Part shown: positions 1 through 64,000 of the stretch, piece after piece | How the letters are laid out: the number at the start of each line of letters is the position of its first letter | How positions within the stretch are numbered: the first letter of the stretch is position 1 | Assembly: GCA_040273995.1 (NCBI GenBank) | Contig: JBELYP010000006.1 | Span: 314 to 64,313, forward strand | Origin: Arthrobacter sp. | Lineage (GTDB): Bacteria > Actinomycetota > Actinomycetes > Actinomycetales > Micrococcaceae | Length of the DNA: 64,000 nt | Direction of reading: 5' to 3' | The notes under the pieces: generated by a model | Database searches by the model: none | What the model was told of the DNA's origin: nothing | The model's input: only the letters and a program-made list of their open reading frames with translations | Position numbers and translations under genes: made by a program

Positions 1-1267
1 TGCCGTGTTCCCCAGTGAGCGTGCCGCCCAGGGACTTGGCCAGGTGGAACATCTCCCCCAGCGCCTCCTTGGGCGGCCCCTCCGTCACGGACTCCTCCGG
101 GTCCATCACGATCATCGGGTGCAGGTTGCCGTCGGAAGCATGGGCGATGGTGAAGATGCGCACCCCCGTGCGTTCGGCGATCGCCTCCAGCCCGGAGACG
201 ACGTCGGCCAGTTTCCCGCGCGGCACCCCGATGTCCCCAATCGAAACCCGACCGAGCTTTTCGAGTGAGGGGATAGCTTCCCGGCGGGCGGTCACCAGCG
301 CGGCCGCCTGCTCGTCGTCGACCGCCCGTTCACAGATCCCGAACGGTGAGACGGCGTCCATCACCACGTCCTGCTCCAGGAAGGCGCCGTGTCCGTCCGT
401 TTGAACCAGCAGGAAGGACGCACCGCGGGAGCGGTAGTCCGTGCCCAGTGCAGCGTCCACTGCTTCGAGGGTCTGCCCGTCCATCAGCTCCATCATGGAC
501 GGCTGGATGCGCGCCGCAACAACCGCCGACGCCGCCCGGGCCGCCTGTTCAACGTTCGGGAAGAAGGCCGCAACCGTGGCGGTCTGCACGGGCAGCGGAC
601 GCAGCCGCAGGGTTGCTTCGACGACGATTCCCAGGGTCCCTTCCGACCCGATCATCAGGGCGTTCAGGTCATAACCGCTCACGCCCTTGATGGTCTCCCG
701 GCCGGTGCGCAGTTCCCTCCCGTCCGCAAGGATAACGCGCAGCGCCAGCACGGCTTCGCGCGTGACGCCGTATTTGGCGCAGCGCATCCCGCCGGCGTTC
801 GTGGCGATGTTCCCGCCGATGGAGCAGATGGCGGTGCTGGCCGGGTCCGGGGCGTAGAACAGCCCGTACTCAGCGGCGGCAGCGTTCAGCTCAGCATTCA
901 GCACCCCGGGCTGCACGACGGCGAGCTGTTCCTCCGGATCGATCCGCAGGATCGAGTCCATGCCGGACACATCCAGCACGATTTCGCCCTGCCGGGAAGA
1001 CGAGGCGCCTGCCAGCCCTGTTCCGGCCCCGCGGGGAACCACCGGGATCCGATGCGCGCTGGCCCGGCGCAGGACTTCGGCTACTTCCCCGGCGTCCTGG
1101 GCGAAGACCACTCCGTCCGGGATGCTCTCAGCCACGAAGCCGGATCGGTCCGTGCTGGCCGCCAGCCGGTCCCCTTGGTCAACGGAAAACCTGGCTGCCG
1201 CGCCCAGCACGGTGGCCGCCCCATCCGCGACAGGAATGCCGGAAGCGTTCATGGGCTTCGTACTCAC
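1..1267 (-). CDS. FAD-linked oxidase, GlcD/D-lactate dehydrogenase-like (runs off the window start)
   Basis: Not in the ORF track. Manual minus-strand translation from GTG at 1267 (AAGGAG upstream) gives the VVPRGAGTGLAG FAD-binding motif. Lies directly downstream of a lactate permease. Confidence 0.85.
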   Translation of the reverse strand, partial: MSTKPMNASGIPVADGAATVLGAAARFSVDQGDRLAASTDRSGFVAESIPDGVVFAQDAGEVAEVLRRASAHRIPVVPRGAGTGLAGASSSRQGEIVLDVSGMDSILRIDPEEQLAVVQPGVLNAELNAAAAEYGLFYAPDPASTAICSIGGNIATNAGGMRCAKYGVTREAVLALRVILADGRELRTGRETIKGVSGYDLNALMIGSEGTLGIVVEATLRLRPLPVQTATVAAFFPNVEQAARAASAVVAARIQPSMMELMDGQTLEAVDAALGTDYRSRGASFLLVQTDGHGAFLEQDVVMDAVSPFGICERAVDDEQAAALVTARREAIPSLEKLGRVSIGDIGVPRGKLADVVSGLEAIAERTGVRIFTIAHASDGNLHPMIVMDPEESVTEGPPKEALGEMFHLAKSLGGTLTGEHG

Positions 1268-1289
1268 ACGTTCTCCTTGACTTGCCAAC

Positions 1290-3104
1290 CTACGGGACCA
1301 TCCAGCCGAGCACCGGCGTGGACTGCAACCAGATCAGCAGGGTCATCCCGACCAGCAGGCCCAGGGACCAGCCGATCAGCTTGCGCAGCAGCGTGCCCTC
1401 CACCCCGTTGAGGCCCACGGCCGCGGCCGCAATGGCCAGGTTCTGCAGCGACAGCATCTTGCCCAGCACCCCGGCGGAGGAGTTCGCCGCCGCCATCAGG
1501 GTGGGCGACAGACCGGTCTCCTCGGCGGCCGCGACCTGCAGCTGGCCGAACAGGGAGTTCGACGACGTGTCCGACCCGGTCAGCGCCACGCCGATCCAGC
1601 CCAGCAGCGGAGACAGAAGTGCGAAGAAGCCGCCGGCGGAGGCGAGCGCGACACCGAGGGTGGTGGTCTGTCCGGACAGGTTCATCACGAAGGACAGCGC
1701 GAGCACCGAACAGACTGTGACGATCGTCCAGCGCAGGGCCTTCAGGGTCTCGCCGTAGATCCGGATCCCCTTCGCGGGTGCAATCCGGTAGAGAACCATG
1801 GTCAGGATCCCGGAGATCAGCAGCAGCGTTCCGGTGGCCTTCAGGTGGTCGAAGCGCAGGTTCTGTGCCCCCACCGGATCTCCGGAAGAATTCACCACGT
1901 CCAGGCCCGGCCAATGGAAGGTAACACCGCCCACCTGGGTCAGCCATGCCTTGATGGCGGGGATCTGCGCGAGGGAGAAGACCACAATGATGATCAGGTA
2001 CGGGGCCACGGAGAGCCAGACGCTGCGGGCCGGCGGCCGCGCGTTATCGCGTCCGCCTGCTCCTGCGGAGCCCTCGCTCCCGCCGCTGGCGGCAGACCGC
2101 CGCCCAGAGCCGCCGCTTCCGGAAGCCTGCGAGGTGCTGCCGTCTCCGCCTGTGCGGGTCAGCGTGTCGGTTCCTTCCTCAGCAGCGCCTTCGCCCGCAC
2201 GTTCTCCGGCGGCCGCACCGCGCACCGCACCGGCGTCGTCGTCCATCGCTTCCCCGGACATGCCGATCAGTTCCTTCGGCTGCCAGACCCGGAGCATTGC
2301 GAGCACCGCGATCACCGTGGCGACGGCCGCCACGACGTCGGTCAGTTCCACGACGAAGAAGTTGGAAGCCACAAACTGCGCCAGGCCGAAGACGATGCCG
2401 GCCACCAGGGCCACCGGCCACGTCTGCCGCACACCGCGCTTGCCATCCACCAGGAACACCAGGATCAGCGGGACCACAAGGGCGATAAACGGCGTCTGCC
2501 GCCCGGTCATGGAGGAGAGCTCCTGCAGGGGAATGCCGGTGACGCCGTTCAGCGCGATGATGGGCGCGGCCATGGCACCGAATGCCACCGGCGCCGTGTT
2601 GGCCAGCAGCGCCACGATCGCCGACTTCAGCGGTTTCATGCCGGCGGCCATCAGCATCGCGGCGGCAATGGCTACCGGGGCGCCGAAACCAGCCAGCGAT
2701 TCGAGCAGGGCACCGAAACAGAACGCGATCAGGATGGACAGGATCCGCAGGTCATCGGAGATGGAGCGGATGGTCCGTCCCAGTACGTCGAACCACGGGG
2801 TTGCCACCGTGAGGTTGTAGATCCACAGGGCGTTGATGAGGATCCAGAGGATCGGGAAGATGGCGTAGAACGCACCCAGGGCGGTGGCAGAGAGGGTCTG
2901 GTCCAGCGGCATACCCCAGCCGAACAGCGCCAGCAGGATAGACAGGACCAGCGAGATGATTCCCGCCTGGTAGGCCTTGAGCCGGAAGACGCCGAGCATC
3001 ACGAAGAGCAGGAGCAGCGGGAGCGCGGCGAGGATGGCGGAAAGCACCAGGGAGTCGCCAATAGGATCAAGGACCTGTTCGTACTGCGCTGCCGGAAAAT
3101 GCAC
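1290..3104 (-). CDS. L-lactate/glycolate permease (LctP family)
   Basis: Multi-TM protein with GFGAPVAI, ANTAPVAFGA and GSDTSSNSLF motifs. Start chosen at GTG 3104 after AAGGGG. Confidence 0.9.
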   Translation of the reverse strand: MHFPAAQYEQVLDPIGDSLVLSAILAALPLLLLFVMLGVFRLKAYQAGIISLVLSILLALFGWGMPLDQTLSATALGAFYAIFPILWILINALWIYNLTVATPWFDVLGRTIRSISDDLRILSILIAFCFGALLESLAGFGAPVAIAAAMLMAAGMKPLKSAIVALLANTAPVAFGAMAAPIIALNGVTGIPLQELSSMTGRQTPFIALVVPLILVFLVDGKRGVRQTWPVALVAGIVFGLAQFVASNFFVVELTDVVAAVATVIAVLAMLRVWQPKELIGMSGEAMDDDAGAVRGAAAGERAGEGAAEEGTDTLTRTGGDGSTSQASGSGGSGRRSAASGGSEGSAGAGGRDNARPPARSVWLSVAPYLIIIVVFSLAQIPAIKAWLTQVGGVTFHWPGLDVVNSSGDPVGAQNLRFDHLKATGTLLLISGILTMVLYRIAPAKGIRIYGETLKALRWTIVTVCSVLALSFVMNLSGQTTTLGVALASAGGFFALLSPLLGWIGVALTGSDTSSNSLFGQLQVAAAEETGLSPTLMAAANSSAGVLGKMLSLQNLAIAAAAVGLNGVEGTLLRKLIGWSLGLLVGMTLLIWLQSTPVLGWMVP

Positions 3105-3217
3105 AAAAACCCCTTTGTTTTTGCCGGGCCGGTTGGATCCGGTCCTGCCCGTAGACAAGTTGGGTAGACACTAGGCGCGCCGGTCCGGCCGGTCAACGCC
3201 CCTGCCCGCCCTTCTCA

Positions 3218-3275
3218 CCGAAATGGCAGAAAGTGCCCGTTTCAGCGCTGAAACGGGCACTTTCTGCTATTTCGG
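3218..3275. repeat. REP-like palindrome with a perfect 42-bp core (3226-3267)
   Basis: GCAGAAAGTGCCCGTTTCAGC|GCTGAAACGGGCACTTTCTGC, extendable by CCGAAAT/ATTTCGG; lies between divergent genes. Confidence 0.8.
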
Positions 3276-3290
3276 GGAATACGGCAGGAT

Positions 3291-4049
3291 ATGGTCATGA
3301 GTTTTGGAGGGTTGCGGACAGCCGTTATCACCGGTGCGGGTTCGGGAATCGGCCGGGCCACCGCCAGGGAGTTCCTGGCCAGAGGCTGGCAGGTTGTGCT
3401 CGCAGGCAGGCGGGAAGAGGCGCTGACGGAAACGGCCGACGGCGATGCGCGCGCCCTGGTGGTCGCGGCGGACGTCACCCAGCCCGGCGACGTCGAGCGC
3501 CTCTTCCGCGAAGCAGTGGACAGGTTCGGCCGGGTGGACGTGCTGTTCAATAATGCCGGCAGCTTCGGACCGTCCGGCTCCGTGGATCAGATCAGCCTCG
3601 ACGACTGGAACGACACCATCGCGGTGAACCTGACCGGCACCATGCTCTGCGCCGCGGCTGCGTTCCGGCAGATGAAGGACCAGGACCCGCAGGGCGGCCG
3701 GATCATCAACAACGGCTCCCTCTCCGCGATCGCGCCCCGCCCGCTGGCCGCTGCGTACACGGCCACCAAGCATGCCGTCACCGGGCTCACGAAGTCCATA
3801 GATCTGGACGCCAGGGCATGGGGAATCAGCTGCGCCCAGATCGACATCGGCAACGCCGCCACCGGACTGCTGGCCGGCATCACCAGCGGCGGAGCGCTTC
3901 AGCCGGACGGCAACCGCAAAGTGGAGCCCACCTTCCCTGCGGAAGAGGCGGCCCGCACGGTCGTGTTCATGGCTGAACTGCCGGCGTCGGCCAATGCCGG
4001 ATCCGTGATTCTCACGGCGGCAGGCATGCCGTACCTCGGCCGCGGCTAG
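3291..4049 (+). CDS. Short-chain dehydrogenase/reductase
   Basis: TGAGSGIG, NNAG and YTATK motifs. True start may be ATG 3297 (leaderless, after CAGGAT). Confidence 0.92.
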   Translation: MVMSFGGLRTAVITGAGSGIGRATAREFLARGWQVVLAGRREEALTETADGDARALVVAADVTQPGDVERLFREAVDRFGRVDVLFNNAGSFGPSGSVDQISLDDWNDTIAVNLTGTMLCAAAAFRQMKDQDPQGGRIINNGSLSAIAPRPLAAAYTATKHAVTGLTKSIDLDARAWGISCAQIDIGNAATGLLAGITSGGALQPDGNRKVEPTFPAEEAARTVVFMAELPASANAGSVILTAAGMPYLGRG

Positions 4050-4058
4050 GACGAACGC

Positions 4059-5627
4059 CTAGCGCGCCGGAGCGGCATCCTCAATGTCCTCGTCTTCGAT
4101 GCCCAGGATGTCCAGCTTGCCGCTCTTGCGGTCTGCGAGGTACTTCTTCATCTCCCGCTTGATCACCGGCAGCATCAGGTACACACCGAGCAGGTTCACA
4201 AATGCGCAGATGAACAGCGCAGCATCGGTAAAGGAAATGACCTGGCTGAAGGAGAGAATGCAGCCGGCCACGGTGAAGGTTAGGAAGATGACCTTGTACG
4301 TGATTTCCCGCTTCCGGCCCCGGCCGAAGAGGTACTCCCAGGCTTTGAGCCCGTAGTAGGACCAGGTGATCAGGGTGGAGTAGGCGAACAGTGCGACGGC
4401 GACCGCCAGCACGACCGGGAACCACGGCAGCACGGTGGCAAACGCATCGGAGGTGAGAATGACGCCGTCGGGAGCACCGCCGCCGCCCTGCACCTGGTCG
4501 ATGCCGGCCTGCAGGCTGGGTGCTCCGGCCATGATGATGGCCAGGGCCGTCATGGTGCAGATCAGCACCGTGTCCACCAGCGGCTCAAACATGGCCACGA
4601 AGCCCTCGCTGACCGGGCGGCGGGTCTTGACCGCGGAGTGGGCGATTGCGGCGGAACCGACGCCGGCCTCATTGGAGAAGGACGCCCGCTGGAAACCAAT
4701 GATCATCACGCCGAGGATTCCGCCGGCGAAGCCTTCGGGACGGAACGCACCTTCGATAATCGCACCGAAGGCAGCGGGGATGTTCTCGAAGTTCGCGGCG
4801 ATGACCGCACCGCAGGCGAGGATGTAAACCGCAGCCATGGCCGGAACCAGCTTGGAGGTGGTGGAGCCGATGGACTTGATGCCGCCCAGGATGACTACGG
4901 CAACCAGGACGGCGAGGATGACGCCGAAGACCAGCGCGGCGCCGTCCGAACCCAGGAACCCTTCCTCGCCGCCGGTCGCGTTCCGGACCTGTGCGAAGGT
5001 CTGGTTGGCCTGGAACATGTTGCCGCCGGCCACGCCGAACAGCAGGATGGCCACTGCGAAGATCCCCGTCAGTACTTTGGCGGGCAGCGAGCCGAAGCGC
5101 TTGAAGGCCACCGGCAGGTATTTGAACGGCCCGCCGCTGACTGTGCCGTCCTCGTGGACCTGACGGTATTTGACGCCCAGGGTGCATTCGGCGAATTTCG
5201 TGGCCATGCCCAGCAGCCCGGCCAGGATCATCCAGAACGTGGCGCCGGGCCCGCCGAGCGCCATGGCTGCGCCGACGCCGGCGATGTTGCCGAGTCCCAC
5301 CGTTCCGGAGAGCGCGGAGGTCAGCGCATGGAAATGCGGTACTTCCCCGGGGTCTTGTTTGGTGGAGAACTTGCCGCGGACCACCTCCACGGAGACCTTC
5401 AGCCCGCGGAACTGGATGAATCCGAAGTAGCAGGTGATCACAATCCCGGCGATGATCAGCCAGGCCACAACAACGGGAAAGCTGAAGTCCCCGATGGTCA
5501 GCGGGAAGAAGACGAGGTCATTGAACGCAGTCGCAATGGGTTCCATGAAGTTGTTGACGGATGTGTCGATCGAGCCCAGCAGGCCCTCCGGCTCGGTCTG
5601 CGCAGGCACGCTGATGCTGCGGCCCAT
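4059..5627 (-). CDS. Alanine/glycine:cation symporter (AGCS family)
   Basis: GTVGLGNIAGV, GGPGATFWM and FSNEAGVGSA motifs. Confidence 0.92.
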   Translation of the reverse strand: MGRSISVPAQTEPEGLLGSIDTSVNNFMEPIATAFNDLVFFPLTIGDFSFPVVVAWLIIAGIVITCYFGFIQFRGLKVSVEVVRGKFSTKQDPGEVPHFHALTSALSGTVGLGNIAGVGAAMALGGPGATFWMILAGLLGMATKFAECTLGVKYRQVHEDGTVSGGPFKYLPVAFKRFGSLPAKVLTGIFAVAILLFGVAGGNMFQANQTFAQVRNATGGEEGFLGSDGAALVFGVILAVLVAVVILGGIKSIGSTTSKLVPAMAAVYILACGAVIAANFENIPAAFGAIIEGAFRPEGFAGGILGVMIIGFQRASFSNEAGVGSAAIAHSAVKTRRPVSEGFVAMFEPLVDTVLICTMTALAIIMAGAPSLQAGIDQVQGGGGAPDGVILTSDAFATVLPWFPVVLAVAVALFAYSTLITWSYYGLKAWEYLFGRGRKREITYKVIFLTFTVAGCILSFSQVISFTDAALFICAFVNLLGVYLMLPVIKREMKKYLADRKSGKLDILGIEDEDIEDAAPAR

Positions 5628-5692
5628 CTCCACCCCCAGGAATAAGTAAGCGAGCTGACGATTAGTGGAGCTAGCTTGCCCTACGTCCCGCC

Positions 5693-5708
5693 TGTAACAC
5701 AAATCACA
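5693..5708. promoter_or_regulatory. Possible CRP/GlxR-type site upstream of the symporter
   Basis: TGTAA-CACAAA-TCACA, one mismatch to TGTGA-N6-TCACA. Confidence 0.4.
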
Positions 5709-5724
5709 GGTGCGGGCGGGTGCG

Positions 5725-6984
5725 TCAGGGCACGACGGCGGGAGACGCTGCCAGGTGGGCCCTCACTTCGTCGGCGGCGCGGCGGCCGGTCACGACGGCG
5801 CCCTCCAGCGTTCCCGGGAACGCGTCGGAGACGTCCCCGCCGGCAAGCGCGAATCCCGTGCTCTCCGGGAGCCCCGCCGCCAGGGCGGCGGTGTAACCGA
5901 CGGGCGGGGCGAGCCAGGTGCCGCGGGCCCAGGGATCGGCGCTCCAGTCATAGCTGAAGTGTGCCCGCACCCGAGCATCCGGGAGATAGGTACGGATCCC
6001 GGCTTCAAGCTCACCGGCGTCCGGCACCCCTTCGGCCGCCGGCGCAAGCCCGACAGCCAGCGTCCCGCCGTCGGGCAGGTGCGCTTCGGTGCGAAAGTAG
6101 CCAAACGGCCCTTCGGAGGCGAAGACCCGGCAATGCCCGGTGATCCCGTCGAGCACGAACCAGTCCTTCCGTGACGCACCGGGCTGGCCGCCGGACAGGA
6201 AGGGGGCCAGCGGACCGAGCAGGTCCCCAGGCACCGTGATCTCCTTTAGGGTATTGAGCGGCACGGCCAGCACGACGGCGCGGGCTTGGAAGACTTCACC
6301 GCCTGCGTGGACCGTGTAACCGGCAGCGGTGCGGACGATGTCCCGCACCGGCGCCTCGAGGTGCAGGCGGGCTTCGGAGCGGCCCAGCAGCCCGGCGGCG
6401 AGGACCGCCGTCGTGCCGCGGATCTGGCTGCGGTAGTGCTCCGGATCGCGGAGTTCAGTGGAGTCCAGCAGCAGGTGGGCCGCGTCGAGGTCCTCCAGCG
6501 GCGCCCCGGCCAGATAGCGCTGCGTGGCGGCATGCCAGTCCCGGATGTCCGGTGCCAGTCCAGCCTGCTCCAGGACGGACTGGGCCGTGGCCGGCTCCCC
6601 GGCGGAGAGGTTTTCCAACAGTTCCAGGCTTCCCGTGAGGGCGGCGTCGTCCTGCGGGTACTGCTGGGCCCGGATGCCGCTGCGGAAATGCGTCAGGTAG
6701 CGGTCCGCGGCCGGTGAGTCGTACAGGTCGAGCCCGAGTTCCCGGACCAGCGAGCGCGTAGTGTCGAAGCCGGGCAGCAGCCAGGTGCCGCCCAGATCGA
6801 TCATGCGGTCCGCAGCGGGCCAGTACCAGCCGAACGCCCTGCCGCCTATCCGGGTGGACGCTTCGACGACGTCGACCCTCAGACCGGTGCCGCGCAATTT
6901 GTCTGCGGCAGCGAGACCGGCGAGGCCGGCCCCAACAATGACTACGTCCGTGTGGACTCCAGCGTCCGTGCCGGGTGCGCCCAT
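5725..6984 (-). CDS. Flavin monoamine oxidase family protein
   Basis: VVIVGAGLAGL, EASTRIGGR, DLGGTW and a C-terminal GTLEGAVVTG. Confidence 0.88.
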   Translation of the reverse strand: MGAPGTDAGVHTDVVIVGAGLAGLAAADKLRGTGLRVDVVEASTRIGGRAFGWYWPAADRMIDLGGTWLLPGFDTTRSLVRELGLDLYDSPAADRYLTHFRSGIRAQQYPQDDAALTGSLELLENLSAGEPATAQSVLEQAGLAPDIRDWHAATQRYLAGAPLEDLDAAHLLLDSTELRDPEHYRSQIRGTTAVLAAGLLGRSEARLHLEAPVRDIVRTAAGYTVHAGGEVFQARAVVLAVPLNTLKEITVPGDLLGPLAPFLSGGQPGASRKDWFVLDGITGHCRVFASEGPFGYFRTEAHLPDGGTLAVGLAPAAEGVPDAGELEAGIRTYLPDARVRAHFSYDWSADPWARGTWLAPPVGYTAALAAGLPESTGFALAGGDVSDAFPGTLEGAVVTGRRAADEVRAHLAASPAVVP

Positions 6985-7116
6985 GATTCTCCTGAAGACC
7001 AGTGTCCTAACCCCGCCCGGTGCCCGTGGGTGCAGCGGTCAGGGAAGCTTGCGGTCCCCATTCTGGGCGCACGTAATCTGCGGCACCAAGATCGCGCGGA
7101 ATTGTGTAGCCGAAGG

Positions 7117-7539
7117 CTAAGACCCGCGGGAGCTCCGGGTTTCCTTCTCGTTCGCCTTCTGGATGGCATCCACCAGTTCCTCCTTAGTCATCCGGGAGCG
7201 GCCGGTGATGTCCAGCCGGGATGCGACGTCGTACAGGTGCCCCTTGGAAGCGTTGACATCCACTCCCCCGGCGGTCTTCGCGTTCGAGCGCCTGCCCTCC
7301 TCAGCCCTCTTGTCCGAGGGCCCCTTGGATTCCTTGGGTTCCCAGTGATCGCCGACCTTTTCATAGGTGTGCTTCAGCGACGCATAGGCCGTCTGGGCGG
7401 CGCGCTGCTCGTCGCCGTATTCCTTCAGAGCTGAGTCGTAGGTCTTTGCGAAGGTTTTTCGTGCCTTCTTTTCTGAGCGCTGAAGTGTCGAGGGCAACTC
7501 ACTCTTTTTCACCTTGCCGGTCTTGGTTGTCTTCGGCAT
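7117..7539 (-). CDS. ChaB family protein with C-terminal Rho-N-like motif
   Basis: ELPSTL...AYASLKHTYEKVGDHW (ChaB-like) and ITGRSRMTKEELV. Confidence 0.85.
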   Translation of the reverse strand: MPKTTKTGKVKKSELPSTLQRSEKKARKTFAKTYDSALKEYGDEQRAAQTAYASLKHTYEKVGDHWEPKESKGPSDKRAEEGRRSNAKTAGGVDVNASKGHLYDVASRLDITGRSRMTKEELVDAIQKANEKETRSSRGS

Positions 7540-7541
7540 TC

Positions 7542-7751
7542 TCAGTCATCCCCCTCCGGCTGGAGCGTGGACGCTTCGGTGAACGTCCCCATGGCGTCCT
7601 GAACCTCCATGCTGTCCGTGTCATCGGCCACCGGTTCCGGCTGGCGCCAGACCCGGGGATCTGAGACAGCGTTGCGGGTGAGGTTAAGCGTCTCGTGCTT
7701 CATGGTGTCATCCATGCGGCGCCCGTGGGTGCTGTTTCCGCGTTCGGACAT
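7542..7751 (-). CDS. Small hypothetical protein, probably co-transcribed with chaB
   Basis: 69-aa ORF with GAAGGAAAG upstream, ending 2 bp before the chaB start. Confidence 0.65.
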   Translation of the reverse strand: MSERGNSTHGRRMDDTMKHETLNLTRNAVSDPRVWRQPEPVADDTDSMEVQDAMGTFTEASTLQPEGDD

Positions 7752-7812
7752 GATGCTTTCCTTCCGGTCGGCACTAAGCGTCCTTACGGTCTACCACCCC
7801 GGCGAAGCCGGC

Positions 7813-8757
7813 TCAACCCACTGCAGTTTCCGCTTCGACCTCATCCGCGAGGACGATGTCGAAGCGAACGCGCGTCCAGGTGCGGTCCCCCAGATCGCGT
7901 CCGGCAGGAGCCGGGGTTCCGGCTGGCTGTTCATAGAACGGCTTGATCAGGGAATCCTTCACACCGAAAACGGAGTCGCCAATTTCAAGCTGGGGGTCCC
8001 CTTCGACAAAAATATGCGTGACCAAGGTCCGATAATTGGGTGCGCTGACCATAAAGTGCAGATGTGCTGCCCGCACCGGAGAGCGGTTTGTTGCGCTCAA
8101 CAACCGTCCCACCGGCCCGTCGTGCGGGATCGGGTACGGGGTTGGGGTCAGTCCCCAGAACGCGTAGCTGCCATCGGCCCCGGAACGGAGACAGGCTCGC
8201 CCAGCCACCCTCCGGTCTTCATACTGGACATCATAAAAGCCGTCCTCGTCTGCCTCCCAGACTTCAATCCGCGCGCCGGGGATTGCCTCGCCGCGGACAT
8301 TGCGGACCGAGCCCTCGATCCAGCTGGGCTGACCGTTGGCACCGCCGGAGATATCCTCGCCGGTCTGGATCTCCGGCGCGTTGTCGACAAAGAACGGACC
8401 GAACACAGTGTCCTCAGTGGCGTTCCCGCGGGCAGGATTATTGACCGTAATGGTCTGCATGGAGGCACCAAGCACGTCTGACAGCAGCACAAACTCCTGC
8501 CGGCGGTCATCCGTGATGTGCCCGACCTGGGTAAGAAATTCGATGGCCTGCTCCCATTCGGAAACGGTCAGACGGACGTCCCTGATGAACGCGTGCAGGT
8601 GCTTCACCAGCGACTGCATCAGTTCCTTAAGCCGGACGTCCTCGGTGGCATCAAACGAACCCAGCACACGCTGAGTGAGCTCGACCTCCCGGCGGGTCTG
8701 CTCATTGTCCCAGTCCCCGGTCGGAGCTCCGTCAGAGACACTTATGGTGTTGGTCAT
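7813..8757 (-). CDS. Hydroxyquinol 1,2-dioxygenase (intradiol ring-cleavage dioxygenase)
   Basis: [35 protein letters not shown] and RAAHLHF motifs; next to maleylacetate reductase. Confidence 0.9.
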
Positions 8758-8799
8758 GGTCTATTAGTCCTCTCGGATCGTTCTGTGGCTGCCGCACCC

Positions 8800-9894
8800 T
8801 CAGACTGTGACGGCAGCCGGTTCACCGGTCAGGGCGGCACGGAGGAGACCGGCAATGTTCTGTTCGGTGACGGTTACGGGGTTAGAGGCCGGGGAAGCGC
8901 TCACGATGCGGTCAACTGCTTCCGGAACACCCTCGGCGGTGAAGCCGTAAGCAGCCAGCTTGGTGGGTGCCTTAACCGCCGCGTAAAGATCCCGTAGCGC
9001 AGCCACTGCAGCGGCGGAGCCGTCATCTGCCGAAGCCGGTCGCCCCAGGGCGTGGGCCAGCCTGCTTGCCAGATCCGGCACAGCGGGGCCATTGAGCTCC
9101 AGGACATGGGGCAGTATGACCGCATGAGTCTGTGCGTGGGGCAGGTCAAACGTTCCCCCGAGTACGTGGCAGATCTTATGGTGCAGCCCGGACCCTGCCC
9201 CGGCGAATGACACGGCGGCAAGATAGCAGCCGTACAACGCCTGCTCTCGGGCTTCCATGTCATCGGCGCTTGCCACAATCCCCCGCAGGGACTGAGCCAG
9301 GGCACGCGCACCCTCCAAAGCCAAGGCCTGGCTGATCGGATCAGTGCGAGGAGCCCACAGGGAGTCCACGCAGTGGGCCATGCCATTAAGCCCTGAAGCC
9401 ACCGACAGGCCTACGGGGAGCGTTTTGGAGAGCTCGGCGTCATACACGACGGTTACGGGCAGAACCTTCGGATCGGTGCCAGTGGTCTTGGTGCGGTTCT
9501 CCGTCATCCCCCAGACATTGGTCGCCTCGGAACCGGCATAAGTGGTGGGAACAGCTACGATCGGCAAGCCCGTAGTCAGTGCAACAGCCTTGGCCAGACC
9601 GGTGGTGGAGCCGCCTCCGACAGAGATCAACACGTCCACCGAGTCTCGCCCGGCCGCGGCACGTGCCCTATCAGCGACCTCAACGGGTACGTGCTGGGCA
9701 ACCTCATCCCACCACAGGGCGGGGGTGACCTTCGCAGTGGCCTGCTCGGCGAGAGCCCGTTCCGGATCAGCAGCGATGATCATCGGGCGGGAGACGCCAA
9801 GCAGTTCGAGCTCTGCGTTCAGATGTCCGGCCGCTCGCCCCGTCCCGAAAAGGACACGCTGGCCCAAAGTTGTGTGTTCAAAATTCATGGTCAT
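8800..9894 (-). CDS. Maleylacetate reductase
   Basis: Iron-ADH fold with GGGSTTGLAKA, PTTYAGSE and LHHKICHVLGG...LPHAQTH. Confidence 0.92.
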   Translation of the reverse strand: MTMNFEHTTLGQRVLFGTGRAAGHLNAELELLGVSRPMIIAADPERALAEQATAKVTPALWWDEVAQHVPVEVADRARAAAGRDSVDVLISVGGGSTTGLAKAVALTTGLPIVAVPTTYAGSEATNVWGMTENRTKTTGTDPKVLPVTVVYDAELSKTLPVGLSVASGLNGMAHCVDSLWAPRTDPISQALALEGARALAQSLRGIVASADDMEAREQALYGCYLAAVSFAGAGSGLHHKICHVLGGTFDLPHAQTHAVILPHVLELNGPAVPDLASRLAHALGRPASADDGSAAAVAALRDLYAAVKAPTKLAAYGFTAEGVPEAVDRIVSASPASNPVTVTEQNIAGLLRAALTGEPAAVTV

Positions 9895-10002
9895 AGTGCA
9901 GTGCCTCTTTCGGGAAACGGACAGGATTTCGATAAAGCTGGAGGGGCGTGGCTGACGGCAGTCCTGGCAAGCCGACACCCCGCTGGACTGGATAGATTGC
10001 GC

Positions 10003-10899
10003 CTACACGTCGGCCCTCTCTCCCATTCCGAACATGGTCAGCTCCCGCCGCGCCACCTCCAGGAATCCCCGAATACTGCTTGAGTGGCGTCGGTCGCGCG
10101 CCCACATAAGCGCCACCTCCCGGCGCATCGGTTCAGCGAAGTCCAGGAATTTCACCGGCGCCGTGCCCACCGGCATGGCACTGGCCGGTACGATCGCCAG
10201 ACCTACCCCCTGGGAAACCAGAACCCGCTGACGCTGCACGTCATTGCTCTCGGGCCCCCTACGCCACTTGATGCCTGCTTTCTCGATCCCTGCTTCGATA
10301 ACGGTGCGCACCCCGCTTCCCTCGGCTGGCATTAGGAATGATTGTCCGTCCAGGTCCGTCAGCCGGACCGTTTGCTCGAACGGCGAGTCAAGCGGGACCA
10401 TCAGCTTCATCGGCTCACCAAAAACGATGGCGCTCTCCACCATGGCTGGCAGCGGACGAATCAGGGTGGCGATGACAGCGTCAACCTGTCCCGCAACCAG
10501 ATCAGCCACGAGCCGCCCGGTAGTCCCCTCACGCATCACCACCTCGACGTCCGGGTACCGCCGATCGAACTCAGCGATCACCTGCTCCACCGGTCCCACC
10601 GATGCCATGGCACCCACAGTGACCCGGCCGCTGGGCGCCCCGCCCACCAGCCCGAACTCCTCCCGCGCCTCTGCGACGGCCTCGACTGCACGCTGGGCAT
10701 AGGGCAGCAGTGCGCGCCCGGCTGACGTAAGCGCAATGGGGTGTACCGAGCGGTTGAGCAGTTCAACGCCCAGCTGTCGCTCCAGCCGCCGAATCGCCTG
10801 GGACAATGCCGGCTGGCCGACATACAGGTGCTCGGCACTCTGCGTGAAGTGTCCAAGACGGGCAACCGTGACGAAATACTCCAGTTGTCGTAGATCCAT
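10003..10899 (-). CDS. LysR family transcriptional regulator
   Basis: MDLRQLEYFV...HFTQSAEHLYVGQPALSQAIRRLE helix-turn-helix. Confidence 0.95.
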   Translation of the reverse strand: MDLRQLEYFVTVARLGHFTQSAEHLYVGQPALSQAIRRLERQLGVELLNRSVHPIALTSAGRALLPYAQRAVEAVAEAREEFGLVGGAPSGRVTVGAMASVGPVEQVIAEFDRRYPDVEVVMREGTTGRLVADLVAGQVDAVIATLIRPLPAMVESAIVFGEPMKLMVPLDSPFEQTVRLTDLDGQSFLMPAEGSGVRTVIEAGIEKAGIKWRRGPESNDVQRQRVLVSQGVGLAIVPASAMPVGTAPVKFLDFAEPMRREVALMWARDRRHSSSIRGFLEVARRELTMFGMGERADV

Positions 10900-10960
10900 C
10901 GAAATCTCCGTTGATTATCAATTAGCTGTGAGGAAAGCCACACCAGCTTATCGACAGGGG

Positions 10961-12109
10961 TTAGGGCCGAATGGCGCTCATGTGCTCCGGAGCGACCCGC
11001 AGCCATGCTTCGGAGGTGCCGTGCGGCAAGGACCCGTCTTTGATCCAGGCCCGGAACACAACCCCGTTGGCTTCCCCTTCAACCTCCACGTGCGCCCCAT
11101 AGAAGACCCGACGGCCCAGCTTGACACGCCAGACGTTTCCCCCCTCCGGCTGCTCGAGAGTCACTTCGCACCGTTCCGGCCGTGCCAACAGCACTACAGT
11201 GTCCCCAATGGAGAAGGATTCTCCCTGTGCCACAGCTTCGCCAAACACGGTCTGAACCGTAACCATCGCGTTTTCGTGCGCGGAAATGACGGTCCCGTCA
11301 ACGAGGTTTGCCCCGCCGATGAAGTCTGCGACATACCGGGACACCGGACGATCGTAGAGTTCCTGAGGAGTAGCGATCTGCTCAACCCGGCCGCTCTTGA
11401 CGACGGCAATCCGGTCCGCCAGTTCCATCGCTTCCGTCTGATCGTGCGTGACATAGACTGCGCTGAACCCGAGCTCAGACTGCATAATCTTGAGCTCCCT
11501 GCGCAACGACTCACGCACCTTCGCATCAACGTTTGAGAGCGGTTCATCGAACAAGATGAGCCGGCGGCCGCCGACCAGCGCACGTGCCAGCGCGACGCGC
11601 TGCTGCTGACCGCCGCTGAGCTGGCTGGGGTATGACTCCGCCATCTCGCTTAGGCCGAGGAGACCAAGGATGCGGTTGGCCTTCTCCCGTATCTGGGTCT
11701 TCGTGAGTCCCCCTCCGCGGGCCTTCAACGGATACTCCACGTTCTTCAGCACGGTCATATGGGGCCACAGGGCATACGACTGGAAGATCATGCCCAGGTC
11801 GCGTCGCTCAGGCGGCAGCACCACATTCGTTTTGGAATCGAAAACCGGCCTGCCGGCGATGTGGATTCCGCCCGAATCCGGCATTTCGAGCCCCGCGATG
11901 GTTCTCAGGAGAGTGGTCTTTCCGCACCCACTCGGGCCGAGCAGTACGAGGAACTCGCCCGGCTGCACATCGACCGATACGTCATCGATCGCGGCAACGA
12001 GGTCACCGTTCTTCCGGCGGAATTCCTTCTTTAATGAGCGGATCGACACCATAGGCTCAAGATCGGCCGGGATGCCCTCCGTCTGCGACGGAGTCGTCAA
12101 TACTGTCAT
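10961..12109 (-). CDS. ABC transporter ATP-binding protein (FbpC/PotA-like)
   Basis: GPSGCGKT, LSGGQQQRVA and ILFDEP. Start at ATG 12109 overlaps the permease stop (ATGA). Confidence 0.93.
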   Translation of the reverse strand: MTVLTTPSQTEGIPADLEPMVSIRSLKKEFRRKNGDLVAAIDDVSVDVQPGEFLVLLGPSGCGKTTLLRTIAGLEMPDSGGIHIAGRPVFDSKTNVVLPPERRDLGMIFQSYALWPHMTVLKNVEYPLKARGGGLTKTQIREKANRILGLLGLSEMAESYPSQLSGGQQQRVALARALVGGRRLILFDEPLSNVDAKVRESLRRELKIMQSELGFSAVYVTHDQTEAMELADRIAVVKSGRVEQIATPQELYDRPVSRYVADFIGGANLVDGTVISAHENAMVTVQTVFGEAVAQGESFSIGDTVVLLARPERCEVTLEQPEGGNVWRVKLGRRVFYGAHVEVEGEANGVVFRAWIKDGSLPHGTSEAWLRVAPEHMSAIRP

Positions 12110-13890
12110 TTCATGCCCTTCTTGTTTCGTGAACCCGCCCCTGCGTTGACAGACCAACGGGCCGCGCGACGCGAAACGATGGTCAGTCCGATGACTACGA
12201 CTGCCGAAATAAAGGTGAGAGCCATGGCGAGCGCAGCCATCAGTGAGAACGTTCCGTTTTGGAAGATTTCGAGAATCTGTCGTCCGACAACCGGGTTGCC
12301 GGTTCCCGCCAGCACGGCGGATGCGGAGAGGTCGCCCACCATGCGTACGAACAGCATGGCCCAGCCTGCAATAAGCCCCGGGAGCATCAGTGGCAGGTAC
12401 ACGCGAACAAACGTCTTGCCCTGTGAGGCCCCCGATACCATCGATGCTTCGCCGAGCTCGGGAGCGACCTGCGACGCTGCACTGTCCGCGGCGACCGCCC
12501 CCTGCGGGTAGTAGAGCGCAATGTATGCCAGGAGCAGGATCAGCCAGGTCCCGGAAAGGCTCAGCGGGGGGCCGGCGAGGATGAAGATGAAGCCCACAGC
12601 CAGCACGATGTGCGAGAGAGTTGATGGAAGCTTGATCGCGCCGTCGATGGTTCGTGCAACTCCCGCGGGGAGCTTCAGGAAGAACAGGGCGATTACTGCC
12701 GCCATGGTGATAGCGATCGTCGCTCCCACCACGCCCAGGGACAGGCTGTTGGTCAGCGCTTCCCGCGCAACCGGGCTCTCCAGAACCTGGCGGCGGAATG
12801 GCTCCAGGCTCATCTGCCCCCAGTTGATGTTGGGGGTCCAGTACCCGGTGAGGGTAACGAGCAGCAGCGCACCAATGGGGAGGACGGTGGCCACGGCAGC
12901 ATAGAGCCAGAAGAGTCCACGAGCCAAGGGGCGAAACCGGCCGAGCTTCATCGGCGTTGCGGCGCGTGACTTGCCGCCGACCGTCGCGTGGCGGGAGTTG
13001 CGCACAATGTGGTTCTGGAGGAGCCACACACCTCCTACCGCGATGATCATGATGAAGCTGAGTCCCACGGCAATGTCGGTGCGGGCGGGGTATGTGAAGG
13101 CTACCGCGTTCACGATTTCAACCGTCAGCACCTTCATCTCCGCACCGGTGGCGATCACCGAGGGGATCGAATACAGTGCCAGCGACGTCCACACCGTCAG
13201 TAACAGGGCACCGGCGAGGGCCGGCGCAAGCGCCGGGAGCGTGATCCTCATAAGTGTTCCGGCGAGGCTTCGCCCTGCGACCCTCGAGGCCTCCTCGAGG
13301 GAGGTATCCATGTTCTTCAGACCAGCGGAAACGAACATAAAGGCAAACGGAACCTGGTAAATGACATAAACGAAGCAGAGTCCGCCCCAGGAGTAGATGT
13401 CGAAGGGACCCTCGCTAAGGTCAGCACCGAAGAATCCGGCAAATTCCCGGACGAGGACGTTCAGGTAGCCAGCCGTCGGTGACAGCAGGAGGACCCAGCC
13501 GATCGCACCGGCAATGGGGGGCAGGACGAAGGCCACCAGAGGCAGCGCGTCAGTGAACAGCCCAAGGCGGGCGTCGGTCCGTTCGTTCAGCCACGCCAGG
13601 ATGCTGCCAAAGACAAGGGCTATGGCGCCACTGGCGATGGTCACCGAAAACGTGTTCAGCAGAGTCTGGCCAAGCCCAGGAATGGCGAGCGTCTCGTAGA
13701 TCGCCGAAGGATTGAACGAGCCGTCCTGAAAGAACGCCCGAACCAGCACTGCAAGCAGGGGCAGGAATGCCAGGAGAGTCAGTACCGCGGCAATTAACGT
13801 GCCCAGTGTGTTGAACGGGGTGAACCTTATCCGCGTCCGCATCGGGCGTCGTTCCTTGACGACGGGAATGATGTCGAGAGTTTTAGTCAC
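12106..13890 (-). CDS. ABC transporter permease (FbpB-like, duplicated TM module)
   Basis: Two EAA-type loops (LEEASRVAG, LGEASMVSG) and many TM segments. Confidence 0.9.
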   Translation of the reverse strand: MTKTLDIIPVVKERRPMRTRIRFTPFNTLGTLIAAVLTLLAFLPLLAVLVRAFFQDGSFNPSAIYETLAIPGLGQTLLNTFSVTIASGAIALVFGSILAWLNERTDARLGLFTDALPLVAFVLPPIAGAIGWVLLLSPTAGYLNVLVREFAGFFGADLSEGPFDIYSWGGLCFVYVIYQVPFAFMFVSAGLKNMDTSLEEASRVAGRSLAGTLMRITLPALAPALAGALLLTVWTSLALYSIPSVIATGAEMKVLTVEIVNAVAFTYPARTDIAVGLSFIMIIAVGGVWLLQNHIVRNSRHATVGGKSRAATPMKLGRFRPLARGLFWLYAAVATVLPIGALLLVTLTGYWTPNINWGQMSLEPFRRQVLESPVAREALTNSLSLGVVGATIAITMAAVIALFFLKLPAGVARTIDGAIKLPSTLSHIVLAVGFIFILAGPPLSLSGTWLILLLAYIALYYPQGAVAADSAASQVAPELGEASMVSGASQGKTFVRVYLPLMLPGLIAGWAMLFVRMVGDLSASAVLAGTGNPVVGRQILEIFQNGTFSLMAALAMALTFISAVVVIGLTIVSRRAARWSVNAGAGSRNKKGMK

Positions 13891-13976
13891 CTTTGACTTC
13901 TTTCTTACATGTGGGAGCCCAGCTCCCAGGGGCAACCGGGGGCTGGGGTCTCGAAACAGGCCCCAGCCCGCCGGTG

Positions 13977-15023
13977 CTATTGGATGCCGAGGCTCTTGCG
14001 AATCTCAGCGGAGTGCTTTTTCGCTTCGGCGTCGAGGGTGGGACCGTAGACCCAGCCGGAGTTCAGTACGTCGTCGGAGGTTGGAGCGACGAGGCCAGGG
14101 CCGTCGTTGAGTGCCTCGAGGCCGGCCTCTGTGGTGAGGAAGTAGGCCAACAGGCGCGCACCTGCGGAATTGGGTGCTTCACTATTGATCGCAAGCATCG
14201 TCGGAGCCAACAGGGTTGGGTCCGGGACGACGGCATCAACCGGTGCTCCCGATTGCTGGGCTATCTCGATGGCCGCGGCCAGGGTCCCCGCCACTGCGTA
14301 GGCCTCACCGGAGCTGATTGCCTCAATGATCTGCGAACCACTCGAATATACCCGGTCGATCTGCCCACCCAGGTCCTGGAGATAGTCCTGCCCGTATTCC
14401 TCTGAAAGGCTGTAGAACAAGGAGTTGTAGATTCCGTTGTCAGGCGAGCCGATTACGACCTTGTCCTGCAGTTCCGGCTTAAGCAGATCCTTCCAGCCCC
14501 CGACATCGCTGACCCTATCCGTGTTGTAGGCGATAGCCAGCTGCGAAAGCTGGACAACTGCCGCGCCGTCGCTAACTGCCTCATCGGCCAGGGCATTCGG
14601 GTAACCCGGAATCCCTGCGTCCTCGAGCGGAGTCAGCGTTCCACTCGCCAGGGAGTCATCAATGAAGCCGTCATTCAGGTTTAGTAAAACGTCGGCAACC
14701 GGGGCTCCAGCTTCGGCTTCCGCGCTGAAACGCTGGGCGATCTCCGCAGCCGTGGCGCGCATGTAGGAAAGCTCGACACCGTACTCCTCAGTGAATGCCT
14801 TCTGGACCTTCTGCACCATGCGCTCGTCGATCACAGCGTAGACGGTGACTGGCCCGCCCTCCATGGCTTCCTCGATGAGCTGCGCTATTTCCGGGTTGGC
14901 CTCTGCCTGCCCACCCGGGACGGGTTTTGCTGAGGCTCCGCCCCCACAGCCGGTGGCTGCAAGCGCGAGTGAAAGAGCAGCGGCCACCATCAGTCCCCGG
15001 GGCGCCTTTATCTTGGACATCAT
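13977..15023 (-). CDS. ABC transporter substrate-binding lipoprotein
   Basis: Signal peptide with lipobox LAATGC; IAYNTD and WKDLLKPEL motifs of the Fe3+/thiamine-type binding-protein class. Confidence 0.88.
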   Translation of the reverse strand: MMSKIKAPRGLMVAAALSLALAATGCGGGASAKPVPGGQAEANPEIAQLIEEAMEGGPVTVYAVIDERMVQKVQKAFTEEYGVELSYMRATAAEIAQRFSAEAEAGAPVADVLLNLNDGFIDDSLASGTLTPLEDAGIPGYPNALADEAVSDGAAVVQLSQLAIAYNTDRVSDVGGWKDLLKPELQDKVVIGSPDNGIYNSLFYSLSEEYGQDYLQDLGGQIDRVYSSGSQIIEAISSGEAYAVAGTLAAAIEIAQQSGAPVDAVVPDPTLLAPTMLAINSEAPNSAGARLLAYFLTTEAGLEALNDGPGLVAPTSDDVLNSGWVYGPTLDAEAKKHSAEIRKSLGIQ

Positions 15024-15072
15024 TCTTCTCCCTAGTTTTTCTGTGCGATCCCCCAGAACGCCTTGTGAAGTC

Positions 15073-15897
15073 TCAGTTCTGAGCTGTTCTTCCCGCAGCG
15101 ATGAGCATGTCCGGATCGAAATCGTCGTACATTCGGATCGCGCGGATGAGATGCCCGCCGTCGTAGTCGTAGATGCCGATGCCCCCTCCTGGCGGTGTCC
15201 GGGGCGCGCCCGCGGCAACACCGGGCCGCGGCAGGCTCGTGTACTCGAGCGCAACAGTCCTTCCGTCGTCGAACTCGTTGCGCCGAACCAGGCGCGCGCC
15301 GCCCGTGCGTACCATCGCGGTGAAGATCGCGCGCAATTCCTCGGCGTCGCTTACCGGCCGCACACCGTTGTCCAGCGCAGCCCCTTCGGCGAGCCTCGCA
15401 GTGACATTTCCAGCGTCACCGCTGGCGATTGCTGTCATGTAGCTGCTGATGGCCGGGTGATACTCATCCAATCCAGTGGGGTTCTGACCCTCTTGGGCAG
15501 GCCACACTGCCCGCCGCCCCCTTCGCTCCCCATGGATCAGACGCTCGGAGTGGTACATCCGCAGGAGCTGTGCCCCGTTGTCGCCGGACACCACCACGGC
15601 AACGGGAAGGGTAAACTCACGATCACCTTCCCGCAGCTGCAGGCGGAATTCCGATACCTCGCCCTCGTCCGTAGTGATGACATTGCGTACTTCCACAGCA
15701 ACCAAGTCATACGGGTACCTCTCCCGCCAGGAGCGCAGGCCCCGTTCAAACGCCTGCCGGCCCTCCATCCGGCCGAGGCGGGGGATGTCCACTGCAAAGT
15801 CCTCAGGAATCAGGTCTGCAGCATCGGTATGTGCGCCGAAAAGGGCGCGGACCAGCTTTTCGGCACTGGTGATGTCTGTGGTGTGCATGGTGTTCAC
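15073..15897 (-). CDS. Tandem SnoaL/NTF2-like domain protein
   Basis: Two similar small alpha/beta halves, ending LLRMYH and IRAIRMYDD. GTG start overlaps the stop of the upstream monooxygenase. Confidence 0.6.
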   Translation of the reverse strand: MNTMHTTDITSAEKLVRALFGAHTDAADLIPEDFAVDIPRLGRMEGRQAFERGLRSWRERYPYDLVAVEVRNVITTDEGEVSEFRLQLREGDREFTLPVAVVVSGDNGAQLLRMYHSERLIHGERRGRRAVWPAQEGQNPTGLDEYHPAISSYMTAIASGDAGNVTARLAEGAALDNGVRPVSDAEELRAIFTAMVRTGGARLVRRNEFDDGRTVALEYTSLPRPGVAAGAPRTPPGGGIGIYDYDGGHLIRAIRMYDDFDPDMLIAAGRTAQN

Positions 15898-17111
15898 TTG
15901 CCCTTTGCAGGAGAGGAATGCCAGTCGGTAGCTTCTGCCCCGAACCCCAGTGACCACCGCGAAGCGCGATCCGCCACAACGTCCCAGTCGAGACCAGCGT
16001 GGTTTATCAGCACATCCATATCCCGTTTGTAACGCTGGATCGGGTCTTTCAGCGCAAAGGCGCTTGAGCCGATGCCCTTGCAAAGCTCGTTCACCGCGTC
16101 ATGACACATGTGCGCAATGGTCAGGGATGACAGCTGAAGCTCGCCGATGTCTTCCTGGGAATAGCCCTCCCGCTTCTCACACAGGCCAACAGTCCAGTCG
16201 ATGGTGGCAAAGTATAGCAGCCGCGCTGCCTCGATCCGCTTACGGGCTGCTGCCCACCGGATCCGGGAAGGCGTACGTTCCCGCCTGGCGAGTCCAAAGG
16301 GACGGCTCGACTCAAGCTTGCCCTCGTAGAGATCGAGGACGGCCTCGGCGATGCCCACAAAGATGCCGGCCATCATGTTGTTCAAACCAAAGTGCAGCGG
16401 GTAGTGGTAGATGGATTCGACGTGGTCGGTGCCGCCGTGGGAGTCCGCCGAGACGAAGTCAGGGATCGGTAGGCTGCGCTCTGCGGGAACGATCAGGTTC
16501 TCTCCGCGCAGGTTGTGGCTCGAGGTCGCGGCCATGCCCGAAGCCTCCCACCGCTGAACGACCTCGACGGCGTCAGCCGGAAGCATGAAAACGCGGTCAA
16601 CGGGCCCCTCAGCCTCCTCAATCGTACAAGTGACGAACACCCAGTCCGAGTTGTCGTATCCGGTGCCGTATCGCCAGGTCCCGGTTATCCGGTAGCTGCC
16701 GTCCGATTCACGAGTGGCCGGCCCGCCAGCCACTAGGGGGGCCGCAGCCAGCATGTAGTTACGGTCGGCGAACAGCTTCTCCTGAACCGGGATAGGCATG
16801 CGGCCGGCCATCCAGTTGTGTTCAATGAGGAATGCGAGTGCCCACGCCGTCGAAGCGTCACCCCTGGCAAGCAGGCGGGCCGCTTCGGTCAGCGCGCGAA
16901 GACCCAGCCCCTGACCACCGAAACGGGCCGGAACAAGCGCAGAAAACAGACCTCCATCGACGGCTGCCGCCATTACTGCATCAGTAACCTTGCGGTTTTC
17001 TTCGGCAACACCGGCTTCTTCCCGCAGTACCGGAATCAAGCGGGCAACTCGTTCCAGATAATGCTTCTCCGCTTCACTCAAAGAGCTACAAAGAACAAGA
17101 TTCTCAGACAT
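15894..17111 (-). CDS. Acyl-CoA dehydrogenase-fold flavin-dependent monooxygenase (HsaA-like, oxygenase component)
   Basis: VPARFGG, LARGDASTAW, GTWRYGTG, WEASGMAATSSH and PIQRYKRD...H motifs. Confidence 0.85.
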   Translation of the reverse strand: MSENLVLCSSLSEAEKHYLERVARLIPVLREEAGVAEENRKVTDAVMAAAVDGGLFSALVPARFGGQGLGLRALTEAARLLARGDASTAWALAFLIEHNWMAGRMPIPVQEKLFADRNYMLAAAPLVAGGPATRESDGSYRITGTWRYGTGYDNSDWVFVTCTIEEAEGPVDRVFMLPADAVEVVQRWEASGMAATSSHNLRGENLIVPAERSLPIPDFVSADSHGGTDHVESIYHYPLHFGLNNMMAGIFVGIAEAVLDLYEGKLESSRPFGLARRERTPSRIRWAAARKRIEAARLLYFATIDWTVGLCEKREGYSQEDIGELQLSSLTIAHMCHDAVNELCKGIGSSAFALKDPIQRYKRDMDVLINHAGLDWDVVADRASRWSLGFGAEATDWHSSPAKGK

Positions 17112-17208
17112 TTGATTCTCTTTCCGGACCCGAACTTCGATGTTCGTGGCCTTTAATGCGCTTTTAGAAGTGCGTTTTGTAAACCAATCCGGGACCGACG
17201 TTACAACC

Positions 17209-17224
17209 TGTGAAAGGCGTCACA
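17209..17224. promoter_or_regulatory. CRP/GlxR-type binding site
   Basis: Perfect TGTGA-AAGGCG-TCACA in the AT-rich divergent promoter region. Confidence 0.7.
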
Positions 17225-17247
17225 AAGACCAATCTAATAATGCCCCA

Positions 17248-17262
17248 ATCACATAACGTGAT
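17248..17262. promoter_or_regulatory. LysR-type T-N11-A operator
   Basis: ATCAC-ATAAC-GTGAT perfect dyad; related boxes at 25502 and 27668. Confidence 0.6.
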
Positions 17263-17415
17263 GATCAATGGTCGCGAAGATTACGCGGCGCTTTGTATCC
17301 GCGCTGCATCACTCGGGGCAATGGCCGGCATGCCATAGCGAACTTGGCCCAACTACGGACGCCGACCTTAATATTCGGCTGAGACGCAACTCACAAGCAG
17401 GAGGTAGCAAGGCCC

Positions 17416-18945
17416 ATGACGGCAATCACGCGGACCCTAGGCGGTCGCTCAATTACACAGCTACAACCAGATGAAACGGTCGCGGCCAGGCACGCACGCT
17501 TCATCGTGGACCTGAGCTACGATCAGCTTCCAAGGGAAGCGATCGATCAGGCGAAGTCGATGCTCGTGGACGGCCTTGCATGCGGCCTTGCGGCAACCCG
17601 CACGGATATCGGCGAGGCACTGCACCGGTGGCTGCCGGGCTGTTCAGGAAGTCATGCCGTGCTCGCAACCGGCAGGAAAACGGATGCGCGTTCGGCCGTG
17701 CTAACCAATGGGACGCTTATGCATGCCCTCGACTTTGATGACATTCCACACTTCGCAGCTGTTGAGTTGCCGCCGGCGCTGGCGATCGCCGAGACCCGGG
17801 AAATTACGGGGAAGGAGCTTATCGTCGCGCTGGTGGCGGGCTTCGAAGTAGCTGCCCGTGTCACCACCATGCTCGCCCATGGGCGGCCGCAGCACCCCAT
17901 CGGCACGGCAGGAGCCATCGGCTCAGTGACAGTTGCAGCTAAGCTCCTCAAGCTCAACATGCAAGAGACCACGCTCGCACTGAGCATCGCCGCCTCGATG
18001 AGTTCGGGCCTCACAGAGAACTTCGGCACTTTCACGAAGCCCCTGCACGCGGGCCGTGCAGCAGAAGCCGGGTATCTTGCTGCCACTCTGGCCCAGTCCG
18101 GATGGACTGCAGACCCGGCGGTCTTCGAGGGACGAAAAGGATACTTCGCCGCGTACTGCGATCCGAAGTCCCACGTCGAGGTGCACTACGGCGCCGAGGC
18201 CCATGATTTCTGGATCACCCGTGTCCCGGCCGACCTCGGGGCCGGTAGCCCCCTTGACGAGAACAGGTTCCCTCCCACACATACCGGCCGCCCGCTGGAT
18301 CCTGCCAGGGTCGGCGCTGGGGCTCCCAGCGACCAGCTGAGGGGAGGACCCAACCTGAGCCGTGGTCCGAGCTTCAAACCATGGCCGGCGTGCGGCGGAA
18401 ACAATGCAGTCCTCACAGCCATGTTCTCGATGATCGATCGGCCGGGCTTCGACCGGGAAAGCATCGCCTCCGTTGAAATCACCGTACCCACGGACCCCGA
18501 ACGTGGCGCCGTCTTCCGCACCTGGCCGCAGACCCCGCTGGAAGGGAAGTTCAGCCTGCCCTACGGCATCGCTGCTGCCTGGCTGGACGGCGGGGTCACA
18601 GTCGAGTCCTACGAGCAGGGGACCTACGACCGCATCTGTGAAGCCGCTCTGCTTGAGCGGATCGCGCTGACGATCGATCCGGAGTTCATTACGCTTGCAC
18701 CTGCCCTGCCTCCGGTTGGGGACTGCAACTGGGCAGCAGTGACAGTCCGCTTCAACGATGGCTCCACTGAAACAAGCTGGGCCTTCAACCGCGGACTCGA
18801 AATGGGCGCCCCGGCCGTTGACCAGAAGTTCATCGCCCTCGCAAATCCCATCTTTGGCGCGGCCTCTGACAGTGTTCTGCAGCAGCTACGCGACATTGAT
18901 GCAGTTGCAGACATCCGAACGATCCTTAGCCTGCTGGACGGATAA
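17416..18945 (+). CDS. MmgE/PrpD family protein (divergent)
   Basis: NGTLMHALDFDD, NFGTFTKPLHAG, FKPWPAC and KFSLPY motifs; AGGAGG RBS. Confidence 0.88.
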   Translation: MTAITRTLGGRSITQLQPDETVAARHARFIVDLSYDQLPREAIDQAKSMLVDGLACGLAATRTDIGEALHRWLPGCSGSHAVLATGRKTDARSAVLTNGTLMHALDFDDIPHFAAVELPPALAIAETREITGKELIVALVAGFEVAARVTTMLAHGRPQHPIGTAGAIGSVTVAAKLLKLNMQETTLALSIAASMSSGLTENFGTFTKPLHAGRAAEAGYLAATLAQSGWTADPAVFEGRKGYFAAYCDPKSHVEVHYGAEAHDFWITRVPADLGAGSPLDENRFPPTHTGRPLDPARVGAGAPSDQLRGGPNLSRGPSFKPWPACGGNNAVLTAMFSMIDRPGFDRESIASVEITVPTDPERGAVFRTWPQTPLEGKFSLPYGIAAAWLDGGVTVESYEQGTYDRICEAALLERIALTIDPEFITLAPALPPVGDCNWAAVTVRFNDGSTETSWAFNRGLEMGAPAVDQKFIALANPIFGAASDSVLQQLRDIDAVADIRTILSLLDG

Positions 18946-18948
18946 TTG

Positions 18949-18994
18949 ACGATGAAGGGGAGGATGGACTTTTGTCCATCCTCCCCTTCATCGT
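18949..18994. terminator. Terminator-like hairpin between convergent genes
   Basis: Perfect 21-bp stem ACGATGAAGGGGAGGATGGAC / GTCCATCCTCCCCTTCATCGT with a TTTT loop. Confidence 0.8.
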
Positions 18995-19041
18995 GCCCCG
19001 CTCTAACGCATCGGTCTTAAATCATCCTAAAACGCCTTCAC

Positions 19042-19923
19042 TCACTGCGAGAAGCCAAACAGCTTGGCTGCATTGGCCTTCAGGATCAAAGGGCGAACCT
19101 CGTCACGGAACTCCCGCTGTTCGAAATCTGCAATCCAGCGATCGGGAGTCATGAGCGGGAAATCCGAGCCAAACAGGATTTTGTGCTTCAACAGCGTGTT
19201 TGAGTAATGCACCAGCTCTTCGGGGAAGTATTTGGGCGACCAGCCTGAAAGATCGATATAAACGTTCTGTTTGTGCAGGGCGACCGCCAGGGCCTCCTGC
19301 TGCCAGGGGAACGAAGGGTGCGCGATGATGATGGACATGTCCGGAAAATCCGCAGCAACATCATCGAGGAACATCGGGTTGGAGTATTTCAGCCGGACTC
19401 CGCCTCCGCCCGGTGAAGTCTTGCCGACACCCGTCTGGCCGGAATGGAAGAGAGCAGTCAGACCTGCCTCGGCGATGACTTCATAGAGCGCGTAGGCCCG
19501 TCGGTCGTTCGGATAAAAAGCCTGGATGCTCGGATGGAACTTGAACCCCTTTACGCCTGCGGCGATCAGGTCTTTCGCCTCCGCCACACCCATGCGGCCC
19601 TTCCATGGGTCGATACTCGCGAACGGAATCAGAGCATCCGGGTTCCGCAGTGCGCCGTCGAGCACCTCCCGGTTCGGAACCCGGCGTTCACCGAGCCCCG
19701 ACTCTGAGTCAACAGTGAATATGACTGCCATCATGTTGCGTTCCCGGTAATACGCAGCCGTCTCGTCCACCGAAATGGTCGTCAGGTCCGTTTTCCAGCG
19801 TTTCTTAGCATCCTGAACAATGTGCTGGTTCATCTCGTCGTCGGCAAGCTCCGGGTGCTCATGGCTCACCATCGAGTGTGCATGAACGTCAATGGCTACG
19901 ATGCTGTTGAGATCAAATGTCAT
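19042..19923 (-). CDS. Amidohydrolase_2 family, CouO-like (aryl-beta-ketoacyl-CoA hydrolase-like)
   Basis: IDVHAH, GFKFHP, GGGGVRLKYSNPM, IIAHPSFPWQ and YIDLSGWSPKYFP. Confidence 0.8.
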   Translation of the reverse strand: MTFDLNSIVAIDVHAHSMVSHEHPELADDEMNQHIVQDAKKRWKTDLTTISVDETAAYYRERNMMAVIFTVDSESGLGERRVPNREVLDGALRNPDALIPFASIDPWKGRMGVAEAKDLIAAGVKGFKFHPSIQAFYPNDRRAYALYEVIAEAGLTALFHSGQTGVGKTSPGGGGVRLKYSNPMFLDDVAADFPDMSIIIAHPSFPWQQEALAVALHKQNVYIDLSGWSPKYFPEELVHYSNTLLKHKILFGSDFPLMTPDRWIADFEQREFRDEVRPLILKANAAKLFGFSQ

Positions 19924-19944
19924 TCTTTTTTATCCTCTGATAGT

Positions 19945-20883
19945 TCAATCCAATTGTTCGGATCGCCAACCGCCACCATTTACCCCGCCGGACACAACGG
20001 GCCGATGGCGAATTTCTGCTCCGACTTCGCTCTCAAATACTCGTGCAATTTCGGTGTAATCCGAGTGCGGGCCGAATTTCAGGATCGCTTCCCGAAAAGC
20101 CTCGAGCGCTGAATGTGTGAGCGGACTGCGGATTCCCGTCTCCTCAGCCAGTGACTGGTAAAGTTCCAGATCCTTCTCCGCGAGGAAAACCGGTCCACCA
20201 AAATCGAACGTTCCGCTCAGGACTGAGGCAGGAATTTTGTGCTCAGTCGCTGAATTCCGTCCCGTTCCACGGTTCACTGCTTCAACCATGGTCTTCGGAT
20301 CGACGCCCGAAGCCACACCAACGGCAATCGCCTCACAGGCGATCGCCATGCTGCTCAGGGAGATGGCATTGTTCACAAGCTTCGCGATCTGCGCGACGCC
20401 TGGCTCCTCGCCCACCACGATCCGGACGGGACAGAGTTCGTCGAACCACGCCGCAATCTGGTCTCTGACTGCCCCGGGCCCCGAAACGTAGCTGGTGAGA
20501 TTGCCGCTCAGGATCCCCCGCGGTCCTCCGCTGAGCGGCGCGTCTACGACGGGTACCCGCAGTTCAGCTGCGATCTTCCGAACCGTGTCAGGGCCTACGG
20601 TGGACGTCTCCACATACGCGTGCAGACGCGCGCCCGCGCCGACCTCCCGGGCTACTTCCAGTGCTATCGCGGGCCCCGGAAGAGACGACAGGACGACGTC
20701 GGAGCGTCCCCCGACGTCGCTCGGACCAGAGGCGGCCGTCGCCCCGAGACGGACCGCTGCGTCCACGGCTTCAGCTCGCACGTCGTAGACAACGACTTCG
20801 GTCCCGATTCCCAGCAGCCGCTGGACAAGGGCTGAGCCCATATTCCCCAGTCCGACCACTCCGATGCGAACCTCACTCACCAT
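19945..20883 (-). CDS. NAD(P)-dependent beta-hydroxyacid dehydrogenase family
   Basis: VGLGNMG, VDAPLSGG and the catalytic-Lys motif AKLVNN. Confidence 0.88.
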   Translation of the reverse strand: MVSEVRIGVVGLGNMGSALVQRLLGIGTEVVVYDVRAEAVDAAVRLGATAASGPSDVGGRSDVVLSSLPGPAIALEVAREVGAGARLHAYVETSTVGPDTVRKIAAELRVPVVDAPLSGGPRGILSGNLTSYVSGPGAVRDQIAAWFDELCPVRIVVGEEPGVAQIAKLVNNAISLSSMAIACEAIAVGVASGVDPKTMVEAVNRGTGRNSATEHKIPASVLSGTFDFGGPVFLAEKDLELYQSLAEETGIRSPLTHSALEAFREAILKFGPHSDYTEIARVFESEVGAEIRHRPVVSGGVNGGGWRSEQLD

Positions 20884-22096
20884 GAGTAACTCCCGACAAT
20901 GCGATGATTTCCTCGGTGTGCTCACCAAGCTTCGGCGGAAAGTTCAGCAGCTGGTTAGAGATGCTGCGGAACTTCAGCGGATTGCCGACTACCCGAATGG
21001 TTCCTTCGTGTTCGTCCTGCAACTCCACGACCATGTTTCGGTGGCGTGCCTGCGGATCCGCGAGGGCACGGTCAACGGTGTTCACCGGGGCGACGGGAAC
21101 ACCGGCCTCGGTCAGCAGCGAAACCCATTCGTCGGCGCCGCGTGCCAGGAAGGCGTCCTCGAGCGCGGGCTCCAACTCAGCACGGTTTCGGTGCCGGTCA
21201 GCGAGTGTGAGGAATCGCTCGTCTTTAGCGAGCTCGCTCAGACCAAGAACCTGGCACAGGGATTCCCACATTTTCTGAGTATTGGCAGTCACGGCTACTT
21301 CGATCCCGTCGCTTGCTTCGAAACAGCGATACGTCGGAATGGAGTCATGGGACCGCCCCTGGGTCCCCGGGACCTTTCCGGAGTGGAGGTAGTAGGCGCC
21401 TTGGTAGCTCAGGAACGCAAGCTGACAGTCAAGCATGGAAATGTCGATGTAATCACCCAGCCCCGTTGCCGCGCGCCTGTTGAGTGCGGCGAGCACGGCA
21501 ATTACTCCGTACAGTCCTGCCGTCAGGTCGCCGATGGGCAGTCCGGCCCGGACTGGTGGTCCGCCGCGCTCACCGGTGAGGCTCATGCCGCCGGAGTAGG
21601 CCTGGACGATCATGTCGTATGCGGGGCGGTGCGCATAGGGGCCATCCTGGCCGAAACCACTGATAGAACACCAAATGACGCTCGGATCCCCGGCAGCGAC
21701 CGTCGCATAGTCGAGTCCGAGGCGCTTCAAGGCACCAGGCCTGAAGTTTTCCAGGACGATGTCGCTCTTGGCCATCAGGGCCTTGACGACCCTCTGGCCC
21801 TCGGGATCCTTCAGGTCAATGACCGCGCTCTTCTTATTCCGGTTCGTGCTGAGATAGTAGACGCTGGTATCGCCCACGAAGTGCGGGGGCACAGTTCGTG
21901 AGTTGTCTCCCGCAGGCGGTTCAATCTTCAGGACCTCGGCGCCGAGGTCACCCAGGATCTGCGTTCCAAAGGGCCCCGACAGAAAGCCTGTCAAATCGAG
22001 AACCCGGACTCCTGCGAGCGGGAGTGAGGCGTTCGCCGACGGTTTCGCTGCTGTTTCCGTGAGATCAGGCATGTCTGCCACGTTCGAGTCAGTCAT
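20873..22096 (-). CDS. CoA transferase family III (CaiB/BaiF)
   Basis: PLAGVRVLDLT, NRNKKS, ENFRPG and AYDMIVQA motifs. Confidence 0.93.
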   Translation of the reverse strand: MTDSNVADMPDLTETAAKPSANASLPLAGVRVLDLTGFLSGPFGTQILGDLGAEVLKIEPPAGDNSRTVPPHFVGDTSVYYLSTNRNKKSAVIDLKDPEGQRVVKALMAKSDIVLENFRPGALKRLGLDYATVAAGDPSVIWCSISGFGQDGPYAHRPAYDMIVQAYSGGMSLTGERGGPPVRAGLPIGDLTAGLYGVIAVLAALNRRAATGLGDYIDISMLDCQLAFLSYQGAYYLHSGKVPGTQGRSHDSIPTYRCFEASDGIEVAVTANTQKMWESLCQVLGLSELAKDERFLTLADRHRNRAELEPALEDAFLARGADEWVSLLTEAGVPVAPVNTVDRALADPQARHRNMVVELQDEHEGTIRVVGNPLKFRSISNQLLNFPPKLGEHTEEIIALSGVTHGE

Positions 22097-22823
22097 GAAC
22101 GTTTCTCGCAATCACCCTGGCCGGGCCGGCATCTGCGCCAACGAAGGCCGTCACGCCGAAGAACGCCTCGATCGCCCCGGGCTCCAGGGCGCTCAGGTTG
22201 GCCATGTGCTCTGCTATGAGGACCCCAGATCCAAGCAGGATCTGATGCACGGGCCAGTCGAAGCCGGGAGTTCTTCTATGCGCGGGAAGATCAGGGGTGC
22301 TCGCGTCGATGCCGACTAGCTTGACGCCGGCGTCGCGGAGCCATTCCGCAGCCTCCACGCTCAGTGACGGCGCATCGATGTAGAGTTCCTGGTTCATGTA
22401 CCGGTGCCATCCGGTGTCGATCAGCACGATGTCTCCGGGCTGCGGAGCGGGTCCGGAGCCCTGGATCTGCTCAACGCTCAGCTCCGCCCCCGCTTCGGCA
22501 GCAACCCGGTAAAGAACGCCTGGACCGTACAGGTGCTCGAGCGGGATCTGGTCCATTGTGGGTCCGTCAGCGTAGAAATGGCTCGGCGCGTCTACGTGTG
22601 TTCCGTGGTGTACAGCCATGCTTACGTGCGTCACGTTGGCCGGATCGTCAGGGAGATTCTCGATCTTCCTGATAACCGGCTGCGGAAACGACGGGGCCCG
22701 TGAGAGATCTTCAGTGATCGGGTGGCTCACATCGACCCAGCCCGATGCGCCGGCGATCTGTGGGTCGGCGATCTCCGGCCATCCCTGCCAGGGGGAACGT
22801 GCCTCTGCGAAGGGATTGACCAT
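22089..22823 (-). CDS. Cyclase / kynurenine formamidase-like metallohydrolase
   Basis: HHGTHVDAPSHF motif, plus VGID and HQILL...IAE. Confidence 0.88.
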   Translation of the reverse strand: MVNPFAEARSPWQGWPEIADPQIAGASGWVDVSHPITEDLSRAPSFPQPVIRKIENLPDDPANVTHVSMAVHHGTHVDAPSHFYADGPTMDQIPLEHLYGPGVLYRVAAEAGAELSVEQIQGSGPAPQPGDIVLIDTGWHRYMNQELYIDAPSLSVEAAEWLRDAGVKLVGIDASTPDLPAHRRTPGFDWPVHQILLGSGVLIAEHMANLSALEPGAIEAFFGVTAFVGADAGPARVIARNVHD

Positions 22824-23881
22824 CAGGCACCTGCTCCCACGAGTACGTACTTCCCCACGGCACCCGCCGCAAACTCGTCATAGGCGCGTTGGGCATCGTG
22901 GAGAGGGAATTCGGCGCTCACCATCCGGTCGAGCGGCAGCTTTAGCTCAGCCGCCACCCGCGCAGCCTCGGCCAGTTCACTCTTACTGAAAGTCCGCGAA
23001 CCTATGATCGAACGAGGTGCGAGCACCACATCGATATCCATCGCAACCTCAAGGTTTCCCCCGCCGAGACCCACGAACACGGCCTCGCCCTCCTGCCGGA
23101 CAGCGCCTAGGGCACTGCGGCGCCCGGGCGTCGATCCGCTGGTCTCCACCGCCGAATCAGCGCCGTAGCCGTTCGTCAGTTCACGTACCTGCTCGGTGAT
23201 GTCGCCGGTCGCGGGATCGAGCACCGTCTCCGCCCCGTAGGTCAGGGCGGATTCACGACGGGCCTTATCGAGGTCCACGGCAATCACGCGCGCGCCGAGC
23301 GCAGCCGCATAGGCGACGGTACTCACACCCACGGGACCGAGGCCAACGACCAACAGGTTCTGCTCCGGGATCCGCCGCAGCCGCTGCAGTGCCCCATAAG
23401 CGGTACCGGTGCCACAGGCCAGACAGGCGCCCGCGTTCGCTGATAACCCGTCAGGCAGCGGGACAAGCGTCTCCACTGGTACCACAAGGTATTCCGCGTG
23501 GCCTCCGTGCGCATTCCCCCCGTAACCGAGCATGTGGGCGCACAGCTGGGGCCGTTCATCGCGGCAGAAGAGACAGTCGCCGCATCCGCTGTAGTGGAAG
23601 CAGATCGATTGAAGGCCGATAGGCGCCTCTGCGGCGCTGACCATAGCTCCCCGCTCCACCACTGTTCCGACCGGCTCATGTCCGGCTATGACGGCATGCG
23701 TCTGCCTCGGGTCGACCGACTGATAGGCCCCGGGACTGCCAGGGCGTCGAAAGGTGTGGAGGTCACTGCCACAGATGCCGGAGGAATCGATCCGAAGCAC
23801 CACGTCTCTGGGGCCGGGCGACGGATCGGGAAAATCCATCACCTCCACCCGGTGATCACCGGTGAACACCATTCCGCGCAT
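22823..23881 (-). CDS. Zinc-dependent alcohol dehydrogenase (MDR)
   Basis: GICGSDLH, GHE, structural zinc motif CGDCLFC...C and GLGPVG. Confidence 0.92.
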   Translation of the reverse strand: MRGMVFTGDHRVEVMDFPDPSPGPRDVVLRIDSSGICGSDLHTFRRPGSPGAYQSVDPRQTHAVIAGHEPVGTVVERGAMVSAAEAPIGLQSICFHYSGCGDCLFCRDERPQLCAHMLGYGGNAHGGHAEYLVVPVETLVPLPDGLSANAGACLACGTGTAYGALQRLRRIPEQNLLVVGLGPVGVSTVAYAAALGARVIAVDLDKARRESALTYGAETVLDPATGDITEQVRELTNGYGADSAVETSGSTPGRRSALGAVRQEGEAVFVGLGGGNLEVAMDIDVVLAPRSIIGSRTFSKSELAEAARVAAELKLPLDRMVSAEFPLHDAQRAYDEFAAGAVGKYVLVGAGA

Positions 23882-23925
23882 GCCAGCTCCTTTGTTTCGT
23901 GTGCGTTTTCGTGTGTTTTTTGGGT

Positions 23926-25443
23926 TTAGCGTCCGAACAGCTGCGGGTTACCGTAGTCGTGCCAGACGCTCTTGATCTCCGTGAACTCTTCAACGGCCTC
24001 GACACCGAGCTCCCGGCCCAAACCGCTCTGCTTTTGACCGGCAAACGGCACGTAGTGATGCGCCGCGCGGTACGTGTTGACCCATACGGTGCCGGCACGA
24101 AGCCCTCGGATCATGCGCTGGGCCCGGCCCATGTCTTGGGTCCAGACCCCGCTCGCCAGCCCGAAGCGTGTGTCATTGCCGATGGCAAGCGCATCATCGT
24201 CCCCGTCGAACGGAATGACGCTGGCAACGGGTCCAAAGATTTCTTCGGTGGCCAGGCCTGAGGAGTTGTCGACGTCAGCGAAAATGGTCGGCTCAACGAA
24301 CAGGCCCCGCCCGAGTGCGGGATCGGCTTCCGAGGTACCGCCGCCGGCGAGCAGCCGGAAGCCCGATTCGCGGCCGCCCTCGATCGACTTCATGACCTTC
24401 TCGAACTGCGGCAGGTTGGCGATGGGCCCAAGCTGCGAGGCCAGGTCCAGGGGATCACCAAGCTTCAGTCCTTCCGTGACCTCCACCAGGCGTGAGAGGA
24501 AATCCTCACAGACACTCTTCTCCACGAGCACACGGGAACCGGCCACGCATGTCTGGCCACTGGCCACGAAGATACCTCCGAGAACGCCGTGCACTGCCTC
24601 GTCCAGATCCGCGTCGGAGAAGACGATGTTCGGCGATTTGCCGCCCAGTTCAAGCGAGGTGGAAACGAGACGCTGTCCCGCGGCCGCAGCTATCTTCGCG
24701 CCCGTCTGGGTGGCCCCGGTAAAGACAATCTTGTCCACGCCCGGGTGGTTGACCAGGGCGGCTCCTACGTCACCCATGCCGGTTACGACATTCACGACTC
24801 CCGCTGGGATGCCGGCCTGCTCCGCAAGCTCGAGCAGGCGCAGGGTTGATGCAGGAGTAAACTCACTGGGCTTCACGACCACGGTGCATCCCGCGGCAAG
24901 GGCGGGGAACAACTTGAACCCCAGTAGGCCCAACGGTGAATTCCACGGAGTAATCGCGGCGACGACGCCGAGCGGTTGCCGGAGCGTGTACGTGAACAAG
25001 TTGGGGATGCCCGTGTTGATGGTCGCACCCTGCACGGTCTCGCCCAGGGCCCCGGAATACTCGCATTGCTGCGCCAGCCAGTCGATACCCCCGCGCGTCT
25101 CCTTCAGAAGCTTGCCATTCTCAAGTGTCTGCATGAGGGCCAACTCGTCGGCATTCTCCCGGATACTGTCCGCAAATCGGCGCAGGACTTTCGCCCGCAC
25201 TGCCGGCGGCAGGGTGGGCCACTCTCCCTCATCGAAGGCACGCCGTGCCGCGACGACTGCCTGATCGGCCTCCGCCGGCCCGCAGAGGGGTATCTTGCCC
25301 CAGTCCTGGCGGCTGAACGGGTCATGAATCGTAAAGAACTCACCACTTATCGAGTCCTTCCATTCACCGTCAATGAGAATGCGGTATTCGCGGTCCAGGG
25401 ATTCGGGGACCCGCAGTGCTGTTGAATGCATTATCTGGTTCAT
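23926..25443 (-). CDS. Aldehyde dehydrogenase
   Basis: TPWNSP, ELGGKSP, GQTCVAG and EEIFGP; start position uncertain. Confidence 0.93.
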   Translation of the reverse strand: MNQIMHSTALRVPESLDREYRILIDGEWKDSISGEFFTIHDPFSRQDWGKIPLCGPAEADQAVVAARRAFDEGEWPTLPPAVRAKVLRRFADSIRENADELALMQTLENGKLLKETRGGIDWLAQQCEYSGALGETVQGATINTGIPNLFTYTLRQPLGVVAAITPWNSPLGLLGFKLFPALAAGCTVVVKPSEFTPASTLRLLELAEQAGIPAGVVNVVTGMGDVGAALVNHPGVDKIVFTGATQTGAKIAAAAGQRLVSTSLELGGKSPNIVFSDADLDEAVHGVLGGIFVASGQTCVAGSRVLVEKSVCEDFLSRLVEVTEGLKLGDPLDLASQLGPIANLPQFEKVMKSIEGGRESGFRLLAGGGTSEADPALGRGLFVEPTIFADVDNSSGLATEEIFGPVASVIPFDGDDDALAIGNDTRFGLASGVWTQDMGRAQRMIRGLRAGTVWVNTYRAAHHYVPFAGQKQSGLGRELGVEAVEEFTEIKSVWHDYGNPQLFGR

Positions 25444-25636
25444 CTCCACAATCATGTTGCCCCGCACATCGGATTGCTAATGCGGCGTTTCAATGGTTCG
25501 CATCACAAATAGGCATGCCGGAAATTGCAGCTGCGGGCTTAATCTAAGTCGTAGTCTTTTGGACGTCCCGACGTCGTGTTCCGGCAATCGGCGAGTGCGG
25601 GGTCCACCCAAGTCCTTTATCCAGGTCGGAGGTCGA

Positions 25637-26893
25637 ATGCCGCGCCCTGCTGCAAACCCGCTGCGGAAACTGGGTCCCGTCATCTACGGTCCTTCATTGT
25701 TGTTTTCTCTGGGCGAGGGGCTCATTGTCCCGCTGCTGCCCCTGCTGGCGATCGAGCGCGGCGAGAGCCTGAGCGCCGCAGGGCTGCAGTATGCGGCCAT
25801 GACGTTGGGCCAGTTCCTAGGCAACATTCCGGCCGGGGCACTTGTTGGCCGCTACCCCGAGAAGCGAGCCATGACGCTCGCTGCTGCCCTGGCTGGAGCG
25901 TGCGGCGTCCTCATCGCCTCCGTGCCGTATACGGCAGCCCTCGTGGCAACAGCATTCATCTTGGGAGCTTCACTGGCGACCTTCGGCCTGGCCCGTCAGT
26001 CGTTTTTGACCTCGCACGTGCCATATTCCTTCCGCGGCAGGGCCCTTGCTCTGCTTGGCGGAACCCACCGCGCCGGGATGGTCCTAGGCCCGTTTACGGC
26101 TTGGGCGGCACTGGTGCTGACCGGGTCTGCTTTGACGGCAGCATGGATATTCGTCGCGTTTACACTTCTCACGACAGCGGTCATTGCGGCAGTCCCCGAT
26201 CTTGAGGAGCGCATCCGGTTCCGGAGTCCGCAGGCGCGGGAAAGCCGTTCACCGACGACCGGCCGGGAGGAGCGCAGCCTCATTGGGACCGCTGCAGCCC
26301 ACCGGGGCCCGCTGCTGCGGCTCGGTATTCCGGCGGCGCTTCTTGCCCTCGTGCGGTCCGGCCGGCAGGTTCTGCTGCCACTGTGGGGTTCCGCTATGGG
26401 CCTGGGTACCGACACGATTCTCTTCGTTGTCGCACTCTCAGGAATGGTCGACCTCATCCTGTTTTATCCGGGTGGGAAAGTCATGGACAGATTTGGCCGG
26501 ATGTGGGGTGTGCTGCCGGCGGCGCTAATTATGAGCGTGGGGCTCCTGTTCCTCGCGCTCGCCCCGCAGGGGCTCGGACCCTATGTCGGATCAGCACTGA
26601 TCCTGGGCGCAGGTAACGGTCTCTCAAGCGGTGCGCTGCTCACCCTGGCCTCTGACCTGGCCCCCGTCTCCAACCCATCACCCTTCATCGGCATATGGCG
26701 GACGCTGACGCAAGGTGGAAGCGCCCTGGCTCCGCTACTCGTGGCTGCGGTGACGGTCTCTCACCCACTGGGCGCTGCGGCCGCTGGCATAGGTGCTCTG
26801 GGACTGGTAGGCGTCGGCGGATTCATACGCTGGATTCCTGTCTACCTGGTGGCACCCCAGGATGAACCGCAGAAGGTGCCATCGGAAGCGTAA
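25637..26893 (+). CDS. MFS transporter
   Basis: About 12 hydrophobic segments and GKVMDRFGR; GGAGG RBS before ATG 25637. Confidence 0.85.
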   Translation: MPRPAANPLRKLGPVIYGPSLLFSLGEGLIVPLLPLLAIERGESLSAAGLQYAAMTLGQFLGNIPAGALVGRYPEKRAMTLAAALAGACGVLIASVPYTAALVATAFILGASLATFGLARQSFLTSHVPYSFRGRALALLGGTHRAGMVLGPFTAWAALVLTGSALTAAWIFVAFTLLTTAVIAAVPDLEERIRFRSPQARESRSPTTGREERSLIGTAAAHRGPLLRLGIPAALLALVRSGRQVLLPLWGSAMGLGTDTILFVVALSGMVDLILFYPGGKVMDRFGRMWGVLPAALIMSVGLLFLALAPQGLGPYVGSALILGAGNGLSSGALLTLASDLAPVSNPSPFIGIWRTLTQGGSALAPLLVAAVTVSHPLGAAAAGIGALGLVGVGGFIRWIPVYLVAPQDEPQKVPSEA

Positions 26894-26959
26894 GCCCGTC
26901 GCCGGAGCGCGGCAGCGGCACGCCGTTAACGTCTCGTGCCGGCCCTCCCGCCCGAGACA

Positions 26960-27478
26960 TCACTTAATGCCACGGAATCTGCTGTCAACGTAGACCATAG
27001 GGCTGCGTTCGGTGTCCTCAGTGAGGTGAACGTCCAGAATCCGGGCAATCACGATCGTGTGATCACCTGCGGGTACCTCTGACCAGAGCTCGCAGTCGTA
27101 GGACACCACGGCTTCGTCAATGAGCGGGGAACCGCAGGAACTGTGCCGCCAGGATGTGCCCTCCCAACGGTCAGCGGACTTGCGGGCAAACTTTAGCGCA
27201 AGCTCAGCGTGGTGCTCGGCAAGCACATTGACGGCAAAACGCTGGTGGTGCCGGATCGCAGGGTATGAGGAGGAGGAATTCATCACGGAAATCGCCAGCA
27301 GCGGAGGCTCCAGCGAGACCGAGAAAAACGCCTGACAGGTGAATCCCACCAAGCCGGCCGCCGTATCCGCCGTAACTATGGTGATCCCGGACGGGTAGGC
27401 ACCAAAAGAGCGCTTTAACAGGTCGGCGTCGAGGACAGCTAAAGGGGCCTTCATGCTGGGGACGGCTGTAAGTGACAT
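26960..27478 (-). CDS. Flavin reductase (HpaC/DIM6/NTAB family)
   Basis: FGAYPSGITIVT, SVSLEPPL and GDH motifs. Confidence 0.92.
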   Translation of the reverse strand: MSLTAVPSMKAPLAVLDADLLKRSFGAYPSGITIVTADTAAGLVGFTCQAFFSVSLEPPLLAISVMNSSSSYPAIRHHQRFAVNVLAEHHAELALKFARKSADRWEGTSWRHSSCGSPLIDEAVVSYDCELWSEVPAGDHTIVIARILDVHLTEDTERSPMVYVDSRFRGIK

Positions 27479-27777
27479 GATCTAAAACCTCCGGGGGTCT
27501 GGCCACTGCTCCCCATGGAGCAGCAACAGGGCTCTTGCATCATCACGAAATTACGTCCACAAGGGTTCGATGATCCAAGTCCCGCCAGTGATGCCGACAT
27601 CATGGCGGGCGCTAGCTCCTTAGCGCACATCTCTGCACCGCCGGTTAACGGCCCTTGTTATGCCGGGATCATTTAAGGGCATCGAAATCATCACAACTAA
27701 AGCTTTAACATCACGGACCGCGGGCCCTACGGTGAAACCATTCCGTCCGTTTCCTATTCCAAAAGGTGAAACACCTG

Positions 27778-28959
27778 ATGACTCAGACTTCAACGATGAA
27801 GACCGTCGACTGGGATCCTACGACCGCTCCGGTAACCGACGATCCGCTCGGCTGGCAGGAAAAGATGCGCGATGAGCGCCCTACCCCATGGACCGACAAT
27901 GGCAACGGGTTCTGGTCCCTGGTCCGTTATGACGACATCGCAGCAGCCGCAATGAATGCAAAAGTCTTTTCCAGCGAGATCACGCCCCGGTTCGCGGACG
28001 GCCGGGTACCTCCCGTTGAGGTGGACCGCCCGCGCCACACCGTGTTCCGCCGCGCTCTGACGAAGTATTTCAAGCGCGAGGCCATCGAAGCGCTCGAACC
28101 GGTCACTCGTGAACTCGCTGTGAAGCGGCTTCAGCCGCTAATCAATGCCGGCGGCGGGGACTTCGCCGCTGATTTCGCCTACCCTTTTCCCGCTGAGGTG
28201 ATCTGTGCCTTCCTCGGAATCCCTGTGGAAGACGCCGTCGACCTCAAGCGCTGGGCAGGCGAGAGCTTTATCTACCGGCCGGACCGGGAGAATAAACCTG
28301 AGCTGGCGCAACGTGCCGAGGAGAACCTTACCCGGTATGCGGAGAACCTCATCGCAGAACGCAGCCAGATGAATCTCGACCCGGATGAGGATATGATCAC
28401 CGGCCTCACGGAATTCGAGTACGAAGGCCGTAAGCTGACCCGCACCGAAGTCGGACGCGTCGTGCGTCTAATGCTGTCAGCTGGCCACAACAACACGACC
28501 AGCAGCACCGGCATCACGCTGATGAAGATTGCCGAGAATCCTGAAATCCAAAAGGCGCTGCGGGCCGACTATTCACTGATTCCCAACGCCATCCTCGAGT
28601 TCCTCCGCCATGAAAGCCCGGCCATGACGTCGCGCCGCGTACTCAAGGAAGACATCCAGATCGGTGACCAGGTCCTGTCTGCCGGCGATGAAGTGATGTT
28701 TTTCTGGAGCTCGGCCAACCGCGACGGACACCACTTCGAGAACGTCGATGAGATCGATATCTACCGGGACAACACCAGCGCCATGACGTTTGGCTGGGGC
28801 CCCCACCGGTGCCTCGGCCTGTCCATCGCACTGATGGAGATCCGCGTCGCCGTCGAGGAGCTCTTCGACCGTACCAAATGGATTGAACCCGCAGGTGTCC
28901 CGGAACGCATGACCTGGGAACGGCTGGGCGTAACCAAGCTGCCGCTCTCCGTCCGATAA
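27778..28959 (+). CDS. Cytochrome P450
   Basis: EFLR (ExxR) and the FGWGPHRCLG heme ligand; atypical I-helix AGHNNT. Confidence 0.95.
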   Translation: MTQTSTMKTVDWDPTTAPVTDDPLGWQEKMRDERPTPWTDNGNGFWSLVRYDDIAAAAMNAKVFSSEITPRFADGRVPPVEVDRPRHTVFRRALTKYFKREAIEALEPVTRELAVKRLQPLINAGGGDFAADFAYPFPAEVICAFLGIPVEDAVDLKRWAGESFIYRPDRENKPELAQRAEENLTRYAENLIAERSQMNLDPDEDMITGLTEFEYEGRKLTRTEVGRVVRLMLSAGHNNTTSSTGITLMKIAENPEIQKALRADYSLIPNAILEFLRHESPAMTSRRVLKEDIQIGDQVLSAGDEVMFFWSSANRDGHHFENVDEIDIYRDNTSAMTFGWGPHRCLGLSIALMEIRVAVEELFDRTKWIEPAGVPERMTWERLGVTKLPLSVR

Positions 28960-28994
28960 GCGATTAGACACCTCAGCATAGAAAGCCAGGGAAG

Positions 28995-29183
28995 ATGAAG
29001 ATTCATGTTGACATGGATGCCTGCGACGGACACGCACAGTGCGTTTTTGCCGCCCCGAATGTGTTCGCCCTTGATGGCAAGGGGAAGGTGAACTATGTGG
29101 CGAATCCGGATGAGTCCGAACGGGAACGCGTCATGGCTGCCGCTGACGCTTGCCCGCTGCTCGCAATCGAGATCCTTGAATGA
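28995..29183 (+). CDS. Ferredoxin (3Fe-4S type)
   Basis: CDGHAQC...CP motif, 62 aa, directly after the P450. Confidence 0.92.
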   Translation: MKIHVDMDACDGHAQCVFAAPNVFALDGKGKVNYVANPDESERERVMAAADACPLLAIEILE

Positions 29184-30361
29184 ACGGGCGCGTAGTCGTC
29201 GTTGGGGGCTCGCTGAGCGGTCTCCGCTTCGTGGAGAACCTCCAGCTGAAGGGGTTCAAGGGCCAGATCGTGGTCTGCAGCGATGAGACCCTCATGCCCT
29301 ACAACCGGCCGCCTCTGTCCAAGGATTTCCTGACTGCCGGCACGGAACCGGCAAGTGTCCACTTCAAGACGCGCCCGACCCTCAACTCGGCTGACTGGCG
29401 CCTCGGCGTCAGCGCGCTCAGTACCGACCTGGCGCGGAGCACGGTGGCACTGAGCGACGGAAGCGTCCTGGACTTCGACTTCCTGGTCGCTGCCTCGGGC
29501 GTCCGCCCCCGGCCACTGACGTGGAAGCGGAACGGGAAGAGAGTGTCCCGCATGCGGACCCTCGCCGATGCCAAGCGGCTTCGGAACGCCATCACCCCGG
29601 GGTCCCGCGTCGTCGTCATCGGGGGCGGGTTCATCGGGGGCGAAGTCTCCGCCAGCGCGCGTTCCCTCGGCGCAGAGGTCACTCTGCTGTGCCCCGGTCC
29701 GCACCTGCTCCGGCCTGCGATCGGCAGCGTACTGGCACAGAAGATCATGGATCGGCATGTGGAAGCTGGCGTTGACGTTCGTGTCAACGAGCGCCTGCCG
29801 GAGGTCAATGCTGATGCAGCCAGGATCGAACTCGCGTCCGGCGAAACGATTGAAGCCGACATCGTCGTGGAGGCCGTGGGCAGCCTGCCGAACCATGAAT
29901 GGCTGGACGCCGGGCGCCTCGATCTCTCAGATGGCCTCCTTTGCGATAATTCCCTGCTGGCTGCAGGTTCGGACAACGTGTACGCCATCGGTGACATAGC
30001 CCGGTTTCCCAACCCGATGTTTGATGAGGTGCCGCGACGCATCGAGCACTGGAATATCGCGGTTGAAACTGCACGCCGTGCGGCCCAGTCCATCCTCCAC
30101 GTCTCGGGAACTCAACCCGGTGATGCCCTTCCGGAATTCAGGCCTATGCCGGCGTTCTGGAGCAACCAGTATGAGTACCGGATCCAGGCGTACGGCCTGC
30201 CACGGATCGCTGACCGCATCGATCCTCTCGAGGGAGAAATGCGCGGGGCTCCGATCATGGGCTATTACCGCAACGATCAGCTCGTTGCGGTTGCTGCGCT
30301 CGATAACGGTCCGGAACTCATCGAGTACTCACGTGATGTGGGAAAGCTGGCAGTCAGGTGA
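29180..30361 (+). CDS. Ferredoxin reductase
   Basis: PYNRPPLSK, GGGFIG, AIGDIA and FWSNQY motifs. Confidence 0.92.
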   Translation: MNGRVVVVGGSLSGLRFVENLQLKGFKGQIVVCSDETLMPYNRPPLSKDFLTAGTEPASVHFKTRPTLNSADWRLGVSALSTDLARSTVALSDGSVLDFDFLVAASGVRPRPLTWKRNGKRVSRMRTLADAKRLRNAITPGSRVVVIGGGFIGGEVSASARSLGAEVTLLCPGPHLLRPAIGSVLAQKIMDRHVEAGVDVRVNERLPEVNADAARIELASGETIEADIVVEAVGSLPNHEWLDAGRLDLSDGLLCDNSLLAAGSDNVYAIGDIARFPNPMFDEVPRRIEHWNIAVETARRAAQSILHVSGTQPGDALPEFRPMPAFWSNQYEYRIQAYGLPRIADRIDPLEGEMRGAPIMGYYRNDQLVAVAALDNGPELIEYSRDVGKLAVR

Positions 30362-30852
30362 CGGGACCCGGCCGGCCGTTCGGCGGCATGACCTGGAGCA
30401 TCAAAGAGTCGCTCCTTGACTACGTGGGCCGCGCCCACGGCGAGGTGACGCTCGCGGACGGAGCGCTGTGCAACCAAGGTTCTTTTTCCTGGCCGTTGGC
30501 AGTTGCCAGCGGCCAGGAAGAGGACGGAACCCTCGAACTGAGATTCGACGGATCCGTCGTGCTGCAGGCACATGGCGGGATGTTCCAGGTCGGGTTCACC
30601 GATCTGGTCCTCCGGTTGGAGGCAGATGAGCTGCGCGTCCTCTCGGACGGTATCTCGGACGAGCCTTTCCTTACCGGGACCTACCGCAGGCTACCTGCCG
30701 AGTACGGCGTCGCGCTCATCTCCGACGCGCCCCGTCTGCTTGAAGCAGGAGTCGATGCCTTCGGCGGCAACTACGCCGCAGGCACTGCCTTCGACCCGCT
30801 CGTCGTCGTCTTTAACGAACCGGATTGGACGCTGTCCCGGCAGACGCCATAA
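30358..30852 (+). CDS. Stand-alone HtaA-like heme-binding domain protein
   Basis: WSIKESLLDYV, AHGGM and FGGNYAAGTAFDPL resemble HtaA motifs. No signal peptide; GTGA overlap with the reductase. Confidence 0.7.
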   Translation: MTGPGRPFGGMTWSIKESLLDYVGRAHGEVTLADGALCNQGSFSWPLAVASGQEEDGTLELRFDGSVVLQAHGGMFQVGFTDLVLRLEADELRVLSDGISDEPFLTGTYRRLPAEYGVALISDAPRLLEAGVDAFGGNYAAGTAFDPLVVVFNEPDWTLSRQTP

Positions 30853-30869
30853 GAACTGCCCCGCCGGGC

Positions 30870-32291
30870 TCAACACTCCACCACGTTCACGGCGAGGCCG
30901 CCCATGGCGGTTTCCTTGTACTTGGAGCTCATGTCCCGCCCGGTTTCCCGCATGGTCACAATGACTTCGTCCAGCGAGACGCGGTGCTCGCCGTCGCCCC
31001 ACAGCGCCATTTTGGCGGCGTTGACCGCCTTCCCGGCACCGATCGCGTTCCGTTCGATGCACGGCACCTGCACCAGTCCGCCGATCGGATCACAGGTCAG
31101 CCCCAGGTTGTGTTCCATGGCGATTTCCGCGGCGTTCTCAACCTGTTCGGGCGTTCCGCCCAAGATTTCGGCAAGGCCGGCGGCAGCCATGGACGACGCC
31201 GATCCCACCTCACCCTGGCAGCCCACCTCCGCGCCGGAAATTGAAGCCTGCTCCTTGTAGAGCACCCCGATCGCGCCGGCAGCGAGCAGGAAACGGACGA
31301 CGGCGTCGTCCTTCTGTTCCGGCGTGGCGGTGTCCATGCCGGGGCCGTAGTGCGTGGCGTAGAAAAGCACCGCGGGGATGATCCCGGCTGCGCCGTTGGT
31401 CGGCGCCGTGACCACCCGGCCGCCCGAGGCGTTTTCCTCGTTAACGGCCAGCGCCACCAGGTTGACCCATTCCTGCCAGAAGCGCGGGTCCCGCGTGGGA
31501 TCTTCTTCCCTCAGCCGCGTGTGCCACTGAGGTGCCCGGCGGCGCACCTTCAGCCCGCCGGGCAGCAGGCCGGTGCGGGAAATGGCTGAGTCCTTGCACT
31601 GGTCCATCACGTCGCAGATGTGCAGCAGCCCGGCACGGATCTCCGCCTCGGACCGGGAGACCAGTTCATTGGCCAGCATGACCTGGCTGATGGAGAGCCC
31701 GTTGGCGGTACAGTGACCGAGCAGTTCCGCGGCGGTGCGGAACGGGTACGGCAGGGACTCCTTGGAGGCTTCAAGCTCGACGGCGGCAGTCTCCTCCTCG
31801 CCGTCGCGCACTATAAACCCGCCGCCGACGCTGAAGAAGGTGGCTTCGTGGAGCATCTCGCCATCCGCGCCGCTGACGGCGAAGCGGATGCCGTTGGTGT
31901 GCCGCGGCAGGACAGTGAGCGGGTGCAGCACCATGTCCGCAATCCCGTATTCAAGGACCATGCCGCCGCCGCCGGCCGGCTCGAGCTGGCCGGCCAGCTC
32001 GATCTTGCCACTGGCTTCGATCTCCGCGAGCCGTTCTTCCATCTCAGCGGGGAGGATCTCTTCCGGAGCGAAGCCTTCAAGCCCCAGCAGGACGGCGGGA
32101 AAAGTGCCGTGCCCGCGGCCGGTCGCCGCGAGGGACCCGTAAAGGTCCACGCGGAGACCGGCCACGGAGGCAAGGACACCGGCTTCGGCGAGTTCCGCGG
32201 CGAAAGCCGCGCCGGCCCTCATCGGCCCCACGGTGTGGGAGCTTGAGGGGCCGATGCCTACGGTAAAGAGGTCGAATACGCCTACAGCCAT
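30870..32291 (-). CDS. sdaA: L-serine ammonia-lyase (Fe-S)
   Basis: [20 protein letters not shown] and LTCDP...VPCIERN. Confidence 0.95.
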
Positions 32292-32315
32292 ACGGTGTCC
32301 TTTGGTTCGCGCCGA

Positions 32316-33617
32316 TTAGGCGCGGGCGGGTGCTCCGGCCAGGTCGGCGACCTGCGGGTAGAGCGGGTGGGCCGCGGCCAGGGCATGGACGCGGTCCTTG
32401 AGTGCGCTGAGGTCCTGGCCGTCGCCGGCGATGAGGGCCAGCGCAATGATGTCCGCGACTTCGCGGAACGCTGCCTCGTCGAAACCGCGGGTTGCCAGTG
32501 CCGGGGTTCCGATGCGCAGGCCCGAGGTAACCATGGGCGGCCGCGGATCGAACGGCACAGCGTTGCGGTTGACCGTGATGTCGATCTGCGCGAGGCGGTC
32601 CTCGGCCTGCTGGCCGTCGAGGTCCGCGTTGCGCAGATCCACAAGCACCAGGTGCACGTCCGTGCCCCCGGAGACCACGGAGATTCCCCTGGCGGCGACG
32701 TCGTCGGAAAGCAGGCGCTCGGCGAGAATCCGCGAGCCGGCCAGGGTGCGTTCCTGGCGTTCGCGGAACTCAGGCGTGGCGGCGATCTTCAGTGCGGTCG
32801 CCTTGCCGGCAATCACATGCTCCAGCGGGCCGCCCTGCTGGCCGGGGAACACCGCGGAGTTGATCTTCTTGGCAATGTCCGCGTCGTTGGAGAGGATGAT
32901 GCCGCCGCGCGGACCCGCGAGGGTCTTGTGCGTCGTGGAGGTCACCACGTGGGCGTGCGGAACCGGGCTGGGGTGCAGTCCGGCCGCAACCAGTCCGGCG
33001 AAGTGGGCCATGTCCACCATCAGGTAGGCACCCACCTCATCGGCGATGGCGCGGAACGCCTCGAAGTCCAGCTGGCGCGCGTAAGCGGACCAGCCGGCGA
33101 CGATCAGCTTCGGCTTGTGTTCACGAGCCAGGCGCGCGACGTCGTCCATATTCACGGTGTGGGTGGTTTCATCCACACCGTAGGGAACGATGTTGTACAG
33201 CCGGCCGGAGAAGTTGATCTTCATGCCGTGCGTCAGGTGGCCGCCGTCGGCCAGGGAAAGTCCCAGCACGGTGTCACCCGGACGGATCAGCGCATGCATC
33301 ACCGACGCGTTGGCCTGTGCACCGGAGTGCGGCTGGACGTTCGCGAAGCCGGCACCGAACAGCGCCTTTGCGCGGTCGATGGCCAGCTGCTCAATGACGT
33401 CTACGTACTCGCAGCCGCCGTAGTAACGGCGTCCCGGGTAGCCCTCGGCGTACTTGTTTGTCAGCACCGAACCCTGGGCTTCCATGATGGCCACCGCGGT
33501 GTGGTTCTCGGAGGCGATCATCTCCAGGCCGTCCTGCTGGCGGCGTCGCTCGTTGTCGATCTGCTCGGCAACCTCGGGATCAATCTCCGCGAGGCGGGAG
33601 TTCAGGAAATCGGTCAC
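32316..33617 (-). CDS. glyA: Serine hydroxymethyltransferase
   Basis: [20 protein letters not shown] and TTHKTL (PLP lysine). Confidence 0.97.
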
Positions 33618-33991
33618 AGCTCGCCGCCGTTCTTCTCTGCGTACTCGGCAGCGCTCAGCAGCTCACCCTCCTCCGTGACCTCAACGGTGAACAGCCAGCC
33701 CGCACCGTAGGGGTCTTCGTTCAGGATGGCCGGGTTGTCCACAGCTTCCTGGTTGACCTCAACGATGGTGCCGGACACCGGAGCGTACAGGTCCGAGACG
33801 GACTTGGTGGATTCAACCTCGCCGCAGGTCTCGCCTGCAGTGACGGTATCGCCGACGGCGGGAAGGTCAACGTAGACGACGTCGCCCAATGCGTCTGCGG
33901 CAACGGCGGAAATGCCGACCTTCACGGGGCTGGAGGAGTCCACCCACTCGTGTTCGGCGGAGTAGCGGAGGCCTTCAATAACTTTGCTCAT
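33614..33991 (-). CDS. gcvH: Glycine cleavage system H protein
   Basis: [12 protein letters not shown] (lipoyl lysine) and DPYGAGWL. Confidence 0.97.
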
Positions 33992-34059
33992 GGGGTGTGC
34001 CTTTCAAGTGGTGTGAACAACTGGTTCAAAGTCTACGGATATGGATGCTGCGTGCCTGG

Positions 34060-34200
34060 GGCAGACGGTACGGCATTCTGCCGCCCCTTAGCGTTTCCAG
34101 ATCCCGCCCTACTCCTCGCAAGCTCGGAGAGGGACCCTGGATCTTTCACTGCCTCGCTCGTTCCTCGCTCGGCGATGCGGGGCTACGCGAAAGGCCCCGC
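34060..34200. repeat. Multi-hairpin intergenic element (CTCGCAAGCTCG type)
   Basis: Nested stems AGATCC/GGATCT and CTCC/GGAG around CTCGCAAGCTCG, then CTCGCTCGTTCCTCGCTCG and GCGGGGC/GCCCCGC. Related element at 45653. Confidence 0.55.
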
Positions 34201-34237
34201 CTCCGCCGCTTCGAGTCCGACTGAAGTGCCATGTTCC

Positions 34238-34303
34238 CCCATCGAGAGGCCAGTTACGGCTGGTTTCAGGGCTGAAAAGAGCCGTAACTGGCCTCTCGAT
34301 GGG
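34238..34303. repeat. REP-like long palindrome
   Basis: Perfect 24-bp arms CCCATCGAGAGGCCAGTTACGGCT / AGCCGTAACTGGCCTCTCGATGGG around TTTCAG-GG-CTGAAA. Confidence 0.8.
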
Positions 34304-34312
34304 AGGGACGAG

Positions 34313-35434
34313 TTACTTGGCGCGCTTGTAGAAGGGGAGAGAGACGACCTCGAAGGGTTCGGGCTTGCCGCGGAGGTCGACGTCAAGGAGAGTGCCGGGC
34401 TCGGAGACGGCGGCATCGACGTAGGCCAGGGCAATCGGGTAGCCCAGGGTGGGGCTGGGAGCGCCCGAGGTGACTTCGCCGACGGGGCTGCCGTCCTGAA
34501 GGACCGGGTAGTGCGAACGGGCCGAACGGCGGCCGGACCCCTTCAGGCCAACCAGCCTGCGTGCCGGGGTCTGCTCCTTCTTGGCGGCGAAGGCCCCGCG
34601 GCCCACAAAGTCGCCGTCCTTGGACAGGGCAACGACGCCGCCGAGGCCGGCAGCGTACGGATCCAGGTCGAGGGAGAGCTCGTTGCCGTACAGCGGCATT
34701 CCGGCTTCCAGGCGGAGCGAGTCGCGGCAGGCCAGACCCGCCGGAACCAGTCCGCGGTCTTCGCCGGCGGCAAGGAGTGCCTGCCACAGGGCAGCGGCGT
34801 CGTCATTCGGAACGTAGATCTCGAAGCCGTCCTCGCCGGTGTAGCCGGTGCGGGCCACCAGGAGCCGGTGAGCGCTGTCCCCGACGGTCAGCTCAACCTG
34901 CGCTGCGGAATAATACTTCATTCCGGTGACCAGGTCCTGCTGGGCCGTGGGCACGAGTTCCAGCAGGATGGCTTCGGCTTCGGGGCCCTGGACGGCCACG
35001 AGGGAAGTCTCGGCCGTTTTGTCCTGCACAGCGACGTCGAACCCTTCGGCACGCGCGGCGAGTTCGGCCGCAACGGTGGCGGCATTGCCCGCGTTCGGAA
35101 CCACCAGGTAGGACTCTTCGCCCAGCCGGTAGCTGATCAGGTCATCGATGATCCCGCCGTCGGCGTTCGTGATCAGCGAGTACTTGGCACGGCCTACGGC
35201 CACGGCAGAAAGCTTGCCGGTCAGCGCGTAGTCCAGGAACGCGGCGGCCTGCGGGCCGGTGACCTCGACTTCACCCATGTGGGAAAGGTCGAACAGGCCG
35301 GCAGCCTTCCGGACGGCATGGTGCTCGGCCAGCTCGGAGCTGTACTTCAGCGGCATCTGCCAGCCGCCGAAGTCCGTGAAGGAAGCGCCCAGGCGTTTGT
35401 GCTCTTCGTAAAGTGCGGTGTACTGCTCAGTCAT
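34313..35434 (-). CDS. gcvT: Glycine cleavage system T protein (aminomethyltransferase)
   Basis: FGGWQMP, FDLSHMG, RTGYTGEDGFE and RDSLRLEAG. Confidence 0.97.
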   Translation of the reverse strand: MTEQYTALYEEHKRLGASFTDFGGWQMPLKYSSELAEHHAVRKAAGLFDLSHMGEVEVTGPQAAAFLDYALTGKLSAVAVGRAKYSLITNADGGIIDDLISYRLGEESYLVVPNAGNAATVAAELAARAEGFDVAVQDKTAETSLVAVQGPEAEAILLELVPTAQQDLVTGMKYYSAAQVELTVGDSAHRLLVARTGYTGEDGFEIYVPNDDAAALWQALLAAGEDRGLVPAGLACRDSLRLEAGMPLYGNELSLDLDPYAAGLGGVVALSKDGDFVGRGAFAAKKEQTPARRLVGLKGSGRRSARSHYPVLQDGSPVGEVTSGAPSPTLGYPIALAYVDAAVSEPGTLLDVDLRGKPEPFEVVSLPFYKRAK

Positions 35435-35447
35435 TGCGGCGTCCCCT

Positions 35448-38285
<2,838 letters not shown>

Positions 38286-38339
38286 GGGAAGCTCCAAGAG
38301 GCTGGCGAGGGTACGCCGAGACGACGGTTGGCTCCTCCC

Positions 38340-38530
38340 CGCTCTGTATTGGACCTGAGAGATTCCGCGGGTGTTATCCGCTTGCACCGTCGGTGAGGAG
38401 CCGGCACGCCGGTCCTGCTTTCCAGAGTTGCCTCGCCATGGCGGTACAGGGGCCTGAGAGATTCCCGGGGAGGGTTTGCTCCTACGGCGCCCGCGTCTGC
38501 ATTGCTGCGCGGGACTCTCCCGCCACGGCT
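38340..38530 (-). ncRNA. Tandem glycine riboswitch
   Basis: Minus strand reads GGGAGAG...CGCCGTAGGAGCAA...AATCTCTCAGG, then CTCTGGAAAG...CACCGACGGTGCAA...AATCTCTCAGG...ACAGAG: two aptamers directly upstream of gcvP. Confidence 0.93.
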
Positions 38531-38806
38531 GGTAAAGGCATATTCAATTGTGGCTGCACCCTGACTCTAGCCCGCGCGGCAGCCTCCTTCAAGGTATGAC
38601 CTGGGCCTCATCGCGGTCGCCGGAATCTGGTATACGTGCCCGTGCGCCCCGGCCGTCAAATTGACAGCGCACCGGCGACTGCCGAAACTAAAACGATCGG
38701 CGGTATCGCCGCATCTCATGAGGCTTCATTGGATATCTGAGCATATTGGTGTCAGCAGCGTGTCGTGCCGGCGGCATGCCACTCGGCGCCATGAGAAAGA
38801 ACCCCC

Positions 38807-40297
38807 ATGCCAGGTAGCTCCACCCCTGCTTCAACCACGGACCATTCAGCTGCGGTAACAAGTTCAAAGGACCCGGGCCTCGCGCGTTCGATGTCCAGCC
38901 GCCACATCCAGCTCCTCGCCATTGGCGGAGCAATCGGCACCGGTCTCTTTATGGGTTCGGGGAAAACCATCTCAGTGGCCGGCCCGTCCGTCATCTTCGT
39001 GTACATGATCATCGGCTTCATGCTGTATTTCGTGATGCGGGCAATGGGCGAGCTGCTCCTTTCCAACCTGCAGTACAAGTCCTTCAGCGACTTCGCCGCG
39101 GACCTGCTGGGCCCCTGGGCCGGGTTCTTCACCGGCTGGACCTACTGGTTCTGCTGGGTGGTCACCGGCATCGCCGACGTGGTGGCGATCGCCCACTACG
39201 TCACCTTCTGGTGGGCCGAAATTCCGCTGTGGATTCCGGCCCTGGCCTGCATTGTGCTGCTGGTGGCCCTGAACCTGCCGTCCGTGAAGGCTTTCGGTGA
39301 AACCGAGTTCTGGTTCGCCCTGATCAAGATCATCGCCATTCTGACGCTGATCGTGGTGGGCCTGGTCATGATCCTCACCCGCTTCGATTCCGGTGACGGT
39401 GCCACGGCAGGGTTTGAAAACCTCTGGGAAAACGGCGGATTCTTCCCCACCGGGCCCATGGGCTTTGTGGCCGGTTTCCAGATTGCCGTCTTCGCCTTCG
39501 TTGGCATCGAACTCGTGGGAACCGCCGCGGCGGAAACCAAGGACCCGGAGAAGAACCTGCCCAAGGCAATCAACTCCATTCCGCTGCGCATCATGCTCTT
39601 CTACGTAGGCGCCTTGGTGGTGCTTATGGCCGTGATTCCCTGGACACGCTTCACCGCAGATGAGAGCCCGTTCGTGGGCATGTTCGCTCTGGCCGGGCTG
39701 GGCATTGCGGCCGCCGTCGTCAATTTTGTGGTGCTGACCTCCGCCGCTTCTTCCGCGAACTCGGGCATTTACTCCACCTCGCGGATGGTCTTTGGCCTGG
39801 CGCACGACGGCGATGCCCCGGAGGCATTCGGGCGGCTGTCCCGCCGCCAGGTTCCGCGCAACGCACTCTTCTTCTCCTGCACGTTCCTGCTGGCCGGGGT
39901 TGTGCTGCTCTATGCAGGCGACTCGGTGAGCGAGGCCTTCACCCTGGTAACCACCATTTCGGCCCTGTGCTTTATGTTCGTGTGGACCATCATCCTGCTG
40001 AGCTACCTCGCTTACCGGCGCCGCCGTCCGCAGCTGCACCGGGAATCCACATTCAAGCTTCCCGGCGGCCGTGTGATGGTCTACGTGGTGCTGGCGTTCT
40101 TCGTGTTCATCGTGTGGGCCCTGACCACCCAGCCGGACACACTCACGGCCCTGCTGGTGACCCCCATCTGGTTTGCGCTGCTGGCCGGCGCCTATGCCCT
40201 GCTGCGCCGCACTCCGCTGCACCAGGCACGGGTGGCGGAATACAAGGCCATGGCCGAGGCCGAGCGGGAAGCCGTTCAACAGCTCAGCCGCGGGTGA
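38807..40297 (+). CDS. cycA: D-serine/D-alanine/glycine permease (APC family)
   Basis: RHIQLLAIGGAIGTGLFMGSG, FGETEFWFALIK and AGFQIAVFAFVGIE; divergent from gcvP. Confidence 0.85.
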   Translation: MPGSSTPASTTDHSAAVTSSKDPGLARSMSSRHIQLLAIGGAIGTGLFMGSGKTISVAGPSVIFVYMIIGFMLYFVMRAMGELLLSNLQYKSFSDFAADLLGPWAGFFTGWTYWFCWVVTGIADVVAIAHYVTFWWAEIPLWIPALACIVLLVALNLPSVKAFGETEFWFALIKIIAILTLIVVGLVMILTRFDSGDGATAGFENLWENGGFFPTGPMGFVAGFQIAVFAFVGIELVGTAAAETKDPEKNLPKAINSIPLRIMLFYVGALVVLMAVIPWTRFTADESPFVGMFALAGLGIAAAVVNFVVLTSAASSANSGIYSTSRMVFGLAHDGDAPEAFGRLSRRQVPRNALFFSCTFLLAGVVLLYAGDSVSEAFTLVTTISALCFMFVWTIILLSYLAYRRRRPQLHRESTFKLPGGRVMVYVVLAFFVFIVWALTTQPDTLTALLVTPIWFALLAGAYALLRRTPLHQARVAEYKAMAEAEREAVQQLSRG

Positions 40298-41138
40298 ACT
40301 TGAGGTAGCGGCGGGCCGAATCCTGGACGATCCGGTCCGCACCGCGGGGAAGGATATAGTCCCACCACGCCCCGTACAGCCGTTCGTAGGACAGCGGTGC
40401 CAACAGTTCGGCCGCCGCCTCCACCACATCCGGGCGCTCGGGAATCAGGTTGGGATAGCTGTACATAAAGGCAACGTGGCTGAAGTCCGGGATCACCTGG
40501 ATGATGTCGCCGCTGAAGAGGGCCCCTGCTCCGTCCGGGTCGTCTTCCCAGTGCATCACCGTGCCCCCGGGGAAATGGATGCCGGGGCGGTAAAGGAACA
40601 GGCCCGCTGCGAGTTCCATGCGGTCCCCGTCCCAGAACTGCAGGGCGGGGTCGCTGCGCCCCACCCATTCGCGGTCCGCGCTGTGCAGGTAGACCGGAAC
40701 CGCGAATTCCCGGGCCCAGTCCACCATGGTGGCGTAGTAATGCGGGTGGCTGATGGCTATCGCTGTCAGCCCGCCCTCGGCGTTAATAAGGTCGATCAGC
40801 TCCTCATCGAGGTACGGCACGCAGTCCCAGAGCACGTTGCCGTCTGCAGCCTTCACCAGCAGGGCCCGTTGCCCAATGGCGAATTTGGGTTCGCACCCGA
40901 TTCCCAGCACACCCGGGCTCTGCGGATGCACACTGGCCCGCCGGGCTCCGGAGCGCAGGCGGGACAGGGAGGTCCAGGCCTGACCGGTGAGCGGCACGTA
41001 CTGCCGTTCGTCCAGGCACACCGGACAGTCAGCGCGAGGTTCACCGTACTGGGTCCCGCACGTGACACAGATGGGATAGTCGTTCGGAGGCAGCGCCTCC
41101 CGATAATGCTGCACCATGGTCGTAAACCCGTCCGTCAC
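40284..41138 (-). CDS. Metallo-beta-lactamase-fold hydrolase with N-terminal Cys motifs
   Basis: CVTCGTQY...CPVCLDERQY, ISHPHYY, HFPG and SGD. Confidence 0.85.
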   Translation of the reverse strand: MTDGFTTMVQHYREALPPNDYPICVTCGTQYGEPRADCPVCLDERQYVPLTGQAWTSLSRLRSGARRASVHPQSPGVLGIGCEPKFAIGQRALLVKAADGNVLWDCVPYLDEELIDLINAEGGLTAIAISHPHYYATMVDWAREFAVPVYLHSADREWVGRSDPALQFWDGDRMELAAGLFLYRPGIHFPGGTVMHWEDDPDGAGALFSGDIIQVIPDFSHVAFMYSYPNLIPERPDVVEAAAELLAPLSYERLYGAWWDYILPRGADRIVQDSARRYLKFTRG

Positions 41139-41237
41139 CAGGTAAGGCCGAAGTGCCGTTCAGGCTACCGTGCACCCCCGCCGTGGAACACCGTGGACGG
41201 GGAGATCAGCCGGTCCGGTGAATAACGATTTGGCAAC

Positions 41238-41855
41238 TCAGTAGACGACGGTACCGGTGGACTCTACCGTGTTCCCGAGCTGCGCCGGACGCCTGCTGAC
41301 GTCCAGCGAAATTCCGGCCGTGTGCAGCGGAACTTCCAGGGCTCGGCTGAGGTTTGCCAGTACGTCGGTGCGGACCCGGCGCAGCGCCTCCTGAACATCC
41401 GCCCGCTCATTCAGCGTCAGGCGCATGGCGAGGTCCGGGGACTCCGCGGTTCCGCGCAGCAGCGCCGTGCTGCTGACCACGCCGGGCAGCGACCCGGCGT
41501 CGTCCTCCACCGCCGCAGCCAGCACCGCCGGATCACACCGGGTGATTCCGCGCGCAGCATCCTCATGGAGGCGGTAGGTGGCAGCGGTCCTGCGGCGCGG
41601 AACCTCAGCCAGCATCCACCACAGGCCCAGCAGTCCCAGGATGAGGCCGCCGATCAGCACGGCAGCAGCCGGGACAGTTTCCAGCACTCCGGGACCGTCC
41701 GTGAGGACCGGATCCTCTGCGCCGGCGAGGCTGCCCCCGGAGAGCTGGTCCATGAGTCCCGTAGAGAAGAGGATCGAGGCTGTTCCTGCAGCCAGCAGGA
41801 GGACTCCGATGATGATTAGCCACGTCCGGTTCATGGCTCCTGCATGGTGTCGCAT
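41238..41855 (-). CDS. AmaP-like membrane anchor protein
   Basis: Two N-terminal TM segments plus a soluble domain; last gene of the Asp23 cluster. Confidence 0.65.
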   Translation of the reverse strand: MRHHAGAMNRTWLIIIGVLLLAAGTASILFSTGLMDQLSGGSLAGAEDPVLTDGPGVLETVPAAAVLIGGLILGLLGLWWMLAEVPRRRTAATYRLHEDAARGITRCDPAVLAAAVEDDAGSLPGVVSSTALLRGTAESPDLAMRLTLNERADVQEALRRVRTDVLANLSRALEVPLHTAGISLDVSRRPAQLGNTVESTGTVVY

Positions 41856-41881
41856 GCTGTGTCCTTCCCGTTACTCCGGGG

Positions 41882-42469
41882 TCAGTCCCGTGAGCGGATG
41901 GAAACCCGGACCCGCGGGACGGGATCCAGGCCGGAGGCCGCCAGGCGTGAATGCACCCCGTCGCCGACCCACCGCTCCAGGTCCCGGGTGTCATGCAGGG
42001 CGGTGGTGACCGAGACCCGTACGTCACGGTCTGTGGCAGTTGCCGAGGCAGAGGAAACTCCGTCGATGTGTTCACATGTGGCAGCCGCCAGCTGCGCCAC
42101 GGCGCGGCGGGACATCACGGCAGAGGGTTCATCAAGTGTTGCCGCCTCCGCTCCCGCGTCCCCGGTGGCGGGAAAACGGACCGTCAGGTCATGGAAGCGG
42201 CCGGGAATGATGCCGGCCAGCAGCAGCACCAGGCCGGCCACGGCGAGCGCGATGCCCAGCGCCCAGACTCCGGGACTGTTCCAGGCTGAGTCGGCCAGCC
42301 ACTGCACCGGCGCCGTGACCGCTTCCGGCCAGGTACCCGAGGTCAGCCGAAGCAGCGCCGCCACAACGGCGGCTGCCCCCAGTGCCAGGAGCACGACGGC
42401 GCAGATGGTGGCGGGCACGGAGCGGCTGGGCCGCGGGCGGAGGGCCACCGGCGGCGATTCGGCGCTCAC
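41882..42469 (-). CDS. Membrane protein of the Asp23 operon (DUF6286-like)
   Basis: Two TM helices then a soluble domain. GTG 42469 overlaps the upstream stop; alternative start 42514. Confidence 0.65.
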   Translation of the reverse strand: MSAESPPVALRPRPSRSVPATICAVVLLALGAAAVVAALLRLTSGTWPEAVTAPVQWLADSAWNSPGVWALGIALAVAGLVLLLAGIIPGRFHDLTVRFPATGDAGAEAATLDEPSAVMSRRAVAQLAAATCEHIDGVSSASATATDRDVRVSVTTALHDTRDLERWVGDGVHSRLAASGLDPVPRVRVSIRSRD

Positions 42470-42870
42470 AGCAGTTTCCGCCGTCCGGTCGAGGCCGGCC
42501 GGGGCCGCAGCCATGCCACGGTGATGTCCACCTGCCGCACCTGCACCCCGGTCAGCTCGGTGACCCGTCCGGCGATCCGCTCGCGCAGCTCATGGGTGGC
42601 CCGGCGCAGCGGAACCGGATAGGGCAGCCCCACGGTGACCCGCAGGCTGGCGATGTTGCCGGCCAGCTCCACTGAAGCCTCGGGACGGGCGGAGAAATCC
42701 GCCCGCGATCCCAGGCCCAGAAACCCGCCGGAGGAGCCCCCGGCCTCGGTTTCATCCAGTGCCACCTGGCTGGCGATCTTCTCCAGGACCTTCCGGGACA
42801 TCGAAGTGCTGCCCCGGTCTTCGACGGCCAGCCGCGGGCGGCGTACTGCGCTCACTTCAGTGGTGGTCAT
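42466..42870 (-). CDS. Asp23/Gls24 family protein
   Basis: RGSTSMSRKVLEKIA, YPVPL and VTELTGVQVRQVDITV. Confidence 0.8.
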   Translation of the reverse strand: MTTTEVSAVRRPRLAVEDRGSTSMSRKVLEKIASQVALDETEAGGSSGGFLGLGSRADFSARPEASVELAGNIASLRVTVGLPYPVPLRRATHELRERIAGRVTELTGVQVRQVDITVAWLRPRPASTGRRKLL

Positions 42871-43046
42871 CGGCTCGCGGCACGGCCAAAGAGGCCTGCC
42901 ATGTCCAGCTTGCCGTCAGCCACCAGACCCACCAGCAGGCCGATCAGGCCGAAGAGGACCGTGACGAGGAAGGCGAACCACCCCCCGAAGGCCAGCACAA
43001 TACCCAAAACCAGACCTACTACCAGGCACCATCTTGTTGCGTTCAT
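42867..43046 (-). CDS. Small membrane protein (59 aa, DUF2273-like) missing from the ORF track
   Basis: MNATRWCLVVGLVLGIVLAFGGWFAFLVTVLFGLIGLLVGLVADGKLDMAGLFGRAASR; AAGGAG RBS and ATGA overlap with the next gene. Confidence 0.8.
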   Translation of the reverse strand: MNATRWCLVVGLVLGIVLAFGGWFAFLVTVLFGLIGLLVGLVADGKLDMAGLFGRAASR

Positions 43047-43116
43047 CGGTGCTCTCCTTAGGACGAATTCCTGCGTTGCGGCTTAGGCCCGGCGGCTGCT
43101 GGGCTAAGCCCTTGCC

Positions 43117-43635
43117 CTACTCCAGCCGTCCGGATGACTTCTTCTGCGACTGGCCGTCGTCGTCGCTGTCGTCGTCCGGGAGGTGGACGTCGGTGACGTT
43201 CACGTTGACTTCCAGGACTTCCAGCCCGGTGGCGTTCTCCACGGAACGGATCACATTGGTGCGGATGGCCTGGCTGACTTCAACAATCGAGTAGCCGTAC
43301 TCCACAATCACGCTGACGTCCACAGCCGCCTGCCGCTCGCCTTTCTCCACACTCACGCCGTTGCCGTAGTTCGTCTGGGAACCGGGGATGCGTTCGGCGA
43401 CCGCACTGAAGGCACGGCGGGCCGCATTTCCCATGGCGTGTACGCCCGGGACTTCGCGGGTTGCGATGCCCGCCAGTTTCTGCACCACGGTTTCCTCAAT
43501 GGTGGTGTCTCCGCGCGGGGTATGCAGGGGGCCGGAGGGCCGGTGCTGCGCGAGGCCGCTGTCCCTGTCCTCGCTTTCCCCGGTGACCGCCGCGGATGCG
43601 GTTGGTTGTCCAGGATTCTTGGCGGAATCTGCCAT
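43117..43635 (-). CDS. Asp23/Gls24 family envelope stress protein
   Basis: GDTTIEETVVQKLAG, GVSVEKGERQAAVD, VEYG and TGLEVLEVNVNVTDVH. Confidence 0.9.
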   Translation of the reverse strand: MADSAKNPGQPTASAAVTGESEDRDSGLAQHRPSGPLHTPRGDTTIEETVVQKLAGIATREVPGVHAMGNAARRAFSAVAERIPGSQTNYGNGVSVEKGERQAAVDVSVIVEYGYSIVEVSQAIRTNVIRSVENATGLEVLEVNVNVTDVHLPDDDSDDDGQSQKKSSGRLE

Positions 43636-44006
43636 GGCACTCATCTCCTGAAAAGGGGGATCCCGGGGAGGGATCGCCATACCTTCCATTAAGGGCGCCG
43701 CGGTGGAAGAACGTCACTCCCCACGGAACTTTTCTCCGGCCCGGGCGGCAAATCTTCAGTAACCGTGCCGCCGTGTCCGCCGTAGCCCGCCGCTGACCTT
43801 GCTCTACCTCACCCCAGCCAATAATGTTCACGATACGGAAATAAGTTTTCGTTTAGGCGAGGGTTCGTTCATTCCGTGAGCGGACACGGAGCTGAAACTG
43901 CGTAAACCGGCGGGTTTACACCCTGCCGTTCGCCCCGTACGTTTCAGGGCAACGCTGCATTTCGACGACGCAGGCGGCATGAGCTCCGCCCGCGAGAGGA
44001 GAAACC

Positions 44007-45605
44007 ATGGCCATTGAAGTAACCGATCCGAACCCGGCCGAGGGCGCCGGGACTATCCTGACCCCCGAGGCACTGGCGTTCATCGAAGAACTCCACCACC
44101 GTTTCGCCACCACACGGAATGACCTGCTCGCTGCCCGCGCCGCGCGCCGGGAGGCTGTAGCCGCAGGAGAGTCCCTGGACTTCCTGCCGGAAACCTCCAG
44201 TATCCGGGAAGGGGACTGGAGCGTTGCCCCGGCCCCGCCCGCCCTGACGGACCGGCGGGTGGAAATGACGGGCCCGGCTTCCCCCGCCAAGATGGCCATC
44301 AACGCCCTGAACTCCGGGGCCAAGGTATGGCTCGCGGACCTGGAGGATGCGTCCACCCCAACCTGGCACAACGTGGTGGATGCCGAGTACAACCTCTACC
44401 GTGCTGCCCGCGGAGATCTTTCCTTCACTTCCCCGGACGGCAAGGAGTACGCGCTGCGCACCGACGCGCCGCTCGCCGTCGTCGTCATGCGCCCGCGCGG
44501 CTGGCACCTGCCCGAGAAACACGTGCTGATCGACGGTGAGCCGGCCGTGGGCGCGCTGGTGGACTTCGGCCTGCACTTCTTCCACAACGCGAAGCAGCTG
44601 CTGGAGAACGGCCAGGGCCCCTACTACTACCTGCCCAAGATGGAGAGCCATCTGGAGGCCCGGCTGTGGAACGACGTTTTTGTCTTCGCCCAGGACTATG
44701 TGGGCGTCCCGCACGGTTCCGTCCGCGCCACTGTTCTGATCGAGACGATTCCTGCCGCGTTCGAGATGGAGGAAATCCTCTACGAGCTGCGCGACCATGC
44801 CGCCGGACTGAACGCCGGGCGCTGGGACTACCTCTTCAGCATGATCAAGGTGTTCCGCGACTCCGGCAAGGATTTCCTGCTGCCAGACCGCGCCGACGTC
44901 GCTATGACAGCTCCGTTTATGCGCGCCTACACGGAGCTGCTGGTGAAGACCTGCCACCGGCGCGGAGCTTTTGCGATGGGCGGCATGGCAGCCTTCATCC
45001 CCAACCGCCGCGAACCGGAAATCACCGCGAAGGCCTTCGAGAAGGTCACCGCGGACAAGTCCCGTGAAGCCAATGACGGGTTCGACGGTTCGTGGGTGGC
45101 GCATCCGGACATGGTTCAGACCTGCCGAGAGGTGTTCGACTCGGTGCTCGGGGACAAGCCCAACCAGGTGGACAAGCTCCGCGAGGACGTGAACGTCAGC
45201 GCGAAGGACCTGCTCGATGTCACCACGGCGGAAGGCTCCATCACCGAAGCCGGCCTGCGTTCGAACCTCTACGTTGCCGTGGCCTACACCGCCGTCTGGC
45301 TCTCCGGCAACGGCGCGGTGGCTATCCACAACCTGATGGAAGACGCCGCTACCGCGGAGATCTCCCGCTCCCAGGTCTGGCAGCAGGTCCGCAACGGCGT
45401 CACGCTGGAGGACACCGGGGAGACTGTCACCGAGGACCTGGTCAAGCGCCTGCTGGCGGAGGAAACCGAGCGGCTGCGCGGTGAAGTGGATGAGGACAAG
45501 TTCAACCGCTACTACGCCCCGGCCAGTGAGCTGATAGGCCGGATCAGCCTCGCCGAGGACTACGTGGACTTCCTGACGCTGCCGGCATACGAGCTGGTGG
45601 ACTAG
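44007..45605 (+). CDS. aceB: Malate synthase A
   Basis: DRRVEMTGP, ADLEDA, YLPKMES, GLNAGRWDY and MEDAATAEISRSQ. Confidence 0.96.
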   Translation: MAIEVTDPNPAEGAGTILTPEALAFIEELHHRFATTRNDLLAARAARREAVAAGESLDFLPETSSIREGDWSVAPAPPALTDRRVEMTGPASPAKMAINALNSGAKVWLADLEDASTPTWHNVVDAEYNLYRAARGDLSFTSPDGKEYALRTDAPLAVVVMRPRGWHLPEKHVLIDGEPAVGALVDFGLHFFHNAKQLLENGQGPYYYLPKMESHLEARLWNDVFVFAQDYVGVPHGSVRATVLIETIPAAFEMEEILYELRDHAAGLNAGRWDYLFSMIKVFRDSGKDFLLPDRADVAMTAPFMRAYTELLVKTCHRRGAFAMGGMAAFIPNRREPEITAKAFEKVTADKSREANDGFDGSWVAHPDMVQTCREVFDSVLGDKPNQVDKLREDVNVSAKDLLDVTTAEGSITEAGLRSNLYVAVAYTAVWLSGNGAVAIHNLMEDAATAEISRSQVWQQVRNGVTLEDTGETVTEDLVKRLLAEETERLRGEVDEDKFNRYYAPASELIGRISLAEDYVDFLTLPAYELVD

Positions 45606-45652
45606 GTTCGGCCGGGCGGGCACGCGCGGTCGCCCGGGCACGCACCGGGCAC

Positions 45653-45838
45653 GCGCCGGGCGGGCCGGAACGGCGGCAACGAAACTCCTTCGCTCGCAGA
45701 GCTCGCTGCGGAGTATTAAAGCCGCCTAACCCGGCCCGTCCGGCGCTATGAGGGTCCGGTCCGGCCTCACCCGGTCCGGGCGGCGGTATGAGGTTCCAGC
45801 CCCAGCCGCCTTACCCGGCCCGTCTGGGGTTCCGGTCC
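45653..45838. repeat. Long hairpin element plus about three degenerate ~40-bp tandem units
   Basis: Stem GCGCCGGGCGGGCCGG / CCGGCCCGTCCGGCGC encloses ACTCC...GCTCGCAGAGCTCGC...GGAGT, followed by GCCT(A/C/T)ACCCGG units. Confidence 0.55.
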
Positions 45839-45857
45839 AATCCGGCGCGCTTTCCGG

Positions 45858-46973
45858 TCAGTCGAAGTGGATGACCTGGCGGATGGCCTGGCCGTCCGCC
45901 AGGGTGTCCATGGCCTCGTTGATGTCCTCGAGGGCAACTTCGGCAGAGACCAGTTCTTCGACCGGCAGCTTTCCCTGCCGCCAGAGGTCCGCATACAGCG
46001 GGATGTCACGGGACGGCACGGCCGAGCCAAGGTAGCTGCCTATGATGGTCCGGGCCTCCGCCGTGAGGGTCAGCGGAGTCACCTCTGCCTGCTGGTCCGG
46101 GGCAGGCAGCCCCACGGTCACGGTTGTTCCGCCGGGCGCGGTGAGCCGGACGGCGGTTTCGAACGCACGCGGATGACCCGCTGCCTCCACCGCCAGCGCC
46201 GCCCGGATACCGGCGTCGGCGGCCTGCTCGGGCGTGTAGACGGCGTCTGCCCCCAGCTCCAGGGCACGTTTCAGCTTCTCCGGCAGCGCGTCAATGCCGA
46301 TCACACTCTGCGCCCCAGCGGCCCTCGCGGCCAGCAGCGCCGCCATGCCCACGCCACCCAGCCCCACCACCGCAACGTCATCCGCGGGACCGGGCGGGGC
46401 TGCATTCAGCACGGCACCGGCGCCGGTCAGTACCGCGCAGCCGAGCAGGGCGGCAACAGCAGGCGGCACGTCATCCCCCACCGCAACGACCGACCGGTGA
46501 TTGACGACGGCGTGGGTCGCGAACGCGGACACGCCCAGATGGTGCAGTACGGGCTCCCCGTTCCGGCTGAGGCGGATACCGCCGCCGAGCAGGGTGCCCG
46601 CATTGTTCGCCGCGCTGCCCGGGGTGCAGGGCATCTTTCCGTTGGTCCGGCACGCGGCGCACTGACCGCAGCGCGGCAGGAACGCCATCACTACCCGCTG
46701 GCCCTCCGTAAAACCAGTTACATCCGGTCCAACTTCTTCAATCCGGCCGGCGGCCTCATGACCAAGCAGCATCGGCAGCGGACGGATCCGGCTGCCGTTC
46801 ACCACCGAAAGGTCCGAGTGGCAGACCCCTGCCGCTTCAATGCGGACCAGCACCTCTCCGGGGCCCGGGCCCTCAAGTTCAAGTTCCGCCACGCGCAGGG
46901 GGCGGCTGGAAGCGTAGGGACGCTCGGCTCCGCTGCGTTCCAGGACGGCTCCATGTATGGTGCGGCTGCTCAT
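45858..46973 (-). CDS. Zinc-dependent alcohol dehydrogenase
   Basis: GVCHSDL, GHE, CGQCAAC...C, GCAVLTG and GLGGVG. Confidence 0.92.
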   Translation of the reverse strand: MSSRTIHGAVLERSGAERPYASSRPLRVAELELEGPGPGEVLVRIEAAGVCHSDLSVVNGSRIRPLPMLLGHEAAGRIEEVGPDVTGFTEGQRVVMAFLPRCGQCAACRTNGKMPCTPGSAANNAGTLLGGGIRLSRNGEPVLHHLGVSAFATHAVVNHRSVVAVGDDVPPAVAALLGCAVLTGAGAVLNAAPPGPADDVAVVGLGGVGMAALLAARAAGAQSVIGIDALPEKLKRALELGADAVYTPEQAADAGIRAALAVEAAGHPRAFETAVRLTAPGGTTVTVGLPAPDQQAEVTPLTLTAEARTIIGSYLGSAVPSRDIPLYADLWRQGKLPVEELVSAEVALEDINEAMDTLADGQAIRQVIHFD

Positions 46974-47135
46974 GATTCCCCTTTGAATCCGCGGTTTGTG
47001 CCGTGCCCGGCACCGGCTGCCACCCATTCCAGCACGGCACGGCCCCCGGGCCAAGGAACCACCAGGCGACGCGGCGTGCAGTTCTGTGACGCGAGATCAT
47101 GTTTCCGGCCCGTTTCATTTGGCAAGATGTGATCC

Positions 47136-47597
47136 ATGAGCCAACAGAGCAGGACCTACCCCGCGCTGACCGGCAAGGATGCCGCGGCACTGAACCGGGC
47201 ACTCTCGTCCGGGGACGTCACGGTGTTTGTTGACGGCACGGCGCTGCGGCTGCCGCCGGCAGCCCGCGACGCGGTGCTGGACCTGCTCGGACGGCTCGCC
47301 ACGGGCTCGGCCGTGAGCGTCACTGAGGCAGTGCAGCCTGAAACCGGCGGCACGGATGAATCCCGTACCCACAACCCGCTGCTCACCACCTCCCAGGCCG
47401 CTGCAGCGGCCGGGATTTCCCACACCTACCTGCGCAACCTGACCGATGCAGGTGTCATTCCGGTGGAATACCGGGGCACGCACCGCCGGATCAGGATGTC
47501 CGACGTCGAGGCCTGGCTTGCATCCCAGCGCGAGCAGCGTGCCGCGAAGGCTGCGGCCCAGGGCGGGAACGGTACTCCAGGGGGGACTGATACCTAG
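47136..47597 (+). CDS. Excisionase-family (HTH_17-like) DNA-binding protein
   Basis: LLTTSQAAAAAGISHTYL...G.IP...RGTHRRIRMSDV. Confidence 0.8.
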   Translation: MSQQSRTYPALTGKDAAALNRALSSGDVTVFVDGTALRLPPAARDAVLDLLGRLATGSAVSVTEAVQPETGGTDESRTHNPLLTTSQAAAAAGISHTYLRNLTDAGVIPVEYRGTHRRIRMSDVEAWLASQREQRAAKAAAQGGNGTPGGTDT

Positions 47598-47693
47598 GAG
47601 CACCGCCGAAGTGCGGCTCCGCACACCTGCTCACAGTAATTGGTTCCAGCTTGGTTCCACTCGTACGTCCATACTTTTTGACCGGAGCAAAAC

Positions 47694-48812
47694 GTGATTA
47701 TCGGTATCCCCAAAGAAATCAAGAACAACGAATACCGGGTGGCCATTACGGCCTCCGGTGTCCATGAACTTACCACCCGCGGACACACCGTCCTGGTAGA
47801 GGCCGGCGCCGGCGCCGGATCGAATATTACCGACGAGGAATATGCGACGGCCGGCGCGGACATGGTTCACGCAGCCGCAGACGTCTGGAAGCGCGCGGAC
47901 ATGATCCTCAAGGTGAAGGAGCCGATCACCTCGGAGTACCAGTACTTCCGTCCCGGCCTGATCCTCTTCACGTATCTGCACCTGGCAGCTACCGAGGAAC
48001 TCACCCGTGCGCTGCTGGATTCGGGTGTCACGGCCATTGCCTACGAAACCGTGCAGGAAGGGCGCGCGCTGCCGCTGCTGGCCCCGATGTCCGAGGTTGC
48101 CGGACGCCTTGCCGTCCAGGTGGGTGCCCAGTGCATGATGGCACCGGCCGGCGGGCCGGGCCTGCTGCTCGGCGGTGTTCCGGGCGTTCGGCCGGCCAAG
48201 GTAGTTGTCCTCGGGGCCGGCGTGGCCGGGACCAACGCCGTCGCCATGGCCGTGGGGGCGCATGCGGACGTTACCGTCCTGGACATCAATATCAACCGGC
48301 TGCGGGAACTCGATGCACAGTACGCCGGACGCATCAAGACGGTGGCCTCCAACGCCTTCGAGATCGAGCGCGCTCTGCTGGACGCGGACCTGGTGATCGG
48401 CTCCGTCCTGGTGCCCGGCGCCCGCGCTCCGAAACTGGTGACCAATGACATGGTGGCCAGGATGAAGCCCGGCTCCGTCCTGGTGGACATTGCGGTGGAC
48501 CAGGGTGGGTGCTTCGAGGACAGCCGCCCCACCACCCACGAAGATCCCACGTTCCGGGTCCATGGTTCGCTGTTCTACTGCGTAGCTAACATGCCAGGGG
48601 CGGTTCCCAACACCTCCACTTACGCTCTGACCAACGTGACGCTGCCCTACGCCGTCGCCCTGGCGGACAAGGGCGTCCGTGTGGCGTTCGAGGAATCCCC
48701 GGCGCTGGCCCGCGGACTGAACATCGCCAATGGTTCCGTAACGCACCACTCGGTATCCGATGCACATGGCCTGGCTCTCGCGGAGGGCTGGAAGGAACTG
48801 GTCGCACCCTAG
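47694..48812 (+). CDS. ald: Alanine dehydrogenase
   Basis: GIPKEIKNNEYRVA, KVKEP, FTYLHLA, GAGVAG and DIAVDQGG. Confidence 0.96.
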   Translation: MIIGIPKEIKNNEYRVAITASGVHELTTRGHTVLVEAGAGAGSNITDEEYATAGADMVHAAADVWKRADMILKVKEPITSEYQYFRPGLILFTYLHLAATEELTRALLDSGVTAIAYETVQEGRALPLLAPMSEVAGRLAVQVGAQCMMAPAGGPGLLLGGVPGVRPAKVVVLGAGVAGTNAVAMAVGAHADVTVLDININRLRELDAQYAGRIKTVASNAFEIERALLDADLVIGSVLVPGARAPKLVTNDMVARMKPGSVLVDIAVDQGGCFEDSRPTTHEDPTFRVHGSLFYCVANMPGAVPNTSTYALTNVTLPYAVALADKGVRVAFEESPALARGLNIANGSVTHHSVSDAHGLALAEGWKELVAP

Positions 48813-48827
48813 TCCGGCTCGACAGCA

Positions 48828-48862
48828 GAAAGGCCGGCAGCCCTCGGGCCTGCCGGCCTTTC
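48828..48862. terminator. Terminator-like hairpin between convergent ald and MFS genes
   Basis: GAAAGGCCGGCAG / CTGCCGGCCTTTC. Confidence 0.8.
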
Positions 48863-48881
48863 ACCGTTCTGGGGAGAGTTT

Positions 48882-50213
48882 CTAGTGGGAAACCGGAACC
48901 TTGGCCGCCGCACCGCGCAGCACGGGAGCGCCGAGCAGCGAGATGACAACGGCCCCTAGGGCCATCGGGATGACGAAGAGGAAGTACAGGTCCCCGGGCG
49001 TCCAGCCGCCGTCGATCAGTCCGCCGGCCAGGATCGGGGAGACAATCGCTCCCACGCGGCCCATGCCGATCACCAGGCCCAGGGCGGTGCCGCGGACTTC
49101 GGAGTCGTAGTACGTGGGGCTGATGGCCAGCATGCCTGCGATCGGCGCGTTGGACCCAAAGCCGACGAGAGCGGCCGCAAACAGCGCCAGACCCAGGGAC
49201 CCTTCGGTGGAGTTGGCGAACACCACGAAGGTGGCGGCACCGATCACAAAGAAGACCGCGAGCACGCGCCGCATGTCATAGCGGGCGCCAAAGACACCCA
49301 GCACCACTGCGCCGGTGATGGCACCGACGCTGAAGAGTACGCCGGCGTTGATGCCGTCCTGGGCACTGAATCCGCTGGCCGTGATCAGTTTGGGAGTCCA
49401 GGAATTGGCGAAGTAGAAGCTGGCCATCAGGATGAAGTACGCCAGCGAGAGCAGGATGGTGCGGCGGGCGTTGACCCCGGTGAGCACGTCCGCGAATCGG
49501 GACTTCTTCTCGCCGCGCGGTGCGGGTTCGGGCAGTTCCGCCACCGGCTCCTGGCCAATGCTGCGCAGGGTCTTGTTGATGCGTTCCAGCGCGCCCGCCG
49601 GGCGGCGCACGGAGAGGTAGTCGATGGATTCCGGCAGCACCTTGAGCACCAGGGGAATCATGATGAGGGTGGCAATGCCGCCGAACAGGAAGGCAGAACG
49701 CCAGCCGAAGGAGGCGATCAGCACGCCCGTCACCAGGCCGCCCAGCACGCCGCCGACGGGCTGGCCGATGCTCACGATTGCCAGCGCCGTCGAGCGGCGC
49801 TTGGCGTTGGAAAATTCCGAGGCGAAGACGTTGATAGTTGCCTGCAGGGTGCCGATCGCGACGCCGGTGATCAGGCGCAGGACCAGCAGGACCTCGTAGG
49901 ACGGAGCGAAGGCAGAGGCGAACATGCCCGCCGCGACGACGCAGACGCCGATCAGCAGGGTCTTCTGGCGGCCGATGATGTCCGCGACGGTGGAGACGAA
50001 AATGGAGCCCACAGCCATGCCGACCAGGGCCGCGCTAAGCAGGAAACCCAGCTGGGCGCCGTTGAGGTCCCACTCCGCTGACACCGCGGAGGCGCTGAAC
50101 GCCATGACCAGAACGTCGAAACCGTCGATCATGTAGAGAGCTGTACAAATTGCAATGATTCCGACTTGCCGCCGGCTCAGGGTGGAATCTTCGATCCGGT
50201 CTTTGAGGTGCAT
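48882..50213 (-). CDS. Aromatic acid:H+ symporter-type MFS transporter (BenK/PcaK-like)
   Basis: DGFD in TM1, ADIIGRQK, PESI and RGTALG...GRVGAI. Confidence 0.85.
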   Translation of the reverse strand: MHLKDRIEDSTLSRRQVGIIAICTALYMIDGFDVLVMAFSASAVSAEWDLNGAQLGFLLSAALVGMAVGSIFVSTVADIIGRQKTLLIGVCVVAAGMFASAFAPSYEVLLVLRLITGVAIGTLQATINVFASEFSNAKRRSTALAIVSIGQPVGGVLGGLVTGVLIASFGWRSAFLFGGIATLIMIPLVLKVLPESIDYLSVRRPAGALERINKTLRSIGQEPVAELPEPAPRGEKKSRFADVLTGVNARRTILLSLAYFILMASFYFANSWTPKLITASGFSAQDGINAGVLFSVGAITGAVVLGVFGARYDMRRVLAVFFVIGAATFVVFANSTEGSLGLALFAAALVGFGSNAPIAGMLAISPTYYDSEVRGTALGLVIGMGRVGAIVSPILAGGLIDGGWTPGDLYFLFVIPMALGAVVISLLGAPVLRGAAAKVPVSH

Positions 50214-50297
50214 TCCTCAAATGCTAAACGAGAGAATCACCACATCGTGATTTTGGTCGCGCCCATGCCGGGCGTTACGCGGCCCGCAGCCGCCAAC

Positions 50298-51353
50298 TCA
50301 GATTCCGCTGTGGATCTGCCGTATAATTTCCAGCCCGCGCAGGGACTGGGCCGGGCCAACCGGCAGTTCCTGCCCGTCCAGGACGGCAGCGGCCAGACCC
50401 GCGTAGAAATCCTGGTATCGCCCTGCTTCGGTGGGCACCGCCGTGCTGGAGCGGTCCGTTCCCAGCAGCCCCCAGGCAGCCACGTCCTCGGCACCGAACC
50501 CAGGATCTCCCGGCCGCATCCCGGCGTCCAGCTGCGCTTCCTGGGGATCCGTGCCGCGCTTCACCCAGGCCGCGTTGGAGCCGGTTACCCGGAACCGCTG
50601 ACCCGTCTGCGGAGCCAGCGAATTCATCGTCAGGTGGGACAGCACGCCCGAGTCATGCTTGAGCACCGCAAAGACGTCATCGTCCGGCCCGCCGTTCTGG
50701 CGCCTCGCCCGCACTTCGGCATAGACCGGTTCGGCCGGCCCAAAGAGCTGCAGTGCCTGGTCGATCAGGTGCGGGCCGAGATCGAAGAGGATCCCGCCGC
50801 CGTCGTCCGCTCCGGCCTGGCGTTTCCAGGCCTTGGCAACGGCAGGCTTGAATGATTCCATCCGCGACTCGAAACGGGTAACCGTCCCCAGCTCGCCGCG
50901 TTCAAGCAGCCCCTTGAGCGTCAGGAAATCTCCGTCCCAGCGCCGGTTCTGGAAGACGGTCAGCACCTGGCCTGCCGCGGCAGCCGCATCCATCATGCCG
51001 CGCGCGGCCTCTGGTGAATGCGCGAAGGGTTTGTCCACGACGGCACCAAGCCCTGCTTCCAGCACCGCCAGGCCCAGCGGTGCGTGCGTTGCGGGCGGGG
51101 TGCTGATGACGGCCAGATCCAGGTCTGCGGCCAGATCCAGCGCGGCCTCGGCGGAAGGCACGACGGCGGCGGCCGGGTACGCGGCTCGGGCGGCTGCAGC
51201 GCGTGCCGGGTCAGAGGTAACGATCACGTCCAGCGAGTACCGTGGATCCGCTGCCAACAGCGGAGCATGGAAGACCCTGCCGCCGAGCCCGTAACCGAAC
51301 AGGACGGTCCGGAGGCGGCGGCCGCTGCCGGTTTCCCGGCGTTCGGCGGTCAT
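50298..51353 (-). CDS. Gfo/Idh/MocA family oxidoreductase
   Basis: GYGLGGRVFHAP, VVDKP, FQNRRWD and DLGPHLID. Confidence 0.92.
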   Translation of the reverse strand: MTAERRETGSGRRLRTVLFGYGLGGRVFHAPLLAADPRYSLDVIVTSDPARAAAARAAYPAAAVVPSAEAALDLAADLDLAVISTPPATHAPLGLAVLEAGLGAVVDKPFAHSPEAARGMMDAAAAAGQVLTVFQNRRWDGDFLTLKGLLERGELGTVTRFESRMESFKPAVAKAWKRQAGADDGGGILFDLGPHLIDQALQLFGPAEPVYAEVRARRQNGGPDDDVFAVLKHDSGVLSHLTMNSLAPQTGQRFRVTGSNAAWVKRGTDPQEAQLDAGMRPGDPGFGAEDVAAWGLLGTDRSSTAVPTEAGRYQDFYAGLAAAVLDGQELPVGPAQSLRGLEIIRQIHSGI

Positions 51354-52087
51354 GACGCCTGGAAGTGTGTTTGTGCGGGTGACCCGTTGAGCTTGGCCAC
51401 GATTTCACCGGCCAGCACCTTCAGTTTGAGGTTCCGGCTGTTGGAGGCACGCTTGAGCGTTTCGAAGGCCTCGCTCTGGGTACAGCGGTTCTGGCCCATG
51501 ATGATGCCAATGGCCAGGTCAATGTCCGTCCGTGACTGCAGCACACTCTGCAGGTCATCCACGGTGGACGCACGCTGGGACATCCTCACCGCCAGCCGCA
51601 GGGCCAGCGAGGCTTCCTGGGCGTAGGTGCGTGCAACCCGCTTGAAATCGTCATCGAAGGTGTTGGCGGAGCGGGAGTACAGGTTCAGTGCCGCGCGCGC
51701 GTGCCCCTCTAGCGTCAGCGGCACCGCGTAGATGGACCGCATGCCCTGGGTCATGACGTGCTGCATGTATTCCGGCCAGCGCTCATCGGCGGAGGTGTCC
51801 GGCACATCCACTGCTTCATGGACCCGGAGCGCGTGGAGACACGGACCGTCGTCGAAGGCGTACTGCATTTCATCCATTTCCAGCGCGGCGCTTTCGCTGG
51901 AAGCGACCGTGTAGCTGTGCCCGCGCGAACGCTGAAGGGTGATGCCGCAGTACACAGTTCCCCGCGAAGACAGGGACGAGGCGCTGAGCCTCGCGAGCTG
52001 CTGGAGGAACTCCAGCACGTCCTCATGATGTATCAGCAGGTCCTGCAGCTGTGCTGCGGTGGCAGTCGCAGTCCTCAGGTCGTCCAT
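51350..52087 (-). CDS. GAF and ANTAR domain protein
   Basis: DEMQY..DGPCL and RWPEY (GAF); SRTDIDLAIGIIM...AFETL..AS..RNLKL (ANTAR). Confidence 0.9.
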   Translation of the reverse strand: MDDLRTATATAAQLQDLLIHHEDVLEFLQQLARLSASSLSSRGTVYCGITLQRSRGHSYTVASSESAALEMDEMQYAFDDGPCLHALRVHEAVDVPDTSADERWPEYMQHVMTQGMRSIYAVPLTLEGHARAALNLYSRSANTFDDDFKRVARTYAQEASLALRLAVRMSQRASTVDDLQSVLQSRTDIDLAIGIIMGQNRCTQSEAFETLKRASNSRNLKLKVLAGEIVAKLNGSPAQTHFQAS

Positions 52088-52223
52088 GGTGCACTGTTCC
52101 TTTTTCCAGCCCCGGTGAACCGCAGTGTGCGCCCACGATTGTCGGGTCAGAGCTTAGATACTACGATATCCGGATACGGTCAAGACGCGGCCATGGCTTC
52201 TGCACACCCTTACGGAGTTATAG

Positions 52224-52415
52224 ATGGGCCTGCCGGCGCACCTGCCGATCTGCCACCATTGCGGCGTTGACGATTACCTGATCTACGAGTTCTACACAGC
52301 TCCAGCCGGAAACGATCCCGGCGTCGTGAGCTATACATGTTCCGCGTGCGAAACTTTCGCCGGGCACGAAGTACCCGCCGGCTGGTCTCCTCCCGGGTGG
52401 CGCGTTGGGCAATGA
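52224..52415 (+). CDS. Small zinc-ribbon-like protein
   Basis: CHHC and CSAC pairs; GGAG RBS. Confidence 0.6.
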   Translation: MGLPAHLPICHHCGVDDYLIYEFYTAPAGNDPGVVSYTCSACETFAGHEVPAGWSPPGWRVGQ

Positions 52416-52824
52416 GTCAACGCCTCCGCTACCCGGAGGACTTGCCCTGCTGCTGGGCGCAGCTGCCCACCTTTCTGCCGAAGCCTCGAGGATGTTCCTC
52501 GCAGACCTGTCTCTGAACGAGAACTCCGTAAGAGTCCTGAAAGAGCTCTCTGCCCCGGGGATGCCCTCGGCACGCGTGGCCCAGCGGACACGGCTGAGCC
52601 TCGAGGAGGCTTCCTTTGCCCTGGCATCGCTGCACCAGGCAGGGTACGCACGGTCCCGCCGTCCCGGACGCTGGACGCGGACCGCCTCCGGAACAGCGAT
52701 GGTGGAACACCTAGCCGTGGTCCGGAAGAACTGTGACGCCCGCGCCGGGGAAACTGAGCTCCGACAGGCCCTCTACACGCTGATTCGCACGCTGGAGGAC
52801 GAGGGCAGTCCGGAGCGGGCGTAG
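52405..52824 (+). CDS. MarR-like winged-helix protein
   Basis: LNENSVRVL...RVAQRTRLS...LASLHQAGYA...WTRTASG pattern; TTG start uncertain. Confidence 0.55.
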   Translation: MGNESTPPLPGGLALLLGAAAHLSAEASRMFLADLSLNENSVRVLKELSAPGMPSARVAQRTRLSLEEASFALASLHQAGYARSRRPGRWTRTASGTAMVEHLAVVRKNCDARAGETELRQALYTLIRTLEDEGSPERA

Positions 52825-52838
52825 GGCGGACAGACGGC

Positions 52839-52875
52839 GGCGGGCCCGGAACAGCACTGCTGTTCCGGGCCCGCC
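52839..52875. terminator. Terminator-like hairpin between convergent genes
   Basis: GGCGGGCCCGGAACAGCA / TGCTGTTCCGGGCCCGCC. Confidence 0.75.
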
Positions 52876-52903
52876 GTCTCGTCAGGTCAGTTGATGCCAG
52901 CTG

Positions 52904-55120
52904 CTATGCGGCTGACACCGGGAACCGCTCCCACACGCGGTGCTGGCCGAGCAGGGTAACCAGGCCGGGCACCAGCTCATCCGGGGATTCAACCAGGATG
53001 CCCGGTGCCTCCTGGGGAATCCCGGACGCTCCCAGCACACCGGCGCCGCTGCCCCAGGCACCGAGCGCCTTCGAGTGGCGGTAGGCCTCCGTGAGCAGGA
53101 TGGCCACCCGCGGGTCGACCGCGGGGTGCCCGGACGGGTTCCCTGCCTTAGCGTCCAGGCTGTCCACTGCATCGATGCCGTATTCGCCAGAACCGGCGAC
53201 GATTACGGCGTCGAATTCCGTTGAGCGCGCGGTCAGGTACGTGCGCTGGACCGGAATCTGGCCGCCCAGCATCCCGCCCTGCGGGGCGATGACGAGCGGA
53301 ACCATGTCTGCCGCATCAACTGCGGCACGAATCCGGGCCAGGGCCGCGAGGTCCGTGCTGCCGTCGGCGAGGATGCCCACAATCCGGCCATCCACCGGCC
53401 AGGTGCCTCCTACCTGCTGGAGGGCAGGGCTCGGCTCGGTGTCTTCGACCTTCAGCGACGGAGCCGGTGCAGGCAGGCCGAGGCCTGCTGCCACTTCGGC
53501 GCACAGCCGTTCGTCAATGTTCGCGAGCGCCTGGAGCTGGCGGACCTTGATGTTCTCCTCGTAGCACTTGCCGAGTTCGAACGTGTAGGCCTGGATCACG
53601 TGGTCCTGTTCCACCGGGGTCAGCGAACGGAAGAACTGCCGCGGCTGGCTGTAGTGATCGCCAAACGTGGCCGGGTTCTCCCGGACCTTGCGGGACTTGG
53701 CCACCGGCGCCGGCACATCGATGAAGGCTCCCATGTCCGCTCCGGCGAGGAAGGGGCAGCCGCCGTCCAGCGAATTGGGCTGGTAGGGAGCCACTCCGCT
53801 GTGCACGGCATCCTGGTGGAAGCCGTCGCGGAGCATGTCGTTCACCGGCGCGTGGGGCCGGTTGATGGGGATCTGCGCGAAGTTGGGTCCGCCGAGGCGG
53901 GTGAGCTGGGTGTCGATGTAGGAGAACAGCCGGCCCTGGAGCAGCGGATCGTTGGTGACGTCGATTCCCGGGACCAGGTGGCCGGGGTGAAAGGCCACCT
54001 GCTCGGTTTCGGCGAAGAAGTTGGTGACGTTCCGGTTCAGCGTCATGGTGCCGATGATCTGCACCGGAGCCAGTTCCTCGGGCACGATCTTGGTGGGATC
54101 CAGCAGGTCGATGCCCTCGAACATCTCATCCTCGGTGTCCGGGAAGACCTGCACGCCCAGGTCCCATTCCGGATAGGCACCGGCTTCGATGGCGTCTGCC
54201 AGGTCCCGGCGGTGGTAGTCGGGGTCCATGCCGTTGATGATCTGCGCTTCTTCCCAGACCAGGGAATGCACGCCAAGGCGGGGCTTCCAGTGGAACTTCA
54301 CCAGGGACGTCTCGCCCTTGGCGTTGACTACGCGGAAGGTATGGACCCCGAAGCCCTCCATGGTGCGGTAGGAGCGCGGGATGCCGCGGTCCGTCATGTT
54401 CCACATGGTGTGGTGCTGTGCTTCGGTGTGGAGCGAGACAAAGTCCCAGAAGGTGTCGTGTGCACTCTGTGCCTGGGGGATTTCCCGGTCCGGGTGCGGC
54501 TTCCCGGCATGAATCACATCCGGGAACTTGATTGCGTCCTGGATAAAGAACACTGGAATGTTGTTCCCCACCAGGTCAAACGTTCCCTCATCGGTGTAGA
54601 ACTTGGTGGCGAAGCCGCGGGTGTCCCGCACGGTGTCTGCCGATCCGCGCGAACCCAGCACGGTGGAGAATCGGACGAAGACGGGCGTCTGGGCGTCGCG
54701 GGCCAGGAAACTCGCCCGGGTTATGCCTTCGGCAGCACCGTTCGCCACGAAGACGCCGTGAGCGGCCGCACCGCGTGCGTGGACCACACGCTCGGGAATG
54801 CGCTCATGGTCGAAGTGCGTGATCTTCTCGCGCAGGTGGTGGTCCTGGAGGAGGACGGGTCCGCGGGGGCCGGCCTTGAGGGAGTGGTCCGTGTCCCGCA
54901 GCCGTGCGCCCTGCGCCGTCGTCAGGTAACGCCCGGACTGCGCGTTGGAGGTCTTGGGTGCTCCGGTGGGCACTCCGGTGGGAGAGACCGTCTCCGGGCC
55001 GTCCTGGTCCGGCTTCGGGGGCAGCGGTTCGTGCGGCTCCGTCGGTTCGGCGAGTGAGGGTTCCTGCGGGGCAGGGGCTCCTGGAATAGGAAGTCCGTTG
55101 GCTGATGTCTGATCTGACAT
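52904..55120 (-). CDS. katE: Large-subunit catalase HPII
   Basis: FDHERIPERVVHARG, DLVGNN, RLFSYIDTQ and an extra C-terminal domain. Confidence 0.96.
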   Translation of the reverse strand: MSDQTSANGLPIPGAPAPQEPSLAEPTEPHEPLPPKPDQDGPETVSPTGVPTGAPKTSNAQSGRYLTTAQGARLRDTDHSLKAGPRGPVLLQDHHLREKITHFDHERIPERVVHARGAAAHGVFVANGAAEGITRASFLARDAQTPVFVRFSTVLGSRGSADTVRDTRGFATKFYTDEGTFDLVGNNIPVFFIQDAIKFPDVIHAGKPHPDREIPQAQSAHDTFWDFVSLHTEAQHHTMWNMTDRGIPRSYRTMEGFGVHTFRVVNAKGETSLVKFHWKPRLGVHSLVWEEAQIINGMDPDYHRRDLADAIEAGAYPEWDLGVQVFPDTEDEMFEGIDLLDPTKIVPEELAPVQIIGTMTLNRNVTNFFAETEQVAFHPGHLVPGIDVTNDPLLQGRLFSYIDTQLTRLGGPNFAQIPINRPHAPVNDMLRDGFHQDAVHSGVAPYQPNSLDGGCPFLAGADMGAFIDVPAPVAKSRKVRENPATFGDHYSQPRQFFRSLTPVEQDHVIQAYTFELGKCYEENIKVRQLQALANIDERLCAEVAAGLGLPAPAPSLKVEDTEPSPALQQVGGTWPVDGRIVGILADGSTDLAALARIRAAVDAADMVPLVIAPQGGMLGGQIPVQRTYLTARSTEFDAVIVAGSGEYGIDAVDSLDAKAGNPSGHPAVDPRVAILLTEAYRHSKALGAWGSGAGVLGASGIPQEAPGILVESPDELVPGLVTLLGQHRVWERFPVSAA

Positions 55121-55265
55121 GTGGCCTCCATCTGATGGAACTTATTGCTGCACCGGGGCGCAGCTCCAAGACGAGCGTACCGATAAATAGTAAGGGTACT
55201 TAACATACGACCCTACGGCCTGGCCCGCTCCTGCGCAAAGGGCTTGCAGCGCGGCCGGCAACGCA

Positions 55266-55311
55266 AAGGACGGACCCGCCTGTAGGGGGGAACACAGGCA
55301 GATCCGTCCTT
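55266..55311 (-). terminator. Terminator closing the peptide operon
   Basis: Minus strand AAGGACGGATCTGCCTGT...ACAGGCGGGTCCGTCCTT. Both mismatches are G-U pairs only on this strand, and the hairpin ends in TTT. Confidence 0.6.
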
Positions 55312-55428
55312 CGTGGGGACAATGCCCCCTGCCGTCCGGGACGCCGCGCCTTTCAGCGGGCCTTGGCGTCCTGACGGACATTCTTGGTCCCGGCAGCTCT
55401 GGCCGGGCCGTTCACCGCAGTGCCGCGG

Positions 55429-55620
55429 CTACTCCCACAGGCAGTCGGCCCAGGCGGCGTCCCTCAGGTAATCCCTGGCGGGCCCTACGCTCCAGAGCTC
55501 TCCGCGTGATTCGACGTAGCCCATGCCGCGCATGTCCTCGACAGTTCCCTCGTCGCAGCCCAGGACCGTACCCAGGTCCTTGTCATCGGCAGCCAGAACT
55601 ACTTCATTCCGTTGCGACAC
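55429..55620 (-). CDS. Small acidic hypothetical protein (63 aa)
   Basis: AAGGAGG RBS before GTG 55620; MSQRNEVVLAADDKDLGTVLGCDEGTVEDMRGMGYVESRGELWSVGPARDYLRDAAWADCLWE. Confidence 0.65.
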   Translation of the reverse strand: MSQRNEVVLAADDKDLGTVLGCDEGTVEDMRGMGYVESRGELWSVGPARDYLRDAAWADCLWE

Positions 55621-55671
55621 CGTGACCGCCTCCTTACTCCGTGCTGACTCCCCCCGGTCCATCCGGGAAAG

Positions 55672-56631
55672 TTAGTGCTTATCCAGAAGCATGGCTTCAC
55701 GCTCCGTGCTCCACGTCCGTGCATACAGCCCCATGGCTGCTTCCTCGCGGAGGGAGAGCCCTAGCCGGTTGAGAAGCATGTGTGCCTGGTAGACCGTCAG
55801 ATGCTGTGCGCTGCGGCTCACGCGTGCCTTGTCTGCACGGTAGAGGTAGGTATCCATCGTGCGGAACCAGCGGCGCCGCCAGTTCTCCACGGCCGATTCC
55901 GCGGCCGTGGCTGCCATCAGCCGGTGGGTCGGCATGACCTTCGCGCCCACCTGGACCGTCATGGCCTGCCGGACGCTCGCGGCACGCGGGCCGAAGCCGG
56001 CAGTGCAGCTGCGCAGATGGCTGTCCCAGTAGTAGTCCCAGGAAAGCCGGCGGCGGTCCGGCCAGCTGGAGGCACGCGGCCCCTTCATCATGCTGCGTGC
56101 GGAATCGAAGAGCAGCAGGGAGCCAAGTGCCCAGCGGTTCTGCACCTTCGGAAACCGGGCAGTGGCCCAGGTACCAAGGTCTGAGGACAGCTCGAAGACC
56201 TCTTCCGCCAGAGCCAGCCCTTCAACTCCGCCGTACTTGGCAAGATCTGCTTCGATCCGCGGGTCCTGCTGCTCCATCCCGCCGGGACCCATCCGGTCCG
56301 AGGCGGGGTCTCCGAAGGTGTGGGTGACGGTCAGGTGCCCTATGACACCGCTCGCCTGTTCCTGAAGAGCCACCAGGAGCGACTTGAGGCGGTCCAGCGT
56401 CTCCTGGGGAGCGAGGACCTTCATTCGCACGTGGGCGTTCGCAGGCTCAGAGCAGCGGGTGTAAAACCACCGCTGCGCCCCCCATAGCTGGGCCTGCGCC
56501 GCCAGCGGGGTAACCAGTTCTCCAATGATGCCGTCCGCTACATCGAAGCCGCCGGTATAGATGGATAGTGTCCACCAATGAATGCTTGCATTAGTTCGCG
56601 AGGCGTTTCGAACTGCTGTTAGCTGGCTCAT
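55672..56631 (-). CDS. Stand-alone Lant_dehydr_C / thiopeptide-type biosynthesis domain protein
   Basis: WFYTRC, HVRMK, KYGG...AEEVF..SS and HMLLNRLG...E align with the family motifs WFFxRY, HLRLR, RYGG...AExxF and HMxxNRL. Confidence 0.8.
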   Translation of the reverse strand: MSQLTAVRNASRTNASIHWWTLSIYTGGFDVADGIIGELVTPLAAQAQLWGAQRWFYTRCSEPANAHVRMKVLAPQETLDRLKSLLVALQEQASGVIGHLTVTHTFGDPASDRMGPGGMEQQDPRIEADLAKYGGVEGLALAEEVFELSSDLGTWATARFPKVQNRWALGSLLLFDSARSMMKGPRASSWPDRRRLSWDYYWDSHLRSCTAGFGPRAASVRQAMTVQVGAKVMPTHRLMAATAAESAVENWRRRWFRTMDTYLYRADKARVSRSAQHLTVYQAHMLLNRLGLSLREEAAMGLYARTWSTEREAMLLDKH

Positions 56632-56726
56632 GGCGTTCTTCCTCCGGGTTCAAGTCTGGTTACCGCCGCTGGGGCGGGTCTAGATGTGCTGCTGGTGGTT
56701 CATCCCCCAAAAATGAGGGGCCTAAG

Positions 56727-56777
56727 TTAGAACCATTCCCAGCTCTTGATGGAAACCGGTGCAGTTGCCTTCTTCAT
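56727..56777 (-). CDS. 16-aa peptide MKKATAPVSIKSWEWF (putative precursor, signal or leader peptide)
   Basis: AAGAGGGG RBS, ATG at 56777 and TAA at 56727, followed by hairpin CCCTCA-TTTT-TGGGGG; immediately upstream of the Lant_dehydr_C gene. Confidence 0.7.
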   Translation of the reverse strand: MKKATAPVSIKSWEWF

Positions 56778-57106
56778 GTTCGTATCCCCTCTTTTAGTTC
56801 GGCTGGTTGCACAGCCGGTCGTGTTTGACTCCGAAAGCTTCCCCCGCGCCGGAACGGCCTGTCCACCGTTAGCAATTTCAGCTTCCTGTCATGTCCGTTT
56901 GGTGCCCTCGGACACGCCGGAACCCTCTGTCCGATACCTGTGATGCCCCGAAAACGTGCGGATTCCGGCATTTTGGGTACCGAACTAGCTACTGAGGGTG
57001 GACAATGGCATTAAGCTGTCATGTCATTCTCTCCGGGTTCCCAAATTGGGCCGGAACGCATTGTCGGTGAGACGGACAGCTTTCGGCATTCACTGCCGCA
57101 CGGGGC

Positions 57107-58117
57107 ATGCCTGGACTGTTCCCAGCGGCGCAGCTGGAGGAGGAAAACTTGCTCGATCAGGTGTCAGTTGACGTGTACCGCTACGCGGTCTCTCACCCGG
57201 GCTGGACCCCCGCAGAGGCCTCGGACGCACTTGGTTACACGTCGCGGGCCATTGACCGTGCGGTGGAAGAACTCCAGACCCGCTGCCTGCTCTTCGTCGA
57301 GAACGCGCAGAACCCTGTCTATACCGCCGTTTCCCCCGACGTCGCGCTGGCAGAACTGGTCGATCCGGATGAACGGGCGATGCTGGAACTCCGCGCCAGC
57401 ATCGGCGCGAAGCGGCGTGAGCTGGCGGCCCTGGTGCCCACTTTCACCGAGGCCCGGCGCCAGGTAGCTGCGGATGCCTCCGTGGAAGTCCTGGAGGATC
57501 CCGAGCAGGTGCAGCGGGTCCTGATTGAGTACGGGCGTTCAGCGTCGGAGAGCGTGCTGATTGCCAGGCCGGGGCACGGCTCTAACGCAGACTTCCAGGA
57601 AGAGAGCGTGCAGAAGGACCTGGACCTGCTCCGCGCCGGGGTAAAGCGCCAGACCCTTTACCACTCCAGCACACGGGACCACGTGCCTACCTGCAAGGCG
57701 GTGGAACGCATCAGCGAAGCTGGCGGTGAGTTCCGCACCCTGCCCTATGTGCCGCTGCGAACCCTCATTTTCGATGACAAGGTGGCCGTAGTGGCCCGCC
57801 AGCTGCACACCTATGACCGTGCGGGGCTGGTGATCCGGGATCTGAACCTCATTGGCCTCTTTACCAAGCTCTTCGAGTTCGCGTGGAGCCTGGCCGAGCC
57901 CTTCCTCGCGGACGACCCGGGCAAGCAGGGGCTCACCAGCACCCAGCGCTCAGTGCTCGCGGGCCTCGCAGCAGGACACTCTGATGAGGTCATCGCCCGC
58001 AGGGTGGGAATCAGCGTGCGGACCTGCCGCCGGCACATCGCCTGGATGCTGGAGGAGCTCAAGGCAGAGAGCCGCTTCCAGGCCGGGATCAAGGCCCACA
58101 AGGCTGGCTGGATCTAG
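57107..58117 (+). CDS. TrmB-like HTH / LuxR C-terminal transcriptional regulator
   Basis: N-terminal wHTH, central LIFDDKVAVV domain and C-terminal GHSDEVIARRVGISVRTCRRHI...SRFQAG...GWI. Confidence 0.88.
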   Translation: MPGLFPAAQLEEENLLDQVSVDVYRYAVSHPGWTPAEASDALGYTSRAIDRAVEELQTRCLLFVENAQNPVYTAVSPDVALAELVDPDERAMLELRASIGAKRRELAALVPTFTEARRQVAADASVEVLEDPEQVQRVLIEYGRSASESVLIARPGHGSNADFQEESVQKDLDLLRAGVKRQTLYHSSTRDHVPTCKAVERISEAGGEFRTLPYVPLRTLIFDDKVAVVARQLHTYDRAGLVIRDLNLIGLFTKLFEFAWSLAEPFLADDPGKQGLTSTQRSVLAGLAAGHSDEVIARRVGISVRTCRRHIAWMLEELKAESRFQAGIKAHKAGWI

Positions 58118-58162
58118 AAAACTTGTGTTGCTTGGCAGTCAACTTCAGTGCCATGATGTGGC

Positions 58163-59458
58163 ATGACTTTTGAGGAAACAACGGGGTCGGTGCTGACCCC
58201 GGAAGCCCAGGCGGCGCTGGAGCGGGCCACCGGCTCAGCCCACCGGCACTACGAACTCCTTTCGGACCGCGCGTTCCATATCAAGCAGTCGGCCGTTCGG
58301 GACGTCTTTGACATTTCCATCCGGCCGGGACTCATCTCACTCGCCGGCGGCAGTCCGTACCTGCAGGAGCTGCCGCTGGATGAGCTCGCCGAGACCACGG
58401 CTTCGATCATCCGTGACCACGGCCTTGCCGCCCTGCAGTACGGTCCCGGCCAGGGCCTCCAGGAGCTGCGCGAAATGGCGTGCGAGGTCATGGCTGCGGA
58501 GGGAATCCTGAACGCTGATCCGGCCGACGTCGTCATCACCACCGGCTCCCAGTCCGGCCAGGATGTGGCCGCCAAGGTTTTCTGCAATCCCGGCGACGTA
58601 GTGCTGTGCGAGGATCCTACTTATGTGGGCGCGCTCAACGCCTTTGAGTCCTATGAAGTGGACATCCAGCTCGTGGCCATGGATGACCAGGGGCTGATCC
58701 CCGAGGCACTTGAGGAACGGATCCAATCGCTGCGCGCCGCCGGCAAAGCCGTGAAGATGCTCTATACGATCCCCAGCTTCAACAATCCCAGCGGCATCAC
58801 GCTTGCCGCAGGCCGGCGGGATGAAGTGGTGCGGATCTGCCGCGAGAACAACATCCTGGTGCTGGAGGACAATCCCTACGGACTGCTCCGGTTCGACGGC
58901 GAGCCGCTGGCGCCGCTGCGCGCGTCGCACCCCGAAGACGTGCTGTATCTGGGGTCCTTCTCCAAGATCTTCTCACCGGGGATGCGCCTGGGCTGGGCGC
59001 TGGTTCCCCGGCACCTGTTCCGCCGGTTCTACCTGGCCTGCGAGGCAGTGGTTCTCTGCCCCTCACCCCTGACCCAGATGATCACTGCGGCCTACCTGCG
59101 GGATTACGACTGGATGGGACGCATTCGGGACTCCCGCCGCCTCTACGCGGACCGCTGTGCAGCCATGCTGGCCGCACTCGAGGATCAGATGCCCGACGGC
59201 GTCAGCTGGACGGTGCCGGACGGAGGGTTCTTCATCTGGGTGAGCCTGCCGGAGGGCGTTGACACCTACCCGCTGCTGGCGGAAGCGATCGACGCCGGGA
59301 CGGTCTTCATTCCGGGCACGGCCTTTACTCCCGAAGATGAGCCCAGTTCCAGGCTGCGGCTGGCGTTCAGCGCCGTCTCGGAACAGGACATTGCCGAAGG
59401 TGTTCGGCGGCTGGCACCGGTGATCCGGCGTGCAGTCGCAGCCGCCGGAACGGCGTAG
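58163..59458 (+). CDS. PLP-dependent aminotransferase class I/II (LysN/ARO8-like)
   Basis: ISLAGG, FNNPSG, EDNPY and GSFSKIFSPGMRLGW. Confidence 0.92.
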   Translation: MTFEETTGSVLTPEAQAALERATGSAHRHYELLSDRAFHIKQSAVRDVFDISIRPGLISLAGGSPYLQELPLDELAETTASIIRDHGLAALQYGPGQGLQELREMACEVMAAEGILNADPADVVITTGSQSGQDVAAKVFCNPGDVVLCEDPTYVGALNAFESYEVDIQLVAMDDQGLIPEALEERIQSLRAAGKAVKMLYTIPSFNNPSGITLAAGRRDEVVRICRENNILVLEDNPYGLLRFDGEPLAPLRASHPEDVLYLGSFSKIFSPGMRLGWALVPRHLFRRFYLACEAVVLCPSPLTQMITAAYLRDYDWMGRIRDSRRLYADRCAAMLAALEDQMPDGVSWTVPDGGFFIWVSLPEGVDTYPLLAEAIDAGTVFIPGTAFTPEDEPSSRLRLAFSAVSEQDIAEGVRRLAPVIRRAVAAAGTA

Positions 59459-59515
59459 GGCCGCACCGGCGCGGCTGTTGCGCGGACCTGCCTGCGCGGA
59501 CCTGCCCGCTCACGC

Positions 59516-59722
59516 CTACTTGCGGCGCCGGCGGTCAAAAATAGGGACCACGATGACGAAAAGCAGGGCCATGATGGCCAGCCGCCAGAGCATGCCCAGG
59601 TTCGGGAACAGGATGATCAGCAGGCTGGAGACAATAAAGGCTCCGACGAGGATCCAAACCGTCCGTTTCCAGTCGATCTGCGGTCCGCCGCCGCGGTTTC
59701 CGGGTCCGGGGTTCATTGCCAT
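59516..59722 (-). CDS. Small two-TM membrane protein
   Basis: Two hydrophobic segments and a basic C-terminus (RRRRK); GGAG RBS. Confidence 0.65.
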   Translation of the reverse strand: MAMNPGPGNRGGGPQIDWKRTVWILVGAFIVSSLLIILFPNLGMLWRLAIMALLFVIVVPIFDRRRRK

Positions 59723-59753
59723 GCTGCTCCGATCATTGGTTCCCTTCCCGAGC

Positions 59754-61196
59754 CTAGTCCAGAAGCAGGGCAGGTTCCTCCAGAATGGCCGCAACGTCCG
59801 CCATAAAGCGGGCTGAAAGGTCCCCGTCCACCACGCGGTGGTCGAAGGAGCCGCCCAGGGTGGTGATCCAGCGCGGGATCACTTCGCCGTCGAGCACCCA
59901 GGGCTTCTGCTTGATGGTGCCAAAGGCAACGATCGCCACTTCACCGGGGTTGATGATCGGTGTTCCGGTGTCGATTCCGAGGGCGCCGATGTTGGTGATG
60001 GTGAGCGTGCCGCCGCGCATGTCCGCGGGCGGAGTCTTGCCCGCCCGGGCAGTGGTTGCGAGCTCGTTCAGCGCCACCGCCAGTTCCTTGAGTGAAAGGT
60101 CCTGGGCGTCCTTGATGTTCGGCACCATCAGGCCCCGCGGCGTGGCTGCGGCAATGCCGAGGTTCATGAAGTGCTTGACGTGGATTTCGTCCCCCGCCCA
60201 GGTGGCGTTGACGGAGGGGTTCCGCGCGGCGGCCCAGATAACGGCCTTGGCCAGGATCAGCAGGGGTGACACCTTGATGCCCTCGAAGTCCCGGGAGGCT
60301 TTCAGCCGCTTGACGAATTCCATGGTCCGCGAGGCATCGACATCCACGAAAATGCTCACGTGCGGTGCGCTGAAGGCACTGTCCACCATGGCCTTGGCGG
60401 TGGCCTTGCGGACGCCCTTCACCGGGACACGCTCAATGCGGCTGTCCTGCGGCTGGCTGGAGGAGGACCAGAAGGTATCGGCCGAATCAACCTCCGACTC
60501 GCGCTGGGCCTGGTAGCTGATCAGGTCCTGCTTGGTCACCTCTCCGCCGGCACCGGTGGCGGGAACGTCGGCAAGGTTGATCCCCAGGTCCTTTGCGGCC
60601 TTGCGGACCGGAGGCTTGGCCAGCACACGCTGGACGAGCCGGTTGAAGCGGTCCTGAACGGCTGCTCCTGCGGCGGCTACGGCTGCTCCGCGCGGATCGG
60701 TCCGGGCGGCGGTCCGCGGCGCGGTGGGTTCCGGCGCTGACGGGGCTGGGTTTTCGGGCTGCTTCGGAGCGGCCGCCTCCCGGGCAGGAACGGGGCGGTT
60801 CCGGCGGGGACGCCGGCGGACGGCGTCGGCCTTCGGACCTGCGCCGGTGAGCGACGCCGAGGGCGGGGCATCGGCGTCGGCGCTTGCCGGCGTCGTTGTC
60901 TGCTGCTGTTTGGCGTTCTTTCCCGCCTTGGCAGGGGCGGGCTTCCCGACGCCTCCTGCGGGGCTCACCTGGAAGATGGGGGTGCCCACTTCAACCGTTG
61001 CTCCTTCCTCGACCAGGATCCCGCTGACCGTGCCGGCGAACGGTGAGGGAAGTTCCACAAGTGACTTCGCGGTCTCGATTTCAACGATCACGTCGTTGAT
61101 CGCAACGGTGTCACCTTCCTTAACCCGCCACTGAACGATTTCAGCCTCGGTAAGGCCTTCCCCGACGTCGGGCAGTTTGAACGTTTTATCAGTCAT
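59754..61196 (-). CDS. 2-oxoacid dehydrogenase E2 (dihydrolipoamide acyltransferase)
   Basis: LPDVGEGL...ETAKS lipoyl domain, AKPPVRK and DHRVVDG. Confidence 0.95.
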
Positions 61197-61255
61197 GGCA
61201 TCTCGATCTGGCGTGGGCCGGAGGACCGGCGGCGGAAGCTGCGGAAGGGTGGCTG

Positions 61256-62230
61256 TCAGTAGGAGAAGACGGTGTCGAGGGCGTCGAGCAGCCGGTCGAT
61301 GTCCGGCAGGTAATGCTCCTCCACGGCGGCGACTGGGTAGGGCATGTGGAAGCCGCCTACCCGCAGGACGGGCGCTTCCAGGTGCAGGAACGCGCGCTCG
61401 GCTACGCGGGAGGCGATTTCGCCGCCAATACCGCCGAAGGTGGGAGCTTCATGGGTGACGATCAGGCGTCCGGTGCGGCGTACCGACTCGGTGACGGCGT
61501 CGAAGTCGATCGGGGAAATGGAACGCAGGTCGATCACCTCGATGCTGCGGCCGTCTTCGGCGGCCGCTTCGGCAGCGGCCAGGGCCACCGGCACCAGCGG
61601 CCCGTAGGCGACGATCGTGGCGTCGGTTCCGGCACGCAGGATCTGGGCTTTGTACGGGTCGCCCGACGGCGCAGTGGTGTTCACCTCGCCCTTGAGCCAG
61701 TAGCGGCGCTTGGGTTCAAAGACGATCACCGGATCCTTGCCCTGCATCGCCTGCTGGATCATCCAGTAGCCGTCCTGCGGGCTGGAGGGAGCCAGGATGC
61801 GCAGCCCCGCGGTGTGCGCGAAGAGCGCTTCCGGTGACTCCGAGTGGTGCTCGATTGAGCCGATCCCTCCGCCGTACGGGATCCGGATGACCACCGGCGC
61901 GCTGAGGGCTCCTTCACTGCGGGAGTGCATCTTGGCCAGCTGGGTAGTGATCTGGTTGAAGCCGGGGAACACAAAGCCGTCGAACTGAATTTCGCAGACC
62001 GGGCGGTAACCGCGAAGGGCCAGGCCGATGGCGGTGCCGATGATGCCGGACTCAGCGAGCGGGGTATCCATGACACGGTCCGTGCCGAATTCCGCCTGGA
62101 GCCCTTCAGTGATGCGGTAGACGCCGCCGAGGGCACCGATGTCCTCGCCCATCAGCAGGGCCTTGGGATTTGCGGTCAGGCCGGCGCGCAGCCCGGCGTT
62201 GATGGCCTTGGCCATAGTCATGGTGCTCAT
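61256..62230 (-). CDS. 2-oxoacid (pyruvate/branched-chain) dehydrogenase E1 beta
   Basis: [21 protein letters not shown] and EHHSESPE. Confidence 0.95.
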
Positions 62231-63435
62231 GCGCCAACCTCTTCGTCATTCTCGCCGGCGGACCCGTCCGCGTCGGCAAATCCTTCTTCATACGCCTGGT
62301 GGAAGGCGAGTTCCTCGGCGATAAGCGGGTGGGGTTCGGCGTAGACATCTGCGAATGAGTCGGCGAACCACGGCGGTTCCATCGCCTGCACGTCAGCGCG
62401 CAGCTGTGCAGCCAGCTCATCCGCTTCCGCGGTAAGGGAAGCGAAGAAGGCGTCATCCCCTGCCCCGGTGGAGCGGAGGTGTTTTTCCAGGCGGGTCAGC
62501 GGGTCCCGGCCGATCCAGGCCTGCTCATCGGCGGACAGCCGGTACTTGGTGGGGTCATCAGCTGTGGTGTGGGCACTCATCCGGTAGGTGAACGCCTCAA
62601 TCAGCACCGGCCCCTTGCCGCTGCGGGCGTGTTCGAGCGCCCACCGGGTTACCGCGTGCACGGCCAGGACATCATTTCCGTCCACCCGGATGCCGGGGAA
62701 CCCGTAGCCCTGGGCGCGGTTTGCCAGCGGAATGCGGGACTGGACTTCAGTGGGGACCGAGATCGCCCAGTGGTTGTTCTGGCAGAAGAAGACCACCGGA
62801 GCGTCGTAGGACGCGGCGAAGACCATGGATTCGTGGACATCGCCCTCGGAGCTGGCGCCGTCCCCGAAGTAGGCAACGGTGGCACCGGCGGCGAGACCTG
62901 GATCGGCTGCGCTGTCCCTTGCCATGCCCATGGCATAGCCGACGGCGTGCGGAACCTGGGCGGCCAGCACAAGTGTGTAGAGATGGAAGTTTGATTCCCG
63001 CGGATCCCAGCCGCCGTGTGAGATCCCGCGGAAGCGCCGCAGCAGGTCGGAGAGCTTCAGGCCGCGGGTCAGGGCGACGCCGTGCTCGCGGTAAGTCGGA
63101 AAGACGTAGTCCTGGGCAGCCAGAGCGCGGCCTGAGCCGATCTGGGCGCCTTCCTGGCCGGTGAGCGGAACCCACATCACCAGTTCGCCCTGGCGCTGCA
63201 GGGCGGTGGCCTCCGTGTCGAACCGGCGGATAAGGAACATGTCCCGGTAGAAGGAGCGCAGGGCCTCGCCGTCGATGTCCTCGGCGTACCGGCCGTACAG
63301 CTCGTGTCCGGTGCGCTCCCCTTCCGGGGTCAGCAGCTGGACCATGCCGTCCGGCGCGCTGCCGGGGGCAGGCACCAACGTCTCATTCAGCGCCGTCGAA
63401 TCGAATTCGGTGGCGGGCAAGTGCTCCAGGGCCAT
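62227..63435 (-). CDS. 2-oxoacid (pyruvate/branched-chain) dehydrogenase E1 alpha
   Basis: GQEGAQ, TPP motif GDGASSEGD...NN and HTTADDP. Confidence 0.95.
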   Translation of the reverse strand: MALEHLPATEFDSTALNETLVPAPGSAPDGMVQLLTPEGERTGHELYGRYAEDIDGEALRSFYRDMFLIRRFDTEATALQRQGELVMWVPLTGQEGAQIGSGRALAAQDYVFPTYREHGVALTRGLKLSDLLRRFRGISHGGWDPRESNFHLYTLVLAAQVPHAVGYAMGMARDSAADPGLAAGATVAYFGDGASSEGDVHESMVFAASYDAPVVFFCQNNHWAISVPTEVQSRIPLANRAQGYGFPGIRVDGNDVLAVHAVTRWALEHARSGKGPVLIEAFTYRMSAHTTADDPTKYRLSADEQAWIGRDPLTRLEKHLRSTGAGDDAFFASLTAEADELAAQLRADVQAMEPPWFADSFADVYAEPHPLIAEELAFHQAYEEGFADADGSAGENDEEVGA

Positions 63436-63579
63436 ACCTCTCCTCGCCGGGGCGGACCCAAGGCCCTGCCCCCGCTAGAAATATGCCGCAGCAGGTATAT
63501 GTACCCGTGGTGGCATATATGTGGAAGTTACTTCCCACAGCCTAGCGAGGGCGGGGGCCCCGACAGCACTTAGGACACG

Positions 63580-64000
63580 CTAGGAAACCCGGGGCCCTTT
63601 TGTATAGGTTGCACATAAAGCGAGGAAGCGGCTGTTAGCTTCCTCCTCGCCAATGGTGACCCGGATACCCTCGGTCCCGAAAGCGCGGACTGCCAGCGCC
63701 TGCTGCTCTGCAAGTACTGCAAACTCGGGGGTATCCTCCCCTAGGGCAAGCCAAACGAAGTTGCCTTCAGCCTGGGGAATATCCCAGTCGAGAGCCTTCA
63801 GGCCCTCCACTACGCGCGTCCGTTCGGCGACCAGCGCTTGTATTCTTTCCACAAGTTCGCCGTGGTGCTTCAGGGACGCAATAGCCGCTTGTTCCGCGAT
63901 CTGTGACACGGCAAACGGGACGGCGGTGACACGGAGGTACTGTGTCAGGTGCGGATGGGAGATGGAGTAGCCCACGCGGAGGCCAGCCAGCCCCGCGCCC
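63580..64000 (-). CDS. HisC/Pat-family aminotransferase, C-terminal part (runs off the window end)
   Basis: GLAGLRVGY, PFAVS, GNFVWL and GIRVTIG. Confidence 0.85.
   Translation of the reverse strand, partial: GAGLAGLRVGYSISHPHLTQYLRVTAVPFAVSQIAEQAAIASLKHHGELVERIQALVAERTRVVEGLKALDWDIPQAEGNFVWLALGEDTPEFAVLAEQQALAVRAFGTEGIRVTIGEEEANSRFLALCATYTKGPRVS

Follow-up and report, generated by a model that had tools for sequence, protein, structure and literature searches.

How does a lone protein of the PF14028 family, whose closest relatives work within dehydratase clusters, come to be encoded just behind a 16-residue tryptophan peptide and opposite a transcriptional regulator? The locus lies in a 64,000-nucleotide stretch of an Arthrobacter genome (the window). 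Comparison across the genus shows that the peptide gene, the orphan PF14028 gene and a gene for a 63-residue protein are a conserved, linked operon under purifying selection. From the sequence evidence, we would give an even chance to the view that this operon and the regulator facing it form a circuit for peptide signalling: the peptide would switch the regulator, and the lyase and the small protein would tune the signal. The features of the locus, in positions of the window, are as follows.

55265..55312, minus strand: strong terminator-like hairpin at the operon end (z -6.3, 55255-55330 folded)
55429..55620, minus strand: acidic protein of 63 aa, with a variable N-terminal part and an R-D-A-A-W-A-x-x-x-W tail
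55672..56631, minus strand: orphan glutamyl-lyase-fold protein of 319 aa, PF14028
56663..56677, minus strand: hairpin 2, a C-rich element before the lyase RBS, conserved in sequence
56705..56720, minus strand: hairpin 1, downstream of the peptide's stop, with a C-rich arm complementary to the peptide RBS
56727..56777, minus strand: 16-aa peptide gene with the conserved core W-[D/E]-W, a signal-less form of the precursor
56786..56792, minus strand: RBS of the peptide gene, AGAGGGG
56801..56816, minus strand: 5' leader hairpin that persists with sequence changes across the genus
56836..56865, minus strand: predicted operon promoter, TGGACA, 18 nt, GAAGCT (consensus match only), with the transcript predicted to begin near 56830
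56883..56896, minus strand: box B, CATG[T/A]C, a predicted activator site lying some 22-25 nt ahead of the -35 element
57006..57026, no strand assigned: box A, an operator-like element near the regulator start, one copy per genome
57149..58117, plus strand: regulator of 322 aa with a TrmB-like winged helix, a long helix, a PLD-like domain and a LuxR HTH
58163..59458, plus strand: PLP aminotransferase, a conserved neighbour (within 4 kb in 67 of 80 loci)

A sequence-only reading of this DNA had proposed a 51-bp ORF with a good RBS at 56777-56727, and both its translation on the minus strand, MKKATAPVSIKSWEWF, and the RBS bear this out. Among 2642 short RBS-bearing ATG ORFs genome-wide, it is the only one whose product ends in W[DE]W with no more than four residues after it. 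The peptide is without a hydrophobic core and has no signal peptide of its own; its end, SIKSWEWF, holds two serines and a tryptophan-containing C-terminus. The 63-aa gene placed in the same operon is also real, with a GTG start at 55620, an end at 55429 and the RBS AAGGAGG, and the terminator proposed behind it folds as a strong hairpin.

We assembled 80 Arthrobacter loci with a PF14028 gene, 71 of them peptide-linked and nine peptide-less paralogues. A W-[D/E]-W ORF lies upstream of the PF14028 gene in 71 of the 80, always peptide first and with a spacing of about 75-155 nt. The earlier expectation of a conserved short ORF with a Ser/Trp motif thus holds for the ORF and its tryptophans; serine is not conserved. 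Ser or Thr precedes the first core at only 44 of the 71 peptide loci, and entire clades have peptides ending in KVWDWI, AAWDW or NWEWPK. The acidic residue between the tryptophans is near-invariant, with W-G-W, W-A-W and Y-D-W also present among relatives. Asp, Glu, Pro and Ser codons of the peptide gene vary synonymously among loci, and all three stop codons occur. One paralogue group (five loci) showed no conserved short ORF upstream.

By a simple hydropathy rule, 51 of the 71 precursors have a signal-peptide-like N-terminus with a hydrophobic core. In-frame tandem cores number one to four per locus among the 80 loci, and six in L056, whereas the shortest peptides consist of 7-9 residues and have no leader. 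In a tree rooted on cluster lyases, the signal-less forms and the paralogues form a nested clade (support 95/98), and a single clade of signal-bearing forms is rejected (p-AU 0.002), showing that the signal was lost in the window's lineage. Peptide and small gene occur together in 70 of the 80 loci, 65 of which also have the regulator and the aminotransferase. The small gene is absent in L181, where the peptide is present, and in L044.

The product of 55672-56631 matches PF14028, as had been suggested (E 2.8e-18; 67.4 bits, cut-off 24.4), and scores under the cut-off for TIGR03891 (40.7 against 48.45). Its fold is tied between MibB, TbtD, NisB and PbtD (Z 18-19.7), with MibB at Z 19.7 (rmsd 3.5, 255 residues aligned) and TbtD at Z 19.2. 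Its nearest cluster-bound relatives share 35-37% identity with it and serve as the glutamate-eliminating subunits in split LanB dehydratases; they sit with YcaO, nitroreductase, M50 and LanB-N genes, and their precursors are Ser/Thr-rich and of the azole type. A search for fused forms of 605-2000 aa found two full LanB proteins only, at 23% identity, which is weak evidence.

We mapped residues to NisB by alignment, placing the His961 equivalent by its spacing to Arg966. The window protein retains this histidine (His284) and has lost the equivalents of Tyr776 and Tyr820; that of Arg786 is variable. The full NisB set of Tyr776, Arg784, Arg786, Arg826 and His961, complete in five of five cluster lyases with Lys replacing Arg826, is incomplete here. 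Across the peptide-linked proteins, His284 is present in 66 of 67, and Arg or Lys occupies the Arg826 position in 64, the Arg784 position in 57 and the Arg786 position in 33; Tyr776 and Tyr820 equivalents occur in one protein each. The first two of these retained positions, His284 and Arg826, fit catalysis equally well as binding. In the peptide-less paralogues, His284 and an Arg or Lys at position 784 are each found in two of nine, counts that are not independent, as the paralogues group into one or two clades. Loss of both pocket arginines in the paralogues is true in one set; in the second it fails for Arg786, which is R in all nine proteins. With dN/dS at 0.05-0.18 for the orphan protein, its catalytic set, judged by alignment, is partly eroded while selection stays purifying. 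The paralogues, at dN/dS 0.02-0.15, are also under purifying selection with His284 in so few of them, and the family therefore has a role independent of that base. They lack the peptide, the small gene and the regulator, and their neighbours are assorted housekeeping genes. Complex prediction with a cognate lyase and a 30-residue triple-repeat segment of a precursor (L040) scored 0.00 in two runs with the partner fold uncertain, evidence neither way.

There is no detectable glutamylation partner for this protein, in cis or in trans. The sequence-only reading had noted no LanB-N or YcaO in the window, and none was found in the genome (87.7% complete). A LanB-N partner acting in trans, for which it had suggested a scan, is not supported: PF04738 matched in none of seven single-contig module genomes and in all three positive-control cluster genomes, and tblastn with two related LanB-N proteins found nothing in the own genome or the 80 loci. 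A LanC search was likewise blank, but its positive control was silent too.

The divergent regulator probably starts at the TTG at 57149, giving 322 aa, rather than at the ATG at 57107. It had been described as a TrmB-HTH/LuxR protein. Pfam identifies the LuxR HTH and gives no TrmB match; the TrmB assignment comes instead from a modelled orthologue (63% identical), which matches TrmBL2 (E 8e-14) and is assigned to TrmBL2/PLD folds together with a LuxR HTH. Neither Pfam nor NCBIfam finds a TPR family in it. Full-length profile matches place the family in 96 of 251 genomes of the class. Each of five genomes has one regulator and a single small gene. An operon persisting without the regulator is ruled out: where the regulator is absent nearby, it lies about 9 kb off behind inserted catabolic genes in five of five genomes checked. 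Over 64 loci, the identities of lyase, regulator and aminotransferase correlate pairwise at 0.94-0.97 throughout, a uniformity that points to shared descent, not co-evolution; membership of the aminotransferase in the module is not established.

Box A occurs in 51 of 63 intergenic regions and box B in 59 of 63, with a few of the box B matches beginning at box A. Box A has one match in the own genome and is present at the module in five of five genomes, with one extra one-mismatch match and two control matches. The regulator has no other apparent target than this operon. A strict scan returned no sigma-70 promoter. In RNA runs, carriers were present at a small share only. Contigs from four RNA libraries of four studies, 90-99% alike, cover 55937-56808 only; three end at 56803-56808, and some bridge the peptide and lyase genes. 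With DNA carry-over possible and no silent control stretch, these contigs are no more than a weak hint.

How might the circuit work? In most species the precursor would be exported, cut into short W-D-W units and re-imported; the own genome encodes eight PF00496 peptide-ABC binding proteins, which are common and thus weak evidence. In the window's lineage, the short peptide may stay inside or leave by another route. It would bind the PLD-like domain of the regulator, which would in turn control both its own gene and the operon through boxes A and B, creating feedback. The PF14028 protein would be a descendant of a split-LanB glutamate-eliminating subunit that no longer dehydrates; its former substrate pocket may bind the Trp peptide, making the protein a co-receptor or a sink. 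Fold precedent for such binding comes from MroD, which, in the part of PMC9247985 available to us, recognises a Trp-containing C-terminal tripeptide in its substrate.

The small protein could act by mimicry. Its R-D-A-A-W-A-x-x-x-W tail is near-invariant, and the D-x-x-W motif within it is located in this cytoplasmic protein, not in the peptide. Under a strict filter, a signal-peptide ORF with D-x-x-W at its end is present at six of 29 distant regulator loci and missing at the other 23; among random stretches, six of 150 have one. The D-A-A-W tail might mimic these peptides of the regulator family and compete at the regulator. This competition cannot be essential, because the small gene is absent in L181 and L044. 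An Atlas search with a homologue (P0127, 68% identical) gave unnamed clusters as top matches; weak leads were DUF1441 (0.91) and Phage_Nu1 (0.89), hinting at a Nu1/DUF1441 winged helix for the N-terminal part. The proposed roles of the lyase and of the tail are the weakest steps, and four points speak against the circuit: the difference between W-D-W and the D-x-x-W of distant loci, the 23 distant loci without such a peptide, the missing signal of the window's own peptide and a regulator with this operon as its one apparent target. A bolder form, which we consider doubtful, has the orphan elimination enzyme co-opted as a W-D-W pheromone receptor or editor that relays through the D-x-x-W-tailed protein to the TrmB/PLD/LuxR factor; in one lineage the pheromone would have become a 7-residue signal-less peptide and the receptor family would have expanded.

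The sequence-only reading had offered either a minimal RiPP or a signalling module. Signal-like precursors, repeated cores and secreted Trp peptides beside the regulator family favour its signalling half. The Ser-centred RiPP half falls with the patchy Ser/Thr before the core, the leaderless 7-9-aa forms and the missing glutamylation partner, and a Ser-dehydrating RiPP is not supported. In its specific form, a LanB-N in trans would dehydrate the serines of SIKSWEWF and the PF14028 protein would eliminate or cyclise. The fold tie with TbtD and PbtD suits this idea, and the two serines and Trp-containing C-terminus look superficially like MroA as described in the partial source, but the blank PF04738 search, whose controls worked, and the blank tblastn search leave it largely refuted and highly improbable. 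A minimal RiPP with new chemistry is unlikely: the PF14028 protein would modify or process the W-[D/E]-W peptide independently of glutamylation, for example by epimerising, cleaving or isomerising it at the acidic residue, and what results might itself be the signal. Repeated cores are typical of RiPP precursors, the lyase gene invariably follows the peptide gene, and His284 and Arg784 equivalents are kept beside the peptide and mostly lost in the paralogues. Set against these points are the near-complete loss of both tyrosines, the variable Arg786 position, the W-G-W, W-A-W and Y-D-W cores and the forms lacking a leader; at 51 of 71 loci, moreover, co-translational export would keep the precursor away from a cytoplasmic enzyme.

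Peptide and regulator could instead be a signalling pair whose regulated output is the PF14028 protein, with another ligand, for instance as a decoy or immunity protein against competitors' dehydro-amino-acid or azole peptides. Up to five matches per genome within the genus, the selection on the nine stand-alone paralogues and the Ser/Thr-rich azole precursors of the nearest cluster-bound relatives agree with this. Retention of the His and Arg784 equivalents beside the peptide only, and the varied housekeeping neighbours of the paralogues, do not, and we rate it as quite unlikely. A very unlikely alternative is that the short ORF acts in cis as a leader peptide whose Trp codons control the downstream gene by attenuation or RBS unmasking. 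Signal-less forms of 7-17 aa look like Trp leaders, and the hairpin earlier proposed after the ORF corresponds to two small ones, one with a C-rich arm complementary to the RBS of the peptide gene; shuffled sequences, however, fold just as well as the complete 206-nt region (z 0.0). No U-tract terminator was found after the ORF and no Rfam match at gathering score; ahead of the lyase RBS, 24 sequences, distant species included, gave no consensus structure. Most species have signal-like N-termini and tandem cores, the acidic residue between the tryptophans is near-invariant, and the downstream genes are not for Trp biosynthesis; the terminator/antiterminator that precedes Trp genes in a Trp attenuator was not found at the module.

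The proposed signalling circuit resembles several known systems in part. With split-LanB glutamyl lyases (MroC/TbtC type; the NisB and MibB elimination domain), the orphan protein shares PF14028, the fold and most His961 and Arg826 equivalents; it differs in having no glutamylation partner found, in the replacement of Tyr776, Tyr820 and often Arg786, and in a neighbouring peptide that is W-D-W, not Ser/Thr-rich. Its fold is also common to MroD, TbtD and PbtD, but the module is without the MroB/MroC pair, leader or conserved Ser pair of the pyritide MroABCD system, as far as the accessible part of its description goes. RRNPP systems (PlcR-PapR, NprR-NprX, AimR-AimP, Rgg-SHP) likewise place a small propeptide gene beside a regulator. 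The sections of PMC10075063 at hand define them by a 10-100-aa propeptide exported by Sec or as SHP and an adjacent 250-500-aa cytoplasmic TPR receptor. By that partial account, the 16-aa peptide and divergent 322-aa regulator fall within the sizes, some relatives having only 7-9 aa, and most module peptides look signal-bearing by the hydropathy rule, with some, the window's among them, short and signal-less, as SHP. The module differs in its TrmB/PLD-like/LuxR receptor with no TPR detected, in its phylum, Actinomycetota, and in two extra operon genes. Among the partly available literature that our search returned, we found no paper on a module of a W-[D/E]-W peptide and an orphan PF14028 protein.

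What the locus presents is a RiPP tailoring enzyme under strong selection after loss of its obligatory partner. The orphan lyase may be a pseudo-enzyme turned peptide binder, or it may catalyse a reaction not known for this well-studied fold. In annotations, lone PF14028 genes appear as fragments of lantibiotic dehydratases, and genome-mining tools would misread them. Actinobacteria are described, in the same sections of PMC10075063, as signalling mainly by enzyme-made small molecules. The locus is chromosomal and vertically inherited and occurs in Arthrobacter, which are culturable and non-pathogenic; its regulator and small gene are single-copy, and its candidate ligand can be as short as seven residues. 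Peptide signalling in Actinobacteria could therefore be tested cleanly on it.

The module combines a W-[D/E]-W peptide gene, an orphan PF14028 gene (the lyase) and a small gene with a divergent TrmB/PLD-like/LuxR regulator and a neighboring PLP aminotransferase gene. The parts claimed in the sequence-only reading are all present, namely the 51-bp peptide ORF, the 63-aa gene, the closing hairpin and the divergent regulator, and the proposed profile search placed the 319-aa protein in PF14028.

56777-56727, minus strand: W-[D/E]-W peptide ORF, encoding MKKATAPVSIKSWEWF
Lyase gene, 319 aa: PF14028 match above cut-off, TIGR03891 match below cut-off
55620-55429: small gene, 63 aa
End of operon: terminator-like strong hairpin (z -6.3)
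57149: likely TTG start of the divergent regulator

Ordinary neighbors occupy window positions 50298-55120 and 59754-63435: a Gfo/Idh/MocA oxidoreductase, a GAF-ANTAR protein, a large catalase and a 2-oxoacid dehydrogenase E1/E2 operon (named from sequence appearance only).

Judged by comparison of named loci (the best 80 of 105), the short ORF is a real conserved gene whose conserved part is W-[D/E]-W. Its conservation at homologous loci had been proposed as a check, and the core DNA recurs in 71 of 80, in 1-4 copies each and invariably in one frame. Codons for the acidic residue are synonymous (GAC 70, GAT 14, GAA 15, GAG 9), and all three stop codons are used (39, 27 and 5 loci). Among 2642 short RBS-bearing ATG ORFs of the own genome, only the module peptide carries W[DE]W with no more than four residues after it. 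The Ser-centered C-terminal motif first suggested did not survive: the first core follows a Ser or Thr in only 44 of 71 loci, which means that Ser is not what is conserved.

Own-genus peptide ORFs span 7-17 aa (MKSWDWF, MTTKVWDWI and the window peptide). A longer precursor of about 43-71 aa, found in 51 of 71 loci, has a basic N-terminus and a hydrophobic stretch (called a signal peptide by a simple hydropathy rule). Its cores read, for example, SWDWPK, VWDWPQ, NWEWPK or a terminal AAWDW, and the L056 precursor carries six cores. Deeper relatives carry variants: IWGWPQ (L059), IWAWPESW (L047) and IYDWPT (L044). C-rich stretches 3′ of the peptide gene (window 56663-56677 and 56705-56720) are conserved and complementary to flanking G-rich ribosome-binding sites; translational coupling through them is possible.

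Protein relatives of the lyase (120 listed of 144 found) share 49-97% identity and are almost all Arthrobacter where named. Lyase matches occur in 83 of 401 family genomes, among them all 27 of 27 sampled from the own genus, where a genome has at most five. Strong matches beyond the family number 3 in 400 genomes of the class (about E 1e-74) and 1 in 279 from other families of the order (E 5e-22), and all four belong to RiPP clusters that include a LanB-N-like gene; these are genome samples, so the range holds for the genomes searched. Peptide and small gene occur together in 70 of the 80 loci, 65 of which also have the divergent regulator and aminotransferase. L181 has the peptide and, like L044, no small gene; the remaining nine are paralogues lacking all four neighbors. 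The lyase frame is interrupted or its match split at L165, L177, L179 and L192 and in genomes G092, G187 and G217, through genuine breaks or assembly errors. L192, a contig titled Vibrio cholerae and probably mislabelled or contaminated, has the peptide, small gene, regulator and aminotransferase of a module of the Arthrobacter type.

The lyase model (pLDDT 89.9) matches MibB, TbtD, MadB, PbtD, NisB and TsrL with similar scores (Z 18.1-19.7), so fold cannot tell lyase from pyridine synthase; sequence, unlike fold, does appear to separate them. The closest cluster-bound relatives (35-37% identity) are encoded after LanB-N, in clusters with YcaO, nitroreductases, an M50 peptidase, an ABC transporter and several Ser/Thr-rich precursors. 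NisB positions, with roles taken from PMC9486935 and PMC4341554, were mapped onto the orphans via one cluster lyase; His284 would be the His961 equivalent, given its spacing to Arg966. All five cluster lyases have the complete residue set, with Lys replacing Arg826. In 67 peptide-linked orphans (four loci with interrupted frames dropped), the His is kept in 66, Lys or Arg at Arg826 in 64 and at Arg784 in 57, Arg or Lys at Arg786 in 33, and Tyr776 and Tyr820 in one each. Paralogues keep the His in 2/9, Arg784 in 2/9 and Arg786 in 9/9.

The reported lack of a LanB-N partner extends beyond the window: the glutamyl transferase profile PF04738 had no match in any of 7 single-contig module genomes but matched in all 3 of the cluster genomes serving as positive controls. 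Searching the own genome and the 80 loci by tblastn gave no match to two related LanB-N proteins, nor to YcaO, ThiF-like, nitroreductase or M50 queries. With no glutamyl transferase found and the Tyr776/Tyr820 equivalents almost always replaced, the module is not a split-LanB lyase system, nor does it belong to the pyritide pathway. The lyase gene is not decaying, as its dN/dS is 0.05-0.18 (7 pairs); paralogues give 0.02-0.15 (6 pairs). Peptide-less paralogues (L032-L039, L051, L147, L169-L175, L182, L199, L204) are under purifying selection with the His mostly gone, and L039 has as many as three within 16 kb.

In a tree of 35 chosen sequences, a 100/100 branch sets the cluster lyases apart, and nested among the signal-bearing forms is a clade (95/98) that unites signal-less forms with paralogues. 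A single signal-bearing clade is rejected (p-AU 0.002, with long outgroup branches as a caveat), and L144 lost the precursor's hydrophobic stretch separately. The simplest order would start with a lyase orphaned from a split-LanB cluster, which then came together with a secreted W-D-W precursor and a regulator; in the own genus the signal would later have been lost and the paralogues would have expanded. In the L046 cluster a same-family regulator lies 0.6 kb after the lyase, suggesting how the parts met. A small acidic ORF at the end of that RiPP cluster (about 5261-5404, plus strand), just ahead of the TrmB/PLD-LuxR regulator, contains by eye W-A-E-A-M-W, echoing the small protein's W-A-D-x-x-W tail. 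Complete azole/dehydro-peptide clusters (L052/L045 in G068, L053/L046 in G021, L092-L094, L055 in G353, L218), from Micrococcaceae and a distant family, hold split LanB, YcaO, nitroreductases, an M50 peptidase, an ABC transporter and several Ser/Thr-rich precursors; their products may be dehydrazoles. Small signal-peptide-like ORFs (L093 14086-14283, L094 5691-5888, L045 near 5710-5907) lie between RiPP clusters and SARP-type or two-component regulators, and two end N-D-K-W-I.

The divergent regulator, whose conservation was a further proposed check, stands beside the module together with the aminotransferase in 65 of 80 loci; where it seemed missing from short loci it lies ~9 kb away in 5/5 genomes. 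What parts operon from regulator in L208-L212, five own-genus genomes, is a catabolic insert of roughly 9 kb with GntP-permease, SDR and TIM-barrel genes, and L140 has a short remnant. Regulator and small gene are single-copy (five genomes checked for each). An orthologue model (pLDDT 87) matches TrmBL2 (E 8e-14) as well as PLD-family domains, and members of the regulator family turn up in 96 of the 251 class genomes searched. Within 1.5 kb of distant regulators, a strict filter found a signal-peptide ORF ending D-x-x-W at 6 of 29 loci versus 6 of 150 random stretches; looser inspection added three borderline cases. Two boxes, predicted operator/activator sites, are conserved between regulator and peptide gene. 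Box A occurs in 51 of 63 intergenic regions. The own genome has a single copy, and all five of the other genomes searched have it at the module, with one extra one-mismatch match and two control matches; box B adjoins, upstream, a promoter-like element, TGGACA-18-GAAGCT.

The small protein varies at its N-terminus and keeps R-D-x-x-W-A-x-x-x-W at its end (19 sequences). Its D-A-A-W tail recalls the way in which secreted peptides at distant regulators end (D-x-x-W), dN/dS is 0.02-0.33 in six of seven pairs (one saturated), and a likeness to the Nu1/DUF1441 winged helix is a weak lead.

With middling confidence, we favor a feedback circuit of peptide signaling: the regulator would be the likely sensor of the W-[D/E]-W peptide, acting back on the operon, with the orphan lyase and the small protein as likely modulators of the signal. 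PMC9247985 describes MroD, of the same fold, binding a Trp-containing C-terminal tripeptide, which makes peptide binding without catalysis plausible for the PF14028 protein. That this protein instead performs new chemistry on the peptide is unlikely, with His284 retained beside the peptide in its favor; a decoy or immunity role, which selection on peptide-less paralogues would suit, is less likely again. Attenuation by the short ORF fits poorly and is improbable, and a Ser-based RiPP fits so poorly that we give it hardly any weight.

The signaling circuit has partial parallels. Against the criteria in PMC10075063, it agrees with RRNPP systems on four of five, export being predicted in relatives only; its regulator has no TPR, so the module is not an RRNPP member. 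Searches of an open-access library showed no publication on the module. The best reading is that this is a real, conserved variant of peptide-regulator signaling that would have repurposed a RiPP enzyme.
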